Origin: a virus | Lineage: Duplodnaviria; Caudoviricetes | IMG/VR virus record: IMGVR_UViG_3300045282_000227 | Location: 2,013 to 66,012 of that record | Strand: one strand, 5' to 3' | DNA: 64,000 nucleotides | Shown: positions 1 through 64,000 of the stretch, piece by piece | How positions within the stretch are numbered: the first letter of the stretch is position 1 | Layout of the letters: each line of letters starts with the position of its first letter | The notes under the pieces: generated by a model | Databases searched by the model: none | What the model saw: only the letters and a program-made list of their open reading frames with translations | What the model was told of the DNA's origin: nothing | Translations under genes and position numbers: made by a program

Positions 1-152
1 CAGAAACCAAAGCCAAGATAAAGATCGCACGTCAAGGAAAACAGGTTGGAAATCTAAATTCTCAATATGGTTCATTCTGGATCACCGACGGATTGATTAG
101 TAAGAAATGTGCTGGTGAAATTCCATCGGGGTGGAGAAGAGGTAGAACTTGA
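1..152 (+). CDS. 3' end of a NUMOD-type homing endonuclease (partial)
   Basis: Frame from nt 3 reads ETKAKIKIARQGKQVGNLNSQYGSFWITDG...IPSGWRRGRT*, typical NUMOD3/NUMOD1-like C-terminus of phage homing endonucleases. Confidence 0.7.
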   Translation, partial: ETKAKIKIARQGKQVGNLNSQYGSFWITDGLISKKCAGEIPSGWRRGRT

Positions 153-177
153 CATCAGCTAGGATTCATCGTACCAT
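149..177 (+). promoter_or_regulatory. sigma70-type early promoter
   Basis: TTGACA-17 nt-TACCAT. Confidence 0.65.
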
Positions 178-238
178 ATGAACTAGGCTCTCAATGCCAC
201 GAAATCTAAATATGAGTATTCAACGGAAGGAGTTTCCT

Positions 239-501
239 GTGAATCAGATGAAAGTCTATAAGGCCTCCGAAAAGGAATATTCACTTCCTCTGATAGACTG
301 ATTTTCCTAGGTAACGGCACGGCTGCGATCTGGAACGGTAAAGAAAGAAGGTTGATCCAATCTGACGTCTGCTATCGCTCACCCGATTCGCATGTCACTG
401 TAGCTAACGAAGAAATCCCATCGAAGTTGTCAGCCTCGAAGATCGAAATCGAACACATAACAAAACACAATATCAATCTACCATTCGCTTTGAATTCATA
501 G
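239..501 (+). pseudogene. Frameshifted small ORF (or programmed -1 frameshift ORF) upstream of NAD genes
   Basis: RBS+GTG at 239 opens 20 codons (stop 299-301); the -1 frame is open from ~262 to TAG 499-501 with no obvious RBS-linked start. Confidence 0.4.
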
Positions 502-514
502 GAAGGAGTTTCCA

Positions 515-1603
515 ATGAAACAATATGCAGACTTGGCCGTATTCATCGGCCGTTTTCAACCACTTCACCTCGGTCATGTTCATGCGATCAAGCAGGGTAT
601 GACTCACGCCAACCACGTGTTGGTTCTGATGGGTGACACAGGTGGTCCTCGAACAATTAAGAACCCTTGGACCTACGAGGAACGCAAGCAGATGCTCATG
701 CGTTCGCTCCCGGCCGACTGTGCTTCTGCACCTGACTGCGAGCCGCGTGTCATTATCCGTCGTCTCCAGGACTTCCGTTACCGCGACCACGAATGGCTGT
801 CTGAAGTCCATAACCTCGTGAGCTCGACGGCCGAATATCTCGGCGTCGGTGGAAACAAGCCGAAGATCATTCTCATCGGACACGAGAAAGATGCGTCGAG
901 TTTCTATCTCAAGAAGTTCCCGATGTGGGACTTCGTCGACACTGGCTTCGAAGAGTTCGATGGACAGCACCAGCGTTGCCTCGATGCCACAGTCATCCGT
1001 GACTTCATCTTCAACAAGCAACTCGGCTACACGGTCGGCGTCCTGTCACGAGAAGTCCGTGATCACATTCACTATCTAGATACCTTGGATCCGTCCATCC
1101 TCGATGGCATGCGAGTCGAGCGAGAGTTCATTCGCAAGTATCGACAGTCGTGGTCAACAGCACCATTCCCTCCGGTGTTCGTGACGACCGATGCCGTTGT
1201 CATTCAGTCCGGTCATATTCTCATGATCCGCCGGAAAGACAACCCCGGTGCTGGTCAATGGGCGCTCCCGGGTGGATTCATCGATCAAACTGAATCGATC
1301 GAAGACTGCTGCATCAGGGAACTGATCGAAGAGACCAACATTCACTTGCAACCAGAAGTCTTGAAGCGCTGCATCACCAATGTCACAGTGTTCGATCGGG
1401 CCGGCGGTGTCTCGTCGGAAGACCGCGGTCGTATCATCACCCATGCGCATCTGATCAAACTCAACGACGAGAAGGACTTTCCGAAAGTCGTCGGTGGAGA
1501 TGACGCAGCCGAAGCCGCCTGGATCTCGTTGGGTGAACTGGATCCACGCAAGATCTTTTCTGACCACAACGATATCATCAACGTGATGCTGGGAAAACTA
1601 TGA
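515..1603 (+). CDS. nadM: Bifunctional NMN adenylyltransferase / Nudix ADP-ribose pyrophosphatase (NadM-Nudix, NatV-like)
   Basis: IGRFQPLHLGH (HxGH) motif; C-terminal Nudix box ALPGGF...RELIEETN; GGDDAAEA. Confidence 0.95.
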   Translation: MKQYADLAVFIGRFQPLHLGHVHAIKQGMTHANHVLVLMGDTGGPRTIKNPWTYEERKQMLMRSLPADCASAPDCEPRVIIRRLQDFRYRDHEWLSEVHNLVSSTAEYLGVGGNKPKIILIGHEKDASSFYLKKFPMWDFVDTGFEEFDGQHQRCLDATVIRDFIFNKQLGYTVGVLSREVRDHIHYLDTLDPSILDGMRVEREFIRKYRQSWSTAPFPPVFVTTDAVVIQSGHILMIRRKDNPGAGQWALPGGFIDQTESIEDCCIRELIEETNIHLQPEVLKRCITNVTVFDRAGGVSSEDRGRIITHAHLIKLNDEKDFPKVVGGDDAAEAAWISLGELDPRKIFSDHNDIINVMLGKL

Positions 1604-1818
1604 AAATCTATCTGATGGAAAAGGCTTGGTGCGATCCTCTGGAGAACAGGAACGACTTCGGATACAAGATGGTCGGCTATGTTGGCAGTGAAGACGTGGC
1701 CAAAGAGATCGTTGCCGAAGCTGGTTTTCTCCGTGGCGATGAGACCTGGTCACTCAGCTTCGCAAAGCCAAACACAATCCCAGTAATGCGTTATTCAGAA
1801 CTGATGCCGTACAAGTAA
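1600..1818 (+). CDS. Hypothetical protein
   Basis: ATGA overlap with nadM; fills operon. Confidence 0.7.
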   Translation: MKIYLMEKAWCDPLENRNDFGYKMVGYVGSEDVAKEIVAEAGFLRGDETWSLSFAKPNTIPVMRYSELMPYK

Positions 1819-1829
1819 GGAGTGTTCCG

Positions 1830-2033
1830 ATGGGAATGGCAACATCAGACGACGAAGAAAAGATCTACCGAGATCATGCTCGGAAGAAACACTTGAAGGA
1901 CATTCCCAAGAATCCTAACACATGGGATCACCGTGCGACGGAAGATGAACGTGCATATTACATACACGATCTAGAAGAGTGGGCGGCGAATTTGCCAGAC
2001 GACCGCGCGTGGGAAAACTACGGCAATCGATAA
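1830..2033 (+). CDS. Hypothetical protein
   Basis: AAGGAG RBS; fills operon. Confidence 0.7.
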   Translation: MGMATSDDEEKIYRDHARKKHLKDIPKNPNTWDHRATEDERAYYIHDLEEWAANLPDDRAWENYGNR

Positions 2034-2055
2034 ACATCACAGGAAGGAGTTTCCT

Positions 2056-3489
2056 ATGAACCAGATTCTCAGCACTGACAGTTACAAGTTCTCCCATTTC
2101 ATGCAGTATCCACCGGGAACGACAGACGTCTCGAGTTACATCGAGGCCCGTGGAACCAAGTTACCGAACGTCAAGGAGCTCGTCTTCCTTGGACTTCAGA
2201 GTTACATCAAAGACCGTCTCATGAAGCCGGTCACCATGGCCGATGTACGTGAAGCCGAAACATTCTGTTCCAAACACGGAGTTCCATTCAATGTCGAAGG
2301 TTGGACGACCATCGTTCGAGATCATGGCGGATTTCTTCCGATCAAGATCACTGCAGTACCAGAGGGCACGGTTGTTCCACTTGGAAATATGCTTGTACAA
2401 GTTCACACTCTGGACGAGCGCTTGCCTTGGTTGACCAGCTATGTCGAGACGGACATCTTGCGTTACGTCTGGTATCCGAGCACAGTCGGAACTGTGAGCC
2501 GCGAGATCAAGAAGATCATCAAGGCTGGCCTCGATGTGAGCTCAGACATTCCAGATGTCGTCCTTCCGTTCAAGTTGCATGACTTCGGCTACCGAGGCGT
2601 CTCGAGCACCGAATCGGCTGCACGTGGTGGCTTTGCGCATCTCGTGAACTTCCTCGGGACCGACACCGTCGCTGGCATCGAACATGCGATTGAGTTCTAT
2701 GACGCAGATGTCTGTGCATATTCGATCAGTGCTTCCGAGCATAGCACGATGACCTCGTGGGGTCAGGATTACGAATACGAAGCCTACGCGAACATGGTGA
2801 AGCAGTATGCCAAGAAGGGCGCCATTTTCGCGTGTGTCATTGACAGTTACGACACATTGAACGCCATAGACCTCTGGACACTGCCGCAACGGGGCCAGAA
2901 GAGCCTGACCGATCAAGTCAAGGAAGCCGGTGCAACGGTCGTCCTGCGTCCCGACTCTGGTCATCCGGTTGACATGCCGGTTCTGGTCGTGGACACTTTG
3001 CTGCGGCGCTTGAGGAAGGAAGGCAAAGTCAACGAGAAGGGCTTCGCGGTTCTCCCAGATCATGTTCGTGTCATCCAGGGCGACGGCATCGACATGCACG
3101 ACGTCAAGAACATTCTCGACAAACTAATCGCCGCAAAGAACAGTACCGAAAACATCGGCTTCGGCATGGGTGGTGGTCTGCTCCAGAAGTGCGACCGCGA
3201 CACATTCAAGTTCGCAATGAAGTGCAACGCGATCGAGATCGACGGTGAATGGCGTGCAGTATTCAAGGATCCGATCACCGACAAGGGCAAGGCTTCCAAG
3301 CGCGGACGCCAGGTTCTCCTGCGCCACAAGGAGACGAAGGAGTTCGTGACCGTGCGTGTCGAGTTGGGTGCTGATCTACGACTCGGTGGTTGGATCTCTG
3401 CAACCGAAGTGATGTTCAGTTCATATGCCGGGACAGTGAGGACCAATTTCACGACACTTGACAAGATTCGTGAAAGGGCGGCACTCTAA
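2056..3489 (+). CDS. nadV: Nicotinamide phosphoribosyltransferase
   Basis: TDSYKFSH, LHDFGYRG, SISASEHS, VLRPDSG, IQGDG, GFGMGGGLLQ, KDPITDKGKASKRG motifs. Confidence 0.97.
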   Translation: MNQILSTDSYKFSHFMQYPPGTTDVSSYIEARGTKLPNVKELVFLGLQSYIKDRLMKPVTMADVREAETFCSKHGVPFNVEGWTTIVRDHGGFLPIKITAVPEGTVVPLGNMLVQVHTLDERLPWLTSYVETDILRYVWYPSTVGTVSREIKKIIKAGLDVSSDIPDVVLPFKLHDFGYRGVSSTESAARGGFAHLVNFLGTDTVAGIEHAIEFYDADVCAYSISASEHSTMTSWGQDYEYEAYANMVKQYAKKGAIFACVIDSYDTLNAIDLWTLPQRGQKSLTDQVKEAGATVVLRPDSGHPVDMPVLVVDTLLRRLRKEGKVNEKGFAVLPDHVRVIQGDGIDMHDVKNILDKLIAAKNSTENIGFGMGGGLLQKCDRDTFKFAMKCNAIEIDGEWRAVFKDPITDKGKASKRGRQVLLRHKETKEFVTVRVELGADLRLGGWISATEVMFSSYAGTVRTNFTTLDKIRERAAL

Positions 3490-3498
3490 ATACTAGAC

Positions 3499-3572
3499 GC
3501 TCTGTTAGTATAGTGGTAGTACAGGTGTTTCGTAAGCACTTGGCGTAGGTTCGATTCCTACACGGAGCTCCA
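3499..3572 (+). tRNA. tRNA-Thr(CGT)
   Basis: Cloverleaf: acceptor GCTCTGT/ACGGAGC, anticodon arm GGTGT-TTCGTAA-GCACT, T arm GTAGG-TTCGATT-CCTAC, encoded CCA; TAAATA late-type box at 3487-3492. Confidence 0.93.
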
Positions 3573-3594
3573 ATTGACATTGAGGAGAAGTGAT

Positions 3595-3807
3595 ATGAAG
3601 CTGTCGTTCGTCGGCGTCGTTCTAGGTTTCGTCCTTGGAGTATCGAGCACAGTTCTCGCTACCACCGATCACTTCACCATCAACGGTGACAATCAATGCG
3701 ATCACTATACAATGGTCGTCGTGGCAACAGGTGAAGCCAATGCACAAGGCAAGCGCTATCCGGCCATGGAAGTCCTCTTGGTACCAAAGTGTGGGCGTTC
3801 TGCATAG
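3595..3807 (+). CDS. Small exported protein with signal peptide
   Basis: GAGGAG RBS; MKLSFVGVVLGFVLGVSSTVLA hydrophobic N-terminus. Confidence 0.65.
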   Translation: MKLSFVGVVLGFVLGVSSTVLATTDHFTINGDNQCDHYTMVVVATGEANAQGKRYPAMEVLLVPKCGRSA

Positions 3808-3813
3808 AAACAC

Positions 3814-3842
3814 TTGACTTCTTCCACGTAACACTATATCAT
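3814..3842 (+). promoter_or_regulatory. sigma70-type early promoter
   Basis: TTGACT-17-TATCAT; ATG 7 nt downstream. Confidence 0.75.
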
Positions 3843-3848
3843 CGTTGT

Positions 3849-4277
3849 ATGAATAAGAGCTTCAATATGCACTCACTCAGGAAGTTCTGGTACGAACAGA
3901 TTTCGTGTCGCATCTGGCCACGTCAGAAGTGGTTGACGAAGCAGATTCCCAAGACCTGGCAAGACAAGGATGGACTCATCGAGGATCTTGTCTTTGCGTG
4001 CCTGGTCAACTTCTGGGAAGCTGAGGACGGCGAAGAGTCCCTCCGTCTTCAGTATATCGATCCTGACAATCGTCTCAGTGATGAGCGACGTGCAAAATTC
4101 CGCGACATCTACCAGAGACTGAACAAAGCCTACTTCTGGGCGGTCTCTCGTAAGGCATTGTGGGACGACCCAACTCTTTCACCGAAGGAATTGGTCGAGC
4201 AAGAAGCTGTTCTCACCGAGAAAGATTCGTATTTTCTCAAAGAAATCATCGAACTACGTGAATACCTCTGGACCTAG
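3849..4277 (+). CDS. Hypothetical protein
   Basis: ORF directly after promoter; start reassigned to ATG 3849. Confidence 0.7.
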   Translation: MNKSFNMHSLRKFWYEQISCRIWPRQKWLTKQIPKTWQDKDGLIEDLVFACLVNFWEAEDGEESLRLQYIDPDNRLSDERRAKFRDIYQRLNKAYFWAVSRKALWDDPTLSPKELVEQEAVLTEKDSYFLKEIIELREYLWT

Positions 4278-4288
4278 GAGAATTGAAC

Positions 4289-4522
4289 ATGAGTGTCACT
4301 GACCAGCCGATCGAAGAGCTCGACAAGATCAAGCAGCTCGAAGCCATCGTCGAGAAGATTTCGGCTCTCGATACACAGAGAGGCAAGGCTATCGACGAGA
4401 TCAACGACGCACTCCAAGGCGTCGAAATCACCGAGGAGCTGCAAGATCGCCTCCAAGACCTCGCCTACGACATCGGCATGGAATGGGACGGCGAGCAGTT
4501 CTGGGAACCGTCGACCTGCTAA
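4289..4522 (+). CDS. Acidic helical protein ending in WxxSxC (QFWEPSTC)
   Basis: AGGAG RBS; see findings. Confidence 0.8.
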   Translation: MSVTDQPIEELDKIKQLEAIVEKISALDTQRGKAIDEINDALQGVEITEELQDRLQDLAYDIGMEWDGEQFWEPSTC

Positions 4523-4532
4523 GGAGCAGAAC

Positions 4533-4766
4533 ATGAGCGAGAAACTTGAAAGGCTTCACCTGATCGCCGATCAACTTCGGGCACTTCAAGTCCAGAAGAA
4601 CGACATCGTCCGCGAGTTGAAAGAGCAGACGAAGGACCTCGACGTGAGCGCGGAGACCGAGGAGAACGAAGAGCTCTTGGACGTCTTGGAAGACATTGCG
4701 TCCTGGGCCGATCTGGAACTGTCAACCCGTTCAAAGGTACAATTCTGGAAACCGTCAAGCTGCTAA
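4533..4766 (+). CDS. Acidic helical protein ending in WxxSxC (QFWKPSSC)
   Basis: AAGGAG RBS before ATG 4533; paralog of preceding ORF. Confidence 0.8.
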   Translation: MSEKLERLHLIADQLRALQVQKNDIVRELKEQTKDLDVSAETEENEELLDVLEDIASWADLELSTRSKVQFWKPSSC

Positions 4767-4771
4767 GGTGC

Positions 4772-4800
4772 TTGACATCTGAGTAACATTATCGTACAAT
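4772..4800 (+). promoter_or_regulatory. sigma70-type early promoter
   Basis: TTGACA-17-TACAAT; shares ACATTATCGTACAATC with the promoter at 14008. Confidence 0.8.
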
Positions 4801-4829
4801 CTGGTTACGTTAACCAGTGGGACAGAACG

Positions 4830-5018
4830 ATGAACAAGAAAGCCAAACTTGATGCTATCGTTGAAGGCCTGGCCGAAGCTGCACAGGCCGGTGATGTTGA
4901 GGTTCTCGGCCTCCCGAAAGAAGATCCACAGTGGGAAGCTTCAGACTGCATCGAAGAATGGTACCAGTCCGATTCGTGCACCGACGAATCCATCCTCTGG
5001 CAAAACTCAGGTTGCTAA
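4830..5018 (+). CDS. Small protein with three tandem WxxSxC-like motifs
   Basis: WEASDC, WYQSDSC, WQNSGC-stop. Confidence 0.75.
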   Translation: MNKKAKLDAIVEGLAEAAQAGDVEVLGLPKEDPQWEASDCIEEWYQSDSCTDESILWQNSGC

Positions 5019-5022
5019 AACC

Positions 5023-5496
5023 ATGAAGAAGATTGACGAACAAGAGTTACGTGACTTCATGATCAATATGAGTCCTGAGACCAAGATTTACTTTGGTGCA
5101 GACTCGGAGCGATTCAAGCAGAACGGAAGATGGTTCGCAAAGATCGTCACGGTCATCGTCGTGCACATCGAAGGTTGCAAGGGTTGCAAGATCTTTGCCG
5201 AGTCGACTACAATTCCTGACATCGACAAGGACTCAAGCAAGCCCTTCCAGAGAATGATGGCCGAAGCATCTGCCGTGGCTGACCTGCACGCTCGCTTCAA
5301 GGACGTCTTCTATGACTTCGAAGTCTCGATCCACTTGGACGTCAACCCTCGCAAGACAGCTGGTTCAAGTGTCGCGAAAGAAGCCGCCGTTGGATACATC
5401 AAGGCAATGACTCAGGTCACTCCTGAGTTGAAGCCTCTGGCATTCGCTGCATCATACGCTGCCGACCGTAGCGTCGACCTTGGGATATGCAAATGA
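5023..5496 (+). CDS. RNase H-like YkuK/DUF458 family protein
   Basis: KIYFGADS...VIVVH...RMMAEA...IHLDVN...KPLAFAASYAAD pattern. Confidence 0.8.
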   Translation: MKKIDEQELRDFMINMSPETKIYFGADSERFKQNGRWFAKIVTVIVVHIEGCKGCKIFAESTTIPDIDKDSSKPFQRMMAEASAVADLHARFKDVFYDFEVSIHLDVNPRKTAGSSVAKEAAVGYIKAMTQVTPELKPLAFAASYAADRSVDLGICK

Positions 5497-6041
5497 GTGA
5501 TCTCACAACACAAATCAACAACTGCGAATCGTTGCTGAAATTCTTAGATCAGATCATCCCGTCTTCTTTCAATGGCGGAATGTTCAGCAAGCGCGATGTG
5601 ACTGCTGGCTGTGCAATTCACTGGGCATACAAGTCGAGAAAACTGACGCTCGGCGTACTGTCGGCCATATCCAACTCGCGTGAAACGGGTGGTGGTGTAA
5701 TTTCGGAACCAGAAGTCATTGCTGCTTTCGAAGAGAGCTATGGACAAGGATCACCCGATCTCTTCGATAACATTGCGTGTCACTGTGGAAAGGACATCAA
5801 CGAGTTCCGAACCTGTCTCAAAGAACACATACAAGATCTGAGAAATAGGCGACGCACCAAGAGCTGGGAGGAACCCGAAGTCAAAGTTCCTTGGAATTCG
5901 AGCTTCGTCGTTCGATACAATGATGTACAATATCTATTCACCGATCGCAAGGTGATGGATGCTGAATTGGCAATCCTAAAGAAATTCCGTCCAGATGCCA
6001 ATCCAAAGATCTTCGAATACCAGTTGGTGGAAGTCAAATGA
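5493..6041 (+). CDS. Hypothetical protein
   Basis: ATGA-coupled ORF. Confidence 0.65.
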   Translation: MSDLTTQINNCESLLKFLDQIIPSSFNGGMFSKRDVTAGCAIHWAYKSRKLTLGVLSAISNSRETGGGVISEPEVIAAFEESYGQGSPDLFDNIACHCGKDINEFRTCLKEHIQDLRNRRRTKSWEEPEVKVPWNSSFVVRYNDVQYLFTDRKVMDAELAILKKFRPDANPKIFEYQLVEVK

Positions 6042-6460
6042 TTGTGAACTGGAAGAAGGACTCTTTTGTTAACGAGGAGGAAGAGTTCCAGCTCGTTGCT
6101 ACCGAACTGACCAAGAGTTCGGACCACAAAGAGTGGACTCGGAACTTCGAGAAACTGAAGTCGGCCTATCGAAACGGCAAGTTCATGAAACTCTCCGATG
6201 CTTTCTGGCGCCGCCTCGAGAACACCGATTCCTTCAAAGTCAAGACGATGAAGGATATCGAGAAGTTCATCACCACGAATTCTGGTGATTCTGGTGCGCG
6301 TGACATCTACGAGGTGATCAAAGAGATCGTCTCTGGCGTCTGTCGTGCACCGATCGTCATGAAGAAAGACAGCAAGTACACCTTGGTCGCCGGCAATGCA
6401 CGGCTCATGGCAGCAAGACTCTTGGGAATCAGACCAGACGTCATCGTGATGGCGATCTGA
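6038..6460 (+). CDS. ParB/Srx N-terminal-like domain protein
   Basis: APIVMK...YTLVAGNARLMAARLLG resembles the ParB GxxRxxA box. Confidence 0.7.
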   Translation: MIVNWKKDSFVNEEEEFQLVATELTKSSDHKEWTRNFEKLKSAYRNGKFMKLSDAFWRRLENTDSFKVKTMKDIEKFITTNSGDSGARDIYEVIKEIVSGVCRAPIVMKKDSKYTLVAGNARLMAARLLGIRPDVIVMAI

Positions 6461-6468
6461 CATTTTAC

Positions 6469-6497
6469 TTGACTCCACTCGTCAGACATTATACTAT
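6469..6497 (+). promoter_or_regulatory. sigma70-type early promoter
   Basis: TTGACT-17-TACTAT. Confidence 0.7.
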
Positions 6498-6522
6498 GTC
6501 AAGACGTAGAGAGGTGTCAGAT

Positions 6523-6681
6523 ATGAATCGCAGTGAGCAGCAAAACAAAGAGATCGAAAGTATCCGGTGGCAACTGGAGCAACTTCGAGCAGACGGTTTC
6601 AACGAGGATAGTGAGCAGGTCTCGTATCTTGAAGATCGTTTGAACGTCCTCTTGTACTGCCAAGACCTGTACCCAGCATGA
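6523..6681 (+). CDS. Hypothetical protein
   Basis: GAGGT RBS before ATG 6523. Confidence 0.6.
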   Translation: MNRSEQQNKEIESIRWQLEQLRADGFNEDSEQVSYLEDRLNVLLYCQDLYPA

Positions 6682-6953
6682 GGCGCGTCGTCTGTGCTGC
6701 CAATCGGTTTGAAAAGGTCATTGTCGTCGGACCCAGACATTATGACATGACGATGCATCGTCAGATCGAGAAGTACAGGTTCGTCGGTGTCATCAGCAAT
6801 CGTGAATGCCCTGAACAAGGCTTCATCGACCAGCATGGTGTGTTCATGGATCGGAAAGAAGCACTTGAAGTGGCTCTGGCGGCTGGACAGATATTGGATA
6901 TCAAGAAGAAGTGTCACCCCACCAACGAACTCTTCTCTGAAGACATCTACTGA
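6678..6953 (+). CDS. Conserved phage hypothetical protein
   Basis: CAANR..GPRH..QGFIDQHG.FMDRKEA..LFSEDIY pattern recalled from many myophage ORFs. Confidence 0.75.
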   Translation: MRRVVCAANRFEKVIVVGPRHYDMTMHRQIEKYRFVGVISNRECPEQGFIDQHGVFMDRKEALEVALAAGQILDIKKKCHPTNELFSEDIY

Positions 6954-6954
6954 C

Positions 6955-7728
6955 ATGAGCATCAAATTCGGTCTAGCATCCGACCTCCACATGGACTTCA
7001 AGCCATTGAACCCCGAGTTCTTTGACTGGCGTGGTGATGTCTTGCTCTTGGCTGGTGACCTCGCCGAAGAGGCGCACCTGTGCAAGCAGAAAGGTTTCTG
7101 GGAGAAGGTATCCCAGATGGCCGATCAGGTCCTTGTCATCGCTGGCAACCATGAACATTACCGTGGCGCCATCGACAAGACACACAAGCACGTTAGTGCT
7201 GCGATCAGTGGTCATCGGAACATCTGCTTCATGGAAGATGCATTCTTCCATCTCGACAGTGTCATCGTGTTCGGTTCGACCTTCTGGTCTGACCTGAGCA
7301 ACCCACTGTCTGCCTTGCACGTCGAAGGCGGTCTGAACGACTACAAGCAGATTCGTGTGGCCGCGAGGAACTATTCGCGACTCAGGACTCACGACACGAA
7401 TAGCAGGCACCAGAAGTCCAAGTATATCTTGGACGAGATACTGAATAAGAATGCCGACACTGACTTCGTGGTGATGACACATCACGCGCCGAGCTTCCAG
7501 AGCATTCACCCAGATTTCAAGTCTGACCACCGCAATGCAGGATATGCAACCGAGTTGTATGACTGGGTCGCCAACCGCAAGAACATCAAGGCTTGGGTCC
7601 ACGGTCACATCCACTACAAGTTCGATTACATGATCGAACAGTGTCGCGTGATGTGCAATGCTCGTGGTTATCCGAACGAGCGTCCGTCTTTCCTTCCACC
7701 GTATCAACCCTTCGACTTCGAGGTGTAA
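6955..7728 (+). CDS. Calcineurin-like metallophosphoesterase
   Basis: SDLH, LAGDL, AGNHE, THHAP, HGHIH motifs. Confidence 0.92.
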   Translation: MSIKFGLASDLHMDFKPLNPEFFDWRGDVLLLAGDLAEEAHLCKQKGFWEKVSQMADQVLVIAGNHEHYRGAIDKTHKHVSAAISGHRNICFMEDAFFHLDSVIVFGSTFWSDLSNPLSALHVEGGLNDYKQIRVAARNYSRLRTHDTNSRHQKSKYILDEILNKNADTDFVVMTHHAPSFQSIHPDFKSDHRNAGYATELYDWVANRKNIKAWVHGHIHYKFDYMIEQCRVMCNARGYPNERPSFLPPYQPFDFEV

Positions 7729-7836
7729 TATGCTTGACAAATTCAACCAGGTCATCGACTATCTGTGGATGGGCTTCTTCCGCGTGATCGTCGCATGTGG
7801 TCCAGACGACTACAAGAAGAAGATGAAGGACCTTGG

Positions 7837-8358
7837 ATGGCCTCAGTGAGATGGTATTCGACCGAGTATAACGAGCCGCTCGATGGGCAGAATTATGGCT
7901 CTGGTTGCTATGCCACCGCCGAGACACTCGCCGATGTCGTGAACAAGCGCGGCCTCGGCGAACGCCAGATGTTCGCGTCTGATGTCTATCCAGAGAGGGG
8001 TTGGCCGCTTCCTTCGAAGACCATCAAGGAATTGCATCTCGGCGCACCCGTGTCGACCCTGAAAGAACTCTTACACACTGCCATGTGGGTGGGTTACCAG
8101 GCCACCAAAGCTGATCCCAAGGGCGTCGACCTAGCATTCGGCGACAAAGGGGTCGTCCACGAGTTGGTCCATATCATCAACGATCTTGGCTTCACGGACT
8201 ACGAATACCGAGAACTCCACAAACACTGCCTCGAACTTGAATTGCTGGTGCCAGGCTTGTTGAACGAAGCCGAACAGACAGAGCATTGGTTTGAGTTGAC
8301 ATCCGAGTCAAGGCGTCGTACAATAAATCAAACCAAGGAATCAAATGAATCAGTTTGA
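7837..8358 (+). CDS. Hypothetical protein
   Basis: ORF with AAGGA RBS. Confidence 0.6.
   Translation: MASVRWYSTEYNEPLDGQNYGSGCYATAETLADVVNKRGLGERQMFASDVYPERGWPLPSKTIKELHLGAPVSTLKELLHTAMWVGYQATKADPKGVDLAFGDKGVVHELVHIINDLGFTDYEYRELHKHCLELELLVPGLLNEAEQTEHWFELTSESRRRTINQTKESNESV
8296..8324 (+). promoter_or_regulatory. sigma70-type early promoter
   Basis: TTGACA-17-TACAAT. Confidence 0.75.
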
Positions 8359-8816
8359 CCAGCGTGCGTGGATTTTCCAGACGAAGAAAGGCGCGAAACA
8401 GGTCTTCTTCACTCTCTCCGAAGCACAAGATTTCTTGAAAGATTCGACGACATCGGGTGAGTTCGTCGGCGTCATGGAACAAAGGTACGTCGAGAAGCGA
8501 TTCAAGAGTCTTCCGATTTCGATGTGGTGGCTTGGCGATGAACTGAAGGCCGCACAACCCGAAGCACTGAACAAAGCAAGAAGGATCTGTGGCTGATATG
8601 AACAAGTTGAAAGATATGGTCGCCGATGGCAAGAAGGTCATCTTCCAGTACTACAGGAAGGGTGAACTCTGGTATGCCACCGAGTGCGGCTTCAATTTCC
8701 CTGTTCCCATCGAAGACACAGGTGAGGCGTTCTTCAAGAACGAAGACCGAGCCTTGTACTTCATGCGCTGGATCATGCGACATATCAAGTTCCTCGAAAA
8801 GGCCAAGGAAGCATAA
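8345..8816 (+). CDS. Two small hypothetical proteins (8345-8596, 8589-8816)
   Basis: RBSs and overlapping start/stop. Confidence 0.65.
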
Positions 8817-9797
8817 ATGGGCGGTAACCTATTCAAAGAGGCAGAACGCATCCCAGCGGATCTCTACGAGGTCATCGTCGCTGGTGTCCACTGGAATCCG
8901 TGGGCATACATTCCGGCTTCTGTTGACGAGAAGGAATCGTTCGGCGACGTTGACATCCTCGTCGATGCGTCGGGTCCTGATCAGTTCGCTGAAGTGGTGA
9001 ACGCGTTCCTCGCCAAAGAGAAGGTTCTTGCTCCCATCGAAAAGGACAACCAGTCCTGGCATGCGCTGGTCGACTGTGCAGGCGTCAAATGTCAGTTCGA
9101 CTTCATCAAACACTTCGATAGCGATACACTCAATTTCGCGATCGGCTACTTCTCATACAACGACCTTGGCAACCTGATCGGTCGCATTGCTCACCGTCAA
9201 GGCTTCAAGTTCGGTCACGATGGTCTCTGGTGGACCTACCGAGACGGCGACCTGTTGGTCCAAGACATCAAGCTCACCAATGATTATGACGAGGCCACCA
9301 ATTTCCTAGGCTTCGGTCGTGTTCCGATCGAGGGATTCGCGACATTCGACGAGATGTTCGAATGGGTTCGTAGTTGCTCTCGCTTTGAATACAGCGCATT
9401 CCCGCTCGAGCACCGAAATCATCGTTCAAGAGTTCGTGATGCCAAGCGAAAGACATACAATATGTTTCTCGATTGGCTGTCGACTCGCTACAACCTACTC
9501 GACTACCATGAATCCGACAAGGACTATCAAGGTCGTCGTCTAAAGGAAGCATTCGTTCGTTGGCCCAAGGCACGAGACGAATTCCAGACAGCTTTCAACA
9601 AGCACACCGAGGATCAACACTTCAAGACGAAGTTCAACGGCGACATCGTCCGCGAGATCACTGGCCAAGAAGGCAAGGCTCTCGGTCTGGTCTGCCAGAG
9701 AATGAAGCAGACTCTTTCGAGAGATTGGATCCTGAAGGCCCCACAGGCAGACATCAACCAAGCGATTGCGGCTCTGTTCGTCGCATTCAAAATCTGA
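8817..9797 (+). CDS. Putative Pol-beta-superfamily nucleotidyltransferase
   Basis: SFGDVDILV (DxD) plus QFDFI third acidic residue; C-terminal NGDIVREITG..GKALG resembles CCA-enzyme tail. Confidence 0.65.
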   Translation: MGGNLFKEAERIPADLYEVIVAGVHWNPWAYIPASVDEKESFGDVDILVDASGPDQFAEVVNAFLAKEKVLAPIEKDNQSWHALVDCAGVKCQFDFIKHFDSDTLNFAIGYFSYNDLGNLIGRIAHRQGFKFGHDGLWWTYRDGDLLVQDIKLTNDYDEATNFLGFGRVPIEGFATFDEMFEWVRSCSRFEYSAFPLEHRNHRSRVRDAKRKTYNMFLDWLSTRYNLLDYHESDKDYQGRRLKEAFVRWPKARDEFQTAFNKHTEDQHFKTKFNGDIVREITGQEGKALGLVCQRMKQTLSRDWILKAPQADINQAIAALFVAFKI

Positions 9798-9806
9798 GGA
9801 TTCATT

Positions 9807-10274
9807 ATGTCATCCGGAACCATTGGACTCAAGCTCAACTATCTACGCAAGATTACTGACATTGCACTCGCTCGTCGTGCGCTTTTCGTTTCCCTAGAGA
9901 AGGCAAGACTGAAAGTTCTGGCAGCCGATAGGATGGTAGAAGCTGCCAAGAAGAATGACAAGATGTCGTGGTGGACGAAGCTTTTCTTCGATCCCGATTG
10001 GATTCCAACATTCGAAGAAGTCGACAAAGAACTCGAGAATTTCGTTGAGTTGGACAAGAAACTGTGTTGGGGTTCTCGCTGGGGAATGTACTTCGAGACG
10101 AAAGATCTACGAGGACTGAAGCGTGGTCATCAATACATCGGTGACATCGCTCGCCTGAGAGATACTCTGACCCATGTGCGAGAAGACACATCATGGGAAA
10201 GCGACAAGTCTGAATTCGTCGACGTCGATCTCGAACTGCTCAACCAGATCTACTACTGGAGATTCCATACATGA
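9807..10274 (+). CDS. Hypothetical protein
   Basis: GAGGA RBS; operon-filling ORF. Confidence 0.65.
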   Translation: MSSGTIGLKLNYLRKITDIALARRALFVSLEKARLKVLAADRMVEAAKKNDKMSWWTKLFFDPDWIPTFEEVDKELENFVELDKKLCWGSRWGMYFETKDLRGLKRGHQYIGDIARLRDTLTHVREDTSWESDKSEFVDVDLELLNQIYYWRFHT

Positions 10275-10822
10275 AAGATTTCACGCCGACCAAAGAAACG
10301 ATCAGCCTCCACGGACTTGGGTTCATCCAGCTCGTCCTTGGCGGCAACCAGCGGATGCATGTCTGGCACCCTGATCTACCTCGGCGTGATTGCTATCTCG
10401 ACTCGGCCGTCCATAATCACCGATTCAGTTTCAATTCCAGAGTTCTGAAGGGCACACAAGTCAATCAGCGCTGTGATCTCGAGATCGTGAAGCCTGGTAC
10501 AGGGACACATGTTCTCATCAGCCACAACGGTCCACGGTCGGACAAGGGTGGACGTCTTAGCTATCCGGTTGCCGATGTCAATGTCACGATGCGAGAGATC
10601 GAGTACTATGAACCTGGTGAAGAGTACTACATGCCGGCGATGGAATACCACCACACACCCTGCAACGGCATCGTCGTAACGCTCATGCAGAAAGTCGAAG
10701 AGACCAAGCTTCACGCGAACAGCGTTTGCAAGCAAGGCACAGTATTCCACTATGACTTCGATCGCTTCCAGCTGTCACCGGAAAAGCTGTTCGGGTACGT
10801 GGTCGAAGCACTTCAATCGTAG
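10271..10822 (+). CDS. Cupin-fold (cysteine dioxygenase-like) hypothetical protein
   Basis: VHNHRFSFNSRVLKG and YYMPAMEYHHT metal-binding His pattern. Confidence 0.55.
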   Translation: MKDFTPTKETISLHGLGFIQLVLGGNQRMHVWHPDLPRRDCYLDSAVHNHRFSFNSRVLKGTQVNQRCDLEIVKPGTGTHVLISHNGPRSDKGGRLSYPVADVNVTMREIEYYEPGEEYYMPAMEYHHTPCNGIVVTLMQKVEETKLHANSVCKQGTVFHYDFDRFQLSPEKLFGYVVEALQS

Positions 10823-10831
10823 GAGAAAGAG

Positions 10832-11011
10832 ATGGGACTTTTCAAGAGCTTGACCAAGGCAGTCGTGGGTGTGGTTGTCGCAACGCCAGTGGCATTGGTG
10901 GCAGACGCAATCACGATGGGTGGCGCCATGAATGATCGTCGTGAACCATACACGGCCACGGCACTCAAGAATGTGGTGAAGAATGTCGAAAAGGCCACCA
11001 AATCCGACTGA
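10832..11011 (+). CDS. Small conserved phage protein (59 aa, not in ORF track)
   Basis: AGGAG RBS; MGLFKSLTKAVVGVVVATPVALVADAITMGG... Confidence 0.75.
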   Translation: MGLFKSLTKAVVGVVVATPVALVADAITMGGAMNDRREPYTATALKNVVKNVEKATKSD

Positions 11012-11017
11012 AATCGC

Positions 11018-11046
11018 TTGACTCCATTCATGAAACATTATATCAT
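11018..11046 (+). promoter_or_regulatory. sigma70-type early promoter
   Basis: TTGACT-17-TATCAT; ATG 7 nt downstream. Confidence 0.75.
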
Positions 11047-11052
11047 CTGTGA

Positions 11053-11388
11053 ATGGAAAAGCATACCGCAATCATAGCAAAGAGCCGACTTCGAAGCATC
11101 ATCTTCCGAGATCGCCTTGTATCCAGACTGAGTGAGACACTACAAGGGCAGGCCGCTCTTCTAGTGTCTCACGCTTACAATGCGCCCAATCTGATAGCCG
11201 AACAGCTACTCAGTGTCCAGCCAATGACAGCAGAGACGACCCAGATATTCAAAATCAGATACGTCGAACGCCGTTGGTGGAAGCGCGTCTGGAATTGGTT
11301 GCGGAAACTGAAGAGGAAATCTTTTCCGAGGAATGAACTCGACGTCGCTTTTGACCATGTCGAAAACATCATAAGGAACTCGAAGTGA
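11053..11388 (+). CDS. Small protein containing a gp23 (major capsid) Gol-like segment
   Basis: PNLIAEQLLSVQPMTAETTQIFKIRY. Confidence 0.65.
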   Translation: MEKHTAIIAKSRLRSIIFRDRLVSRLSETLQGQAALLVSHAYNAPNLIAEQLLSVQPMTAETTQIFKIRYVERRWWKRVWNWLRKLKRKSFPRNELDVAFDHVENIIRNSK

Positions 11389-11939
11389 CAAGCCCACGAA
11401 TTTGGTTCACATCTGACCAGCACTTTGGTCATGCGAACATCATGAAGTACTACCCGGGTCGCGAAAGCCTCGGCACGGTCGAAGCCGTCGATCAGACAAT
11501 GATCACACAGTGGAACCGAGTGGTTGGCTATTCCGACCTCGTGTATGTCATCGGTGATATTGCGATGGGTGGCAATGTTGAGAAGACGATGGGAATCTAC
11601 CAGCGTCTCAATGGCACGAAGATCTTGGTGACAGGCAATCACGACAACAAGATGCTACGCAACCCGAAGTTCTTTGAACTCTTCAAGGAAGTGCATCTCA
11701 CCTATCACGAGCGTGTGATCAATGGTCAGCTGATCGTGATGTGTCATTTCCCGATCTGGGAGTGGCACCAGATACACCGAAACTCTTGGCACCTGCATGG
11801 TCACCTGCACGGCAAGCCGCACGGCATTCCGGGCAAGATACTGGATGTCAGCGCCGACGGTCACGATCTCACTCCATGGAGCTTCGAAGATGTCAAGCGA
11901 TACATGGATAAGCGCGAATTGCGCACACATCACACTTGA
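11385..11939 (+). CDS. Metallophosphoesterase
   Basis: FTSDQHFGH, IGDI, GNHD, CHFP, HGHLH. Confidence 0.92.
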   Translation: MTSPRIWFTSDQHFGHANIMKYYPGRESLGTVEAVDQTMITQWNRVVGYSDLVYVIGDIAMGGNVEKTMGIYQRLNGTKILVTGNHDNKMLRNPKFFELFKEVHLTYHERVINGQLIVMCHFPIWEWHQIHRNSWHLHGHLHGKPHGIPGKILDVSADGHDLTPWSFEDVKRYMDKRELRTHHT

Positions 11940-11964
11940 CATTGGATGAGATTCATTATATCAT
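11936..11964 (+). promoter_or_regulatory. sigma70-type early promoter
   Basis: TTGACA-17-TATCAT. Confidence 0.8.
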
Positions 11965-11989
11965 TCATGTACGATAAGAGGAGTTCTTA

Positions 11990-12875
11990 GTGGCCAAGAT
12001 TACCATCAGGACCGATGCCTTTTTCATAGAGCGCATCGCGAAATGTCTCAGGAAGATCGTTGCCATCCGAGAAGCCAAGTGGGATGATGCAAAGGTCAGG
12101 TATGTTCGTGAGTACAACCAGCGGCGCCTGGTTCGGTGGGGTTTCAAGCCCACCATTGACATGTTCGACGCCGCGCTGCTTCTTGGGCGCAACGGTCGCT
12201 ATCACTCGATGCCCGAAGGCCCTGGCTGGTACAACCCAAGCACTCGTGAGCGTTGCAACGTTCACAAAGAACACTATGAAACACTTCTTCGGATTGGACA
12301 GGCGGCCGCGTTGTCTCCCTATCCTGTCAAGATGGTTCTTGACGCAGAAGAAGCTGCCGTGATTGACTACTGGGAAAAGCAATGAAGACGCATGTTCTGG
12401 CACCCATCGAACCGACCAAAGAGATGCTCCAGGCGGCCTACGACACACAAAATCAATTCTTGAAAAACCTCGTCATTTACTATGAGGGCAATCGAGAACC
12501 ACAACCTGATCTTTGCACCATGATCTACAAGGCAATGCTTTCGAAAGTCAAGGAACCGAAATGAATCTCGAAACGAAACACTTGGTTCTGATGAATGCCG
12601 TCGTGGCTCGCACGACTCTGAGCACCATGCACGATGCTCGTGAATTCTCCAAGACCGACTCGACCCTGAAAGCCCTCCGTGAAGCAGGGCACGCCATCGA
12701 CATCTACGACGTCGGCCGTCATCGCTTTGCCAAGTTCTACTTCGGCGACCAGGCGATCGAAGTCCATGTTGGTCCGAAGCCCGATCGTCCGAAGATCGGT
12801 GCGCCGGATGCAGGTCCAGAATCTCCGGATCCGGGCACCCCGGGTACGACCATCCCAACGGCCCTCGCGGCCTAA
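11990..12875 (+). CDS. Three coupled hypothetical proteins (11990-12385, 12382-12564, 12561-12875)
   Basis: RBS and ATGA overlaps. Confidence 0.65.
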
Positions 12876-12889
12876 CTCGAGAGATCAAA

Positions 12890-13264
12890 ATGAAACGTGA
12901 AACTCTTCGCAAGAAAGAACGCTTGAACAAACTGGCCGACCATCTCGAAAATTCTGTTCTCGACAAGGAATACAATCACGGCTCGTATTGTGGCAAGAAC
13001 TTGTGCCGGACGACTCATTGCGCTCTAGGTCATGCGGCGGCAACCAAAGGGAAATTCCCGGGCCTGCAACTCGATTTCGATCAATTCGGCGTCCTGATCA
13101 ATCTGACCGGAAGCTGGTGCGACGAGGACATCGAAGCTGATCGATACTTCGGCGACAAAGCATACAGGACCATTTTCGGCGGTGGTGCGTTCAAGTCGTA
13201 TAAACCGAAGCGCAAGACGGTTATCAAGCGCATCCGCCAGTTCAGCAATTCACTCCAGGACTAA
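12890..13264 (+). CDS. Hypothetical protein, paralog A
   Basis: YNHGSY...HCALG...FPGLQL...DRYFG...KTVIKRIRQF. Confidence 0.75.
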   Translation: MKRETLRKKERLNKLADHLENSVLDKEYNHGSYCGKNLCRTTHCALGHAAATKGKFPGLQLDFDQFGVLINLTGSWCDEDIEADRYFGDKAYRTIFGGGAFKSYKPKRKTVIKRIRQFSNSLQD

Positions 13265-13409
13265 GACATGCTCAACTCAATCTTCATCTTCGTCCTGCGA
13301 TTGACTCGCAAGGAAGTGTCAGACGGAAACTTCTGCATGGTACTGGCAGAGCTCGTGGCGACCGTGGTAATCGTCGCTATCATCCGCAACACGCACTGAG
13401 GAGAACGAA

Positions 13410-13805
13410 ATGTTCACTCGCGAAAACGAACGTCAGTACTTGCGCCTCGATAAACTCGTGGAAGCCCTGCGCGGCCTTGGTCCTGATCATTACTACCACG
13501 GAGCCTATGTGTATAAAGGCTTTGGTGCAAAGGCCGGACACATGCAGTATTGTGCACTTGGCTTGGCTGTCACTCTCAAAGACATCTTCCCGGGTTTGCA
13601 CCTACAGTTCAGTGGATACAATATCGTTCTTGCTCCTGGATACGAACACCTATCAGTGCGTTTTGTCACTGACAAGTACTTTGGCCGCAGAGCGAACCAA
13701 TACATCTTCAGAAATGGTTGTTTGTCGTCATACAAAGGCACCCCGAACCTGAAGACAGTCATTCGCCACATCAGAACCTTTCAGAAGAAAATGCTACGCG
13801 CATGA
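13410..13805 (+). CDS. Hypothetical protein, paralog B
   Basis: YYHGAY...YCALG...FPGLHL...DKYFG...KTVIRHIRTF. Confidence 0.75.
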   Translation: MFTRENERQYLRLDKLVEALRGLGPDHYYHGAYVYKGFGAKAGHMQYCALGLAVTLKDIFPGLHLQFSGYNIVLAPGYEHLSVRFVTDKYFGRRANQYIFRNGCLSSYKGTPNLKTVIRHIRTFQKKMLRA

Positions 13806-14007
13806 AAGTTCAGCTCGCCCATCTATTCAGAACACGTGGGCACCTGTCCCACCTGGCTGAGTTCGACCAAGGATGGATCGAGGGCGATCTGATAGCTGGT
13901 GACGAACGCTGCAACATCATCAACTCCGAGGGTAACTTCCTAGTCAAGGGCGCTACTCCTGAGTTCATCAAGACCTTAAAAGATAAGGGTCTTCTGAGGA
14001 AAACCAG

Positions 14008-14036
14008 TTGACATCTGATATACATTATCGTACAAT
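14008..14036 (+). promoter_or_regulatory. sigma70-type early promoter
   Basis: TTGACA-17-TACAAT. Confidence 0.8.
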
Positions 14037-14063
14037 CAGAACACATTGAAGTAGGACTGTAAG

Positions 14064-14969
14064 ATGACAAAGGAAGCGATTCTGACAATTGGTGTTTCGG
14101 CTTCGGGTAAGTCTACCTGGGCGTTCAATGAACAATCTCGACAACGCGCTCTCGGTCAGGAATGTGTGACAATCGAACGCGATCGATTTCGCCGCGCCAT
14201 CTATGTCAACAAGAACATGGGTGAACAGTTCAAGTGGAATTTTTGGAACTGGAAGTGGGAGAACGAAGTCAACGAATTGCAAGATGCTGCCCTGAAAGAG
14301 GTCATCCGGGCCGGCGCCAATGTTATCATCTCCGACACGAACCTGAATCCCAAGACTCGCGAGGCTCTGACCAAGCGTCTCGAAGATGCTGGTTTTGTCG
14401 TCAAGCACCAAGTGTTCGATATCTCTTTCGAAGACGCCGTCAAGCGCGACATCAACCGAGACTATCCGGTTGGTGCTTTCGTGATTGCCAAGCAGATGCA
14501 GCAGTTCCAGGAACAGTTCGGCGAGAAGCTCGTCGTGATGGATCCGACACTCCCGAAGGCGGCGATCGTCGACATCGACGGCACCGTGGCCCTGATGAAT
14601 GGCCGCAAGCCATACGACTGGATGCGAGTGATCGAAGACCTGCCGCATGAGCCGGTTGTCGACATGGTCCACGGTCTGGCTGCAGGTGGCCACAAGATCC
14701 TGTTCACTTCGGGTCGCGATAGCGTCTGCCGCTTGGCCACCGAGACCTGGCTGAACACGGTGTTCGGCAGCATCGACTTCCACTTGTTCATGCGTCCAGC
14801 AGACGACATGCGCAAGGATTCGATCATCAAGCGTGAGCTGTTCGAAGAGCACATCGAACCGTTCTACAATGTCAAGGTTGTCCTAGACGATCGTCCACAG
14901 GTCACCGATTTGTGGCGCTCGATGGGACTGAACGTCGTACAAATCGGCAACCCATACGTGAGGTTCTAA
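14064..14969 (+). CDS. pseT: Polynucleotide 5'-kinase / 3'-phosphatase
   Basis: P-loop GVSASGKST, SDTNLN; HAD DIDGT, SGR, MRPADDMRKD, DDR. Confidence 0.93.
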   Translation: MTKEAILTIGVSASGKSTWAFNEQSRQRALGQECVTIERDRFRRAIYVNKNMGEQFKWNFWNWKWENEVNELQDAALKEVIRAGANVIISDTNLNPKTREALTKRLEDAGFVVKHQVFDISFEDAVKRDINRDYPVGAFVIAKQMQQFQEQFGEKLVVMDPTLPKAAIVDIDGTVALMNGRKPYDWMRVIEDLPHEPVVDMVHGLAAGGHKILFTSGRDSVCRLATETWLNTVFGSIDFHLFMRPADDMRKDSIIKRELFEEHIEPFYNVKVVLDDRPQVTDLWRSMGLNVVQIGNPYVRF

Positions 14970-15298
14970 TGAACACCGAAAAACTCAAACTCGTTGGTAC
15001 CGTTGACCCATGCGCTGACGGCTTCGTCATCGGCGGCCTGAAGCCGGGCACCAAGATTTACATCGAAGAACCTGTTCCGAAGCCTGTCAAATTGGAAATC
15101 AATGTCGACGAAGCCCAGACTCTTCTGACGCTCTTGCAGTTTGTCGGTGGCGACCCTACGGCAACTCGTCGAGGTCACGTACTAGACATCGAAAACAAGT
15201 TGTATGCTCTGGGAATCACGAAGCTGGATACACACAAGTTCTTGGATCAAGCTCGGACATACGCAGGCGCCTTGTACATCGGTGCACCGAAGCCGTAA
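14969..15298 (+). CDS. Hypothetical protein
   Basis: TAATG coupling. Confidence 0.6.
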   Translation: MNTEKLKLVGTVDPCADGFVIGGLKPGTKIYIEEPVPKPVKLEINVDEAQTLLTLLQFVGGDPTATRRGHVLDIENKLYALGITKLDTHKFLDQARTYAGALYIGAPKP

Positions 15299-15483
15299 TG
15301 CCGATCTACGAATTTCAATGTAAGGTCTGTGGGAAGCGTTATGAGGTCTTACAGCGCTATGACGATCCGCTGCCGAAGTGTTCATGTGGTCTCACAGACG
15401 AAAGAATGGATCGCTTGATCTCTGCCGGGAACTTTGAACTCAAAGGCACCGGTTGGTACAAGACAGATTTCAAAGGAGGCTAG
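15298..15483 (+). CDS. FmdB-family zinc-ribbon protein
   Basis: MPIYEFQCKVCG...C.CG...FELKGTGWYKTDF. Confidence 0.9.
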   Translation: MPIYEFQCKVCGKRYEVLQRYDDPLPKCSCGLTDERMDRLISAGNFELKGTGWYKTDFKGG

Positions 15484-15689
15484 ACATGCGTTGGGTGAAT
15501 CCAGAAGCGAAAGAAGGTGATTGTCGCGATCGTTCGGGCTTCCTTTGGACTCGGAAGACGAACATCATCACCAAAGAAACTCGTTGGCTCGAATTCGCTA
15601 GCTGGCGAGAGGTCTACACGTCGTCCAAGAATGGATACTATTGGGCTGTCGTCTGGTGGCACGACCAGGAAGGAATTACAGGATTTCTG

Positions 15690-15718
15690 TTGACAACGTA
15701 GTCGGAATACTCTATACT
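15690..15718 (+). promoter_or_regulatory. sigma70-type early promoter
   Basis: TTGACA-17-TATACT. Confidence 0.75.
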
Positions 15719-16202
15719 ATATCTAAATGGAGACGACAATGGACAAGATCAGAATCGAACCGCTAACGCTTTCAACAGGCGAGCATTCCGAGACTGAACG
15801 AGTCGTAGTCGAGTCCATTTCGAGGCATGTAGATCGAGTCTGGACAGGTTCCAGGAGTATCGACTATCACGATGTCTATACCGAACAGTTCAGAGACGAC
15901 GAGGCCGAGGCATATTGCAAAGCCTGGGCTCCGATCTGGAAAGATCAGAAACCCTTCCCAATTGGTTCACGCTTCGACTAGGAGTTTCAAAATGGCCGAC
16001 AAGAATATGTTCCTCGTGACTGCAGGATGGCGCAAAGGGCAGATCGGTGAAAAGGTCTCGCACTACTCCGCCAAGAAATACACCTGGTATGTCATGCGCT
16101 TCCCGAACGAGGACATGCTCGCGCACATCCAAATCGAGCACGTAGTCCGTGCACCGAAACCGGCCGAAGTGGTCGAAGAACCCAAAGTCTGAGGAGACTG
16201 AC

Positions 16203-17192
16203 ATGGCACATGAATTATCCATCCGCGAAAACGGTTTCGCCGAAATGGCATTCACTGGCTCGCGAGACGCAATCTGGCACGGTCTTGGTCAGAGCATCAA
16301 ACCCGATGCCTCACTCGATGAGTGGAAGAAAGAAGCCGGCATGGACTGGGAAGTCCACGAAAGCCCGGGTAGCTATACTCGAGTGGTCGGTACCACAACC
16401 GAACAGCTTCAGATTCCCGATCGCAAGGTTCTCTTCCGCTCGGACAACGGCGCGATGCTCGGCATGGTCGGCACCGAGTTCAAGGTCGTCAACCCAGGCA
16501 CCGTGATCGACTTCTTCAAGGACCTGGTCGAGCAGTTCGGCTTCCGTCTCAGCACGGCAGGTTGCCTGTTCGGTGGCAAGAAGTTTTGGGCCCTGGCAGA
16601 CACCGGCAAGTCGGGTGAAGTCAGCACCGGTGACCGGATCGATGGTCACTTGCTCCTGACCACCGCAGTCGACGGCACGATGTCGACGCAAGGTCGATTC
16701 ACAAGCACCCGAGTGGTTTGCAATAACACACTCAGCATTGCACTTTCTGGAGTCAGCGCCCGTCCCATCGTCCGAGTCACTCACAAGCGTGACTTCGATG
16801 CATCGGCCGTGAAGATCGATCTCGGTGTCATCGACAAGGGCTGGGTCCAGTTCATGGACAACATGAAGAAGCTCTCGAACACGAAGATGGGCCCGACCCA
16901 GACTCGTGACTTCTTCGAAGAGCAACTGTTCGACCCGGACCGTTCCAAGAACGACCAAACCTGGTCCATCCAGCGTGAAGTGGATCGCTTGATCAACCTG
17001 GCGCTCAGTGGCTCGGGTAGTGACATGTCCAAAGGCACGGCCTATGGTGCTCTCAATGCGGTCACGGAGTACTTCACCCATGGTACTGGTCGCCGTGAAG
17101 CATCGCGACAGTTCTGGGATGCATACGCCGGCGCCGGCGATTCGAAGAAGCAGGTCCTGTACCGCGCTCTGATGCGTAAGGTAGCGGCATGA
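16203..17192 (+). CDS. DUF932/DUF945 phage-plasmid protein (TIGR03299-like)
   Basis: MAHEL..WHGLG..AGMDWEV..TAGCLFGGKKFWALA..RVVCNNTL..GTAYGALNAVTEY. Confidence 0.9.
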   Translation: MAHELSIRENGFAEMAFTGSRDAIWHGLGQSIKPDASLDEWKKEAGMDWEVHESPGSYTRVVGTTTEQLQIPDRKVLFRSDNGAMLGMVGTEFKVVNPGTVIDFFKDLVEQFGFRLSTAGCLFGGKKFWALADTGKSGEVSTGDRIDGHLLLTTAVDGTMSTQGRFTSTRVVCNNTLSIALSGVSARPIVRVTHKRDFDASAVKIDLGVIDKGWVQFMDNMKKLSNTKMGPTQTRDFFEEQLFDPDRSKNDQTWSIQREVDRLINLALSGSGSDMSKGTAYGALNAVTEYFTHGTGRREASRQFWDAYAGAGDSKKQVLYRALMRKVAA

Positions 17193-17491
17193 CCGACATC
17201 GTGCTCAAGATCATCGCCTTCGCGGTGGTCTTGGGTCTCGGGGCCTTGTGGTTCTATGTCAAAGGAAATCGAAGTGACGACTAAATTCCAACAGGCAAAT
17301 GCGTACGATCTCCTTTGCCTCATGTTCGTTTACCTGAAACTGTCACATCAGGTCGACTGGTCGTGGTGGTGGATCATGCTGCCGTGGTATGGCCAGATCG
17401 CGATCATGTTCTTCGCAGAAATCTTCGCACACGTGTACGCCGAAAGTCAAGGAAAGATTTCAATCGTCGATTTACTTCGCAAAGAAAAAGG

Positions 17492-17520
17492 TTGACTTCT
17501 GATTCGGGATACAGTATCAT
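17492..17520 (+). promoter_or_regulatory. sigma70-type early promoter
   Basis: TTGACT-17-TATCAT; ATG 7 nt downstream. Confidence 0.75.
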
Positions 17521-17526
17521 TTGAGA

Positions 17527-17760
17527 ATGGAAAAGAAACGTCTAACGCTAAAGAAAGTGAACAGCGAATTGAAATCGCTCGGTTTGTCCGTTGAACTTGT
17601 CCAAGGTCGCGGATATTTCTACTTCTCGGGTGAAGACGTTTTGACCTGTCGCATGGAAACTGGTGTCTATGGTGCGGGTCAGCAGTTGAACAACCTGACC
17701 CTTGACCAATGGATCGAAGAGGCTCGTGAGCGAGCCGAAGACGCAAAGGCCAATCAATGA
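17527..17760 (+). CDS. Hypothetical protein
   Basis: ELVQGRGYFYF..L..LTLDQW pattern; start at 17527. Confidence 0.65.
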   Translation: MEKKRLTLKKVNSELKSLGLSVELVQGRGYFYFSGEDVLTCRMETGVYGAGQQLNNLTLDQWIEEARERAEDAKANQ

Positions 17761-17793
17761 AATCGTTTTCTATCCGATGATCAAAACCAAGTA

Positions 17794-18210
17794 ATGGACA
17801 AGTTCGTGACCAAACTCGTATTCCACAAAGACGGCACACTTCCCATCGGAGACGAGATCTTTGTCTTCGGATCGAATTTTGCGGGCATTCACGGAGCCGG
17901 TGCGGCTCGAGTGGCGTACGATTCGTTCGGAGCCAAATGGGGCGAAGGTGAGGGCGTGACAGGTGATTGCTATGCGATCCCGACCAAGGACTACTCGCTC
18001 AAGACTCTCCCGCTTCGTGCCATAGAACTTGCGATCCTGGCGTTCTGTGACGAGGCCGCTCGGTGGAAGCACACCGATGTCTACTTCGTGACCCGAGTCG
18101 GCTGTGGTCTGGCTGGCTACAAGGACTCAGACATAGCACCGCTCTTCAAGAAGTGCATGCAGAGCACCAACTTCGACTTCCCTGAGAACTGGAAGGAATA
18201 CTTGTTATGA
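17794..18210 (+). CDS. Macro-domain-like phage protein
   Basis: IFVFGSN.AG.HGAGAA..YAIPTK..VTRVGCGLAGY. Confidence 0.75.
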   Translation: MDKFVTKLVFHKDGTLPIGDEIFVFGSNFAGIHGAGAARVAYDSFGAKWGEGEGVTGDCYAIPTKDYSLKTLPLRAIELAILAFCDEAARWKHTDVYFVTRVGCGLAGYKDSDIAPLFKKCMQSTNFDFPENWKEYLL

Positions 18211-21056
18211 GCATCGTTGACACTTCACATCTGTTCGGCGTTGGACTGCGTGTGTTCATCGAGCAGTATTGCAAGCTGAACCAGACACGGTACTCGTTTG
18301 CGATGCTGCACCAGGGTGGTTATGACCATGCCGTCAAGCAGTTCTTTATCCACTCGGATCAGCTCGATCAGTACCAAGAGGGCGTGATTCCGGATTGGAT
18401 GAAGGACGTCTTCATCGTGAACGAACTGGACTATTTCAATCAGAACTTCTTTCAGAAGAGAGTCGTCAAATGAAAAAGGCAAGAGAGAACATGACCGTCG
18501 AAGAACTCCACGAGAAGCGTCTCGAGGTTCTCGACACCATCCGCGAGTTGCATACGACCGTGCACCTGGAAGAGCAGTCGATGGTCATCCTGAAGAAGGT
18601 GATCCAATCGGTCGGCAACCTCATCCAGCTCAACCGTCGTGAGCTCATCAGCGACTACGACGACCTGCTCGATGGCAACCTGACGACTCTGGTTCGCCAC
18701 TACAATCGACAACGCCACCACAATCGTGTTTGCGTCCGAGAGCTCGGCGAGACCTTGAAAGCGGCAAAGGTCGCCGTCAAAGAGTTGAGCCGCGAAATCA
18801 GTTATCTGGAAAGGGAACTGCCATGAATTTTCTCTGCATGATGATCTTGCACTTCGGCATGGGCAACCCGGTGTTCTGTCATAACGACGAACGCCAATAT
18901 CCCGTGCACCCGCCGCATCGTCACTATCAGCCGTACTACCCACCGGAGCCAGGTCCGACTCCTTGCCCGGTGCCCGATACCTATGGTGTCTGCACCAAAC
19001 CAGGCGGCTGAGATGACCACCGAACTTGAACAGGTCAAAGCGGAACTCGAGAAGGCGCGTGAATGTGTCCGTGCCATCAAGATCCGACTTCACTTCATGG
19101 ACTGGCCAGCCGAGTCATTCTGGAACGCTGGCTCGGAAGAATCTCCGTGGTGGATCTCTGACTGGCGCTACGAAATTGGCCTGATCGAGAACGTGCTTCA
19201 CGGCACTCCGATCACCCAACCCGAGAAGCCAGACGATACGCAGCCCGCAAATGTCTTGGCCGAAAAGGGTCTGCTCCCGAGAGCCTGGAAGGATCCAGAT
19301 AACGCACAACCACTCCCACCTGGAACCCAGGCGTTCTTGCTCGGACACGAGTACAAGACACTCGGTGGTGACACCGTCAAGCTCGTCACCATCTCTAACG
19401 GTGGAACTGACTACGAATGCATGGCCGATGAAGCCGGCGTTCACAGATACACTCGTCGATTCAACACATGGGAATTTGGTCGGACCACTGGTTCACCAAT
19501 CGACTGCCCAAAGAACCTCGTCCCTGTAGTCCGGAGATTCAAATGATCAAGGGCAAGGATTTCGATCTGTCCAACAAGGATGAGATTCAGTATGATGCGT
19601 TCATACCGAACTTCTCGCGGAACAAGCACGATCGTCATGACATCATGTCACGCGAACTCTGGCTCAGCGAAGTCGAAACGCACGGGTTCATTGACTATGA
19701 CGGCTACGGTGATGCAGTGACCGATGATGGCACGATCCTCCAGCGCATTCGACCTTCGATCGCCAAGGACCTCCATCCGATGGCTACCTGGATCGTCTGG
19801 TACAACCGATGAGCGACTTCCCGAAACTGAATGTCAGAACCGGCAACGGCAGTGGACTCGAAATCCAATGTAAGTTACCAGAGGCCTTCAACTGCGTAGA
19901 GTTCACCCTTCGTGGTGATGTTCCACAGACGATCTTGATGGCACCGTGGATGCAGTTCGAACCAGCCGCTCTGGCAGACTTCCGTCAGAAAATGGCCTAT
20001 GAGATTGCACGCCGCGCCGAAGTTCACGATGATCTCATCAAGGAAGTGACTCACCTCCAAGAACAGGTGGAAACTCTGCATCAGATAATGGATCGTCGTC
20101 ACACAACCCAAGAGACGACATTCAAGATGTGGAAGAACGACCGTGCGAAGGCAGGCTTCCCTGAAGACTTCTCAGACATCAACTGGCCACCCGAAATGAT
20201 GAGCGGATACGACCGAGTATGAAGACTCTCGAATACAACACAGGTGATCCCATCGAGAAAGGTGTCTATGCGTGCCGAGTCGATGGCAAGATGCCTCCAT
20301 TCCACGAGGACAAGTTCCTGATGTGGTTCGATGGTGACTGGGGTTACCTCGGAAGCGACCAGAGCTATCGAGGTGTCGTCCACGGATGGATTGGTCCACT
20401 GAGCAGGACGAGATCATGAACGTCTATCACGGTTGTGTAGATGAGCGGGGTTCCTGGGGTTACTACCTGTACATTGACATTGTCATTGTCGCAAACACCG
20501 AGGCAGAAGCTCTAGGTCTCGCTCTCGAGAGCAATTCAGACACCAATGCGAGTCAATGGAAGATCGAACAGCTTGACTTGTCCAAGCCCGGAACGTATCA
20601 TATCTCGAGAGGAGAATCTTGACATGTTCAAAATGCATCCAGTTGATTTCATCTTCATCCTGTTCTTCTGCCTCGTCGGCTTCCTCATCGGTGGCGGACA
20701 TGGTGCACTGATAGGCCTGACCGTTGCGTTAGGCATCCTGCTGTTCAGCGCTTTCTTCCTCTGAGATGGACAAGCGCAAGCAAAAGAAGATTAAACGAGG
20801 GCTTGCAGCATATCGCAAGCCACCTTCGCCCTGTCCCAACTGTGGGAAGCCAGGTTCGCATTTCATCCCACCTTGTTTCGGTGATCCGGGAATGTGGGCA
20901 TGTGCCGCATTTAATCAGTTGACACCGAAGAAACTTCTCGACGAGAATCGGCGCGACTACGATCCGGAGACTTACGGCCTGAACGAAGGCCGTATCCGAG
21001 AGCTCATTCTGCCAAATGGTTTCGACGTCGACTCAATGGGGATTTCATTCGAATGA
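18207..21056 (+). CDS. Array of ~11 small coupled hypothetical ORFs
   Basis: Successive ATGA/RBS-coupled ORFs (e.g. 18207, 18470, 18823, 19013, 19543, 19809, 20219, 20416, 20624, 20766). Confidence 0.55.
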
Positions 21057-22009
21057 CAATTTCAGCAAAGGTGGTTGCGGACTCTGTGTCTGCAACGTCG
21101 GGTGCTCGTCTCACGACATTCGAGCTCGAGTATCCGCGATTCGTTCATGCGGAGTTCATGACCCACAGACTGTTCTCGCGCAACGCTGCTTCGTCTCGTG
21201 CCATCCCGGTCAAGCGTGCGATCGAGTTGATCCTCGAGAACACGGCCAAACCAATCCACTGGGGCAAGAACCAACCCGGAATGTCGGCCAAGGAAGAATG
21301 CGAGGCACGAATCGGTGCCGACTCTGAATTCTACGGCTACACGCGCCAAGAATGGTGGGAAGAAGCCCGTGATGCTGCCATCCTCCATGCCCAAGGATTC
21401 GACCGTTCTGGCTATCACAAGCAGATCGTCAATCGACTCCTCGAACCATATTCACACATCAAGGTCATCTGCTCAGCGACTGAGTTCGACAATTTCTTCC
21501 ACCTGCGCCGTCACCCGGATGCACAGCCCGAGATTCGTGAGCTGGCAGACCAGATGTGGCTGGCACGCGAGAATAGTATGCCAGTGCCGCTTGATCAAGG
21601 TGAATGGCATCTTCCATATTTCAGAGATGAATACACATCTGGATTTTGGACGGAACGCCAGAAAGATATCACTTCCCTCGAGGATGCTATCTCGATCTCG
21701 GCATCCTGCTGTGCCCAGGTGAGCTACAGGAAGCTCGACGACTCGTTGGAAAAGGCTCGCGACATCTACAAGCGATTGGTTGAATCACAACCTGTGCATG
21801 CTTCGCCGTTCGAGCACCAAGCGACGCCGATCGAATATGGTCCGGATGCACCGAGTCCGTTCGAGATCAAAGGCGTCACGCACTTCACGAACCTTGCAAG
21901 ACTCGGTCTACCTGAGTCAATCGCAGATGCGTGGTCGGGGAACTTCCGTGGTTGGGTCCAGCACAGGCACCTGATCCCAGACAACACCAAGTGGAGATAC
22001 GTCGGGTGA
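21053..22009 (+). CDS. thyX: Flavin-dependent thymidylate synthase
   Basis: EFMTHRLFSRNAASSRAIP, NRLLEP, LRRHPDAQPEI, HASPFEHQATP. Confidence 0.92.
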   Translation: MTISAKVVADSVSATSGARLTTFELEYPRFVHAEFMTHRLFSRNAASSRAIPVKRAIELILENTAKPIHWGKNQPGMSAKEECEARIGADSEFYGYTRQEWWEEARDAAILHAQGFDRSGYHKQIVNRLLEPYSHIKVICSATEFDNFFHLRRHPDAQPEIRELADQMWLARENSMPVPLDQGEWHLPYFRDEYTSGFWTERQKDITSLEDAISISASCCAQVSYRKLDDSLEKARDIYKRLVESQPVHASPFEHQATPIEYGPDAPSPFEIKGVTHFTNLARLGLPESIADAWSGNFRGWVQHRHLIPDNTKWRYVG

Positions 22010-22311
22010 CCTACGAATATGTGGGTCAGTTCCTCCTCGTAGTCTTGTTGATGGCGGTTGTCGATGTCTGCTATGCGAGGTACACTCTCGAGATGGTCGC
22101 CAAGCGTGCAATGCCGGCGGCCCTCTGGTCTGGATCGATCATGGCGTGCGGATCATTCGTCACGGTGAACTATGTCCACGACCGGACGTTCATCTTCGCT
22201 GCCATCCTCGGTGCCTTCATTGGTACATACTACACCATCCTACATTCAAACAGGAACGACGATGAACCAGCAGCTACAGAAATTGGTGGCCACCATGGAA
22301 CTGCGGTTTAA
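22006..22311 (+). CDS. Small multi-pass membrane protein
   Basis: GTGA overlap; ~3 hydrophobic helices, GAFIGTY. Confidence 0.6.
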   Translation: MTYEYVGQFLLVVLLMAVVDVCYARYTLEMVAKRAMPAALWSGSIMACGSFVTVNYVHDRTFIFAAILGAFIGTYYTILHSNRNDDEPAATEIGGHHGTAV

Positions 22312-22422
22312 GTCAGGGAACTCGGTTCCTGTCGAGCGCGCCTATATCAAGCCAGAAGAGTGGGCGCTGGTCCGTCAGCAACTCCAAGTAGCGGATGGTC
22401 TGATCATGCTTGCGTTGAAGAA

Positions 22423-22791
22423 ATGAAAATCCTAGTAACCGGCGGTCGCGACTTCACAGGACGAGATCTTGTCAAGAAGACTCTTCTCGAGTTCGTCACT
22501 ATCTTTGGACGACCAGAACTCCTGATCCACGGCGGTGCACGCGGTGCGGATACCATCTGCGGTGAAGAGGCCACGAAGCTCGGTATCAGAACTCTAGTGG
22601 TTCTGCCAGATTGGGAAAGGTTCAAACACACCGCGGCCATCCTGCGCAACCAAGAGATGGTTGACATGAAACCCGACTTCCTTCTCCCGTTTCCCGGTGG
22701 AAGTGGAACTCGAGATTGCATGAAAAGGGCCAAGAAAGCAGGCATTCCTTTCTACCAGTACCAAGAGCCGCTAGACGATAATTTCTTTTGA
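22423..22791 (+). CDS. SLOG (YspA/DUF2493-like) protein
   Basis: ILVTGGRDF, IHGGARGAD, RNQEM, FPGGSGTRDC. Confidence 0.9.
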   Translation: MKILVTGGRDFTGRDLVKKTLLEFVTIFGRPELLIHGGARGADTICGEEATKLGIRTLVVLPDWERFKHTAAILRNQEMVDMKPDFLLPFPGGSGTRDCMKRAKKAGIPFYQYQEPLDDNFF

Positions 22792-22799
22792 AGTTTCCT

Positions 22800-22874
22800 T
22801 GTAAGTCATTGAAATCCATTGACAAACACGATTTAGACTCCGTTTGGCATTTTCAATAGAATCAATGGGTTAGC
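22800..22874. repeat. Inverted pair of TAASYCATTGA motifs in an AT-rich intergenic gap
   Basis: TGTAAGTCATTGAAAT (22800) ... AATCAATGGGTTAG (22860). Confidence 0.55.
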
Positions 22875-22932
22875 GAGTGAAAAGATTTATGACCAGAACG
22901 CAAATACAACACATTCTTCTCTAAATACACGG

Positions 22933-23403
22933 ATGAAGAAGATTGTTGAGTTCAGGCATCAATACAATTGGTTGAGTAATTTCTTTGCCTCACCGATCGA
23001 GTCTGCCTGTGGCCTAACCTTCCCAACGGCTGAACATTGCTACCAGGCACAGAAGTCTCTGAACCCAGAGATCCATCTTCTGATGTCGAAATTGTGCTTC
23101 CCCTCACACGCCAAGAAGTTCGGACAGACAATCAGGATTCGCCCAGGTTGGATGGACTGCAGAGTTGCCGTCATGCGCAACGTGATTGAGGCCAAGTTCG
23201 AACAGCATCCCGTCCTTGCAAACTGCCTTGTGAATACAGACGATGCCGAACTGATTGAGGGCAACGAATGGGGTGATCGCTTCTGGGGTGTGTACAACGG
23301 CGAAGGCGAGAACTGGCTCGGAAGGATTCTGATGGAACGCCGTTCGATTCTTCAAGGTAAGATCCCGAGCCTCCCGTGGGAAACAATATCTCGACGTTCT
23401 TGA
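22933..23403 (+). CDS. NADAR (YbiA-like) ADP-ribosyl hydrolase
   Basis: LSNFF..FPTAEHCYQAQK..AKFEQHP..LIEGNEWGDRFWG...GENWLGRILM. Confidence 0.93.
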   Translation: MKKIVEFRHQYNWLSNFFASPIESACGLTFPTAEHCYQAQKSLNPEIHLLMSKLCFPSHAKKFGQTIRIRPGWMDCRVAVMRNVIEAKFEQHPVLANCLVNTDDAELIEGNEWGDRFWGVYNGEGENWLGRILMERRSILQGKIPSLPWETISRRS

Positions 23404-23428
23404 GTTCCACACGGTCCCACCGTATCAT
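23400..23428 (+). promoter_or_regulatory. sigma70-type promoter
   Basis: TTGAGT-17-TATCAT; ATG 7 nt downstream. Confidence 0.6.
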
Positions 23429-23454
23429 TTGATTATGAATCCAGTGAGTTCAAT

Positions 23455-23961
23455 ATGAGCAAGCGTTTCGTTTCGACCAAAGAATACAAGGACCTCGGCC
23501 CGGTTGCATATCACCAATGGCGCGATCGCGACGGGAATTGCAACCTCCTCCACGGCTACAGCCTGAGCTTCTATTTCGAGTTCGAGTCAGACAGTCTCGA
23601 CTTCCGGAATTGGGTGGTGGACTACGGTTCGCTGAAGCCCTTGAAAGACACTCTCGAGGACTGGTTCGACCACACTCTGCTCGTGGCGTCCGATGATCCG
23701 ATGTACGCCGAACTGGTGCGCTTGGGTGAGCTCGGCCTCGCCAAGATCACTGAAGTCGAAGCCACGGGCTGTGAAGCCCTGGCAGATTTCATATACAAGT
23801 GGATCAACTCTGGCTTCCTCCAAGACCTCGGTTGCCCGAAAGACGTCTGGTGCTCCAAGGTCCAGGTTCGTGAGACCGAGCGCAACATGGCATTCCGTCA
23901 AGGTCACCGAGAGGACAACGAAGATCTGTTCTGTCCATCTGCCATGTATCGGAGGAACTGA
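23455..23961 (+). CDS. queD: 6-carboxytetrahydropterin synthase (QueD/PTPS family)
   Basis: CNLLHGYS, NWVVDYG, FDHTLL, GCE, VRET. Confidence 0.88.
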   Translation: MSKRFVSTKEYKDLGPVAYHQWRDRDGNCNLLHGYSLSFYFEFESDSLDFRNWVVDYGSLKPLKDTLEDWFDHTLLVASDDPMYAELVRLGELGLAKITEVEATGCEALADFIYKWINSGFLQDLGCPKDVWCSKVQVRETERNMAFRQGHREDNEDLFCPSAMYRRN

Positions 23962-24190
23962 TGTTCAGTGACCAAGCAATCCAGAATTTCATAACCAATG
24001 GCGTGAAGCACCGCATCGAAGTTTCGTTGCTGAAACTGAATCTCGCTCTAGAAGATGCTCGTAAGCTCGGTATCGAACTGACTTTGTATTCTTACTATGA
24101 CAGTGGTAAGCAGTTTGGCAAGGTGGAATACAAGAATCCGCTACCTCCACAAGCACCAAGCGAGCGTTGGGTCGGAGATCGACAAGACAC

Positions 24191-24219
24191 TTGACACCAT
24201 AAACGAATTCCATTAGTAT
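24191..24219 (+). promoter_or_regulatory. sigma70-type promoter
   Basis: TTGACA-17-TAGTAT. Confidence 0.65.
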
Positions 24220-24225
24220 GGTGGG

Positions 24226-24990
24226 ATGGTAGAGCCAGATACTCTAAATACAGATGTCTCTAATTTCAGACTCTGTATGATCAAGAACTTGCAAGATCTG
24301 GCTGTTCAATTCGTCGAACAAGAGTTCAAGGCGCAAGTCGAATTCATCAAGAATCGATATGAGTTTGGATCTGAGTACGATCCGAAGCTCATCGTAAACC
24401 ACAAATCAACTGCAAGACAGCACGAGGGCGGCATCATTGATGGTCGTCCTTACATACAGGTTGTCCTCTACGAGATCGAGGATTATGTCGGCAAGGTCGA
24501 CGAAGACGTTCAATTCAACGAATATGACTTCATCAAGAATGATCCAGACATCGGAAACATCAAGGCCAACTGGAAACGCTACCTAGCTTGCATCATCGCG
24601 CACGAGCTGGCACACACGGTCACGTTTCACTCACTACCAGGTCTTCGTGAACATGTGGCCAGCTTCTATCCACACAAGGTTGCCAAGGATTGGAGACGCG
24701 ATCATGGTCTTCTCTGGAGGGCGGTTTACCGTGAAATCAGAGTTTGGATCCGTTCGAGAGAGTTCCCGGTTCGAATGGTCTATGATAGCTCCAAGCTCAA
24801 ACTCACGAAGACCAAGGCCGGCCAGAAGATCTATGTCAACTTCAATGTCTTGAACGATGACGAGTGGAGTGTGATCCATAGTTACGTGAAGCGCGAGGGA
24901 CGGATTTATGCCATCAAGCCAGTCGGACTGATGGAGACAACATTCAAGGATTTCAAAGAAATCAGGAAGTGGTTGATCGGAAAGACTTGA
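24226..24990 (+). CDS. Putative zinc metalloprotease (SprT-like); alternative start 24277
   Basis: IIAHELAH followed by HG..W. Confidence 0.6.
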   Translation: MVEPDTLNTDVSNFRLCMIKNLQDLAVQFVEQEFKAQVEFIKNRYEFGSEYDPKLIVNHKSTARQHEGGIIDGRPYIQVVLYEIEDYVGKVDEDVQFNEYDFIKNDPDIGNIKANWKRYLACIIAHELAHTVTFHSLPGLREHVASFYPHKVAKDWRRDHGLLWRAVYREIRVWIRSREFPVRMVYDSSKLKLTKTKAGQKIYVNFNVLNDDEWSVIHSYVKREGRIYAIKPVGLMETTFKDFKEIRKWLIGKT

Positions 24991-25015
24991 CAAGAACTGT
25001 CATATCTGACATAAT
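24987..25015 (+). promoter_or_regulatory. sigma70-type promoter
   Basis: TTGACA-17-CATAAT. Confidence 0.75.
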
Positions 25016-25043
25016 TAGTGACAATTGAGATTGGACTCATACT

Positions 25044-26099
25044 ATGCGCAAACTCGTGACACTCCGCCGTATCAAAGACATCCAGCCCATCCCGAATGCC
25101 GACGCTATCGAAGTCGCAACGGTTGATGGTTGGAAAGTCGTCGTCAAGAAAGGTGAATTCAAGATCAACGATCTTGTCATCTATTTCGAGATCGACTCAG
25201 TCCTTCCACAGGGACGCGAAGAGTTCGAGTTCCTCATGCCACGCGGCTGCAAGTCCTGGACGACAGAAGACAACGATACTCTGGTCGGCCACCGTCTCCG
25301 TTCGATCAAGCTCCGCGGCCAGGTCTCGCAGGGTCTGATCATTCCCGTGGATCCAAAAGTCGTAGACATTGATTTCGACACTGAAGGTGATATGAGTCAT
25401 ATCTTCGGCGTCAAGAAGTACGAAATGCCGATCTCCCCGCAGATGGCCGGACAGATCCGTGGCAACTATCCAGGTTGGTTGCCGAAGACCGATCAGGAGC
25501 GCGTCCAGAACTGCCACGATGTGATCCCACCGGGCTTGTACACAGTCGAGGAGAAGATGGAAGGTTCAAGCATGACCATCTACCACGACAGTGAATCACT
25601 CGGCGTCACCTCTCGGAATGTCGATCTCAAGCTCGATCAAGAAGGCAACATCTTCGTCGATCTAGCCAAAGACACTGGACTGTTCGAGGGTCTGACGAAT
25701 TGGTCTGTGAACAACCCTGGCATGAGAATTGCCATCCGTGGCGAACTGCTAGGTCCTGGTGTACAAGGCAATATCTACCGGAACCAGCACAATATCTTCC
25801 ATATCTTTGACATCTGGATCGATGGCGAGTATCTCACGTATGCTGAGCGCTCTGATTTCTTCGAAGCACACCTCTTGCCGCATGTCAACAGAAACCACAC
25901 CGTCGACTTCGCTAAGGAACTCTTTCGGGCTGCTCTACCTGTTCCGATCGAAACGCTGATCGCACTGGCAGATGGTCAGTCTGGTTACTTCCCGACTTTG
26001 AGGGAAGGTTTGGTCTTCAAGAGTACGTTCAGAACACCGTCAGGCGTGTTCAGCTTTAAGTCTGTGTCTCAGAAGTATCTCTTAGCTGAGAAGCAGTAA
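25044..26099 (+). CDS. RNA ligase, DRB0094 family
   Basis: RKLVT..IPNADAIE..YFEIDS..LRGQVSQG..KTDQER..EKMEGSS..GE..EGLVFK..SFK. Confidence 0.92.
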   Translation: MRKLVTLRRIKDIQPIPNADAIEVATVDGWKVVVKKGEFKINDLVIYFEIDSVLPQGREEFEFLMPRGCKSWTTEDNDTLVGHRLRSIKLRGQVSQGLIIPVDPKVVDIDFDTEGDMSHIFGVKKYEMPISPQMAGQIRGNYPGWLPKTDQERVQNCHDVIPPGLYTVEEKMEGSSMTIYHDSESLGVTSRNVDLKLDQEGNIFVDLAKDTGLFEGLTNWSVNNPGMRIAIRGELLGPGVQGNIYRNQHNIFHIFDIWIDGEYLTYAERSDFFEAHLLPHVNRNHTVDFAKELFRAALPVPIETLIALADGQSGYFPTLREGLVFKSTFRTPSGVFSFKSVSQKYLLAEKQ

Positions 26100-26406
26100 G
26101 TCGATTCACCAAGATTTGCAGGAGCGCAGTCTGTGACTTCAGCTGCGCATTCTGTACTGTGAGTTTCCGAATCGTTTCGATAGCCGACTTGTTTTCGCCA
26201 CCGACGGACATCATGTCGGCCTTGAGAGCCTTGACCTCTGCCAAGGCATTTTCTCTCTGACGAATCAAGAGATCGATCACATCTGTTTCGGCTCGATCCT
26301 TTGCAAGTTCGAGTCGGTCCTTACTGATACGGCGTAGGAAAACGAAAGCGCCGAGAACGGCGCTTAGAAATGCCCCACCGAGGAAGGTAGTAAGATCAAG
26401 GGTCAC
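26056..26406 (-). CDS. Single-TM coiled-coil protein (possible lysis accessory)
   Basis: N-terminal TM then heptad-rich region; co-transcribed with 26403-26681. Confidence 0.55.
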   Translation of the reverse strand: MTLDLTTFLGGAFLSAVLGAFVFLRRISKDRLELAKDRAETDVIDLLIRQRENALAEVKALKADMMSVGGENKSAIETIRKLTVQNAQLKSQTALLQILVNRLTASQLRDTSETQT

Positions 26407-26681
26407 GATAGTAGTTTGATAAGGTATCGGCGAAAACGGCCTTTCTGCCTATACTCGTGCCATGATTTGTGTCCTTCGAGATCGCTGTCTGGGAAGGCCC
26501 TATCTATCACGGATTGAATTTTGGCTTGTAAAGCAAGTCCTTGGGCTTCACATTCTACCAATCGAGCGTCGTAGAACTCAACATCTTGACGAAGGTCTTG
26601 GACTAGAATGAGAATCTGAGTAAGGAGGGCGTCAGAATCAGGCGTCGGGGTCATGGAAGAAGGGCTGAGTATGGGGTTCAC
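26403..26681 (-). CDS. Hypothetical protein
   Basis: Downstream of a minus-strand TAAATA box; GTGA coupling to next gene. Confidence 0.6.
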   Translation of the reverse strand: MNPILSPSSMTPTPDSDALLTQILILVQDLRQDVEFYDARLVECEAQGLALQAKIQSVIDRAFPDSDLEGHKSWHEYRQKGRFRRYLIKLLS

Positions 26682-26684
26682 ACA

Positions 26685-26711
26685 TATTTAAGAGATTTGA
26701 GACCTTAAATA
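26685..26711. promoter_or_regulatory. Divergent pair of T4-late-like TAAATA promoters
   Basis: TATTTAA ... TTAAATA back to back between divergent genes. Confidence 0.6.
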
Positions 26712-26714
26712 TCA

Positions 26715-27657
26715 TTGATAATACAGGTGGATTCTATGGCTGTCACGAAAGCTAACGTCATTACATTACTAGCCTCTGGAGCCAATTGGACTACTGGTGC
26801 TGGTGCCCGAAAGGCCAACGGTAAACCCTGCGCGCCGTGCCATCCACTCGCCGTGAAATGGGACCTCGAGGGTGCGCTCATGAAGCTCTGCCGAGCCGAT
26901 ACGCCTGGCAACTATACAACCTATCACGCACTTCTCGCGAATATCGAAAGCAACATTCCTGGTCACCAGAAAGACATCGGAAGATGGAACGATGGTCAGG
27001 TCTGGAATGCAATTCTAGGAATCCTCAATGCTTGATCTACCTGTTGTAACTGACGACTTCGACGGTCAATGTGCTGCGCTCGATGGATCCATTCGAGCTG
27101 CTGCCATTGCGAATATGTTTTACTACGAAGCCCTCGCTCCGGTGTTCCTCCCTATCGAGATCATTCCCGATGTCGTCGCCAAACTGGTCAGACACTACAC
27201 CCTTCGTGGCTTCAATGTCCACTATGATGGCATCCTCGGCAAACTGACGATAGCATGGGATCACCCCTCCATGAACATCGGCGAACTTGCCCAGATCAAT
27301 CGCGCAATCCCGGCCATGGTCCCGAATCTCGGCATCAAGTTCAGAGCCGGTCTCCTCTATCTCTGCATGACAAACAATACCGATCTACGTGATCACTCTG
27401 ATGTGACGATGCAGCGCGAGTTGGATGCAGGTATCAAGGCAGCTGCCGCTCTTGGCAACACTGATCTCGAGTTTGGTTTCCCAGACGTTCCGGCTCCGGT
27501 CGTTCAGCGTCTCTTTGCCGCTACATTCCAGAAGTTGCAGGACAAGGGCTTCATGGTTCTCTTCGACGTCAACTCGAACATGTTCATTGCACGCTGGGGC
27601 AATACATTATCTCTATCGATGTTGGATGGTTCAACCGCAAGTGTAGTGATGGCCTGA
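26715..27657 (+). CDS. Two hypothetical late proteins (26715/26736-27035; 27028-27657)
   Basis: ORFs after late box; first has a W..G..AR...G...A..W...GA pattern (DUF6197-like). Confidence 0.6.
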
Positions 27658-27663
27658 TACGAC

Positions 27664-28341
27664 ATGGGATCACTTGTCATTGGTAGCCGTAAGCGCCGAG
27701 TGCCTGGCCTAGAAATCGACTACAGCCAGAACCGTTCGAACTCTGGTTACGTTCCGCTACAACCAAATCCAGGTGATCCGGTCACCACGATTCCTGTTAC
27801 TGGTGTCGGTGACATGTACAAGGCGATCTATGACCAAAACAACAACAATGTCGTCGACAATGTAGACGCGGTTGGTATTCCACAAGTCACTGGCTTGCAG
27901 CAAGTCCTAATCGATCTCGAGAATCAGATCGGCTCTGGCTCGCCAGGAACCGGAACACCGAACATCATCACAATCTTGAACTCGGGCACCGACTCGTTCA
28001 TCCCAGGTCGTCCAGTCTGCAAGCTCCAGGATGGCACCGTCATGATCGGTAGTGCTCTCGAGCCATACCAGAGAGTCATCGGTCTAGCTGTCGAGGATAC
28101 ATTACCTGGCCAGATGTTGAAGGTTCAGGTCTCAGGCATCATGTCATTGACTGTGAGTCAATGGGAGAACGTAACGAACATTTTCGGCGGTCTACAGGCG
28201 GGCCCACTCTACTACGTGAGCGCCGCATCGTGGATCACTCCAGTCGTAACAACCAACAGACCAGAATGGTTGATTAAGGTAGGGCAGGGAATAAATACAA
28301 CTGACCTCCTGATAGATCTCGACTTGTCTGTCAAATTGTGA
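27664..28341 (+). CDS. Virion structural protein
   Basis: GDMYKAIYD.N.N.VVD motif; C-terminal domain similar to the C-terminus of the next gene (QW..VT...GGL..G..YY). Confidence 0.65.
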   Translation: MGSLVIGSRKRRVPGLEIDYSQNRSNSGYVPLQPNPGDPVTTIPVTGVGDMYKAIYDQNNNNVVDNVDAVGIPQVTGLQQVLIDLENQIGSGSPGTGTPNIITILNSGTDSFIPGRPVCKLQDGTVMIGSALEPYQRVIGLAVEDTLPGQMLKVQVSGIMSLTVSQWENVTNIFGGLQAGPLYYVSAASWITPVVTTNRPEWLIKVGQGINTTDLLIDLDLSVKL

Positions 28342-28367
28342 ACCAAATCATCTAAAGAGAAGCTAAT

Positions 28368-30116
28368 ATGGCCGACAAGAAACCCATTTATGTAGATGCC
28401 TCTGGTAATCTCGTAGTAATGCAGTCCGGCGACACCCTTGGCATTGCCAACGGTGGTACTGGCGCAACTACAGCAGCCGCTGCTCGAACCGGTCTCGGTT
28501 TGGCAATTGGTACAGACGTCCTCGCATACAGCCTTGACCTGACCAACCTCACGGCACTGAATACCACCACTGGTATTCCGGCTCGAACAGGTACGAACAC
28601 ATGGTCAATGCGCACCATCACTGGTAGCACCCGTGTCTCGGTCACCAACGGTGGCGGTGTTGCAGGTAACCCGACCCTCGACTTGAGCACATACTCAGAC
28701 GGTGGCGGTGGTTCATTCCTCAAATTCACTCGTGACTCACAAGGTCTGATCTCTGGTACGACAGCCGTCGTCCAAGGTGACATCACTACCTTGGTCAACT
28801 CGGTCTATGCACCGATCGCATCTCCGACGTTCACTGGTACGGTCACATTGCCGACTCAGACCCCATCTGCTGCTCTTGAAGCCGCATCCAAGGGTTACGT
28901 CGACGCAATGGTTGCTGGTCAGCGCGTCAAGGACGCCGTCCGAGTAGCAACCACAGCAACCGGTACCCTGTCAACAGCATACGAGAACGGTGACACCGTC
29001 GACGGCGTTGTCTTGGCAACCGGCGACCGCATCTTGATCAAGAACCAGACAACTGGTTCTGAAAACGGTGTTTACATTGTCGCGGCTTCTGGTACTCCGA
29101 CCCGTGCAACGGACTTCGACGGTAACAGCTCGACAGGTGAAGTGGTCGGTGGTGCAACATTCTGGGTCAATGAAGGTACAACCAACGGTGACACCGCTTG
29201 GACATTGACGAATGACGGCACAATCACTGTCAACACAACCTCTTTGACCTTCACCCAGTCTTCTGGCTTGGGTCAGGTCACTGCATCGGCTCCGTTGAGC
29301 AAGTCTGGTAACGTACTCAGCGCGACCCTCTCTGCTCGTATCGTCAACACCGCGAACGCCTTCGACTTGGCTTCTGGTATCGCAACCCCGGGTACCTACA
29401 CCAAGGTCACGGTCGATACCTATGGTCGTGTAACTCTAGGCGCAACTGCTGTTCCATCTGATATCGGTGCACAGCCTGTCGACACTGGTTTGACCAACAT
29501 CGCCGCCTTGACTGGTGCCGGTTACTTGGCATTCTCGGCTACCGACGTTGCGGTCATGCGTACCCTCACAGGCAGCGCACGAGTCACGGTCAGCAACGGT
29601 GACGGCACGACAGGTAACCCGGTATTCGACTTGGCATCTGGTGTCGTAACTCCAGGCACATACAACTCGGTCACGGTCGACACGTATGGTCGAGTCACTG
29701 CTGGTACATCGTCTGCATCGACATACTTGGCAGACAACTTCACCAACAACAATGCTGGTACGATCGTCATCGGTCGAGCTGTCTATGCAACTGGTACGAC
29801 AGACAAGGTCGACCTCGCAAACGCCAACGCATCGGGTACCAAGGACGTCATTGGCTTGGTCCAGGCGACAAGCATCGCATCGTCTGCATCGGGTTCGATC
29901 GCAGTCGACGGTATCATGGTCGCAACTACCGTCCAGTGGGACGTTGTCACTGGTCAGTCAGGTGGTTTGACTCCAGGCGCTCGTTACTTCTTGTCGAACT
30001 CAACGGCAGGTGCATTGACAACCACAGCACCGTCAACAGGTTACTTGTGTGACGTTGGTGTGGCAATGAGCACAACCAAGATGAAGCTCCGTTTCGGTCT
30101 ACCGGTTCAGTTGTAA
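28368..30116 (+). CDS. Tail fibre protein
   Basis: G/T/S-rich; ANGGTGATTAAAAR, GDRILIKNQ..ENGVY..RATD, two GTY..VTVDTYGRVT repeats. Confidence 0.85.
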   Translation: MADKKPIYVDASGNLVVMQSGDTLGIANGGTGATTAAAARTGLGLAIGTDVLAYSLDLTNLTALNTTTGIPARTGTNTWSMRTITGSTRVSVTNGGGVAGNPTLDLSTYSDGGGGSFLKFTRDSQGLISGTTAVVQGDITTLVNSVYAPIASPTFTGTVTLPTQTPSAALEAASKGYVDAMVAGQRVKDAVRVATTATGTLSTAYENGDTVDGVVLATGDRILIKNQTTGSENGVYIVAASGTPTRATDFDGNSSTGEVVGGATFWVNEGTTNGDTAWTLTNDGTITVNTTSLTFTQSSGLGQVTASAPLSKSGNVLSATLSARIVNTANAFDLASGIATPGTYTKVTVDTYGRVTLGATAVPSDIGAQPVDTGLTNIAALTGAGYLAFSATDVAVMRTLTGSARVTVSNGDGTTGNPVFDLASGVVTPGTYNSVTVDTYGRVTAGTSSASTYLADNFTNNNAGTIVIGRAVYATGTTDKVDLANANASGTKDVIGLVQATSIASSASGSIAVDGIMVATTVQWDVVTGQSGGLTPGARYFLSNSTAGALTTTAPSTGYLCDVGVAMSTTKMKLRFGLPVQL

Positions 30117-30138
30117 TATTCTTCCTTAGGGATTTAAC

Positions 30139-33100
30139 ATGGCTCTACGTAAACCTGTAGTCATCTCTGGCTCACCTCCCTATGTAGGCAATATTCAATC
30201 AGGCGACTCAATTGATCCCGTCTGGTTGAATCCACCAACAGGTACCGGCTTTGAGCATGTCACTGCCGGCGTTCGTGACTCTGCCGCATATGATCTATTC
30301 GGATCAGCCAATACCTGGACTGGTTCTGTCAATGACTTCCACATCGTCACGGGTACATTCTTCGGCGTAGGTGCATACAACCTCGTCGCAGCCTATAACT
30401 CAGAAACTACAACCAACGGCGTCGGTGCATTCGGCGCCTCTATGTTCCGTGAAGTCACGGCTATTGGTACAGGTTGGACAGCAGCCGCCACCTATAATTC
30501 TTTCTATAGCAACCCCTCTGTCACAGGCACAGGTTCTAATCCATTAGTTGGATCCTTGAACGCTTTCGTGGCCGCTGGCGCGACCATTGCAGTTGGTTCT
30601 ACCATCCCAGAACAGGATGGTTTCAAAGTTGCAGCCGGTGTCACCAATGGTACTCTGAACTATGGTTTCCGTGGACTACTAGCGGCCGATCCGGGTTCGC
30701 CGACATCATACACGGCTAGAACAATCACCAACGTCGCAGTCACTTCAAACGTCGTCACTGTCACGACATCAGCTGCTCACGGATTCACGGTTGGTCAGAT
30801 TGTCACGGTTGGTGCCAACACGAACGTATCGATCAATGGTTCGGCTATCGTCATTGCGTCGACCCCATTGACAACAACCTTCACGTATGCCCGTACGATG
30901 GGCAACATCACTTCTGGCGCAGACACTGGTACGGTTACACCGAATCAGCGCTGGAACCTGTACATGGATGGCGCGGCTCGAAACTATATCTCGACTGTCT
31001 TGATTGGTTCGACGACTGACTCTCTAAGTGGTGCCAAACTCCAGGTCAACGGGACCAGTGAATTCAACGGCAACGTCTCGATATCATCTACGACGAACTA
31101 CTTCAGAACCTATGGTGGCGGTGCAAGCCTCATGGGATACAAGGCCGGCGCAGACTCTGGCTTCACTGCATCGGTTGGTTTCTTCACTGGTGATCCAGGT
31201 ACAGCTGCCAACCAGCGTTGGGCGATTGCTAAATCAGCTGCCACAGAAACAGGTTCCAACGTCGGTTCGAATCTTGAAATCTATGGTTACAGTGACACGG
31301 GTTCATTCCTGGGTACATGGCTCAGCCTCGGCCGTTCGACAGGTAACATTGGTCTAGGTGGTTCTGCTTCGGCATCAATAGCATGCTATCTACAAGGATC
31401 GGCATCTGGTGGCACGGCATTGACAGGTTACCGCAACGTCCAGGCGGTACAGTCCGACGTCACTACACAGTATGTCAGCTACCACAGCATGCTGAATACG
31501 CTGGCCTCGCCGTTCGTGCTTGGTGCCTACTATCACTACTTGACGGCTGTCAACCTCCGCGGTCAGGCTTCTATCGTCACCAACCACTATGGATTCATCA
31601 CCCATGCAATGGCGGAAGGTACGAACAACTATGGCTACATGGGTCAGGTAGTTGTCGAGCCAGGTTCACCGACCACCTTTGCCAACAAGACGATCAGCAA
31701 CGTAGCCGTCACTTCAAACGTCGTTACCATCACAACTTCAACGGCCCACGGTTACACGGTCGGTCAGGTTGTAACAGTGAACTGCGGAACCAACACACAG
31801 TTGAATGGCTCCGGCATCACCATTGCATCGACTCCGTTGACGACCACTTTCACGTATGCATTGACAACAGCGAACGTCACTTCTGTGGCCGACACAGGCA
31901 CAGTGACACCTAACCGTCGTTGGAACCTGTATATGAACGGTACGGCCAACAACTACTTGAATGGTAGGTTGTTGCTAGGTAGCAACACAGACGATGGTAC
32001 CAACCAGCTACAGGTAACTGGCACATCGACCTTCACAGGACAGATCACGTCGACACTGGCGATAGGTACAGCCCCGTTCGCCGTGACGTCGACGACCAAG
32101 GTCACCAACCTCAACTCTGATTATCTCCAAGGTTTGCAGCTTGGACAGAGCGGCACGGCAATCCCACAGCTCAACTTATCAAATCAGTGGGGTGCTACTC
32201 AGAGATTCAATGCCACAATTTCTGTGGGTGCTGCACCGTCTCTAGACAAATCCTTCTGGTCAAGCTATGCAACCTATGGTGGCGTAGGCACCACCTATGG
32301 TATATCGATGGAAGACGTGGCAGCGTCGGCCAACACTACCGCATATATCAACTTCAGAGCAATGGGCACAACATCTGCCAATGCTTTCACCATGGTGAAC
32401 TACTATGGTTTTCAGTGTGCAACGATTACCAAGGGTGCTGGTTCGACCATCACCAATCACAATGGTTTCTATGCAGCTGACCAAACAGACGCGACCAACG
32501 TCTATGGCTTCTATGGTAACGTAGCTTCTGGTTCGACCAAGCGTAACCTATACATGGTTGGTACGGCCATCAACCACTTGGCCGGCGCGTTGATGATCGG
32601 TTCGAACACCGATGACACAGTAAGTAAGCTCCAGGTCACAGGTGACACCAAGCTAACTGGTAAGCTAGGTCTGACGGATTTGATGACCTTTGCAACAGGT
32701 ACGACGTCGTTGGCAGCATACAATGTCCCAGCTGGTACCTTGAAGACCACGCCGGTCGCGGGTGACAATGAATTTGATGGTGTCAACTTCTATGCAACCA
32801 TTGACACGACCAGCAAGCGCGGTTGCATTCCGGTCGAACAGTACTTCCATCTCACGGCCGACGGCTCGAACATCACGACAACGATTGCCAACTTCTTCGG
32901 CACCACCTCGAACATCTCATTAGTGGCCAGCGCCTACTATGACATTGAAATGATGCTGGTCTTCACCAAGACGACCACAGAAGCTCTGACCATCACACTC
33001 ACGAATTCTGCAGCGCCGACCTCCCAGAACATCTATTGGGAAGAAAGCCCAGCATCTGGTTTGGTCGCACCACCGGGTACGGCTACGGCATTGACGGGCT

Positions 33101-33321
33101 TTGTACGCAACGACGCAACAGCAGCCAAGGCAATCGTCACGGCGTCGTTGACAACTGCCACAGACCATTACATCTACATCAGGATTCAACTCAAGAACGG
33201 TACGGGTACGTCCTTGAAGATCCAGGCAACCAATCCGGCAGGTAGCATCACGCCACGCCTTGGTTCGTTCTGGCGTTGCCGTCGCATGAGCCCAAACAAC
33301 GTGGGTACATTCGCAGCATAA
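30139..33321 (+). CDS. Long tail fibre / receptor-binding protein with internal repeats
   Basis: 1060 aa, T/G/S/N rich, duplicated ~95-aa module and three NLYM.G.A.N repeats. Confidence 0.8.
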   Translation: MALRKPVVISGSPPYVGNIQSGDSIDPVWLNPPTGTGFEHVTAGVRDSAAYDLFGSANTWTGSVNDFHIVTGTFFGVGAYNLVAAYNSETTTNGVGAFGASMFREVTAIGTGWTAAATYNSFYSNPSVTGTGSNPLVGSLNAFVAAGATIAVGSTIPEQDGFKVAAGVTNGTLNYGFRGLLAADPGSPTSYTARTITNVAVTSNVVTVTTSAAHGFTVGQIVTVGANTNVSINGSAIVIASTPLTTTFTYARTMGNITSGADTGTVTPNQRWNLYMDGAARNYISTVLIGSTTDSLSGAKLQVNGTSEFNGNVSISSTTNYFRTYGGGASLMGYKAGADSGFTASVGFFTGDPGTAANQRWAIAKSAATETGSNVGSNLEIYGYSDTGSFLGTWLSLGRSTGNIGLGGSASASIACYLQGSASGGTALTGYRNVQAVQSDVTTQYVSYHSMLNTLASPFVLGAYYHYLTAVNLRGQASIVTNHYGFITHAMAEGTNNYGYMGQVVVEPGSPTTFANKTISNVAVTSNVVTITTSTAHGYTVGQVVTVNCGTNTQLNGSGITIASTPLTTTFTYALTTANVTSVADTGTVTPNRRWNLYMNGTANNYLNGRLLLGSNTDDGTNQLQVTGTSTFTGQITSTLAIGTAPFAVTSTTKVTNLNSDYLQGLQLGQSGTAIPQLNLSNQWGATQRFNATISVGAAPSLDKSFWSSYATYGGVGTTYGISMEDVAASANTTAYINFRAMGTTSANAFTMVNYYGFQCATITKGAGSTITNHNGFYAADQTDATNVYGFYGNVASGSTKRNLYMVGTAINHLAGALMIGSNTDDTVSKLQVTGDTKLTGKLGLTDLMTFATGTTSLAAYNVPAGTLKTTPVAGDNEFDGVNFYATIDTTSKRGCIPVEQYFHLTADGSNITTTIANFFGTTSNISLVASAYYDIEMMLVFTKTTTEALTITLTNSAAPTSQNIYWEESPASGLVAPPGTATALTGFVRNDATAAKAIVTASLTTATDHYIYIRIQLKNGTGTSLKIQATNPAGSITPRLGSFWRCRRMSPNNVGTFAA

Positions 33322-33416
33322 GATATACAATATGTCAGAAGTCTTTGACTTCCGTGTTCGAAATCCGTTATACTCTGATTTATAAAGAAGTACCACCAAC
33401 CAAAGAGGCTCTATCA

Positions 33417-33632
33417 ATGAACCAACCAGTGAACCAACCTACGAACCAAGACATCGTCGCCTTGACCATGCCGATCCAACTCGTGAATGCGATTCTCCAG
33501 TACCTCGGCACCAAGCCGTATCTGGAAGTCCGTGGTCTGGTTGACGCCGTTCAAGCCGAAGGTCAGCCGCACTTCAAGGAACCGCCGCAGGCAGCACCGG
33601 CCGTCGTTCCAGCAGCCGAGCCTTCAACGTGA
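33417..33632 (+). CDS. Small protein, possible tail-fibre chaperone
   Basis: Follows fibre; VNAILQYLGTKPYLEV pattern. Confidence 0.55.
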   Translation: MNQPVNQPTNQDIVALTMPIQLVNAILQYLGTKPYLEVRGLVDAVQAEGQPHFKEPPQAAPAVVPAAEPST

Positions 33633-34138
33633 AGGCCCTTCTGGTTTTCCTCCTTTGCTTCTCGATGCAATGTCAAGCAGTGGAGGAAGATTGGATACCG
33701 ATTCCCTCGCCATATTTTCCAGCAGCAACACAAGAAGTCCAGACACCGGACGTTGATCTACAAGAACAACTCTGTCTACAAAAGAACATCTACTACGAGG
33801 CACGTGGCGAAGGTGTAGAGGGAATGAAGGCCGTGGCGGCGGTCGTGATGAATCGAACCAAGAGCGGCCGCTTTCCAGACACAGCGTGCGGAGTGGTGTA
33901 TCAGAAGTACAAGAAGACCTGCCAGTTCTCTTGGGTCTGTCATCCGCAGAAAGTCAAGATGGTTCCGACACTCTGGGACGAGGCAGGAGAGATAGCCCGA
34001 GATGCACTTTCGGGACAATTGATTCACCGAGTCGGCGCGGCGATGTTCTTCCACAATCGTCACATCAGACCAAGATGGGCAAGTCAAATGACCAGAGTCG
34101 CTACAATCTCTGGTCATATCTTCTATAGGTATCGATAG
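33629..34138 (+). CDS. SleB-like cell wall hydrolase (Hydrolase_2)
   Basis: NIYYEARGE..AVAAVVMNR..FP.T.CGVVYQ..CQFSW..GHIFY; signal peptide. Confidence 0.93.
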   Translation: MKALLVFLLCFSMQCQAVEEDWIPIPSPYFPAATQEVQTPDVDLQEQLCLQKNIYYEARGEGVEGMKAVAAVVMNRTKSGRFPDTACGVVYQKYKKTCQFSWVCHPQKVKMVPTLWDEAGEIARDALSGQLIHRVGAAMFFHNRHIRPRWASQMTRVATISGHIFYRYR

Positions 34139-34375
34139 TCAAATGGAGATCGCAGCCATGAAGTTCGGTGTCGTTCATTACATGAAGGATCTCGAAGAAG
34201 AGTTTGCAGTTTTCTTGATTGACAAGACATGGACGTCTGGTCCGGTGGTACGCAACGAATATGGTGAACCCGTGATGAAGTTCACCGGCACTCGATTGAC
34301 GGCGCTCGAGAAGATGGCCCGTCCAGGAACCTTCCATGTCTTCTTGAATTCAATCGACAATCTTCGAGAATCCGC

Positions 34376-34404
34376 TTGACATTTGGTGAGTTTTAATACA
34401 TAAT
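34376..34404 (+). promoter_or_regulatory. sigma70-type promoter
   Basis: TTGACA-17-CATAAT. Confidence 0.75.
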
Positions 34405-34430
34405 CGTTCTACCAAATAACGGATTCTACC

Positions 34431-35558
34431 ATGTACAAGTTAGCCCAGTTCCGCGAAGCTCTCAAGGATATCAAGGAAGTTCGGCTCGCGGAAGAAGTCG
34501 TAAATGGTCGTAGCTTTACCATCGTCTCGTACATGGTATCGAACGACGACATCTGGAAGATCCGCGAGGGTCTCGAATCCCGCGGTACGACCTTCGACAC
34601 CGAAACCGGCGAAGTCGTTTCGTTGCCGTTCGAGAAATTCTTCAACGTCGGCGAAAAGGCCCAGACTCAGCCGCACATGGTCCAGGAAGACATGTACGAC
34701 GGCTTCTATGTCGCAGAGAAGCGCGACGGCTCGATGATCACTCCAGTGGTTGTCGACGGTGATGTCTTCCTCAAGACCAAGAAATCATTCACTTCGGACG
34801 TTGCTAAGCAAGCACAGGCGGCGATGCCGGAGAACGTCGAGAACTTCTGCCATCTCATGTGGCAGTTGGGCATCTGCCCGATATTCGAGTTCACTTGCCC
34901 AGACAACAAGGTCGTTCTTGACTACGGCTCCGAGCCGAAGTTCGTCCTACTCGCGGCGCGCTTCTTGAACAACGGCGTCTATGCAAGTCGCGATTGGCTT
35001 GAGAGCCAGGCATTCTTCCATGAACTCGAGTTGGTTCCGTTGAATGACTTCGAGAACCTCCAGAGCATCTTCGAGCACGCTGCCCTTGTCGAGGGTGTCG
35101 AGGGTTGGGTGATCTACACCACCCGAAGCCGCTACAAGGTCAAGACCCAATGGTACATCGACCGTCACGGCCTGATCGATATCCGTGAGCGTGACATTGC
35201 CGAAATGGCGCTCGACGACAAGCTCGACGACCTGAAGTCCAACATCGCCCAGATCGGTGGTGACATCGAACGTGTCTGTACTATCGAACACGAAGTCTCG
35301 GACGCTGTCTGGCAGCTTTCACAGGAAGCTCGAACCCTTGCCAATGAAGCGATGTGTCTTCCAGTGGGTCGTGAACGTGCGGCTTTCATCAAGGCACGTG
35401 CTGGCGAACTCGAGAAGCTCGTATTCAAGCTCTGCTCGCATGGTCCGAATTATGACCTCGACGATCTCTTGAAGAACATCTACCGCCGGAACTACCTGAA
35501 GTCGTGGTCGTTGCGTTCGGTCGGCAACCCAAATTTCAGTCCCTCTGAGGAAGATTAA
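34431..35558 (+). CDS. rnlA: RNA ligase 1 (T4 RnlA/gp63-like)
   Basis: ESRG..PFEKFFNVGE..EKRDGSMI..FE..EGWV..KVKTQWY. Confidence 0.9.
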   Translation: MYKLAQFREALKDIKEVRLAEEVVNGRSFTIVSYMVSNDDIWKIREGLESRGTTFDTETGEVVSLPFEKFFNVGEKAQTQPHMVQEDMYDGFYVAEKRDGSMITPVVVDGDVFLKTKKSFTSDVAKQAQAAMPENVENFCHLMWQLGICPIFEFTCPDNKVVLDYGSEPKFVLLAARFLNNGVYASRDWLESQAFFHELELVPLNDFENLQSIFEHAALVEGVEGWVIYTTRSRYKVKTQWYIDRHGLIDIRERDIAEMALDDKLDDLKSNIAQIGGDIERVCTIEHEVSDAVWQLSQEARTLANEAMCLPVGRERAAFIKARAGELEKLVFKLCSHGPNYDLDDLLKNIYRRNYLKSWSLRSVGNPNFSPSEED

Positions 35559-36209
35559 TGAAAGATAGAGCCATTGGTGTCTTCGCCGCCAGGAGTCTGG
35601 TCCCAGTGATGCTGGCGGCGATCGAGATCCTTGACAAGAACGCAAAGGAACTGTCACAGACATTCCTCGAGGCGGCCGAGGATCACTATGACGAACGCGA
35701 GCATAAAGGTCGTTCGTGGTGGCAGTTCTGGGTTCCGAAGATCAAAGACTTCGTCCTGCGCGAAGAACTGAATCTCATGGAACCGCTGAAGAATTTCGAT
35801 GCTCCAGACACAGACTTCGACGAAGACTACTATAATGCCTGGTACCAATTCCAGAATCTATACAATCGTGACATCGAAGGCTACAACGATGCCGTGACAA
35901 TCCTTGAGAGTATGACGGAAGGCGGTGCGGAGTTCATCCACATGTCAACCGAACTGTTCTACAAGTACTACAATCTGGTCAACCGTGAAGAGGAAGATGA
36001 AAATGCAGAGTGAACCGAACACCGTCGAAGTCCCCGAAGAGCAGATCCCTTCGCCCGAACAGCAAGAGCGCATCAAGGCATTTCTTCGGCAGCTCGAAAA
36101 GAAATCACTGGTCAAGGCCCAGCGTCGCATCCATGCCTTGAAGAAGCAGAGGCGAGTTCGGGTTCGCAACAAGATCGCCCGTGCGTCTCGGAAAGCCAAC
36201 CGCGTCTAA
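35558..36209 (+). CDS. Two hypothetical proteins (35558-36013; 36003-36209)
   Basis: Coupled ORFs; second is highly basic. Confidence 0.6.
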
Positions 36210-36218
36210 GGAACTTCG

Positions 36219-36752
36219 ATGGACGAGCATAACGTGGCGCCGAGGAACAAAGTCAAGACACTGATTGAGGAGATTATCTTCAACGCGCGATGGCTCCTGA
36301 TTCCGTTCTATTTCGGCTTGATCCTGGTATTGTGCCTGTATGAATTCGCATTCGCGAGACAGGTGCTGTCGATGTTCTCGCTGGACAAGATCACCACCGA
36401 GACAATGATGTTGGTGGTGCTCGAAGCCGTCGACGTTGTGATGATTGCGAATCTGGTCAAGATGATCATCTCCGGATCATACAACTCGTTCGTCACCAAG
36501 GACCATGGCTACCAAGGCGAGAACGCCTCGAGCGGAATGCTCAAGGTCAAGATGTCGATGTCAATCATCGGCGTCTCATCCATCCACCTCTTGCAGACAT
36601 TCGTCGAGGCAGCACACGTCCCGATGGAAGTCATTGTCAAGAAATTGCTCATCCATGGAACATTCATCGTCGGCACCTTGGTGATCGCTGTCGTCGAATA
36701 TCTACATGTCAAGGGCGATGCACTAGAAAACTCTGAATCCATCCACAAGTGA
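36219..36752 (+). CDS. UPF0114/YqhA-family membrane protein
   Basis: RWLLIPFYFGL..VDVVMIANLVKMIISGSY..FV..LKVK...SIIGVSSIHLLQTF. Confidence 0.88.
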   Translation: MDEHNVAPRNKVKTLIEEIIFNARWLLIPFYFGLILVLCLYEFAFARQVLSMFSLDKITTETMMLVVLEAVDVVMIANLVKMIISGSYNSFVTKDHGYQGENASSGMLKVKMSMSIIGVSSIHLLQTFVEAAHVPMEVIVKKLLIHGTFIVGTLVIAVVEYLHVKGDALENSESIHK

Positions 36753-36760
36753 GGTCTACC

Positions 36761-37306
36761 ATGCGTCTACACACCATTCTCGCCGTTGCATTGGTCGTCG
36801 GTCTCTCGGGTTGCCATCTGCCCGACCAACAGCATCACCAGGTCGCAGAGACGAGTACAGTCCATGTTCGTCAAGTGTCCAACTCGACCGACAACACGCT
36901 GCTCTGGTACTACATCTTGTTCTCGAGTCCCAGTTCAAGCACCTGCCCTTGCTATGTTGCATCGAGTCCGACACGAACCAGTGATATGTCTTCACTGAGC
37001 TTCACACGTTCGCCATCACTTCCGAGCGACGCAGGCTATGGTGGTAAGGATGGCACAACGACCGTCGAGAAAGAAGAGACGGAAGAAGTGGCCACTGAGG
37101 AACTACCCGAAGCCACTCAAGCAGAACTGGTCCAAGATGAAATGACCGACGGTGCCAGCGAGGAAGTCGAAGCAGCGCCAGCCACACCTGCCGAGGAACC
37201 GGCTGAATCTCAAGAATCCTCAAGCGACTCTTCGAACGACACGTCAAGCGACAGTGGTTCGAGTGGCGGTGATTCCGGCGGTGGTGACTCAGGTGGCGGC
37301 GAGTAA
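36761..37306 (+). CDS. Predicted lipoprotein with acidic Ser/Gly low-complexity tail
   Basis: Lipobox LSGC; DSGGG repeats at C-terminus. Confidence 0.7.
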   Translation: MRLHTILAVALVVGLSGCHLPDQQHHQVAETSTVHVRQVSNSTDNTLLWYYILFSSPSSSTCPCYVASSPTRTSDMSSLSFTRSPSLPSDAGYGGKDGTTTVEKEETEEVATEELPEATQAELVQDEMTDGASEEVEAAPATPAEEPAESQESSSDSSNDTSSDSGSSGGDSGGGDSGGGE

Positions 37307-37324
37307 ATCTTTTCAAAGAAACTC

Positions 37325-37353
37325 TTGACAGGTGACATACATTATCATATACT
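37325..37353 (+). promoter_or_regulatory. sigma70-type early promoter
   Basis: TTGACA-17-TATACT. Confidence 0.8.
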
Positions 37354-37388
37354 CTTTCTGTGGTAGGAATTAACCAAAGAGAATTGAA

Positions 37389-38704
37389 ATGACCTTTGAA
37401 GAGTTCTTTGCTAAGAAGTTTCCGGATACCTCGGCATTGGTTCCGGTGATGGTTGCAGCTTTCCGAGAAATCGCCGAGGAAGCATACAACGCGGGCCGCG
37501 AAGACGGCTACGACGATGGCTATGACGCCGGGTACGATGTGGCGTATTCCATCCACGGAGAAGGCCCGTGACCTACGATGACTTCGCTGGTCGCCCATTC
37601 CCCGGCAAGAAGCCGCAAGACCTCGTCTCCCTAAGGAAGAATGCCATGAACAGGCCGTATGTGGAATATCGTACCACCTTGCAGAAGATGGATTACGATC
37701 GTCTCTTGGTCGAAGCCCGCGATGTCTGGGCAATCGACCATCCCGAAACCATGCAGGCCAAAGAGCTGATCGAAGTGATGGTCGGCCGTGACGAAGACGA
37801 GTGGAGCCGCGGACGATGAGCGAGTTCATGGCAGAAACCAAAAAGCGCGACACCGAGCGACGTGCCCAAGCACTCGATCCGGCCGAAGCTCTCTCCAAGG
37901 CCCAAGAGTTCGTCCAGAACAATCTCTTCGAACTCTGCAACGAGGCGCTGCTCTTGAACATCGGCCAGTACCACGACAAGGACGGCAAGTTCTTGCAACT
38001 GGTAGAGATCTTGAAAGACATCACTGCCAACAACGCACACGCCGTGGCACGTACTCTAGTTGCCGAGCGTGCGATGCGGACGATCGCAGAGGGCATATGA
38101 AATCCGAATACGGAAATTGCATGACCTGTCAGGTTGAATTGGGTCATGTTGACGAGGATCCAAACGGTGACATCGGCACCAAATGCGCACGGTGTCTTGC
38201 CGAAGAGGAACACGATTTCGACGTGCTGCGCGACGCCGAGTATGACCGTTCTGGAAATCTCATCGAGCGCATCCAGAACGAGCTGGCTACGGAAAAGGAA
38301 CAGCTGCGCGACGAACGAGTCGTCGCCATTCTTGAAGACCGACGCCAGAAGATGTATGCTGCCATGACGGCTATCTTCGAAATCGAGAAAACCTATCCAA
38401 CCGACAGTTGGGAACGCAGGTTTGCATTCCGTGCTCGCTGTGAGCTCGGATACCTGGAGGACATCATCCTCCGCGATATAGGAATCAGATCATGAAACTT
38501 GACAGATGGGGCGCATTCATTCTTGGCGTCAATCTAGGTGTCTGGCTCGTGATAGCTGGCAGTTTCATATCCGGCGACCGGGCCATTGTGCAGAAGGCGC
38601 ACATTTCACAGAAGCAATGTGAGGCTCGACTCCCACGCGATCAACACTGTGTCATGGCATACATGCCAGAATTTCTGATGAAGGAGCCAGCTGATGGCAA
38701 ATGA
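37389..38704 (+). CDS. Array of five small hypothetical ORFs
   Basis: Coupled ORFs at 37389, 37568, ~37816, 38097, 38492. Confidence 0.55.
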
Positions 38705-38915
38705 AGTCGAACGTCGTACGCAAGAAAAGCCTGCGACAACCTGGCAAGAACGCGTTCTTGATGAACGCAAAGATCTGACCTACAAGATCGAGGCGCTGGC
38801 CAGGTTCCTATTCAAGATGGATTCGAACGATTCCCGGTTCGGCATCTTGAATCGCCAGTTCAATGCGATGATCACGTACCAAGGTATCTTGGACGAACGC
38901 ATCGCTCAATTCTAG
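38694..38915 (+). CDS. crAss001_48-like two-helix protein
   Basis: QERV..E..DL..KI.AL..FL...L..Q..AM..Y..IL.ERIAQF. Confidence 0.7.
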   Translation: MANEVERRTQEKPATTWQERVLDERKDLTYKIEALARFLFKMDSNDSRFGILNRQFNAMITYQGILDERIAQF

Positions 38916-38923
38916 GAACCGTC

Positions 38924-39346
38924 ATGAGTGACATACCGAAGGCCGCACCACTACCCGAACTCTTGCCGTGTCCATTCTGTGGATCGCAGGCAAAACTGCG
39001 CTTGGTTGGAAACGAATACTTCGTCACATGTACGAAGAGTGGTGTCTGCTACGGCTTCCATGATATCTATCAGCGCGATCGTGATGGACATCGAGTTCAC
39101 GGATACACGTATGCTCAGGATGCGATCGACATCTGGAACCGTCGAGCACCGGCAGAAGGCCAGTTGAATTGGCAGCGTATGACAGCCGAAGCTCGAGCTC
39201 TCCAAGCCAGACACCTCGATAAGCACGAGGGCGATGTCTATCACGCGATGCAATATCTAGCTGTCAAGTTCGGCAGCAAGGAGCCGTGGTCGCTGACTCA
39301 ACCTCTCACAGTAACCGGCGACGGCGATCAGCTCATTCGCAACTAG
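38924..39346 (+). CDS. Lar-family (restriction alleviation) zinc-finger protein
   Basis: LLPCPFCGS..V.C....C..AIDIWNRR. Confidence 0.8.
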   Translation: MSDIPKAAPLPELLPCPFCGSQAKLRLVGNEYFVTCTKSGVCYGFHDIYQRDRDGHRVHGYTYAQDAIDIWNRRAPAEGQLNWQRMTAEARALQARHLDKHEGDVYHAMQYLAVKFGSKEPWSLTQPLTVTGDGDQLIRN

Positions 39347-39358
39347 AGGTAATCGAAC

Positions 39359-39541
39359 ATGAACCCATTCTCTGGTACGTACGTCAGCGTGACAGTCGAT
39401 ACCTATGGACGCGTCACCAACACTGTACCGCCACCGACCTTCAGTCCGGTCATGCGTAACAAATGCGTTTCATGTGGTTCTCGAGAGTTCAAGAAACACG
39501 GCGACCTATTGGTGTGCGCCTACTGTCGAAGTACAACCTGA
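39359..39541 (+). CDS. Small protein: tail-fibre repeat plus zinc ribbon
   Basis: GAGGT RBS; GTYVSVTVDTYGRVT + CVSCG..CAYC. Confidence 0.65.
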   Translation: MNPFSGTYVSVTVDTYGRVTNTVPPPTFSPVMRNKCVSCGSREFKKHGDLLVCAYCRSTT

Positions 39542-39979
39542 CTGAACGCCTTCCAGCTTGCCGATGTGTGAGCGTCGTGTGCGGATCATTATCCACGAGT
39601 TATACCAGTAGTCGTCCTCAAGGACGCGCCGCTCGAACTGCTCACGTGCCTCTAGGTAGCTCAAGGTTCCAAGAGATGGACAGAGATGCAAGATCTCTCG
39701 CTCGAAGAACTCCTCGCCGTGCAGCTCTAGTTGAGCGACCAACTCATCATTCGAACCAAAGTACTCGGGCCAATTTGAACTGACCTTCTGGCGCTTCTTC
39801 ATCCCTTTGACGACCTTGGTTTTCTTGAGGAAGAAACTCTTCTTGCCTAGATACGCTCGATTGTTCTTCGTGTCACGAATGACATACACGAATCCCACCA
39901 GGTCTGTTTCCATTCCACTGACGAATGGCTCGCCACGAAATAGCCACGGCTTGTAGTTTTTCGGCACTTTCTTAGCCAT
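39506..39979 (-). CDS. GIY-YIG-like endonuclease conserved in T4-like phages
   Basis: GFVYVI....RAYLGKK..W..Y.GS..F.REIL..E..YN. Confidence 0.75.
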   Translation of the reverse strand: MAKKVPKNYKPWLFRGEPFVSGMETDLVGFVYVIRDTKNNRAYLGKKSFFLKKTKVVKGMKKRQKVSSNWPEYFGSNDELVAQLELHGEEFFEREILHLCPSLGTLSYLEAREQFERRVLEDDYWYNSWIMIRTRRSHIGKLEGVQSGCTSTVGAHQ

Positions 39980-40024
39980 GTGGGTCTAGGCCTTCGTTTA
40001 GATGTAGAACATGATGAATGAAAC

Positions 40025-40086
40025 TGTAACTCATTGATTCCTAACAGGAAACACCAACGAGCCAGCATGGTGTAAGTCATTGATTT
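40025..40086. repeat. Direct pair of TGTAASTCATTGATT motifs (46-bp spacing)
   Basis: TGTAACTCATTGATT at 40025 and TGTAAGTCATTGATT at 40071. Confidence 0.65.
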
Positions 40087-40102
40087 ATATGGCGTTCGAG
40101 AA

Positions 40103-40633
40103 TTAACTCGGAAACAATCCGGTGCCAACTTTCAGGTTATTCCAGTTCTTGTAAGTCATTGTCACGGTCACAGTCTGAGCATGGTTTGAGTTTCCATACG
40201 AGACGTCCATCGAACCAATCGAAGCCGGCCAGGCTTCCAAGAGCTCGACGCCATATCGACGTTGACCGGCTTCATCCAAAGAATACATCTTGATTGAGCC
40301 GACATAGTTCGCATAGTACTCGGCTGACATCGTGGCCACATTGAACGAACGTTCGTTCCAGGTCTCAAACCAGCGACGCGTGTCACCGCCGGCATTCGCA
40401 TAGAAGCTGAAGGTCACCGGATCGTTTGCAAAACCGCTCGCATGTCTACGCGGGGCAGTATTGGTGCGCGACTCGGCCGACTGCATCATGCGAGCCGGGA
40501 AGGTCGCGGTGTGACATTTGATATTGATTGTCTTGCTGGACGCGGTGAACGGAGGATTGAACTCCACTTCGAAGCGGGCAACTTTCATCACACCTTGTGA
40601 GAAGTGGTGAATGAAATCTTGAAATTGACTCAT
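40103..40633 (-). CDS. Baseplate tail-tube initiator (gp54-like, tube fold)
   Basis: ARFEV..C.TATFPAR..VTFSF..R.WFE.W..YY.NY..EAWP.SIG; position next to gp2/gp4. Confidence 0.75.
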   Translation of the reverse strand: MSQFQDFIHHFSQGVMKVARFEVEFNPPFTASSKTINIKCHTATFPARMMQSAESRTNTAPRRHASGFANDPVTFSFYANAGGDTRRWFETWNERSFNVATMSAEYYANYVGSIKMYSLDEAGQRRYGVELLEAWPASIGSMDVSYGNSNHAQTVTVTMTYKNWNNLKVGTGLFPS

Positions 40634-41193
40634 CTTGTCTGACTCCAGATCTCTCGAGACGTTGCACCAATGAATTTCTGTAGCGGCAACATGGCAACCT
40701 GTTCCCAATACTTGTCATCGACTCTGAGCATTCGAGTGACGACATGGTTTCCTAGATATCTGTGAATCGTCGGACCAAACCAGCGATCTTTGACGAGGCC
40801 GTTCAAGAACTGATAACTCACCTTCATGTATGCTCGCGGAGTTCCCTCGCGCTTCTTGAAGTAGAGGAGCTTGTCGAGCAACTTGGCCCTGAGCATCGGC
40901 GGAAGGTAATGCAGGTTCATTCCCAGCCAGCCATCGTTATAGATGCTGATAGGGATGATCACCGGAAGCGTGTCGTACCAAGGGAGAGTGTCTTTGGTCT
41001 TCGGGTCATAGCCATAGATGAACATACCACCGATGAACACGTTGGTTTGTAGTCTGGCGTTGAAGGCTTCGACAGGGACCGTGCTAGAACGCAGCTTCGG
41101 CGCCATTGAGTAAAGCCATTTGACCGAAGCCTTGGAGTCTCCTGGTCCGGATCTCTTGAGCTTGTCTTCGATTGTAGGAGTTGTAGTCGGCAT
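40630..41193 (-). CDS. DNA end protector protein (gp2)
   Basis: YDPKTKDTLPWYDTLP..GMNLHYLPP.LR. Confidence 0.92.
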   Translation of the reverse strand: MPTTTPTIEDKLKRSGPGDSKASVKWLYSMAPKLRSSTVPVEAFNARLQTNVFIGGMFIYGYDPKTKDTLPWYDTLPVIIPISIYNDGWLGMNLHYLPPMLRAKLLDKLLYFKKREGTPRAYMKVSYQFLNGLVKDRWFGPTIHRYLGNHVVTRMLRVDDKYWEQVAMLPLQKFIGATSREIWSQTR

Positions 41194-41200
41194 CTTGTAT

Positions 41201-41653
41201 TTATCGACGTTTCTTGAGGCCGATATCGTATTCGGTCAGCACGCGGAAGTCCATGCCGTTCTTCTTGGCATACTCGGTCGCCGCTTCCCATTTGTCTTGG
41301 TTGACCTGGTAGGTGTACAGGCGTTCCATCTGTGCTCGAGTGTTCCTCTGGGCCTTGGGTGGACGCGTCTCGGCATCTGGTTTGATCTCAATCAGTAGCG
41401 TCTTCACTTCGCCGGAAGACGTCTTGATCTTGACGATGAAGTCAACGAAGTAGCGGCGCATCTTGTTGTCCATCTTCGAGAAGTATGGTACGACGCAGCC
41501 TTCAGAGTTCCAGTGAATGACCGAGGGATTCAGATCACACCAGTGAAACATCTTCAGTTCCCAGGACGAACGGAAGACAATGTCGTTCACGTTGCCCACG
41601 TACTTCTTTGGGTTGGATGGATAGAAGCGGCCTTGCCTGTAGTTACGAGCCAA
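41201..41653 (-). CDS. Head completion nuclease (gp4)
   Basis: GRFYPSNPKKYVG..RSSWE..RYFVDF..EIKP..NQDKWEAA..LTE. Confidence 0.93.
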   Translation of the reverse strand: MARNYRQGRFYPSNPKKYVGNVNDIVFRSSWELKMFHWCDLNPSVIHWNSEGCVVPYFSKMDNKMRRYFVDFIVKIKTSSGEVKTLLIEIKPDAETRPPKAQRNTRAQMERLYTYQVNQDKWEAATEYAKKNGMDFRVLTEYDIGLKKRR

Positions 41654-41665
41654 GATTTTCGCCCT

Positions 41666-41701
41666 TAAATATCAATGTAATTCATAGGTATAGATATTTA
41701 G
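41666..41701. promoter_or_regulatory. Overlapping divergent late-type TAAATA promoters
   Basis: TAAATA on + near 41666 and TATTTAG at 41695-41701 between gp4 and gp48. Confidence 0.55.
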
Positions 41702-42592
41702 ATGACAGACACGATTCTCCAATATCCACCAGATATCGGCCAGCCAGAGAACAGTCCGGCTTGGGCTCACTTCACGTTCTTCGAGTGGGGTCGTTCGGGT
41801 CTGGCCAAGGAAGGAATGGCTCCCGGCGCCCAGGTGGGTCTCTACATGCCAGAGCGTGTCAAGTCACCGGGCACAACTCGTTGGGATGCTGAACAGTTGG
41901 GATTCGTCGGCGCCAAGGCAGTTGATGCCGAACGTGGTATCTTGAACACGATGACAGGTCAGCAAGACAACACAAACTTCTTCTCACAGATCACATCCAA
42001 GATCTCTGACATCGCTTCCCAAGGTCTACAGGTTGGTGCAGCTCATATCGGCGCAGACCTCCTCGCTGACACTGTCAACCTGTTCGGCGGCAAGGCATCG
42101 GCAGAAGGCATTCTTGGTGCGGCTGCAGGTAGAACCTTCAACCCATATCTGACCATGCTCTTCAAGAGCGTTGACTTCCGGACGTTCTCGTTCAACTTCA
42201 AGTTCATCGCCCGCAACGAATCCGAAACCCGGCTGATCGACCAGATCGTCAAGACCTTCAGGAAGGCCTCGTTGCCGACATACAACACCGACGTGATCAG
42301 CTCAACCACCTCGTCCAGCGGAAGTGCTACCGACGCCGTTCCGTTCTTCGGCTATCCGAATGTCTGTGAGATCAGATTCAAATGGGGTCACGGCGACAAT
42401 CGTTGGCTCCCGAGAATGAAGCGCGCAGCACTCGTTGACGTTGACGTTGAATATGGCTCACAAGGTCAGTACATTGGCTTCGCCGCATCGGAAGGTGCAC
42501 CTCTCGAAGTCTCACTCTCAACGAAGTGGCAAGAGATCGAACTGGTCACGGCTGGCGACATCAACACTTCACCTGGATCGCAGAGCTACTAA
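41702..42592 (+). CDS. Baseplate tail-tube cap (gp48)
   Basis: LQYP..LYMP..NPYLTMLFKSVDFRTFSFNFKF.ARNE.E..I..F...P. Confidence 0.85.
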   Translation: MTDTILQYPPDIGQPENSPAWAHFTFFEWGRSGLAKEGMAPGAQVGLYMPERVKSPGTTRWDAEQLGFVGAKAVDAERGILNTMTGQQDNTNFFSQITSKISDIASQGLQVGAAHIGADLLADTVNLFGGKASAEGILGAAAGRTFNPYLTMLFKSVDFRTFSFNFKFIARNESETRLIDQIVKTFRKASLPTYNTDVISSTTSSSGSATDAVPFFGYPNVCEIRFKWGHGDNRWLPRMKRAALVDVDVEYGSQGQYIGFAASEGAPLEVSLSTKWQEIELVTAGDINTSPGSQSY

Positions 42593-43128
42593 TGTTCTTC
42601 AAGAAATTCGGTTCGATCAATTATCAGCTTGATGGCTACTCGAAAGACGCCATGAACATCCTGACTGCCGTTGTTCTGCGCAGTTTGAATGTCGACAAGT
42701 CCTACGTCTACCAACAGTACATCGTTCCGGCTGGTGCGGGTCCAGAAGTCGTCGCCAATACACTCTACAAGAACCCAGATCACTACTGGACCGTACTACT
42801 CATCAACGGAATGGTCGATCCATTCGTGGACTGGCCAATGTCAGACGAGACGCTCGAGGAATGGGTGACGGCCCGATACGATGATCCGTTCAAGGTCATC
42901 TACTTCACGAATGTCACGGATGGTTCGAACTACGACGATGTGGACTCGAAGCTGTTCTTCGATATGGTCGAGAACAACGAAACTCTCCCATACAATGTTC
43001 ATCCCGTAACTGCTCTAGAAGATGCACAGATCGCAAACAACAAGAAGCGCGAGATCACAGTGATTGGACCTGGCTATATCGATACCTTTGTCGAACTCTT
43101 TGAACGTGCGCTCGAGGACCGAGCATGA
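42592..43128 (+). CDS. Baseplate wedge subunit (gp53)
   Basis: FFKKF..INY..PEVVA..LY..YWTVLLING..DP..DWP. Confidence 0.88.
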   Translation: MFFKKFGSINYQLDGYSKDAMNILTAVVLRSLNVDKSYVYQQYIVPAGAGPEVVANTLYKNPDHYWTVLLINGMVDPFVDWPMSDETLEEWVTARYDDPFKVIYFTNVTDGSNYDDVDSKLFFDMVENNETLPYNVHPVTALEDAQIANNKKREITVIGPGYIDTFVELFERALEDRA

Positions 43129-44348
43129 TTGGTGGCAACAAGATAGCCGATGTCAAGAAGTGGCTAATCAATATCGAGGGTGTGGACGTTTCGGACGCCG
43201 TCCTATCTGTGAACGTTCACCAAGACATCTTTGCGCCATGCACGACTGCAATCTTCAGATTCAATGACACGAACAACCTGCTCATGAACCTGCCGATTCG
43301 TGCAGGACTTCGAATCGCGTTCGCGTACCAGACCGAGACCGGATCGGAGGTCGGTGACGGCAACAAGCAATGGAACTTCGTGATCCACAAGATCGCCGAC
43401 AAGGAAATGACAGGCCAGCAGCAGCAAACCTATTCGGTCTATGCTGTTGACAGAACCTTCTTGGCCAACGAGGTACAACGCGTTCGCAAGGCCTACAAGA
43501 ACACAAAGGTCTCTGAGATTGCATCGAGCATCATTTCTGAGAAACTGAATCGCCAGGTCGACGTCCATCCGACCGACAACAATATGTCGATCGTCGTCCC
43601 GGCCTGGACTCCATATGATACGCTCGCATGGCTGACCAAGGTTGCGATGAAGGACAAGGCAGCCGATTACATCTTCTTCATGCAGCACGATGGGAAGTTC
43701 GCGTTCAAATCCTTTGAACAACTCTATTCGTCGTCTAGCGAATCTTGCAAGATTCGCTTCCAGATCGCACCGAACAGCATCACGAATCAGACAGGTGAGC
43801 CGATTCACGATCGCACCACATTCATCGAGCAATACCAGTTCGAGCATTTCGACGCCCTGATGAACCTGAAGTCTGGCTACTACAAGAACAAGCTGTTCAC
43901 GTATGACGTTCTCACCAAGAAGTGGGAAGAGAAGGTGTTCACGTTCGGCGACGACAACGCAGCCGACAAGAAGGTTCAGCCCGTGGACGAGTTCATGTCC
44001 GGCACGGAAGATGTGACCTTTGGTTTCCTTCCGAAGCACACACAGATGAACACGACCGCAAACTATCTCGACACAAGCACGGATTGGTTCGGTTCACGAA
44101 AGTCAAGCATCCAGAAGTTCGAACAAGAAAAGCTGCTCTTCCAGGTTCCTGGCTCTGCCAAGTCTTGTGAGTGGTTTGGAAAGAACTGCGTCGTCGATCT
44201 TCCATCACAAGATGAACAATCGGGCGAGCGTTTCGATAAGCATCGCAGAGGCAACTACTTGATTACTGCAATGACACACATGGTAGGTCGCGAGGCATAC
44301 ATGGTCAACATCGAAGGCGTCAAGAAGCGTCTCGAGGTGGCAGCATGA
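43125..44348 (+). CDS. Baseplate hub protein (gp27-like)
   Basis: Position gp53-hub-gp5; VVP.WTP...WL; GNYLITAMTH. Confidence 0.7.
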   Translation: MIGGNKIADVKKWLINIEGVDVSDAVLSVNVHQDIFAPCTTAIFRFNDTNNLLMNLPIRAGLRIAFAYQTETGSEVGDGNKQWNFVIHKIADKEMTGQQQQTYSVYAVDRTFLANEVQRVRKAYKNTKVSEIASSIISEKLNRQVDVHPTDNNMSIVVPAWTPYDTLAWLTKVAMKDKAADYIFFMQHDGKFAFKSFEQLYSSSSESCKIRFQIAPNSITNQTGEPIHDRTTFIEQYQFEHFDALMNLKSGYYKNKLFTYDVLTKKWEEKVFTFGDDNAADKKVQPVDEFMSGTEDVTFGFLPKHTQMNTTANYLDTSTDWFGSRKSSIQKFEQEKLLFQVPGSAKSCEWFGKNCVVDLPSQDEQSGERFDKHRRGNYLITAMTHMVGREAYMVNIEGVKKRLEVAA

Positions 44349-44935
44349 ATAGATATGATCAATTAGCATATACATATCTTATAGGATGGCCCTCTTTGAG
44401 GAAGTGGTACTATGGGTACAGATGTGCTAATCGTAAATCTCCAGAAGAAGATTTCTGGATTGAATATTTTACATCTTCGCCTTTGGTGAAGCAATTCATA
44501 GAATTCTATGGTCAACCTGAATTCAAAGAAATCGACCAGACTTTTCCGAATGGTAATGAAGCTCATCAACACGAAATTCAAACATTGATGAAGTTGAATG
44601 CCGGCAAATCGAATCAGTTTCTTAATCAGTATGTTTGGGTAAGTGGTGGGCAGATGAGCGATGCAACTCGTGCAAAAATGTCAGCATCTCATACAGGAAA
44701 ATCGCACCCACAGAAAAAGAAACCACCATTCTCTCTAACGCACAGACAGAATCTTTCATTATCGAAAACGGGGATTAAGAATACACTCTTTGGAAAATCC
44801 CTCAGTCTGGAAAGACGTAAACAGATGTCCGAGACGCGTAAAGGTGTGAACAATTCTTTCTTTGGAAAGCACCACAATGACGAAACCAAAAGAAAGATTT
44901 CAGAAACCAAGAGATTGAGAAAACAACATGCATAA
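44345..44935 (+). mobile_element. Free-standing homing endonuclease (GIY-YIG-like + NUMOD3 repeats)
   Basis: YTYLIGW..WYYGYR..YFTSS; KMS.SH.GK, FFGKHHNDETKRKISE; AT-richer than flanks. Confidence 0.85.
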
Positions 44936-46355
44936 TTTCTCATTTGGTGAGTTTTGTTGGTTCATCGGCGTCGTAGAGGATCGCGAGGATCCTAACAAGC
45001 TAGGACGTGTGAAGGTTCGAGTATTCGGCTACCACTCACAAGACACTTCTGAGGTCACGAAAGAAGATCTGCCGTGGGCCACTGTCATGTTGCCTACGAA
45101 CTCTGCGTCCAAGAAGGGCATCGGTCAGGCTCCGGTCGGTATGCAGGTCGGCACACACGTCGTCGGTTTCTTCCTCGATTCCGAGAATGCCCAGGTTCCT
45201 ATGATCATGGGCACGTTGGTTGGTATGCCAGATGAAGAGCCAGACACGAACAAACTCGTTCGAGGTGAACAACTAGACGAGACGATCATCCAGGACAAGA
45301 TCGACAATCTCTTGACGTCTGATCCGAACGGTTCCTCAATGAGCGCAAGTTCGTTGACTCAGCAGCTCACAGATGCAACCAAGCTCATGGACACGAATGT
45401 CCTCTCGGCTCGTTCCTTGACCGGGAGTCTCCAGATCCCAAGTCTGTCTGACATTCAGGCGAACATGGGTTCGATCCTTGCGAATGCGTCGGGTCCAATC
45501 ACAGCCGAAGGTGCCTTGGCACAGATCCAGAATACGATCGGAAACATTCAAGGACAGGTCGCGACCATCCAGCAGACGACCGAACGACTCAAGAGCATCA
45601 CGAATTCGGCCGACCAATTCGACGTCCAGAACATCCTCCATTCACAGATCGACGGCTTCAAGCAGAGTGTTGAAGGTGCTGCGTCGGGCATCCTCGGTCC
45701 GTTCACACAACAGATCGGCAATCTCACCTCCGCAGTCGATGCTCTACAGAACCTAAAGTCTGCAACTCTGAGTTTCAATAGTCTGCAGCAGGCTCTGAGT
45801 TCTGTCAGCCAGCTTCTTGGTGCGATTGGTCAGCTCAAGGCTCTTTCGAGATTCCTCGGCGGCAGCGCAGCAGCGACCATCAACGGACTGAAGGCCGGTG
45901 CGTTGTCCAATGTCTGGAACGAAGCACCATCGAGAGCTGCACCGAAGTATCCATACAACGACATCAAGGCCACTGAAGGTGGACACGTTGACGAGTTCGA
46001 CAATACGCCGGGCTCTGAACGACGTGCTTGGTACCACCCAACCGGAACCTTTCAAGAGGTCGCTCCGGATGGTACGATAGTGACAAAGATAGTGAAAGAC
46101 AATTATTCGATTACGATGGGAGATCATAAGGTTCATGTGGAAGGTGAAGTTCAAGTCAATATTCTCGGTAATGCTAAGGTTGTCGTTGCTGGCGATCTTG
46201 CTCTGCGCGTTGACGGTAATCGCACTGATATCGTCTCTGGAGACTACACTCTGGCTGTCGCAGGTGATTATTCACTCGCCATAGACGGAGCCTGCAACAT
46301 CAAATCGAATACACACTTCAAAGTTCTGGCGCCACGAGTTGATTTGAACGAGTAA
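44928..46355 (+). CDS. Baseplate hub/spike gp5 (OB fold + beta-helix, no lysozyme)
   Basis: WFIGVVEDREDPNKLGRVKVR..LPWA..VVGFFLD; YPYN..EFDNTPG.ER..H.TGT..E. Confidence 0.92.
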   Translation: MHNFSFGEFCWFIGVVEDREDPNKLGRVKVRVFGYHSQDTSEVTKEDLPWATVMLPTNSASKKGIGQAPVGMQVGTHVVGFFLDSENAQVPMIMGTLVGMPDEEPDTNKLVRGEQLDETIIQDKIDNLLTSDPNGSSMSASSLTQQLTDATKLMDTNVLSARSLTGSLQIPSLSDIQANMGSILANASGPITAEGALAQIQNTIGNIQGQVATIQQTTERLKSITNSADQFDVQNILHSQIDGFKQSVEGAASGILGPFTQQIGNLTSAVDALQNLKSATLSFNSLQQALSSVSQLLGAIGQLKALSRFLGGSAAATINGLKAGALSNVWNEAPSRAAPKYPYNDIKATEGGHVDEFDNTPGSERRAWYHPTGTFQEVAPDGTIVTKIVKDNYSITMGDHKVHVEGEVQVNILGNAKVVVAGDLALRVDGNRTDIVSGDYTLAVAGDYSLAIDGACNIKSNTHFKVLAPRVDLNE

Positions 46356-46365
46356 TTTCTGGCAC

Positions 46366-46373
46366 CATAAATA
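46366..46373 (+). promoter_or_regulatory. T4-late-like promoter (CATAAATA)
   Basis: Near-consensus TATAAATA before AAGGAG RBS of 46401. Confidence 0.6.
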
Positions 46374-46400
46374 ACAACGTAACCCAAGGAGATTTAGACA

Positions 46401-46832
46401 ATGGCAGGCACAACTGCAACCCGTTTTCAATTTGAAGCATTCTTGACCTGGCTCTTGAAAGGCACACCGACGTATTCGCGTCCGTCCTCTTTTTGGGTCG
46501 GCCTGTTCACTGTGGCTCCGAACCTCATCACGAATACCTCGGGAACCGAAGTTTCGACCTCGGGCACGGCATACGAGCGAGTGAATATCGCTGCGTCGGC
46601 ATGGGGTGGTCCGTCGGGTGACTACAGCGTCTACTCGAACACTTCGGCTATCGTATGGCCGAACGCACCGACCGGCAACTGGGGCACAATCGTAGGCGCA
46701 GGCTTGTTCGATGCGTCGACTTCTGGCAACCTTTGCTACTACGCCGCTCTACAGACCGCCAAGACCGTGAACAACGGCGACGGTGCACCGCGTATCGAAA
46801 TCGGTCAGTTCCAGGTCAGCCGCGCTACTTGA
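46401..46832 (+). CDS. Virion structural protein (fibre/baseplate attachment type)
   Basis: VGLFT.AP..GTEVS..Y.RV..WGTI...GLFDA.TSGN. Confidence 0.75.
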   Translation: MAGTTATRFQFEAFLTWLLKGTPTYSRPSSFWVGLFTVAPNLITNTSGTEVSTSGTAYERVNIAASAWGGPSGDYSVYSNTSAIVWPNAPTGNWGTIVGAGLFDASTSGNLCYYAALQTAKTVNNGDGAPRIEIGQFQVSRAT

Positions 46833-46868
46833 TCCGTAGTCTCGACTTCATTGTCCAGACTCTTGTTA

Positions 46869-46898
46869 GAGAATGCGTCTGCAATATGGCGCATTCTC
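46869..46898 (+). terminator. Intergenic hairpin (possible terminator or processing site)
   Basis: GAGAATGCGTC-loop-GGCGCATTCTC; no clear U tract. Confidence 0.4.
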
Positions 46899-46918
46899 CT
46901 CTATGTGGTGATCTCTGA

Positions 46919-48748
46919 ATGCCTGGCTATAAAGAAACTGTCCAATCACTCAATCCCGTCTTCTTCCTGACGTTCGACGGCGATTCTGTCAATCCGACGA
47001 CTCATACATTCAACTCCGGCGATCTGATCGACGAGTCGGGCTACTCTGCCCCGACAATGATAATGAATGAAGACCCGGCGCATCCTGCCTATCGTGCAGG
47101 AATTCAGTCGTTGGTCAATCTCGAACCAGCCGGACAGTATGCAACCTCATTCGGTTGGTACGGCTATCAGCCAGCAGCAACCACTCGTTGGCCACAAGCG
47201 TTCGTTCAGGTCACTCACCAAGCCCAACACCACTTCGACGCAAACAATGGATCGTTCACGGTCTCATTGATGTTCGATAAAGAGGTCACCGACTCAGCCT
47301 GGCGTTCGGTTGAATTCAATCTTGCTGGTAACTGGACAGCTACCAGAATCAGCCCGATGATCCGCAAGGGTTCGTCGTTCAGAATATTCTTGTATGAACC
47401 CTATGGAAGTCCGACCGGTGTCATCCGTGTGGTGCTCCCGAATGGCACGAACATGGATTGGGGTCTCCCAGGTTGGTTCTACAACCGTCGCAACCATATC
47501 ACGTTCACCTGGAATGTCTACCAGACGCTCGAGGGAACCTGGATCATGGAAGCCACTCTGTATGTCAATGGACATGTCAGAGCTACACAGACATTCACTG
47601 ACGTCGATGACTATGTCAACTCGTCTTCAACCGACAATATCGAAATCGCAGGAACAAGTGAGACGACCGATTCGGCCTTCAGTAACCGTTGTGTCTCGAA
47701 TGTCGAGTTTGACCAGATCTTCATCATCGATCGTGCCTTGACGGCAGACGAGAACGCTCGCCTATACAGAAAGACGATGTTGTATCGCGATATCGTCCTA
47801 GCAGCTCAGCCGGCATTCTTCTATCCGATGGGCGATGCCCAGACGTCACTCGACTTCACAATGTCGAATGCCATCCCGGGTGGTCTGAATGGTCTCTACC
47901 AAGGTGGCCTCGGCAAGCTCACTCGTGAACAGCCAGGCCCGACGATTCCGATTGGCAGCTCTTCGACAGACTTCCACGGCGGAACGGCTGTCGTTCACGC
48001 CTATAACAACTGCGGTGGCGAGTCGACCATCTTCAACCCAGGCGGCGACTACACGGTCGAGACCTGGTTCAAGATTTCTACGGCCGATCGCTCGATTCTG
48101 TTCTCGTCACAGTCTGATGACCTTCCATGGAACGGCATCCTGGTCGAGATGAATCGCCGAAACAATCTGTTCCAGTCTGGCATGATTCAATTCTCGATCA
48201 ATTCAGACTACCAGGTGAGCACTCGAGTCCTCACAGACACCGGTGGCCTGTACAACTTCACCGACAATCTCTGGCACTACTTGACATTGGTTAGAAAGGC
48301 AAACAAGATCTATATCTGGGTCGATGCCGTTCTGCACACTGTGATCGACGCGCCACTCGTCTCAACCGGTCTGCCTGGTCAGTTCTTCTTCATGGGAATG
48401 ATGCCAGGCAATCTAAACACGTTCGGATTCTTGAGCAACTTTGTCATCTACAACTATGCCCTGGACGACGCCGAGATTCGGATGCGCAACACCTATTCGA
48501 GCATCTATCGTATTCAAGGCAATGTCACGCTGCAGGGCAATCCGTATGGTGCGACAATCAGACTATACAATCACAGGACTGGTCAGCTTGCCCAAGAGAC
48601 AGCAAGCAACCCAGATTCAGGTTACTACAATGCCTTGCTCTATGACAATTCACTGATTGATTTGGTCGCGATGAACAAGCAAGACGCCAATGTGCGCTAT
48701 CGAGTCTATGGACCGTTGGTGCCTGGATTTTACGAGGATCTACCCTAA
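46919..48748 (+). CDS. LamG/concanavalin-A-like domain virion protein
   Basis: Two LamG-like halves (YTVETWFK, WHYLTLVR..IWVD, IYNYAL). Confidence 0.75.
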   Translation: MPGYKETVQSLNPVFFLTFDGDSVNPTTHTFNSGDLIDESGYSAPTMIMNEDPAHPAYRAGIQSLVNLEPAGQYATSFGWYGYQPAATTRWPQAFVQVTHQAQHHFDANNGSFTVSLMFDKEVTDSAWRSVEFNLAGNWTATRISPMIRKGSSFRIFLYEPYGSPTGVIRVVLPNGTNMDWGLPGWFYNRRNHITFTWNVYQTLEGTWIMEATLYVNGHVRATQTFTDVDDYVNSSSTDNIEIAGTSETTDSAFSNRCVSNVEFDQIFIIDRALTADENARLYRKTMLYRDIVLAAQPAFFYPMGDAQTSLDFTMSNAIPGGLNGLYQGGLGKLTREQPGPTIPIGSSSTDFHGGTAVVHAYNNCGGESTIFNPGGDYTVETWFKISTADRSILFSSQSDDLPWNGILVEMNRRNNLFQSGMIQFSINSDYQVSTRVLTDTGGLYNFTDNLWHYLTLVRKANKIYIWVDAVLHTVIDAPLVSTGLPGQFFFMGMMPGNLNTFGFLSNFVIYNYALDDAEIRMRNTYSSIYRIQGNVTLQGNPYGATIRLYNHRTGQLAQETASNPDSGYYNALLYDNSLIDLVAMNKQDANVRYRVYGPLVPGFYEDLP

Positions 48749-49887
48749 TGGCATACGATAGCGTTCAAAGAATTTGGTTGCCACCGTGCAAGCATCTACA
48801 CGGTGATCTGACCTCATGGAAGCTCTTGGTTGCTGACATCGATGCCTCGCTCATAGCTGCTGGAATCGTGCATACGTCTGACACGGGCCAGCTAGACATC
48901 AGTGCCGTCTCGAGCATAGGTTCAGGCGCCAACACAACCTATCTGGGATACAAGATCTATGCGTTCAATGACTCATGGCAGTCTACGATGCCGATCTACT
49001 TCCGAATGGATTACGGTTGCGGATACGATCGCAGCACATCGAACGGTGTTCAGCGTGCACTCGTCATCAAACTTCAGTTCTCAACTGCTACCAACGGCAG
49101 TGGAACTCTGACAGGAACGCTGAGCTACCAGAGTAAGTTCCCAGGAAACACTGTGCCTGATACGGCTGCTGGTTCTGATCCAACATGGCCGAACTACTAC
49201 CAAGGAACCAATTACATCAGTCACAACAAGACGGTCGGATTCCTTGGTTTCCTTTACCAGAGTCTTGGTCGCGGAACCGTGGCTTCGTACACCAATCAAT
49301 TCGCCACGACGAACTATGCGGGTTGCACAATTGCATTCGCGGTTCAAAGAACCCACGGTCCTGATGGTCTACCAGATGGTAAGGGATTCGTTATCTACGA
49401 TCCAAGGCGTAGCTGGTTCAACGGAAACGATCACACATTCACATCGATGTCACAGACGATCTGGTATTCGCCGGCGATGACAAACAGCACGGCACCAACA
49501 ACATGGAACGCTGATGCTTCTAGTTCTGGTGACATCTGGTTGACATACGTCCCTGGCCTCGAATACGAAGGTTCTTGGACCACAGGTGGCACTCCAACTC
49601 ACCAACCTGACTCTACCTATGGTGGCAAGCCTATCGCGTTCCCTATCAACTATTGGAATTTCGACAAGGGTCCAACACCGTTCGATTGTATGGCCGGCTT
49701 CTTGGCCAACTCTAGCTATGGTGGTGGCCAACTCGTTACTATCGAAACCATTCCTGGCTTGAAGAGGAAGTTCTTGATTCTTCCACACCACTCGACGTTC
49801 AACTTCTCGAGACAATTCATCTTTGGTGCGAGTGGTGCTGACCTACGAAACAGTGCAGCGGGTCGCGTCGCTTTCTTGTGGGAGTGA
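48748..49887 (+). CDS. Putative virion structural protein
   Basis: DTGQLD..GYKIYAFND..PIYFRMDYG; S/T/G-rich; coupled. Confidence 0.6.
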   Translation: MAYDSVQRIWLPPCKHLHGDLTSWKLLVADIDASLIAAGIVHTSDTGQLDISAVSSIGSGANTTYLGYKIYAFNDSWQSTMPIYFRMDYGCGYDRSTSNGVQRALVIKLQFSTATNGSGTLTGTLSYQSKFPGNTVPDTAAGSDPTWPNYYQGTNYISHNKTVGFLGFLYQSLGRGTVASYTNQFATTNYAGCTIAFAVQRTHGPDGLPDGKGFVIYDPRRSWFNGNDHTFTSMSQTIWYSPAMTNSTAPTTWNADASSSGDIWLTYVPGLEYEGSWTTGGTPTHQPDSTYGGKPIAFPINYWNFDKGPTPFDCMAGFLANSSYGGGQLVTIETIPGLKRKFLILPHHSTFNFSRQFIFGASGADLRNSAAGRVAFLWE

Positions 49888-49890
49888 CCT

Positions 49891-51588
49891 GTGACAACAC
49901 AGACAGCAAGATACTGGTGCTTTTGGTTCCGCAATGTCTTCGGCAATGCACTCATCAGTGCCCAAAGTGTCATCAAGGGAATCACTCTCCGCGATGGTAG
50001 TGGTACAGCTATCTCGTATGCTGATGCAAGGGCCTACAGTCCAGAGAATCGCGTAGATTCTGGTTCGGGAACTCGAGCTCTCCTTGACGCCGACAGTTCT
50101 ACATTCTGTGCTTTCTATACAGCGACCGATTACTTTGTTCTGTTCGATTTCGGAACAGCCGTTACAGTTGGCTCCTATGACATCCAAGGTTCGGCGTCTG
50201 TAAAGGAATCGCCGAATCATTGGTTACTGATGTGTCGAAATGATTATCCGTTCGATTGGTCACAGAATTGGACAGAGCTCGGCCTGTTTCAGATTGCGTC
50301 TCCTTGGACGGCCAGTCAAACCAAATCATTCAACCTCTCCGACGCCAATCCACCTTTCGAAGAAGCTGTCTGGGCTCAAGGTGGTCAGACATCTTGGGTT
50401 GCCGATAGCGCTGATATGCTTCTCACGGATTTTGGTGATGCCACAGGTGAAGCAATCTGGCTAGGTCGAACTGGCGATAAGCGTCAGAGCTACTGGGGTG
50501 ACGGAATCATCTCTGGTAGTGTGACAGACAGCAGCGGATTCATCTCCGGTGCCAAGGTCTATCTCGTCGATCCAGCGAACAGGAACCATGTAGCCGAGAC
50601 AACGGCAGACGGCGTTGGCTTCTATCAGTTCTTGAATCTCGATCGTACTTGCCTCTTCGACATCGTTGCACAAGATCCGGCAGGTCTCTGGGAGAAACGC
50701 GTTTCGAGTAGCCGTCGTCCTTGGGCCCAGGCACAGATGGTCATCAATGTCGCCGACGAACCATTCAATGGACAGCGCCCTGGCCAGTTCGGTATACAAC
50801 TGAATTCGAAAGAATCTCCTAAACTGGTTGCTACATTCGGTGTAGGTGAGGACACCTGGACGGCCCTGAATTGTTCTGATCCGTTTTTCAAGTATGTCAC
50901 TGCCTTGATTCGCATTGACGATACAGGTGCCATCTACGACATGTCGAAGACGCAGATGGCACACACCTCAGGAACAGCTGCCGCGTCGAACGTCGTCACA
51001 CCACCAACGGGATTCGGAAACAACTCTTTGAGAATCGGTGTCAGTGGTGACGCCTACAGTTTCTACACATTCAGCAATTTCCCGAATGTCATGGATAGAG
51101 ACTTCACCTGTGAGTACTACCTCTATCCGCTTTCGTCGCCAGGCGCCTCACAAGGTTATCAAATCTGTTTCGATGAGTCGGGTTGGCAGTCTGCCAAGAA
51201 CGGTAACTACCTGTTCTATACTCACCCGAACACATCACCGTCACAGGTGAATTTCCTCACACCACAACAGAATGTATCTTGGATCTATTTGTTCGGCGGA
51301 AACCCTGCCGGTTCTGGTACGGCCAATGCCTTGACTATGGACGCTTGGCAGCATGTCGAGGTGTCAAGACAGAACAATACATACAGAATCTTCATCGACG
51401 GTGTCAAGAAGACCGAACAGAGCTACACCACATACTCAGTCGCCAACGATCTCTATCCCAATGTGTTCATGCTGGGCGTGTACACGTACTCGACGCCATC
51501 CTATATGACTGGTATCAGATTCACTGACGGCATCTGCAGACACACTGCCACTTTCACGCCGCCGACTTTCGCCGAGATGTATCAATGA
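49891..51588 (+). CDS. Virion protein with discoidin-like and LamG-like domains
   Basis: FDFGTAVTV.SY..SP..W; DFTCEY..WQHVEVSR..IFIDG..IRFTDGICRH..FTPPT. Confidence 0.7.
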   Translation: MTTQTARYWCFWFRNVFGNALISAQSVIKGITLRDGSGTAISYADARAYSPENRVDSGSGTRALLDADSSTFCAFYTATDYFVLFDFGTAVTVGSYDIQGSASVKESPNHWLLMCRNDYPFDWSQNWTELGLFQIASPWTASQTKSFNLSDANPPFEEAVWAQGGQTSWVADSADMLLTDFGDATGEAIWLGRTGDKRQSYWGDGIISGSVTDSSGFISGAKVYLVDPANRNHVAETTADGVGFYQFLNLDRTCLFDIVAQDPAGLWEKRVSSSRRPWAQAQMVINVADEPFNGQRPGQFGIQLNSKESPKLVATFGVGEDTWTALNCSDPFFKYVTALIRIDDTGAIYDMSKTQMAHTSGTAAASNVVTPPTGFGNNSLRIGVSGDAYSFYTFSNFPNVMDRDFTCEYYLYPLSSPGASQGYQICFDESGWQSAKNGNYLFYTHPNTSPSQVNFLTPQQNVSWIYLFGGNPAGSGTANALTMDAWQHVEVSRQNNTYRIFIDGVKKTEQSYTTYSVANDLYPNVFMLGVYTYSTPSYMTGIRFTDGICRHTATFTPPTFAEMYQ

Positions 51589-51989
51589 ACCAACTCTATG
51601 CAAAGGCCTCCAAGAGATTCCTCGAGGGTTCAATCAACTGGAACTCTGATACCATCAAAGTGTATCTCGTTGACCAGTCTGTCTATGGTCCTGACCTTGC
51701 CAATGACGAATACTTGAGTGATGTTCCTTCGGGTGCTCGCGTGGCTGGTCCTGTCACTCTATCCGGAAAGACTACAACAGGTGGAGCAGCCGACGCCAAC
51801 GACGTGACCTTCACGGCCGTGACTGGTGTGAACATTGAGTACGTTCTGATCTACAAGGATACAGGAACAGAGTCGACCTCACCGCTGATTGCCTTGATCG
51901 ACCAGGCTGCAACTCTCCCACTCTCGCCCGATGGCTCTGACATCAATGTGAATTGGAGCAACGGAACGAACAAAATCTTCCACTTGTAA
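51585..51989 (+). CDS. Virion structural protein
   Basis: INW.SDTIKV.LVD..ADANDVTF..IYKDTG..SPLIA.ID..P.G.DI.V.W. Confidence 0.75.
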   Translation: MNQLYAKASKRFLEGSINWNSDTIKVYLVDQSVYGPDLANDEYLSDVPSGARVAGPVTLSGKTTTGGAADANDVTFTAVTGVNIEYVLIYKDTGTESTSPLIALIDQAATLPLSPDGSDINVNWSNGTNKIFHL

Positions 51990-52049
51990 ACCGACCTAAA
52001 TACTTTGGGATCTATCAAGCCCGCGCCCTTTGACCTTCAAGGATAATTC

Positions 52050-54575
52050 ATGATTCTTAGTCCACTAGGATGGCAACAATCCCTAGTGGGCTATCCTGGA
52101 ATAGCGCACCAGGAAGTCAATTGCTACTGGGTCTTCCGTCCTGGTAACAATGTTCCCATCCGTCTCGATACCACCTGGGCTCCGCGCTCAGGTAACGACG
52201 CGGCTATCGTATTCACCTGTTCGTCGATCTTCATCCCTCCGACCAACTTCGACGGATTCATCAATGTCTATGATGGCATCGCTCTTGATGTCATCCTGCT
52301 CACGTCGATCAGAGTGTTCATGCCGGTCGGTGAATATACGACGGCTGGGCTCTACACATACGTATTCACCAACTTCGACCCGTTCGCGGATGGTGCATAT
52401 ACAACTGTTCAGGTACTCGAACTCAATCTTCTCTTCAAAGCCTATGACGGCGTTGATTCGACGGCCGTCCTGCACGAGACATTCTTCTGTCGTGCCTATG
52501 ATGGTGCTGCAACAGGCTCGGCTTGCGCAGGTGTCAGTTTCGATCAGTTCTCGCATGTCTCGTCGGCAGGTAACGCGACCACTGTCAGCCCACCGACTGG
52601 CTTTGTACTCAAGACGTCTGGCGATGCGACCTATGGTGACAACCTAAGCACTGGCGTCACGACGACCTACGACAAGCCTGTCTCGATCACATGGACACAG
52701 GTTGCCAACGGAACACTGGTCTCTGATAACTCGACTACGTTCTCGCCGTATGCGTTTGCTCACTTCTTCACGAACAACCCGGCAAGCATAACGACCACAA
52801 CGTCGACGGATCCTGGTCGTAACCCGTTCGGTGCCGCTCTTGTAACATCGAACCCGCCATACATTGCCCTTGCACTTCCGAAGACGCCTGGCTCGGCCAT
52901 CACCCTTCGTGTATCGGACGGAACGACATCTTCTGATACGAGCATCACAGCGACCGGCGTCGACCTATTCGACGGTCTGCCAATCAATGTCACTCTGAAG
53001 AAGGCGCTCGACGGAAAGGCGGCTGTCGAGGTCTGGCACAACGATGCACTGCTCTACGACGCCGAAACTTCGCTGAATTATCCGTCCGACGTCTTGCCGA
53101 TATGGCACTTCGACAATGGCGCGAACAGTTCTGCAAACAATATCACCGTCGACAACCTTGCTTCCTGCGATGGCCACGAGTTCATCCACTTTGCCCAGGC
53201 AGATGTCCTTGTACCAAATGCACACCAGGTAGGCGAGTTCTGTCAGGCGAACCTGTATACTCGAGTCTCGTTCGTCTGCTCACAGTTCGTCGGCGAAGAC
53301 ATCTCGATCAACCTGACCCTACCGAACAGAACGCTGCCGACTGCGTTCGTCAAGGACGGCATTGCAATCACTGTCGACATGATCGTCGGCAACAATCTCG
53401 GCATCGTCCCGAACAAAGATGGCGCCTATGCAACGGCCGACATCACTGTCTCGCACCCACTCGGAACCATCAACGCATATGACGGCGTCGACAGCACGGT
53501 TGTTGATCTTTACGTCCTCCCGGCAATCAGAGCTGACGTCTATGATGGCGTCGCTATCTCGATCGACCTCAGACTCGATCCGGTGTTCGGTGAGACCTTT
53601 GCGTTCGACGGCGTCGCGTTCAGTCCGGCACTCACAGTCAACCACCCACAGAACTTTGGCATACTGAATGTCTATGATGGTCCGTATCTCACTCTGGTCC
53701 TCCACCACCCAGAAGCAGTGTTCTTCTACCCACGTCCGTTCTATGCTGGTGAAGAGTTCTACTCTGATGAGATTGGCTTCCGCTCCATGGATCTCGACTA
53801 TGACATCGTCGTGGATCCATGGTTCAACGGTCACGCGAATATCGAATTGGCGGGTGGTCCGCCTGCTCATGCTAGGTATTGGGGTTGCGGTCTCGAATGT
53901 GAAATCCGAGTCGACCTCAAGACTCTACCTGTCTTGCATCCGGTCGGTGCCTTCGACGGCCCAAGTATGTCGATCGTCGATCAGATCGTCCTACAGGTTG
54001 CACCATTCTATGTCGGCACCAATGCGACGCTCGAATGCATGGTTGTCGACTACACGAACATCAAGCTCTGCCCGGGTAACTTCATCCCGGACGGCGACCA
54101 CGCAGACATCGAGTTCCTCTATACATATCCAGAATGCGGAATCGTATACAAAGTCTATGACGGTGCTCGAATCGACTGCTATCTCTCGGCTCATTATGGA
54201 TTCTTCCTTCCGTCCTATGACGGTCCGTACATGTATTGCAACCTGTTCGTTCCGGAGCCGGTTGACATCTGGCACCTGAATGCCTATGATGGTCCGTTCA
54301 TGCGTGTCAGCAATCCAGAGTTCGATCCGAAGGCCTACGATGGCGCAGCAACGTACTTCGAATTCGCACCAGACAGATACTTCGCGTATGATGGTGCCTT
54401 CTGCACCGTGACTAAATTGACATTGGACTACAATGTAGAATTCCTTGAATCTGGTTGCCTCGACAACGAGTTCGTCCCGACGACACCAGAAGGCTATCTC
54501 GACTACAGCAAATTCAACCCGGTTCCGGTGGAGCTCGACTACTTCGAGCATAGCGTCCTGGCGCACTGCTTCTAA
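52050..54575 (+). CDS. Large virion protein with many (A/V)YDG repeats
   Basis: Many YDG/FDG/KDG units; TAAATA box near 51997. Confidence 0.7.
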   Translation: MILSPLGWQQSLVGYPGIAHQEVNCYWVFRPGNNVPIRLDTTWAPRSGNDAAIVFTCSSIFIPPTNFDGFINVYDGIALDVILLTSIRVFMPVGEYTTAGLYTYVFTNFDPFADGAYTTVQVLELNLLFKAYDGVDSTAVLHETFFCRAYDGAATGSACAGVSFDQFSHVSSAGNATTVSPPTGFVLKTSGDATYGDNLSTGVTTTYDKPVSITWTQVANGTLVSDNSTTFSPYAFAHFFTNNPASITTTTSTDPGRNPFGAALVTSNPPYIALALPKTPGSAITLRVSDGTTSSDTSITATGVDLFDGLPINVTLKKALDGKAAVEVWHNDALLYDAETSLNYPSDVLPIWHFDNGANSSANNITVDNLASCDGHEFIHFAQADVLVPNAHQVGEFCQANLYTRVSFVCSQFVGEDISINLTLPNRTLPTAFVKDGIAITVDMIVGNNLGIVPNKDGAYATADITVSHPLGTINAYDGVDSTVVDLYVLPAIRADVYDGVAISIDLRLDPVFGETFAFDGVAFSPALTVNHPQNFGILNVYDGPYLTLVLHHPEAVFFYPRPFYAGEEFYSDEIGFRSMDLDYDIVVDPWFNGHANIELAGGPPAHARYWGCGLECEIRVDLKTLPVLHPVGAFDGPSMSIVDQIVLQVAPFYVGTNATLECMVVDYTNIKLCPGNFIPDGDHADIEFLYTYPECGIVYKVYDGARIDCYLSAHYGFFLPSYDGPYMYCNLFVPEPVDIWHLNAYDGPFMRVSNPEFDPKAYDGAATYFEFAPDRYFAYDGAFCTVTKLTLDYNVEFLESGCLDNEFVPTTPEGYLDYSKFNPVPVELDYFEHSVLAHCF

Positions 54576-55876
54576 TGACTACTTGCCTCACATCAATCGC
54601 AGGAATGGGTTCGTACAGTTCTCTCACAGAGATCGTCCCGAGCACTACCTTTGGCCTCAGTCTCACATCGAGCGTCAATCAGCTCTTCCGTTTGTCGTCT
54701 CCGTTGTTCCAGACGGTGTCGATTACATTCAATATCTCGTCGTTCAGTCCGAACATCACACTCGCTGTCTACTCATGGAATGGCTCGACAGCTACCTTTG
54801 TCGGATCGGCCAATTGTACATCTTCTATCGTTACCACGAGCATCGATCTCTCGGCTGGCAACTACATCTTTTGCTTCCATTCGAATACTGGCAACGCGAC
54901 CGGAAACTTCATCGCTCTATTCACAGGATTCCCACAGCTTCCGGTCTTCCAACCGTCGCCTGTGTTCGTGGGTGAACAAGGTACTGTATCGGTTCTCGTG
55001 GTTCCGAAGCCACCGCGAATCTGTCACCAGACAATTTACTTCGAGAAAGTCGACGGAGAGTTCCCACCAGGCATCAGCATCACGAACCTCGGATCCATCC
55101 GTGGCTGGCTTCCGAACCTCGACTGCGTTCCTGATCCACTCAGTCCATCTATGAACTGGTGGTACACAGAGGAAGATGGAACCACGTGGCCATGGGGTCG
55201 TGAATGGAGATTCGAACTGCGTTGCTGGTTGGCAGATGTCATCGAAATTGAAGACTTCGAATGGTTCTGCATCCGCGTCCACAACAACTGGTCGCTCGAC
55301 CAAGATGCGTTCCTCAAGAAGGTTCCATTCGTCAATGTCGTTGAGGTTCGAGTCGTCGAGGATCCTGTCAAGCTGCCACCGAATCTCTGTGTGCCGTGCA
55401 AAGACACCGAAGGCATGCCGGCTTTCGTTCCACAGCCAATCGAAACGCCTTGCCTCCCATGCGGCGACTCTGGACAGACGACAACAATTGAGCTGATCCC
55501 GATTCCACTCGATCTCTGCACCTGCCCTGCGGAGGGATTCATTGACTGGTACGAGACGAACAAAGACACGACTTTCATCAATCCACTGATCGAGAAGTTC
55601 AAGAACGATCTGGCCAATTCGGCGGCTTTCAATCTTCTCAGAACCAAGGCTGGTAAATCCACAAGTGACCTCACCGAAGAACAGAAGGCTCGACAGTTCG
55701 TGGCGGCGACCGCGTTCCAGAACTTCCTCCAGCTGGCAACGGTTCGCGCAGAAGACACAGCCAACCCGAATGATATGGCCCAATTACTTGAGAAGTGGCG
55801 CTCGTATGAAAATCAGATTCTACCAATGCGATTCGCGAATCGAGACGGAGTGAACGTCAGTGTCAACTTTGCCTAA
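54575..55876 (+). CDS. Putative structural protein with Ig-like segment and Cys/Pro-rich region
   Basis: GEFPPGISI...G.I.G; VHNNWS; C.PC motifs. Confidence 0.6.
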   Translation: MTTCLTSIAGMGSYSSLTEIVPSTTFGLSLTSSVNQLFRLSSPLFQTVSITFNISSFSPNITLAVYSWNGSTATFVGSANCTSSIVTTSIDLSAGNYIFCFHSNTGNATGNFIALFTGFPQLPVFQPSPVFVGEQGTVSVLVVPKPPRICHQTIYFEKVDGEFPPGISITNLGSIRGWLPNLDCVPDPLSPSMNWWYTEEDGTTWPWGREWRFELRCWLADVIEIEDFEWFCIRVHNNWSLDQDAFLKKVPFVNVVEVRVVEDPVKLPPNLCVPCKDTEGMPAFVPQPIETPCLPCGDSGQTTTIELIPIPLDLCTCPAEGFIDWYETNKDTTFINPLIEKFKNDLANSAAFNLLRTKAGKSTSDLTEEQKARQFVAATAFQNFLQLATVRAEDTANPNDMAQLLEKWRSYENQILPMRFANRDGVNVSVNFA

Positions 55877-56081
55877 TACACTCTGCCCACCGTGCGACGT
55901 TGTCCAGGACTTCGTTCCGATACAGCTTCCGGCTGAGCTCTGCCCGTGCCCGCCACCTCCGCCCGCGAAACTGATCTTGCCTACCGTTTCGAGTGTCACT
56001 GTCACCACAGACTGCCTGCTAGAGACCCTCAGGGGCCTCACACAGACACTTTTCTGTGATGTTGATCCACCTGGTTGTTGA
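55860..56081 (+). CDS. Small Cys/Pro-rich protein
   Basis: LCPPC..FVPIQLPAELCPCP. Confidence 0.5.
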   Translation: MSTLPNTLCPPCDVVQDFVPIQLPAELCPCPPPPPAKLILPTVSSVTVTTDCLLETLRGLTQTLFCDVDPPGC

Positions 56082-56102
56082 AAAGTCTGACTTAAATACA
56101 AG

Positions 56103-56387
56103 ATGGGAATGGCTGCCTGCAGAATGTTTGATATGACGATGGGACACGGTTGCTGGCCGCCCCAGAAACTCATACAGGGTTCGCACAATGTCTTCATCGA
56201 GTCAAAGCCAGCACACCGAGTCGGTGACAAAATCGTATCGCATTGCTGCTACGGCTGTCACCCAAGCGTTTCGGCCAAAGGATCAAGTACAGTGTTTGTA
56301 AACGGTAGACCACTAATGCGGGTTTCTGATCTAGCCAATTGCGGCTCTGTCATGATGACCGGCGCAATGACAGTGTGGGCAGGATGA
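56103..56387 (+). CDS. PAAR spike-tip protein (gp5.4-like)
   Basis: GHGCWPP..GS.NVFI..PAHRVGD..H..GSSTVFVNG.P..RV.D..CGS. Confidence 0.92.
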   Translation: MGMAACRMFDMTMGHGCWPPQKLIQGSHNVFIESKPAHRVGDKIVSHCCYGCHPSVSAKGSSTVFVNGRPLMRVSDLANCGSVMMTGAMTVWAG

Positions 56388-56770
56388 AAGAGAATCCGAT
56401 CTACACTGACATCGATCTGTCGTTCGTAGCTCATCCATTGACAGGTGATCTACCGACGCGAGTGAATCAAGAGGCCTTGAAGCGAACGATCATTCATCTC
56501 TTCAAGATCAACCCTTTCGATATCCCGTTCCGCACATACAAGTCGAACATGAAGCGCTACTTGTTCGAGACCGATTCGCCCATCATCCGTGCCGCCGTCC
56601 AAACCGATCTATCGTGGATCATCAAGAAGCTCGAGCCACGAATTGTTCTGCGCGAACTCACAGTGACTCCGGTCAACGAGGGTCGCGCGTGGAACATCGA
56701 AGTCACATATTCTGTCAGGTCGCTCAATGGTGACCAGACGTTCGATCTAGTAGTGGAGCGTGTCCGTTGA
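56384..56770 (+). CDS. Baseplate wedge subunit gp25
   Basis: YTDIDLSF.AHPLTGD..EPRI..ERVR. Confidence 0.9.
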   Translation: MKENPIYTDIDLSFVAHPLTGDLPTRVNQEALKRTIIHLFKINPFDIPFRTYKSNMKRYLFETDSPIIRAAVQTDLSWIIKKLEPRIVLRELTVTPVNEGRAWNIEVTYSVRSLNGDQTFDLVVERVR

Positions 56771-57456
56771 ACAGGTTCGGCCAATACTGCTACACGTATC
56801 TCATAGGGTGGCGCACATTGGATGTGTGGTACTATGGTTATCGTGCAGGTAACAAGATGGCACCCTCTAACGATCTCTGGAACGTGTATCCTACCTCTTC
56901 ACAACACGTCAAGGATTTCAGAGCTCTACACGGTGAGCCAGATGTTGTACGAGTGCATAGACTCTTTGAAACCAAAACCGAGGCAAAGAGATACGAGACG
57001 AGATTCATTCAGAGAGTGAACGCTGTATTGAGTGATCGCTGGCTGAATAAGTATGACGGTATTAAATTCCATGGTCCTTCGCAGTTCTCAACGAAATCGC
57101 GGAAGATGATGAGCGTTGCCAAGCTAGGCAAGAAGCGTGGACCACCATCTATCGAAACCAGAATGAAAATGTCAATCGCTATGAAAGGCAAGGTGTTTCC
57201 TCCGATTTCAGATGCAACAAGACTGAAGATGTCTAGAACTCGAAAAGGTAGATCACATTCTATAGAACATAGACATAATTTGTCTGAGGCTCATATGGGT
57301 AGAAGAAATTCTGTAGAAACTCGAATCAAGATTAGCCAAACACATCTAGGCATCAGGCAGTTGATAGTGACATGTCCACATTGTAATGTTTCTGGAGGGT
57401 CTCGAGCCTTGTCCCGTTGGCATTTCGACAATTGTAAGGTATTAGCAAATGCGTAA
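56767..57456 (+). mobile_element. Free-standing homing endonuclease (GIY-YIG-like + NUMOD3, C-terminal CPHC)
   Basis: YTYLIGW..WYYGYR; repeated ETR.KMS..KG; CPHC..RWHFDNCK; paralog of 44345. Confidence 0.85.
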
Positions 57457-59230
57457 TCTCCCAATTCAATCACTCCAGTTTGACGTCATCAAGCAGAACT
57501 TCAAGGACTTCTTGAAGGGAAACGAGCGTTATAAGGATTATAATTTTGAGGCCTCTGGCATTGGTACGATCGTCAATCTCATGTCGTACCAGACACACTA
57601 CCTTGGCTTCTTTGTCAAGATGCTCTTGGACGAATCATTCGTTGACTCGGCTCACACTCGCCAGGCTCAACTCTCGCATGCCAAGAAGACAGGCTATGTG
57701 CCCAAAGGTCGTCGTGCATCCAAGGCCGAAGTTCGCCTCAAGGTGTTCACCGATACGAGCAGCGAACCTGCTACCAAGACCTTCCAGCTCGAACGTGGCC
57801 AGACCTTCTCGGCTACGAACTCAACACAAGACAGCCGTGTGTTCACAGTCGTCGACGGTTCTCTGATCACATCAAGAACGTTGGTCGGATCGGCTGTCAC
57901 TTATACGTCGGATCCGATCGTCGTCCTAGAGGGCGTGATCCGCACATGGAACTTCGTGGTCGATTCATCGATCATCAATCAGCGATTCATTATCAAAGAC
58001 CCGTCCATTGACATCGACACCATCCGTGTTCGTGTCCGCGAGAATTCAACTTCGACCAGCTTCTCTGAATACATTCTCGCCAAGAACATCTCTGATCTCG
58101 ACGCCAATTCGAAAGTCTATTTCGTGACAACCGATGAGTTCGGCAACTACCAAGTGTTCTTTGGTAACGACGTGTTCGGTGTACAACCACAGACTGGCAA
58201 CGCGATCGAAGTCACGTATGTCTCGACCAATGGTGAGTCCGGCGATGGCGCCAAGTCATTCACGTTCAACACGCCTATCACCGGTTCTTTGGCAGGCTTC
58301 GTGAACACCGAGGTCGTCACTCTGGCCACCGCGTCTGGCGGTGCAGAACCACAGACGGCAGACGAACTACGCTTTGCAATCCCGAACAGCTATCGCCGCC
58401 AGGACCGTCTCATCACACCAGACGACTATCGCACGATTCTCTTGGATGAGTACCGTAATATCGACAGCCTGAATGTCTGGGGTGGAGAAGACAACGTACC
58501 GCGTGATTATGGTAAGACCTATCTGAGCATCAAGCCACGCAACTCGAACCGTCTCACCGCTCTCGCGCGCGAAGAGATCAGACAGACGATCGTCAAGAAA
58601 TTCGGTGCCATCGGTGCTGATGTTGTGTTTGTCGATCCAGACTTCATCGACGTCAACCTGACCATTCTCTGCAAATTCGATCTACGCAAGACGGCACGTA
58701 CGGTTCCTGAATTGGTGAACGTTGTCCAGGCGGCCATCGACGCATACAACTCAGATACACTTTCGAAGTTCAACACATTCCTCTCGGACGTCGAGCTCTT
58801 GTCAGATATCCGAAGCCAAGACCCAGCGTTCGTCTCAATGTATTCGAGAAAGGTTCTCGGCAAGACGATTACCCAGATCCACGGATCAACCTCTGCCCAG
58901 ACAGTTCGATTCGGCAATGCACTCGTGCCTAGCACGGTCGCCAGCGCTGACATTGTCTACTCGACCTTTGTTGCGAACATCAAGGACAATGGACAAGGCC
59001 TCTTGAACCTCGTGAACAAGGCGAACGGCCAGGCTCTGGTCGCTGCTGGCAAAGTGGACTATGAGACGGGTGCAGTGACCTACAATCTGCCACAATTCGC
59101 AAAGGTCGCAGGATACGAAACCGGAACAACCGGCCAACTCGTGTTCAATGGCGTACCTGTCAACCCAGATGTCAACACGTACCTGAACAATATCGTTCGC
59201 ATCGCCTCGTCTAAGGTAACGGTCCTGTGA
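57449..59230 (+). CDS. Baseplate wedge subunit gp6
   Basis: FD.IK.N...FL..YKDYNFEASG..ESFVDSA..GY.P..FG..V.G..Q.RLIT.DDY..WGGED. Confidence 0.93.
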   Translation: MRNLPIQSLQFDVIKQNFKDFLKGNERYKDYNFEASGIGTIVNLMSYQTHYLGFFVKMLLDESFVDSAHTRQAQLSHAKKTGYVPKGRRASKAEVRLKVFTDTSSEPATKTFQLERGQTFSATNSTQDSRVFTVVDGSLITSRTLVGSAVTYTSDPIVVLEGVIRTWNFVVDSSIINQRFIIKDPSIDIDTIRVRVRENSTSTSFSEYILAKNISDLDANSKVYFVTTDEFGNYQVFFGNDVFGVQPQTGNAIEVTYVSTNGESGDGAKSFTFNTPITGSLAGFVNTEVVTLATASGGAEPQTADELRFAIPNSYRRQDRLITPDDYRTILLDEYRNIDSLNVWGGEDNVPRDYGKTYLSIKPRNSNRLTALAREEIRQTIVKKFGAIGADVVFVDPDFIDVNLTILCKFDLRKTARTVPELVNVVQAAIDAYNSDTLSKFNTFLSDVELLSDIRSQDPAFVSMYSRKVLGKTITQIHGSTSAQTVRFGNALVPSTVASADIVYSTFVANIKDNGQGLLNLVNKANGQALVAAGKVDYETGAVTYNLPQFAKVAGYETGTTGQLVFNGVPVNPDVNTYLNNIVRIASSKVTVL

Positions 59231-60666
59231 TCCAATCAACCCTGGTACCTATTCTCGCAAACAGACTTCCTGAGTTTGTCAAGGATCTGTACCCGAACTT
59301 TGAACAGTTCATTCGAGACTACTTGACCTGGCTTGAACAGGACGAGAACTTCCTGCGCATCCTTGAAGACTGGCGTTCGAACAACGAAGTCACTCTACAG
59401 GTCGAACCATATATCGATGCCATCTTGGTCGATCTCGGATTCGTCTACAACCAACCACTCGCAATCGACAAGAAGCTCTTGGTGCATGTGCTCCGTGACT
59501 TCTACATGTCTCGCGGCTCTGAGGGTTCGTTGAAGACTCTGTTCAAGATCTTGTATGGTAAGGACGGCGAAGTCGAGATTCGTTATCCACGTGACGAGAT
59601 GCTGATCCCGTCCTATGCAGAATATGGCAAGCGGTTCTTCATGTTCTCGACGGCGACCTCACTTGACACAGATGATTTCAACGCTATTGCGGCGAACATC
59701 ATCCACGCTGGCGGAACCGTCACAGGTGGCGTGAGTGGAACTACTGCGTTCATCGAAGACATCCAGATCGTATTCGGTCAAGGTCAGACCTACTTCAAAA
59801 TCGAAATACTCGAACCAACCTCAGCCTTCTTGAATGGTGAACAGCTCACGATTGCCTGCAAAGGTATCGAAGTCGTTGAAACACTCAAGCCATCTGTGGC
59901 TATCGAGATCGACGACGGTGGTTCGGGTTATGCGCCCACCGATACGATCGGCATCAATGGAACCAAGCTCTATGGCTCTGTACGCATCGACTCACTCAGT
60001 CGCGGCGGTGTCGACGGTCTAAACATCACGACACTTGGCACGGGATATGCAATCGGCGACAGAATCTCAGCTTCCATCGAGTCTGGCTTTGGCTTCACTG
60101 CATACGTGACAACCATCAATCTCAGTGGCGGAATCACTGGTTACCAAATTCAGTCGAAGGGATACAACTACACCCAGCTTCCACTCATCTCCGTCAAGTC
60201 AACAGGTGGCACAGGCGCAGTGATTGCAGCGACCAGCACAGAGATCGGCTCTGTTCGTAGGATCAGTTTCGATGCTCCGTTTGTAGATTTCACCATTGCT
60301 ATTGCAGACGTTTCGAGTGCTACAGGTTCCGGTGCAGAACTGACGATCGTCCCACAACCAATCTGGTCTATCAGTGATTGGGCTAATCGTAGGGGTTTCC
60401 TCGAGGAAAATAGTACGCTGATTGACAGTGATAAATATCAGCAGTTCTCCTATACCGTTGTTTCTCAGAAACCGGCCAGTGAGTATGAAAAGTTCCTGGA
60501 TGAGTGGATTCACCCAGCAGGTTACATCCGAATCAGTTCGTTCGAGCTTCAAGACGACCTCAACTTCAACCTTCTACCCGGCGATTCAGAACTCAGCAAT
60601 CAGATTTCTAAGATTTATGAATCCACATTGACGTTGGCCCTAGCACTCGAATTCCAGATAGCATAA
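59227..60666 (+). CDS. Baseplate wedge subunit (gp7-like)
   Basis: LPEFV..YP.F..F..Y..FY.SRGSE.S..LFKILY; DS.KYQQFSY..HPAG. Confidence 0.75.
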   Translation: MIQSTLVPILANRLPEFVKDLYPNFEQFIRDYLTWLEQDENFLRILEDWRSNNEVTLQVEPYIDAILVDLGFVYNQPLAIDKKLLVHVLRDFYMSRGSEGSLKTLFKILYGKDGEVEIRYPRDEMLIPSYAEYGKRFFMFSTATSLDTDDFNAIAANIIHAGGTVTGGVSGTTAFIEDIQIVFGQGQTYFKIEILEPTSAFLNGEQLTIACKGIEVVETLKPSVAIEIDDGGSGYAPTDTIGINGTKLYGSVRIDSLSRGGVDGLNITTLGTGYAIGDRISASIESGFGFTAYVTTINLSGGITGYQIQSKGYNYTQLPLISVKSTGGTGAVIAATSTEIGSVRRISFDAPFVDFTIAIADVSSATGSGAELTIVPQPIWSISDWANRRGFLEENSTLIDSDKYQQFSYTVVSQKPASEYEKFLDEWIHPAGYIRISSFELQDDLNFNLLPGDSELSNQISKIYESTLTLALALEFQIA

Positions 60667-60681
60667 CCCGAGATCATAAGA

Positions 60682-62220
60682 ATGACCGCATCATTTGTAA
60701 CATCTGCTAAACCCTTCCTGGCCGCTTTGATCAAGGACTCTTTGAGTTCTATCAGACCAGTCTCGCGTAAGGCAAGCACCGCATACACGCAGGGAACCCA
60801 TGTTACCAACGGTGGCAAACTGTATGTCGCATCGGTTGCCGGTACGACTGGTACGGGTGCAGGTCCGACGGCAGTGACCGGAACGAGTGTGGATGGAACG
60901 GTGACCTGGCTTGCGCTCGGAACCTATTCGACCACCGACTTCACGAACAACCTTTACCTGGGCGTTGGCAAGACGACCGCGTGGTCGAACGAAGGTAGCC
61001 CGCCGAGCCCGTCTCTCGATCCACTCTCACAGAAGACAGTGAAGGGCGATCTGCTCTATCTCTTGCAACTCAGCGCCAACGACATCCGCCTCGGCATGAT
61101 CAAGAATGTCTGGACGACCGGAACGATCTACTCACAGTACGATCCGTCCGTTGATCAGACGAGTTATCCGACTCCGAACTATGTCGTGGTCGGTGGTTCA
61201 TTCGTATACAAGTGTTTGGATAATAACAATGGCGCAACCTCGACCGTTCAACCGTCTGGTACAAGCGCTTCGATTGCTGAGCTCGCAGATGGTTATGTTT
61301 GGTTGTATATCGGCACCATTGCTAGCCAAGATTCGACGCGTTTCACGACCACGAATTTCTATCCGCTCCCAGCTCTGTCTGGACTGGCACAGGCTGGGTC
61401 AATTTCGACATTCTCAAATGTCGTGACCTCGGCTGCAACATTCACGACCTCTGACACGATTGTGACTTCCGTCGTGGGCGATGGCTCGGGTGCACAGGCT
61501 GCAGTCAGAACCAATACCGTCTCAACCGCCGTCACGGTTACTGATATGTTCGCGGCCGCTCTCGGTACGAACTACTCGGACGCCTATGGTATCGCATACA
61601 AGAGTGGCGCAACAGGCACAGGTGCATTGGTGACTGTCAACATCACTTCTGGTGCAATCTCCTCGTACACAGTCGATGTAGGTGGATCGGGCTATGCCAA
61701 TACCAACGGCGCGATCGTCCTCTTGATTGGCGACGGTACAGGTGGTGCAGCAGGCGCGGTCACAGTTTCTGGCGGCGTGGTCACAGGCGTAGCGAACATG
61801 ACAGGTGGTACCGGATACACATGGGCCAAGGCCTTCGTGATCCCGGGCACCAAGGGTGCATTGGCACGAGCTGTCTTGGCTCCGTTGGGTGGACATGGTT
61901 CGAATCTGATCGAAGAACTCGGCGCTGGTCAGGTCTTGCTATCGAAGACTCTGGCAACCAGCCTAGGTGCTTATGTTCCGGTCGTATCTCCGAACAATGA
62001 CTTCCGTCAGCTTTCGTTGATCTCGAACGTCCTACCGTTCACTGGTAGCACCTCGAATGCAGCAATTTACATCGGACCAGCTCATCCGAGCTATTCGAGC
62101 CCCGGAAGCCTTAATAAATACTCGAGTGGCTCTGGTAATGTCTTGTATATCAACAACATTGTCTCGGTTGTACACACTTCCGCTCAAGAAGAGATCCTAA
62201 AGATCTCGTTCACTCTGTAA
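60682..62220 (+). CDS. Baseplate wedge subunit (gp8-like)
   Basis: W..GTIY..YD..VYKCLDNNNG..ST.QP..DGYVW.Y; P.GGHG.N...ELG; DFRQ. Confidence 0.85.
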   Translation: MTASFVTSAKPFLAALIKDSLSSIRPVSRKASTAYTQGTHVTNGGKLYVASVAGTTGTGAGPTAVTGTSVDGTVTWLALGTYSTTDFTNNLYLGVGKTTAWSNEGSPPSPSLDPLSQKTVKGDLLYLLQLSANDIRLGMIKNVWTTGTIYSQYDPSVDQTSYPTPNYVVVGGSFVYKCLDNNNGATSTVQPSGTSASIAELADGYVWLYIGTIASQDSTRFTTTNFYPLPALSGLAQAGSISTFSNVVTSAATFTTSDTIVTSVVGDGSGAQAAVRTNTVSTAVTVTDMFAAALGTNYSDAYGIAYKSGATGTGALVTVNITSGAISSYTVDVGGSGYANTNGAIVLLIGDGTGGAAGAVTVSGGVVTGVANMTGGTGYTWAKAFVIPGTKGALARAVLAPLGGHGSNLIEELGAGQVLLSKTLATSLGAYVPVVSPNNDFRQLSLISNVLPFTGSTSNAAIYIGPAHPSYSSPGSLNKYSSGSGNVLYINNIVSVVHTSAQEEILKISFTL

Positions 62221-62229
62221 GGGAATTAG

Positions 62230-64000
62230 ATGGCACGTTTCAATCATAACGTAGAGCCGTACTTTGATGACTTCGACAAATCGAAGAATTATCTGAAGGT
62301 AATGTATCGCCCTGGACGTCCTGTTCAGGCTCGCGAACTCAATCAGACTCAGAGCATTCTCCAGAACCAGATTGAGAGCTTCGGCAATCATATCTTCAAG
62401 AACGGTTCACGTGTCAGCAATGCCGCGAGCAGCATCCAGTCGAAAGACTATGTGCGCTTGCTGGGTGATCTCGACGTCGAACAGTTCCCGGTTGGAACAC
62501 AGCTCGTAGGTGTCACTTCAGGTGTCAAGGCTACACTCGTCAAGGCTGTCAATGTTGAGGACACTGATCCTGCGACCTTGTATGTCGTCTATACCGGAAC
62601 GGCTATCGACGGCTCTACCTCGAAGTTCATCCCGGGTGAAGTCATCCAGTTCCTCGATGAGAATTCTTTCGTGGTATTCGAGGCGACAATCCGTTGCCCG
62701 AGCTGCCCGGGTTCTGGTCTATCTGACACAATCGCACCTCTCGGTCGCGGTCAGCTGTTCACGATCTCTGCAGGTATCTTCTACTTCGAAGGTATGTTCC
62801 TCAATGTCAACCAGCAAGACCTGATCGTCAGCAAGTACCTCGTCACGGACAACGATGGCAACATCACGAACTTCGTCCCATGCAAGGTTGGTCTCGACTT
62901 CGTTCAGAGCTATGTCTCGTGGGAAGAGGACAACTCGTTGCTCGATCCGTCCCTTGGTTACCCAAACAGCACGGCACCTGGTGCAGACCGCTACAAGGTC
63001 GAACTAATCCTCGCGAAGCGCGCCTATGACTTCGACGATGGTGAGAACTTCATCACAGTCGCTCGTTTCGGCGAAGGCATGATCCTTGAGTTCCTCAAGA
63101 CCGACTCCGAATATGCCGACATCATGGACACGTTGGCAAAGCGCACATTCGAAACCAACGGTGACTACACTGTTCGCCCATTCAAGCTCAGCTTCTTGAA
63201 TGCACAGAAGTCCTCTTCTACCGACCCACTCGGCTACTCGTTGAGCGGTGATCCGGACAAGTTGATGGCCTTGGTCACACCGTCCGTCGCATATGTCAAG
63301 GGCTACCGTGTCGAGACCATCTCTGACACCCCGATCCAGTTCGACAAGGCTCGCGACGACAAGCACCTCACAGGCTTCACGAAGCACTTCTCGGGCCGTA
63401 CTTATGTCCTAGGCAACCCACTCACGGGCGTCTGGCCGAATCCGGCTGCACAGGCTGCGATGCTCGGCGGCGCAACGGTTCAAATCTATGATGGTTACCC
63501 GACCTCATCGGCTGCGACCGGTTCTGTCATCGGTTCGTTCAAGGTCTCTGACGTCGAGTATGTCAGCGGCACGATTGGATCGACTGCCGTCTTCAGATAC
63601 TACATCTATGATCTGACAATCAACACCTCGCACACCTTCTCACAGGCCAAGGGCTTCGTCGTTACCGGCCAGTCATTCTACACCAAGTCGGTGAACGATC
63701 CGATCACCACGGTTCCAGAACTCTACAATGCCAACCAGACGGCGCTGATCTACCGTCTCGACCGTGACAACATCAAGACCCTACGCGACGAGTTCGACGC
63801 AGGTACGATGACCGTTGTCGTACGCAAGAAGCTCGCAATCACAGCAACCAGCGGCACGGTCGACTTCACCTCGGTCATGGCCGGTGGTGCATTCGACAGC
63901 CCGATCTCCTTGGTCGCATGGAAAGTCAACGGTTCGACCGTGACTCCGTTGAACCCAGCAACTGCATCGTTCTCGCCGACTGACATTGTGTTCAACTCAG
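62230..64000 (+). CDS. DUF4815/VrlC-like large virion protein (partial, runs off window)
   Basis: MARFNHNVEPYFDDFD..KNY..V.YRPGRPVQARELNQ.QSILQNQI..APGADRYK..AKRTFETNGDY. Confidence 0.88.
   Translation, partial: MARFNHNVEPYFDDFDKSKNYLKVMYRPGRPVQARELNQTQSILQNQIESFGNHIFKNGSRVSNAASSIQSKDYVRLLGDLDVEQFPVGTQLVGVTSGVKATLVKAVNVEDTDPATLYVVYTGTAIDGSTSKFIPGEVIQFLDENSFVVFEATIRCPSCPGSGLSDTIAPLGRGQLFTISAGIFYFEGMFLNVNQQDLIVSKYLVTDNDGNITNFVPCKVGLDFVQSYVSWEEDNSLLDPSLGYPNSTAPGADRYKVELILAKRAYDFDDGENFITVARFGEGMILEFLKTDSEYADIMDTLAKRTFETNGDYTVRPFKLSFLNAQKSSSTDPLGYSLSGDPDKLMALVTPSVAYVKGYRVETISDTPIQFDKARDDKHLTGFTKHFSGRTYVLGNPLTGVWPNPAAQAAMLGGATVQIYDGYPTSSAATGSVIGSFKVSDVEYVSGTIGSTAVFRYYIYDLTINTSHTFSQAKGFVVTGQSFYTKSVNDPITTVPELYNANQTALIYRLDRDNIKTLRDEFDAGTMTVVVRKKLAITATSGTVDFTSVMAGGAFDSPISLVAWKVNGSTVTPLNPATASFSPTDIVFNS

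Follow-up and report, generated by a model that had tools for sequence, protein, structure and literature searches.

C-terminal docking motifs are familiar from the acidic tails of SSB proteins and from class I PDZ ligands, which end in S/T-x-hydrophobic-COOH. A terminal Cys with an upstream Ser or Thr is found in AviCys-forming peptides, on which a LanD/HFCD decarboxylase acts. We know of no motif class that fits a terminal Cys together with a Trp at position -5, and of no such tail in MenA antitoxins. MenT toxins are reported to lengthen tRNAs at the 3' end and to be held in check by small antitoxins (PMC10435456, PMC11375011, PMC7450476). A scaffold peptide with a C-terminal Cys has a precedent in the 3-thiaglutamate pathway, as set out in a preprint (bioRxiv 10.1101/338681).

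Phage proteins that end in a Trp/Ser/Cys tail are catalogued solely as PHROGs of unknown function (899, 4882 and 23943). In the largely open-access literature that we searched, we found no description of the tail, of the small proteins that carry it, of the enzyme encoded beside many of them or of that enzyme's Pfam domains. Here we analyze a stretch of 64,000 nucleotides, the window, in which three consecutive phage genes end in such a tail. What we add is a further, rare family that bears the tag and is uncoupled from the enzyme gene, as well as a protein with three copies of the motif.

Three consecutive genes of a T4-like phage end in a Trp/Ser/Cys tail

The window is the larger part of a linear IMG/VR virus contig of 66,012 bp (51.6% G+C, estimated to be ~42% complete). 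It comes from an uncultured T4-like soil myovirus and encodes baseplate wedge proteins (phrog_219 and phrog_438) and an NMNAT/Nudix and NAMPT pair. The genes of interest, here called A, B and C, are consecutive + strand ORFs whose products are small and acidic (pI 4.05, 4.51 and 4.05, respectively) and share a Trp/Ser/Cys end (Table 1).

The locus had first been described from its letters alone, and this sequence-only reading drew attention to three adjacent genes with W-x-x-S-x-C-type ends. A six-frame, stop-to-stop scan of the whole contig bears this out: apart from A, B and C, no frame of 30 aa or longer ends in W.{2,3}S.C. The further remark that Cys is confined to the motif also holds, as A and B contain one Cys each and C contains three, every one of them inside a motif. 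The promoter proposed before C corresponds to a near-consensus sigma-70-type site (Table 1), which may act early in infection. All three are small, acidic phage proteins, probably cytoplasmic and expressed early, and we place A and B, and C as judged by its tails only, in a phage-only class of "Cys-tailed" proteins.

Table 1. Features of the tailed-gene locus, numbered from the first letter of the window.
Feature	Position	Strand	Description or basis
Gene A	4289..4522	+	77 aa; three helices, A-Y-D-I-G-M-E-W-D-G box; ends QFWEPSTC
Tail of A, W-E-P-S-T-C then stop codon	4502..4519	+	Six-frame scan
Gene B	4533..4766	+	77 aa; paralogue of A; ends QFWKPSSC
Tail of B, W-K-P-S-S-C	4746..4763	+	Six-frame scan; codon comparison with A
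Sigma-70-type promoter-like site before C, TTGACA-17-TACAAT	4772..4800	+	11/12 matches; putative function
Gene C	4830..5018	+	62 aa, orphan; 34-aa N-terminal part and three tail-like motifs
C motif 1, WEASDC	4932-4949	+	ORF translation
C motif 2, WYQSDSC	4959-4979	+	ORF translation
C terminal motif, WQNSGC	4998-5015	+	ORF translation
YkuK/RNase H-like gene, neighbor only	5023..5496	+	PF04308, E 5.7e-15; phrog_11311

A and B belong to a rare phage family with an invariant ending

The homology between A and B spans both proteins from end to end (BLASTP E 2e-9, 28% identity). The sequence-only reading had reported that their 3' ends match in DNA, and the match is real: among the last nine codons, five are identical, two differ synonymously and two differ conservatively. 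Set against gene bodies that align with only 49% DNA identity (83/171 bases), this codon pattern indicates that selection acts on the peptide. Recent gene conversion was considered as the source of the match and rejected on the same comparison. Synonymous changes within the motif point to purifying selection.

Neither A, B nor C could be assigned to a Pfam or PHROGs family, all matches falling under the cut-off, and word-indexed protein searches with A returned only the query itself. A tblastn search of 50,697 phage records was more productive. It identified relatives in the Xanthomonas phages BUDD and X1 and in the Acidovorax phage ACP17 (E 1e-4 to 3e-4), with matches that extend to the last residue. 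BUDD and X1 each have four tandem genes, ending FWVPSTC, F/YWQPSTC, YWEPSTC and YWEPSNC, and ACP17 has a single family gene, ending FWEPSTC. The fourth BUDD copy carries one extra Tyr (...NCY). Between BUDD and X1 orthologues, 7-8 of the last 8 residues are kept, compared with 68-90% identity over the rest of the protein.

We then built a profile from A, B and the ACP17 protein and searched it against 1.84 billion (1.84e9) representatives. At E<=1e-3 it matched 11 proteins, 10 of them 77-123 aa long. Scored against the profile of the family, A and B give E 1.3e-20 and 3.2e-21. A protein of 2155 aa (P0008), matched in six stretches and best on profile positions 39-68, is assumed to be a compositional match. 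In all seven representatives that were read, whether metagenomic or from phages, an (A/S)-Y-x-x-G-[LM]-E-[WF]-D-G box precedes a terminal FW[EVF]PS[TS]C. The metagenomic members form clusters of one or two sequences, and six such clusters have the same ending. Across an alignment of 11 family members, none departs from M1, W, P, S or the terminal C. The earlier proposal that the motif is under selection thus gains support from the homologues.

The members share one plan, in which a helical body that varies from protein to protein leads into an A-Y-x-x-G-[LM]-E-[WF]-D-G box and then into the invariant [FY]-W-x-P-S-[TS]-C, which is strictly terminal. The AlphaFold2 model of A (pLDDT 72) runs from three helices into a small hairpin, which the box makes up, and ends with the tail. 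The fold is a generic three-helix bundle, and a search with the model found no match at E<=0.001. Scans for the family patterns confirmed ACP17 alone among viral contigs, none of 34 pattern stretches in JGI metagenome contigs and none of 24 in bacterial and archaeal genome contigs. Together, the profile, tblastn and pattern-scan results define a real, rare and so far phage-only family.

Gene C stands apart. Its end, W-Q-N-S-G-C, lacks both the F and the P, which places it outside the F-W-x-P-S-[TS]-C family, and the profile of A and B relatives does not match it. Our searches found no relatives of C, either with the family profile or in the word-indexed protein search, which returned only the query. 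The Atlas model of C has a pLDDT of 0.52, and an Atlas search with C gave no usable feature match. C does resemble multi-motif tailed proteins that adjoin the enzyme in other phages, although the motifs are the only part in common. One of its motifs, WEASDC, is identical to the terminal tail at an IMG/VR enzyme locus (L039).

Similar tails cluster beside a predicted nucleotidyltransferase in other phages

The enzyme in question is phrog_2141, which consists of the Pfam domains DUF7277 and DUF7275. Using the ACP17 enzyme as the query, we collected 46 IMG/VR viral loci that encode it. At least one ORF ending W..S..C is present at 39 of these loci and absent from the other 7. The tailed ORFs lie almost entirely on the enzyme strand (64, compared with 2 on the other strand), and a same-strand tailed ORF is found upstream of the enzyme in 36 of 45 loci, in 26 of them within 300 bp. 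The motif is also overwhelmingly terminal: on the enzyme strand it lies at the end in 54 cases and internally in 15, and on the opposite strand it is terminal in none and internal in 11.

These loci yield 61 distinct tails. In 45 of them the Trp lies seven residues before the terminal Cys (W-x-[SAP]-S-S-x-x-C), and 13 share the spacing of five seen in the window (W-x-x-S-x-C). Some contain Pro, as in WEPSSVNC and WYPSSESC. A second, internal motif occurs in 7 of the 61 proteins, its inner copy often followed by Y-G-E/G.

Named phages show the same arrangement. In RB69, ORF136c (WVSSSYSC) and ORF137c (WVASSHTC) lie upstream of the enzyme gene ORF134c. The ACP17 enzyme is preceded by a 103-aa member of phrog_899 that ends WMSSSEAC (E 1.7e-5), and the FWEPSTC gene of the same phage is directly followed by a gene ending WESSSLYC. 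Beside the BUDD enzyme, one protein of 74 aa carries two motifs (PWHSSDC...SWNASNC) and another, of 63 aa, ends WSASWC. Other tailed genes are scattered elsewhere, among them USV41013 of BUDD (WDSSSC) and ASD50441 of ACP17 (WSSSGC), and a single genome can have up to eight.

The enzyme itself is predicted to be nucleotidyltransferase-like, with a MenT/AbiEii-like fold. Its model (pLDDT 82.6) matches MenT3/TglT (Z 9.5), MenT1 (Z 9.1) and MenT4 (Z 8.4), and Foldseek likewise pairs it with MenT nucleotidyltransferases (E 1e-4). Further matches of the model are to pol-beta-type nucleotidyltransferases such as LnuA and ANT(2''). A G-S...D-x-D signature and a long block, TSITSGWFREFAWE, are each invariant in 32 of 32 sequences. 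Compared with the MenAT and AbiE systems of the DUF1814 family, the enzyme of the related phages has the fold (Z 8.4-9.5) and shares the arrangement of one or more small upstream genes followed by a nucleotidyltransferase gene. The likeness is at the level of the fold only, as the sequence matches DUF7277 and DUF7275 and has no match to DUF1814. The systems differ further in that this enzyme is phage-borne and has many tailed partners, and the window differs from both in having no nucleotidyltransferase gene beside A, B and C.

Of the 50,697 deposited phage records, 731 encode the enzyme; among them are phages of Acinetobacter, Aeromonas, Klebsiella and Pseudomonas as well as RB69-type phages. 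Enzyme and annotated tailed genes occur together in BUDD, X1, ACP17 and RB69. T4, DLP_6 and Syn19 have no enzyme, and their four in-frame pattern matches (inside rnlB, antisense to a head gene, inside gp5 and inside dam) include no annotated gene end. This sample of four phages with the enzyme and three without is small and not independent, as BUDD and X1 are close kin. The window contig, at ~42% completeness, contains no copy of the enzyme. BUDD, X1 and ACP17 have a single enzyme gene apiece (E 1e-106 to 1e-114), which lies 8-16 kb from the arrays. This separation, together with the adjacency seen at the IMG/VR loci, fits the suggestion of the sequence-only reading that an enzyme acting on the tails is encoded elsewhere. 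When residues 1-320 of the ACP17 enzyme were modeled together with the C-terminal 52 residues of the FWEPSTC protein, the predicted complex scored 0.00, which speaks neither for nor against contact.

The family arrays lie apart from the enzyme gene and have no conserved neighbor

The window and BUDD are collinear over a stretch that runs from the NMNAT gene to the tail-fiber region. In BUDD, the interval between NAMPT and YkuK spans 28 kb and encodes a glycosyltransferase, the enzyme, RNR and DNA ligase in addition to the four-gene array. In the window, the interval is 1.5 kb and holds only A, B and C, in the same slot in which the BUDD enzyme sits. We found no conserved neighbor of the tailed arrays across the window, BUDD, X1 and ACP17.

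As the sequence-only reading had noted, the RNase H-like YkuK gene begins 4 nt after the C stop codon. The operon link is local only, as BUDD and X1 have 7 kb between the array and YkuK. Two other YkuK loci, from IMG/VR, both lack a tailed ORF, and ACP17 is not among the 30 YkuK-holding records listed of 76. We rejected YkuK as a partner of the tail because the adjacency is not conserved in BUDD, X1 or the two IMG/VR loci.

How A, B and C relate to the catalogued tailed proteins

The sequence link between A, B and C and PHROGs 899, 4882 and 23943 is slight. With hmmscan at E<=0.1, none of the three proteins matches any of these PHROGs, and searching the contig with phrog_899 gives no match even at E<=10. 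Comparing the family with enzyme-adjacent tailed proteins by phmmer gives marginal E values of 0.001-0.03 (best 0.005, 0.026 and 0.001; 64-sequence set). A weak hhalign match between the A/B family and the enzyme-adjacent proteins (E 0.013, probability 3%) covers only 23 columns, aligning LAYDIGMEWDGE..FWEPST with AYGMGGRYDG..WYPSS. This hints at a possible likeness between two boxes, A-Y-G-M-G-G-x-Y-D-G in the PHROG proteins and A-Y-x-x-G-M-E-W-D-G in the A/B family.

In other respects, the two groups are much alike. Both consist of small, mostly acidic, phage-only proteins that occur in tandem copies and end in a strictly C-terminal W...S...C tail. Both also inhabit the same genomes, with ACP17, BUDD and X1 holding the two kinds. 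A and B differ from the PHROG proteins in having no HMM match to them, in not lying beside the enzyme, in being very rare (singleton clusters) and in their shorter tail, where the Pro is invariant and the W-to-C spacing is 5, although 7 is more usual in the class. We therefore tie A, B and C to the wider class through the shared logic of a strictly terminal tail, the shared genomes and the adjacency of both kinds of gene in ACP17.

A tag for the nucleotidyltransferase is the favored explanation

Our tentative preference, with a probability of about 45%, is that the tail serves the MenT-like nucleotidyltransferase (phrog_2141) as a C-terminal tag, either for docking or as an acceptor. The tail would then be a short linear motif, and its reader would be the phage enzyme with domains DUF7277 and DUF7275. 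After gripping the exposed C-terminus of a tailed protein, the enzyme might transfer a nucleotide onto the Ser/Thr (or Cys) of the tail, or might itself be controlled by the tail. Individual functions would be carried by the variable bodies. In the lineage of the window phage, BUDD, X1 and ACP17, one subfamily would have left the enzyme's side and multiplied in tandem; the enzyme gene of the window phage would sit in the unsequenced part of its genome. Among the three functions that the sequence-only reading had offered, a conjugation or targeting tag is the best fit. Like proteins with SSB-type and PDZ-type docking motifs, the tailed proteins have an acidic body and bear an invariant motif at their very C-terminus. 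The internal copies of the motif, in C and in 7 of the 61 enzyme-adjacent proteins, speak against the tag by clashing with a strict need for a free C-terminus. Further points against it are the extra Tyr at the end of the fourth BUDD copy, the lack of the enzyme in the window contig, the 8-16 kb that separate enzyme and arrays in BUDD, X1 and ACP17, the 7 of 46 enzyme loci with no tailed ORF, the slight sequence link to the PHROG proteins and the small co-occurrence sample. The more specific idea that one MenT-like enzyme nucleotidylates the tails of many phage proteins, or builds a small molecule on their Cys, is unlikely on the present evidence.

The tailed proteins could also work alone. 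As stand-alone inhibitors or decoys, they would plug a pocket of a host or defense protein, for instance in a domain that binds C-termini or at a metal or active site, with no phage enzyme involved, and the tandem copies would supply dose or breadth. Small size, acidity, a helical fold and a gene behind a sigma-70-type promoter are common among phage anti-host proteins. A, B and C are small and acidic, the A model is helical, the promoter-like site is close to the sigma-70 consensus, and in none of the four genomes with context do the arrays lie beside the enzyme. The Ser at -2 and the small C-terminal residue may also resemble class I C-terminal ligands. This account, however, leaves unexplained both the clustering of tails beside one enzyme at 39 of 46 loci and the lack of tailed genes in three enzyme-less T4-like phages. 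Moreover, with hosts ranging from Xanthomonas and Acidovorax to E. coli, a common host target would need strong conservation, and we regard inhibition as unlikely. Somewhat less probable is a role akin to that of an antitoxin, in which the nucleotidyltransferase is the effector (for example, on tRNA ends) and the tailed proteins restrain or time it, as MenA does MenT. That the best structural matches of the enzyme are the MenT1, MenT3 and MenT4 toxins, and that small acidic genes lie directly upstream of it in the usual antitoxin-then-toxin order, would suit such a role. Up to eight scattered tailed genes per enzyme are unlike a toxin-antitoxin pair, though, and the enzyme has no DUF1814 sequence match and is missing from the window contig.

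The sequence-only reading had also considered RiPP-like precursors, whose tails would be Trp/Ser/Cys-modified and released cores or would use the terminal Cys as a small-molecule scaffold. As in RiPP precursors, the short C-terminal Trp/Ser/Cys motif is sometimes repeated (three times in C, twice in the 7 of 61 enzyme-adjacent proteins), and in other viral loci it is genetically linked to a modifying-type enzyme. The pattern of conservation is inverted, though, with an invariant "core" and a variable "leader" that is predicted to fold, and this weakens the proposal. Searches for radical SAM, YcaO and HFCD flavoprotein genes gave 0 matches each in the contig, itself a fragment, and we saw no protease or exporter beside the arrays of BUDD, X1 and ACP17; no known class of RiPP enzyme was found. 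The same holds for AviCys peptides, which A, B and C resemble in having a terminal Cys with a Ser two residues before it: the contig encodes no HFCD flavoprotein, and A and B are 77-aa folded proteins of a Gram-negative lytic phage. These genes also reside in lytic T4-like phages, and we consider a peptide precursor slightly less likely than an antitoxin-like role. Least credible of all is the view that the ORFs are not genes or that their common ending is a coincidence. The orphan status of C would allow it, but three of three adjacent ORFs, and no further frame in 66 kb, end in this way. Homologues of A and B with the same ending exist in three cultured phages and six metagenomic clusters, and the synonymous changes inside the motif reflect purifying selection. 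For A and B, this view is close to refuted.

Meaning for phage biology

That small early proteins with nothing else in common carry one conserved, strictly terminal Trp/Ser/Cys tag suggests that they share a reader or a writer. Should a single enzyme prove to write on the tails, the phages would possess a viral post-translational system without a described counterpart, and A, B and C would be substrates that escaped from the enzyme operon. The tag gives dozens of "hypothetical" phage genes a shared feature that is easily put to the test, and RB69 in E. coli allows this directly.

Gene content around the tailed genes

Upstream of the tailed genes, an NMNAT/Nudix fusion gene adjoins the NAMPT gene, and together they are an NAD salvage pair. 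KVP40-type phages likewise carry such a pair. It is also present, in identical order, in the Xanthomonas phage BUDD, with which approximately 30 kb of the window is collinear. The interval between the NAMPT and YkuK genes spans 1.5 kb in the window (3489-5023) but is a 28-kb block in BUDD (147444-175978), containing a glycosyltransferase, the MenT-like enzyme, RNR, glutaredoxin, DNA ligase and the tailed array. The 1.5 kb of the window stands in place of the BUDD block. A 153-aa BUDD protein with a GGADGAD motif is encoded three genes ahead of the MenT-like enzyme, on its upstream side (4059-4520 of L017, the BUDD enzyme region).

A scan of 12 kb found 21 promoter-like sites, compared to 9.0 expected; three near-perfect ones are listed below. 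Among other genes noted in the window, the two large structural-region proteins had no PHROG match at E<=1e-5, and a Pfam search with the 140-aa protein returned no match.

Coordinates of promoter-like sites and selected genes in the window
Feature	Position	Strand	Details
Sigma-70-type site	4772-4800	+	near-perfect (11/12), 17-nt spacer
Sigma-70-type site	8296-8324	+	near-perfect (11/12), 17-nt spacer
Sigma-70-type site	11936-11964	+	near-perfect (11/12), 17-nt spacer
NMNAT/Nudix fusion	515-1603		phrog_395, phrog_1198
NAMPT	2056-3489		PF04095+PF18127
140-aa protein	6038-6460		PHROG matches weak (ParB-like / nuclease; E 0.002-0.08)
Large protein, 1060 aa	30139-33321		structural region
Large protein, 841 aa	52050-54575		structural region

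Variation and expansion of tailed genes in other phages

The fourth tailed gene of BUDD (4830-5138 of array locus L001) ends ...WEPSNCY*, and its orthologue in X1, another Xanthomonas phage (4766-5071 of L003), ends ...WEPSNC*. The BUDD ending is a one-codon read-on beyond the Cys that is terminal otherwise. In the Acidovorax phage ACP17, the FWEPSTC gene overlaps at its end with the gene for a 152-aa protein ending DWESSSLYC (3168-3626 of L002); both tail types therefore adjoin in this phage. At an IMG/VR enzyme locus (1739-3996 of L063), five tailed genes lie in tandem ahead of the enzyme, all of them ending AG[TV]W[ILV][PH]SS..C. This tandem is a local expansion comparable to the tailed genes of the window.

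Follow-up and report, generated by a model that had tools for sequence, protein, structure and literature searches.

The stretch of DNA analyzed here (the window; 64,000 nucleotides) corresponds to bases 2013-66012 of a 66,012-base IMG/VR record, for which completeness is estimated at 42%. On the plus strand of the window, positions 11053-11388 hold a small gene, taken from the list of open reading frames and accompanied by intact short homologues elsewhere, that encodes a protein of 111 residues (mini-gene and mini-protein hereafter). Nucleotides 11134-11265 (plus strand) encode residues 28-71, a capsid-derived segment, predicted to be flexible, with homology to approximately residues 90-131 of the T4 major capsid protein gp23. 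Nucleotides 11275-11322 (plus strand) encode residues 75-90, a Trp/Arg-rich amphipathic helix with a W-[YW]-K-[RK] motif, which is specific to the family of short proteins described below and has no counterpart in capsid proteins. An earlier note on this DNA had called the product a basic protein of 111 residues, in agreement with its composition: the pI is 10.94, Lys and Arg number 21 against 10 for Asp and Glu, and there are four Trp residues. The mini-protein has no hydrophobic stretch of signal or transmembrane type, since no 18-residue window reaches a mean hydrophobicity above 0.30.

The mini-gene is preceded by a sigma-70-like promoter match (TTGACT-17-TATCAT; 11018-11046, plus strand) that agrees with the consensus at 10 of 12 positions. 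Such sites number 8 in the region 9500-13500, compared to 2.9 ± 1.5 in shuffled sequences. An early promoter had been claimed here; the promoter-like sequence is present, but it is a consensus match only, which does not prove an early promoter. The -10 element ends 6 nt upstream of the mini-gene ATG, such that the mRNA would be leaderless or nearly so, and no Shine-Dalgarno sequence was seen before this ATG. At the other end of the mini-gene, its TGA stop overlaps the GTG start of a calcineurin-type phosphoesterase gene (11385-11939, plus strand; phrog_547, E 1.6e-51), the two forming the sequence GTGA.

The mini-gene belongs to a T4-like phage from soil that has not been cultured; the isolates closest to it are phages of Xanthomonas and Stenotrophomonas. 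The contig carries gp5-, gp6- and gp8-type baseplate genes, a NAMPT gene and a T4-type polynucleotide kinase-phosphatase (PNKP) gene. The gp6 homologue shows 57-59% identity to those of the Xanthomonas phages X1 and BUDD and of Stenotrophomonas phages of the Moby/Mendera group. The stretch is contained in a single public DNA sequencing run, a soil metagenome that may itself be the source, and in no RNA run. The first recognizable structural gene on the contig (gp5-like) begins at 44928, which bears out the statement that the mini-gene lies far from structural genes. The contig does not include the major capsid gene of this phage: searches with Pfam Gp23 and with a profile built from 10 full-length capsid proteins both match the mini-gene open reading frame only. 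The NAMPT gene (NAPRTase E 1e-49, plus NAMPT_N) lies at 2056-3489 and is directly followed by tRNA-Thr(CGT) at 3499-3572; phage NAD-salvage genes have been linked to the countering of NAD-depleting defences. Within the baseplate gene block, two genes (46919-48748 and 49891-51588) encode Laminin_G_3 (concanavalin-like lectin) proteins, which are possibly receptor-binding parts.

By sequence comparison, residues 28-71 of the mini-protein are homologous to the conserved N-terminal segment of T4-type major capsid proteins. Alignment of a 16-member family profile to the 10 full-length capsid proteins with hhalign gave a probability of 98.1% and an E-value of 9.7e-14 over 44 columns, in a match that spans residues 28-71 of the mini-protein and stops at residue 71. 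A six-member family profile, compared to the PDB, matched T4 gp23 at residues 90-131 (E 2.8e-7). Applied to the whole 66-kb record, the profile of 10 capsid proteins matched at one place, the mini-gene open reading frame (E 6.2e-9). With the mini-protein as a single query, BLASTP gave 19 identities over 47 positions (E 5e-7) with the capsid protein of Xanthomonas phage BUDD, the nearest isolate, and PHROG major-head families matched at E 1.1e-4 (phrog_138, "major head protein") and 2.6e-4. A tblastn search of 50,697 phage records returned 1382 records at E<=10 with a best E-value of 0.08, which is weak when taken alone.

The Pfam Gp23 family (PF07068) aligned to residues 44-72 of the mini-protein over profile positions 16-44 of 376, with an E-value of 5.2e-5 and a score of 23.2 bits against a gathering cut-off of 24.4. 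The whole-protein score and a match to the body of the HK97 fold thus do not place the mini-protein within PF07068, as only the N-terminal segment is represented. Extension of the Gp23 match past the TGA stop (profile positions 16-80) added just 1.4 bits and was judged to be noise. The earlier note had proposed a search against gp23 profiles, the lack of a significant match counting against its reading; a significant match was obtained. The peptide that it quoted consists of residues 34-70 (nucleotides 11152-11262), exactly as it had given them, and the T4 gp23 string that it gave occurs unchanged in the aligned part (residues 90-131) of PDB chain 6uzc_a. Inspection of the capsid motif, P-x-L-I-A ... 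VQPM ... F, revealed that P45, A49, V55-Q56-P57-M58 and F66 are present in the mini-protein. The N-terminal side of the segment is worn, lacking both the two basic residues that precede P-N-L-I-A and the Gly that follows VQPM. The homologous stretch in T4 is the Gol, or EF-Tu-binding, region and comprises the N-segment plus the first strand of the P-domain. We take the Gol region of gp23 to be residues ~93-122.

The mini-protein has relatives of its own kind. An exhaustive phmmer search of 1.84 billion representatives returned 6 proteins at E<=0.001, namely the query and five short proteins of 64-135 residues (E 1.2e-8 to 2.9e-4), for which the matches extend beyond the capsid segment to residues 83-86. 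The nearest homologue is 43% identical. A profile search yielded 60 short proteins at E<=0.01 among 1401 candidates; 36 of the 60 were examined in full and the motif windows in all, and some of the weaker ones may be fragments of capsid genes at contig ends. In at least 16 intact short proteins, the capsid segment is followed by the W-[YW]-K-[RK] aromatic-basic stretch, which is not found in capsid proteins. We define this Trp/Arg-helix subgroup as proteins of 64-170 residues in which the W-[YW]-K-[RK] helix begins within about 5 residues after the capsid segment, a definition that takes in the mini-protein. Invariant or near-invariant positions in the alignment of 16 sequences are P45, A49, V55, Q56, P57, M58, I65, F66 and W75. 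The P, L, A, VQPM and F positions are invariant in the 10 full-length capsid proteins and never or hardly vary in the 16 mini-proteins, which suggests that the detached segment is held under the same constraint. Identity at 36 motif positions averages 0.52 for members of the family, 0.59 for capsid proteins and 0.42 when family members are compared to capsid proteins.

Two complete genomes (176,325 bases; 168,076 bases with terminal repeats) encode both a full-length capsid protein and a mini-protein, from genes ~75-77 kb apart. When segments are ranked by identity to the capsid protein of the same phage, those of the two mini-genes come 7th and 20th of 27. Given the coexistence with a full-length capsid gene and the low rank of the two segments, the mini-gene is not a broken capsid gene, and neither is it a recent copy of one. 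Neutral decay among the homologues, which had been named as an outcome that would count against a functional gene, was not seen: the homologues are intact and retain the same invariant positions as real capsid proteins. A word-based protein search for close homologues returned the query only (1 of 5 candidates), and a scan of viral contigs with the mini-protein alone gave 16 pattern hits and 0 relatives. A leaderless family member from a 171-kb contig was not found in the viral contigs and hence provided no third genomic context for the Trp/Arg subgroup. On these sequence relationships, the mini-gene is a real, selected accessory gene and a member of a conserved family. The description of the locus as a stand-alone copy of the Gol segment therefore stands, in that the gene is intact and conserved, lies outside the structural module and contains only the Gol-region segment of a T4-type capsid protein.

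An AlphaFold2 model calculated from the 16-sequence alignment has a mean pLDDT of 71 and a pTM of 0.27, the latter indicating that there is no compact fold. Helices are predicted at residues 2-43, 75-90 and 95-110, with a short helix (49-53) within the capsid segment; coil predominates across residues 44-74, where the pLDDT block means are 61-66. The helix at 75-90 is the best-predicted part of the model (pLDDT block means of 90 and 84), and residues 73-90 have a helical hydrophobic moment of 0.81. In the ESM Atlas, the model of the mini-protein has a pLDDT of 0.41 and gave no usable match. From the modeling, the mini-protein is predicted to be non-globular, with a flexible capsid strip displayed between helices and beside a cationic, Trp-rich amphipathic helix, and is not predicted to be a folded capsid fragment.

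To place the mini-gene in context, we compared its neighborhood with those of its relatives. Downstream of the mini-gene in the window, at a distance of 2.7 kb, is the PNKP gene (14064-14969; HAD_PNKP E 2.4e-46, plus an AAA_33 kinase domain). In the two complete relatives, a homologous phosphoesterase gene, whose product is 29-31% identical to that of the window (E 6e-15 and 2e-18), is located 0.4-0.6 kb upstream of the mini-gene. The order in both is phosphoesterase, tRNA-Gln, tRNA-Phe, tRNA-Gly, mini-gene, tRNA-Pro, in arrays of 28 and 27 tRNA genes, and these tRNA islands also hold a PTH2-like open reading frame (match below the cut-off) and a NADAR gene. A differently built Gol-segment protein of 270 residues is encoded inside an array of 19 tRNA genes. 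No tRNA genes were found within 8 kb at 3 of the 6 other loci examined (L012, L019 and L075), nor at L104 (2.6 kb) or at the Moby locus L086. The linkage of the mini-gene to phosphoesterase, tRNA and RNA-repair genes, which for the phosphoesterase is seen in two independent lineages, is suggestive of a functional connection. Accessory genes are known to accumulate in tRNA arrays and in this region, and shared position, with no functional tie, may account for the linkage. With the phosphoesterase as a single query, the viral contigs gave 29 pattern hits and 0 relatives.

Among the nearest isolates, phages X1 and Moby keep the phosphoesterase gene, and Moby also keeps the downstream PNKP gene. 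There is no mini-gene-like open reading frame beside the phosphoesterase in X1 or Moby, this being the region checked in the two phages, and a tblastn search of the BUDD genome matched the capsid gene as its only place. Thus, the mini-gene appears dispensable for this group of phages. The gene upstream of the mini-gene (10271-10822; phrog_4784) has copies of 72-81% identity on 7 viral contigs that have no other gene in common with the window. It therefore looks like a roaming accessory gene and offers no context for the mini-gene. Further upstream, 8817-9797 encodes a protein of 326 residues that matches phrog_24943 ("DNA polymerase", E 1.8e-37) and no Pfam family; at the same position, Moby encodes a protein of 391 residues that is similar by eye. 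The product of 8817-9797 may be a nucleotidyltransferase of an RNA-repair cluster. Separately, a complete 168-kb T4-like genome (G006) carries a tmRNA gene, with a tag ending in ALAA, at L031:11570-11880 within an array of 27 tRNA genes.

To get a broader picture of detached capsid segments, we inspected additional segment-bearing forms found in viral and metagenome contigs. All 10 proteins examined from other small architectures match the Gp23 profile at positions 1-56 only, 9 of them above the cut-off, and none of the 10 proteins has a second domain above the cut-off. The occurrence of the same segment alone in several unrelated small-protein architectures indicates a portable module. Ten sequences, including the best match of the mini-protein, start with a twin-arginine-type leader (RRxFLK) that is followed by a hydrophobic stretch; in these leader-bearing relatives the Pfam TAT_signal match (E 0.045) is below the cut-off. 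The N-terminus of the mini-protein is a polar, basic helix from which the RRxFLK leader and hydrophobic stretch of this Tat-leader subgroup are absent. A metagenome scan with the alignment of the Tat-leader group gave 19 loci, which were mostly full-length capsid genes and included one genome already in the set and two further architectures. A different conserved block of the capsid protein is also found detached: in giant-phage fragments, an open reading frame of 77 residues corresponds to Gp23 profile positions 147-199 (34 bits). It lies at L106:710-943 (minus strand) in fragment G002, and the same block occurs in G003 and G004; these fragments also encode a Gol-segment protein of 175-190 residues. 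No full-length capsid gene is present on the giant-phage pieces of 152-184 kb. The existence of a mini-gene with another capsid block implies that the wider phenomenon is mimicry of capsid pieces and not specifically docking on EF-Tu. In the literature that we searched, no paper dealt with stand-alone Gol or capsid-fragment genes.

What the strip might bind is suggested by work on T4. As described in PMC3014915, a 29-residue gp23 peptide alone binds domains II-III of EF-Tu, with a preference for the GDP form, and makes EF-Tu cleavable by Lit between Gly59 and Ile60. The same paper describes the Gol region as the most conserved part of gp23, proposes EF-Tu binding in all hosts, and leaves the reason for this strong conservation as an open question (PMC3014915). 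That the mini-protein is a capsid-strip mimic, by descent and by design, is partly supported by our data, its partner being putative. We favor the reading, with a probability of roughly 40%, that the mini-protein is a displayed-peptide mimic that would occupy the partner of the capsid segment, most likely EF-Tu. Since no other partner has been shown to bind the isolated segment, docking on EF-Tu is the most likely mechanism. Produced in isolation from the remaining capsid fold, and probably under an early-type promoter, the strip would occupy the partner that normally grips the segment on new, unassembled capsid protein. The cationic amphipathic helix would add a second contact, to membrane or RNA. 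As a consequence, EF-Tu might be guarded against Lit-type cleavage, or translation might be tuned, and the neighborhood of translation and RNA-repair genes fits EF-Tu as the partner.

A reading specific to EF-Tu is challenged chiefly by two findings, the relatives that bear leaders and the mini-gene built on another capsid block. If the Tat-type leaders of the closest relatives mean export, then their segment cannot meet cytoplasmic EF-Tu. In addition, from a faithful copy of Gol one would expect activation of a Lit-type protease, not inhibition. A stronger form of the EF-Tu reading, which we consider unlikely, is that the Gol-type strip is a portable EF-Tu-docking peptide on mini-proteins of tRNA/RNA-repair islands, and that it would load EF-Tu from the first minutes of infection and make it refractory to suicide proteases, both Lit-type and others. 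If true, this would be the first dedicated EF-Tu guard and would account for the fact that no other part of T4-type capsid proteins is as conserved as the strip.

The segment could instead act on head assembly, by binding the scaffolding core of the prohead or neighboring capsid subunits, and thereby tune the assembly of its own phage or poison that of a co-infecting relative. The structural data on T4, as described in PMC9546572, are in favor: in the unexpanded head, the N-terminal part of gp23 as far as L106 is disordered and faces the interior, where the authors infer contact with the scaffolding core; upon expansion, the N-terminal part becomes the N-arm and N-fist that make contacts between capsomers; and the head-length mutations A94V and G97S fall within the copied segment. 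Mini-genes with other capsid blocks fit a capsid-directed role better than one on EF-Tu, and the finding that the segment is not closest to the capsid protein of its own phage is compatible with the targeting of other phages. However, the mini-gene of the window has a sigma-70-like site, early-type and RNA-repair surroundings and a distance of >30 kb to the nearest recognizable structural gene, while its counterparts in the relatives are found within tRNA arrays, at a distance of ~75-77 kb from the capsid gene. Moreover, the nearest isolates build heads with no copy detectable beside the phosphoesterase, the region checked, or, by tblastn of BUDD, anywhere but in the capsid gene itself, and the export-type leaders of the sister group do not fit assembly in the cytoplasm. 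We therefore regard a role in head assembly as possible but doubtful.

Besides EF-Tu modulation and interference with the capsid assembly of competitors, the earlier note had proposed, as its main idea, an immune decoy or antagonist, which would pre-occupy or blunt an abortive-infection sensor of the capsid strip, for example a Lit-type protease that attacks EF-Tu in complex with Gol. Defence systems are commonly triggered by capsid proteins, as for Lit/Gol, CapRel, Avs7, Avs8 and Avs10, and the copied strip is exactly the Lit-activating region. Furthermore, the gene is accessory and patchy in distribution, as anti-defence genes tend to be, and the window holds other genes of counter-defence type, NAMPT and PNKP. 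A copy with Gol features that is made early would, however, trigger Lit sooner and not pre-empt it. Avs7-like sensors enclose the whole capsid fold, such that a strip of 44 residues would make an unlikely decoy for them. Neither a Lit-like gene nor a host is known for this uncultured phage, and a November 2026 update on phage countermeasures names no capsid-fragment decoy in its passages on the major capsid protein, mimics or decoys. We hold a decoy function to be improbable.

A role directed at the cell envelope, for example in superinfection exclusion or membrane remodeling, would be carried out by the Trp/Arg helix or the export leader, with a structural function left to the strip. The sister group, with its RRxFLK leaders and subsequent hydrophobic stretches, is in line with this, as is the fact that the cationic Trp-rich helix is the best-predicted and most amphipathic element of the mini-protein; cationic Trp-rich amphipathic helices are commonly found at membrane interfaces. 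Such a role leaves unexplained why the invariant positions are identical to those of capsid proteins, the mini-protein itself has no leader or hydrophobic stretch, and the TAT_signal match of its relatives falls under the Pfam cut-off, so that the odds are low here as well. Finally, a decaying remnant of a capsid-gene duplication, or a chance open reading frame with no function, would agree with the weak single-sequence tblastn result (best E 0.08), with the failure of the word-based search and viral-contig scan to find a close homologue and with the Pfam score just under the cut-off, but is largely refuted and very improbable given sixteen intact short homologues with a common non-capsid tail, invariant positions identical to those of capsid proteins, coexistence with a full-length capsid gene in two complete genomes, and a promoter-like site and stop codon that overlaps the start of the next gene.

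Comparison to known systems shows how the mini-protein differs from each. It contains the same stretch of sequence (gp23 90-131, E 2.8e-7) as the Gol/Lit/EF-Tu exclusion system of T4 gp23 and prophage e14. In T4, this segment is part of a capsid protein of 521 residues that is made late, whereas here it is found in a separate, predicted early-type gene product of 111 residues with a Trp/Arg helix that is foreign to capsid proteins. With the Gp23 family (PF07068) the mini-protein has in common the invariant P-x-L-I-A, VQPM and F positions, but it covers 29-44 of the 376 profile positions, scores below the gathering threshold, lacks the rest of the HK97 fold and is predicted to be non-globular. 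The antitoxin-mimic Gp145 of ICP1 (PMC13728456), one of the mimics and binders with which phages blunt the defences of the host, is likewise a small accessory phage protein, and the mini-protein would probably also imitate the binding surface of another molecule. Mimics of the Gp145 type imitate host or nucleic-acid partners, whereas what the mini-protein imitates is a strip from a structural protein of the phage itself.

It has been recognized for decades that no other part of T4-type capsid proteins is as conserved as the Gol region, and that this peptide binds EF-Tu and activates Lit. A natural, selected, stand-alone strip on many small phage proteins makes the question of its conservation testable apart from the rest of the capsid protein. 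Should the partner be EF-Tu, the mini-proteins would represent a new class of phage factors directed at the translation machinery; should it be scaffold or capsid protein, they would be natural interferers with assembly; and should it be a sensor, they would be the first capsid-peptide decoys. The details brought out by this window are the Trp/Arg-helix subgroup and its linkage to the phosphoesterase gene and to tRNA/RNA-repair regions.

Two further observations concern proteins of other build. Open reading frames of 900 and >965 residues (L091, L092 3210-5912; L105 1473-4370) contain the capsid segment far from the N-terminus and may represent an upstream protein fused to a capsid protein. 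Three Gol-segment proteins from different phages (P0048/L018-L021; L012:7995-8327; L104:881-1357) have similar C-terminal domains of ~45 residues, as judged by eye and with no Pfam match; if this common domain is real, it would define a second carrier family for the same capsid strip.
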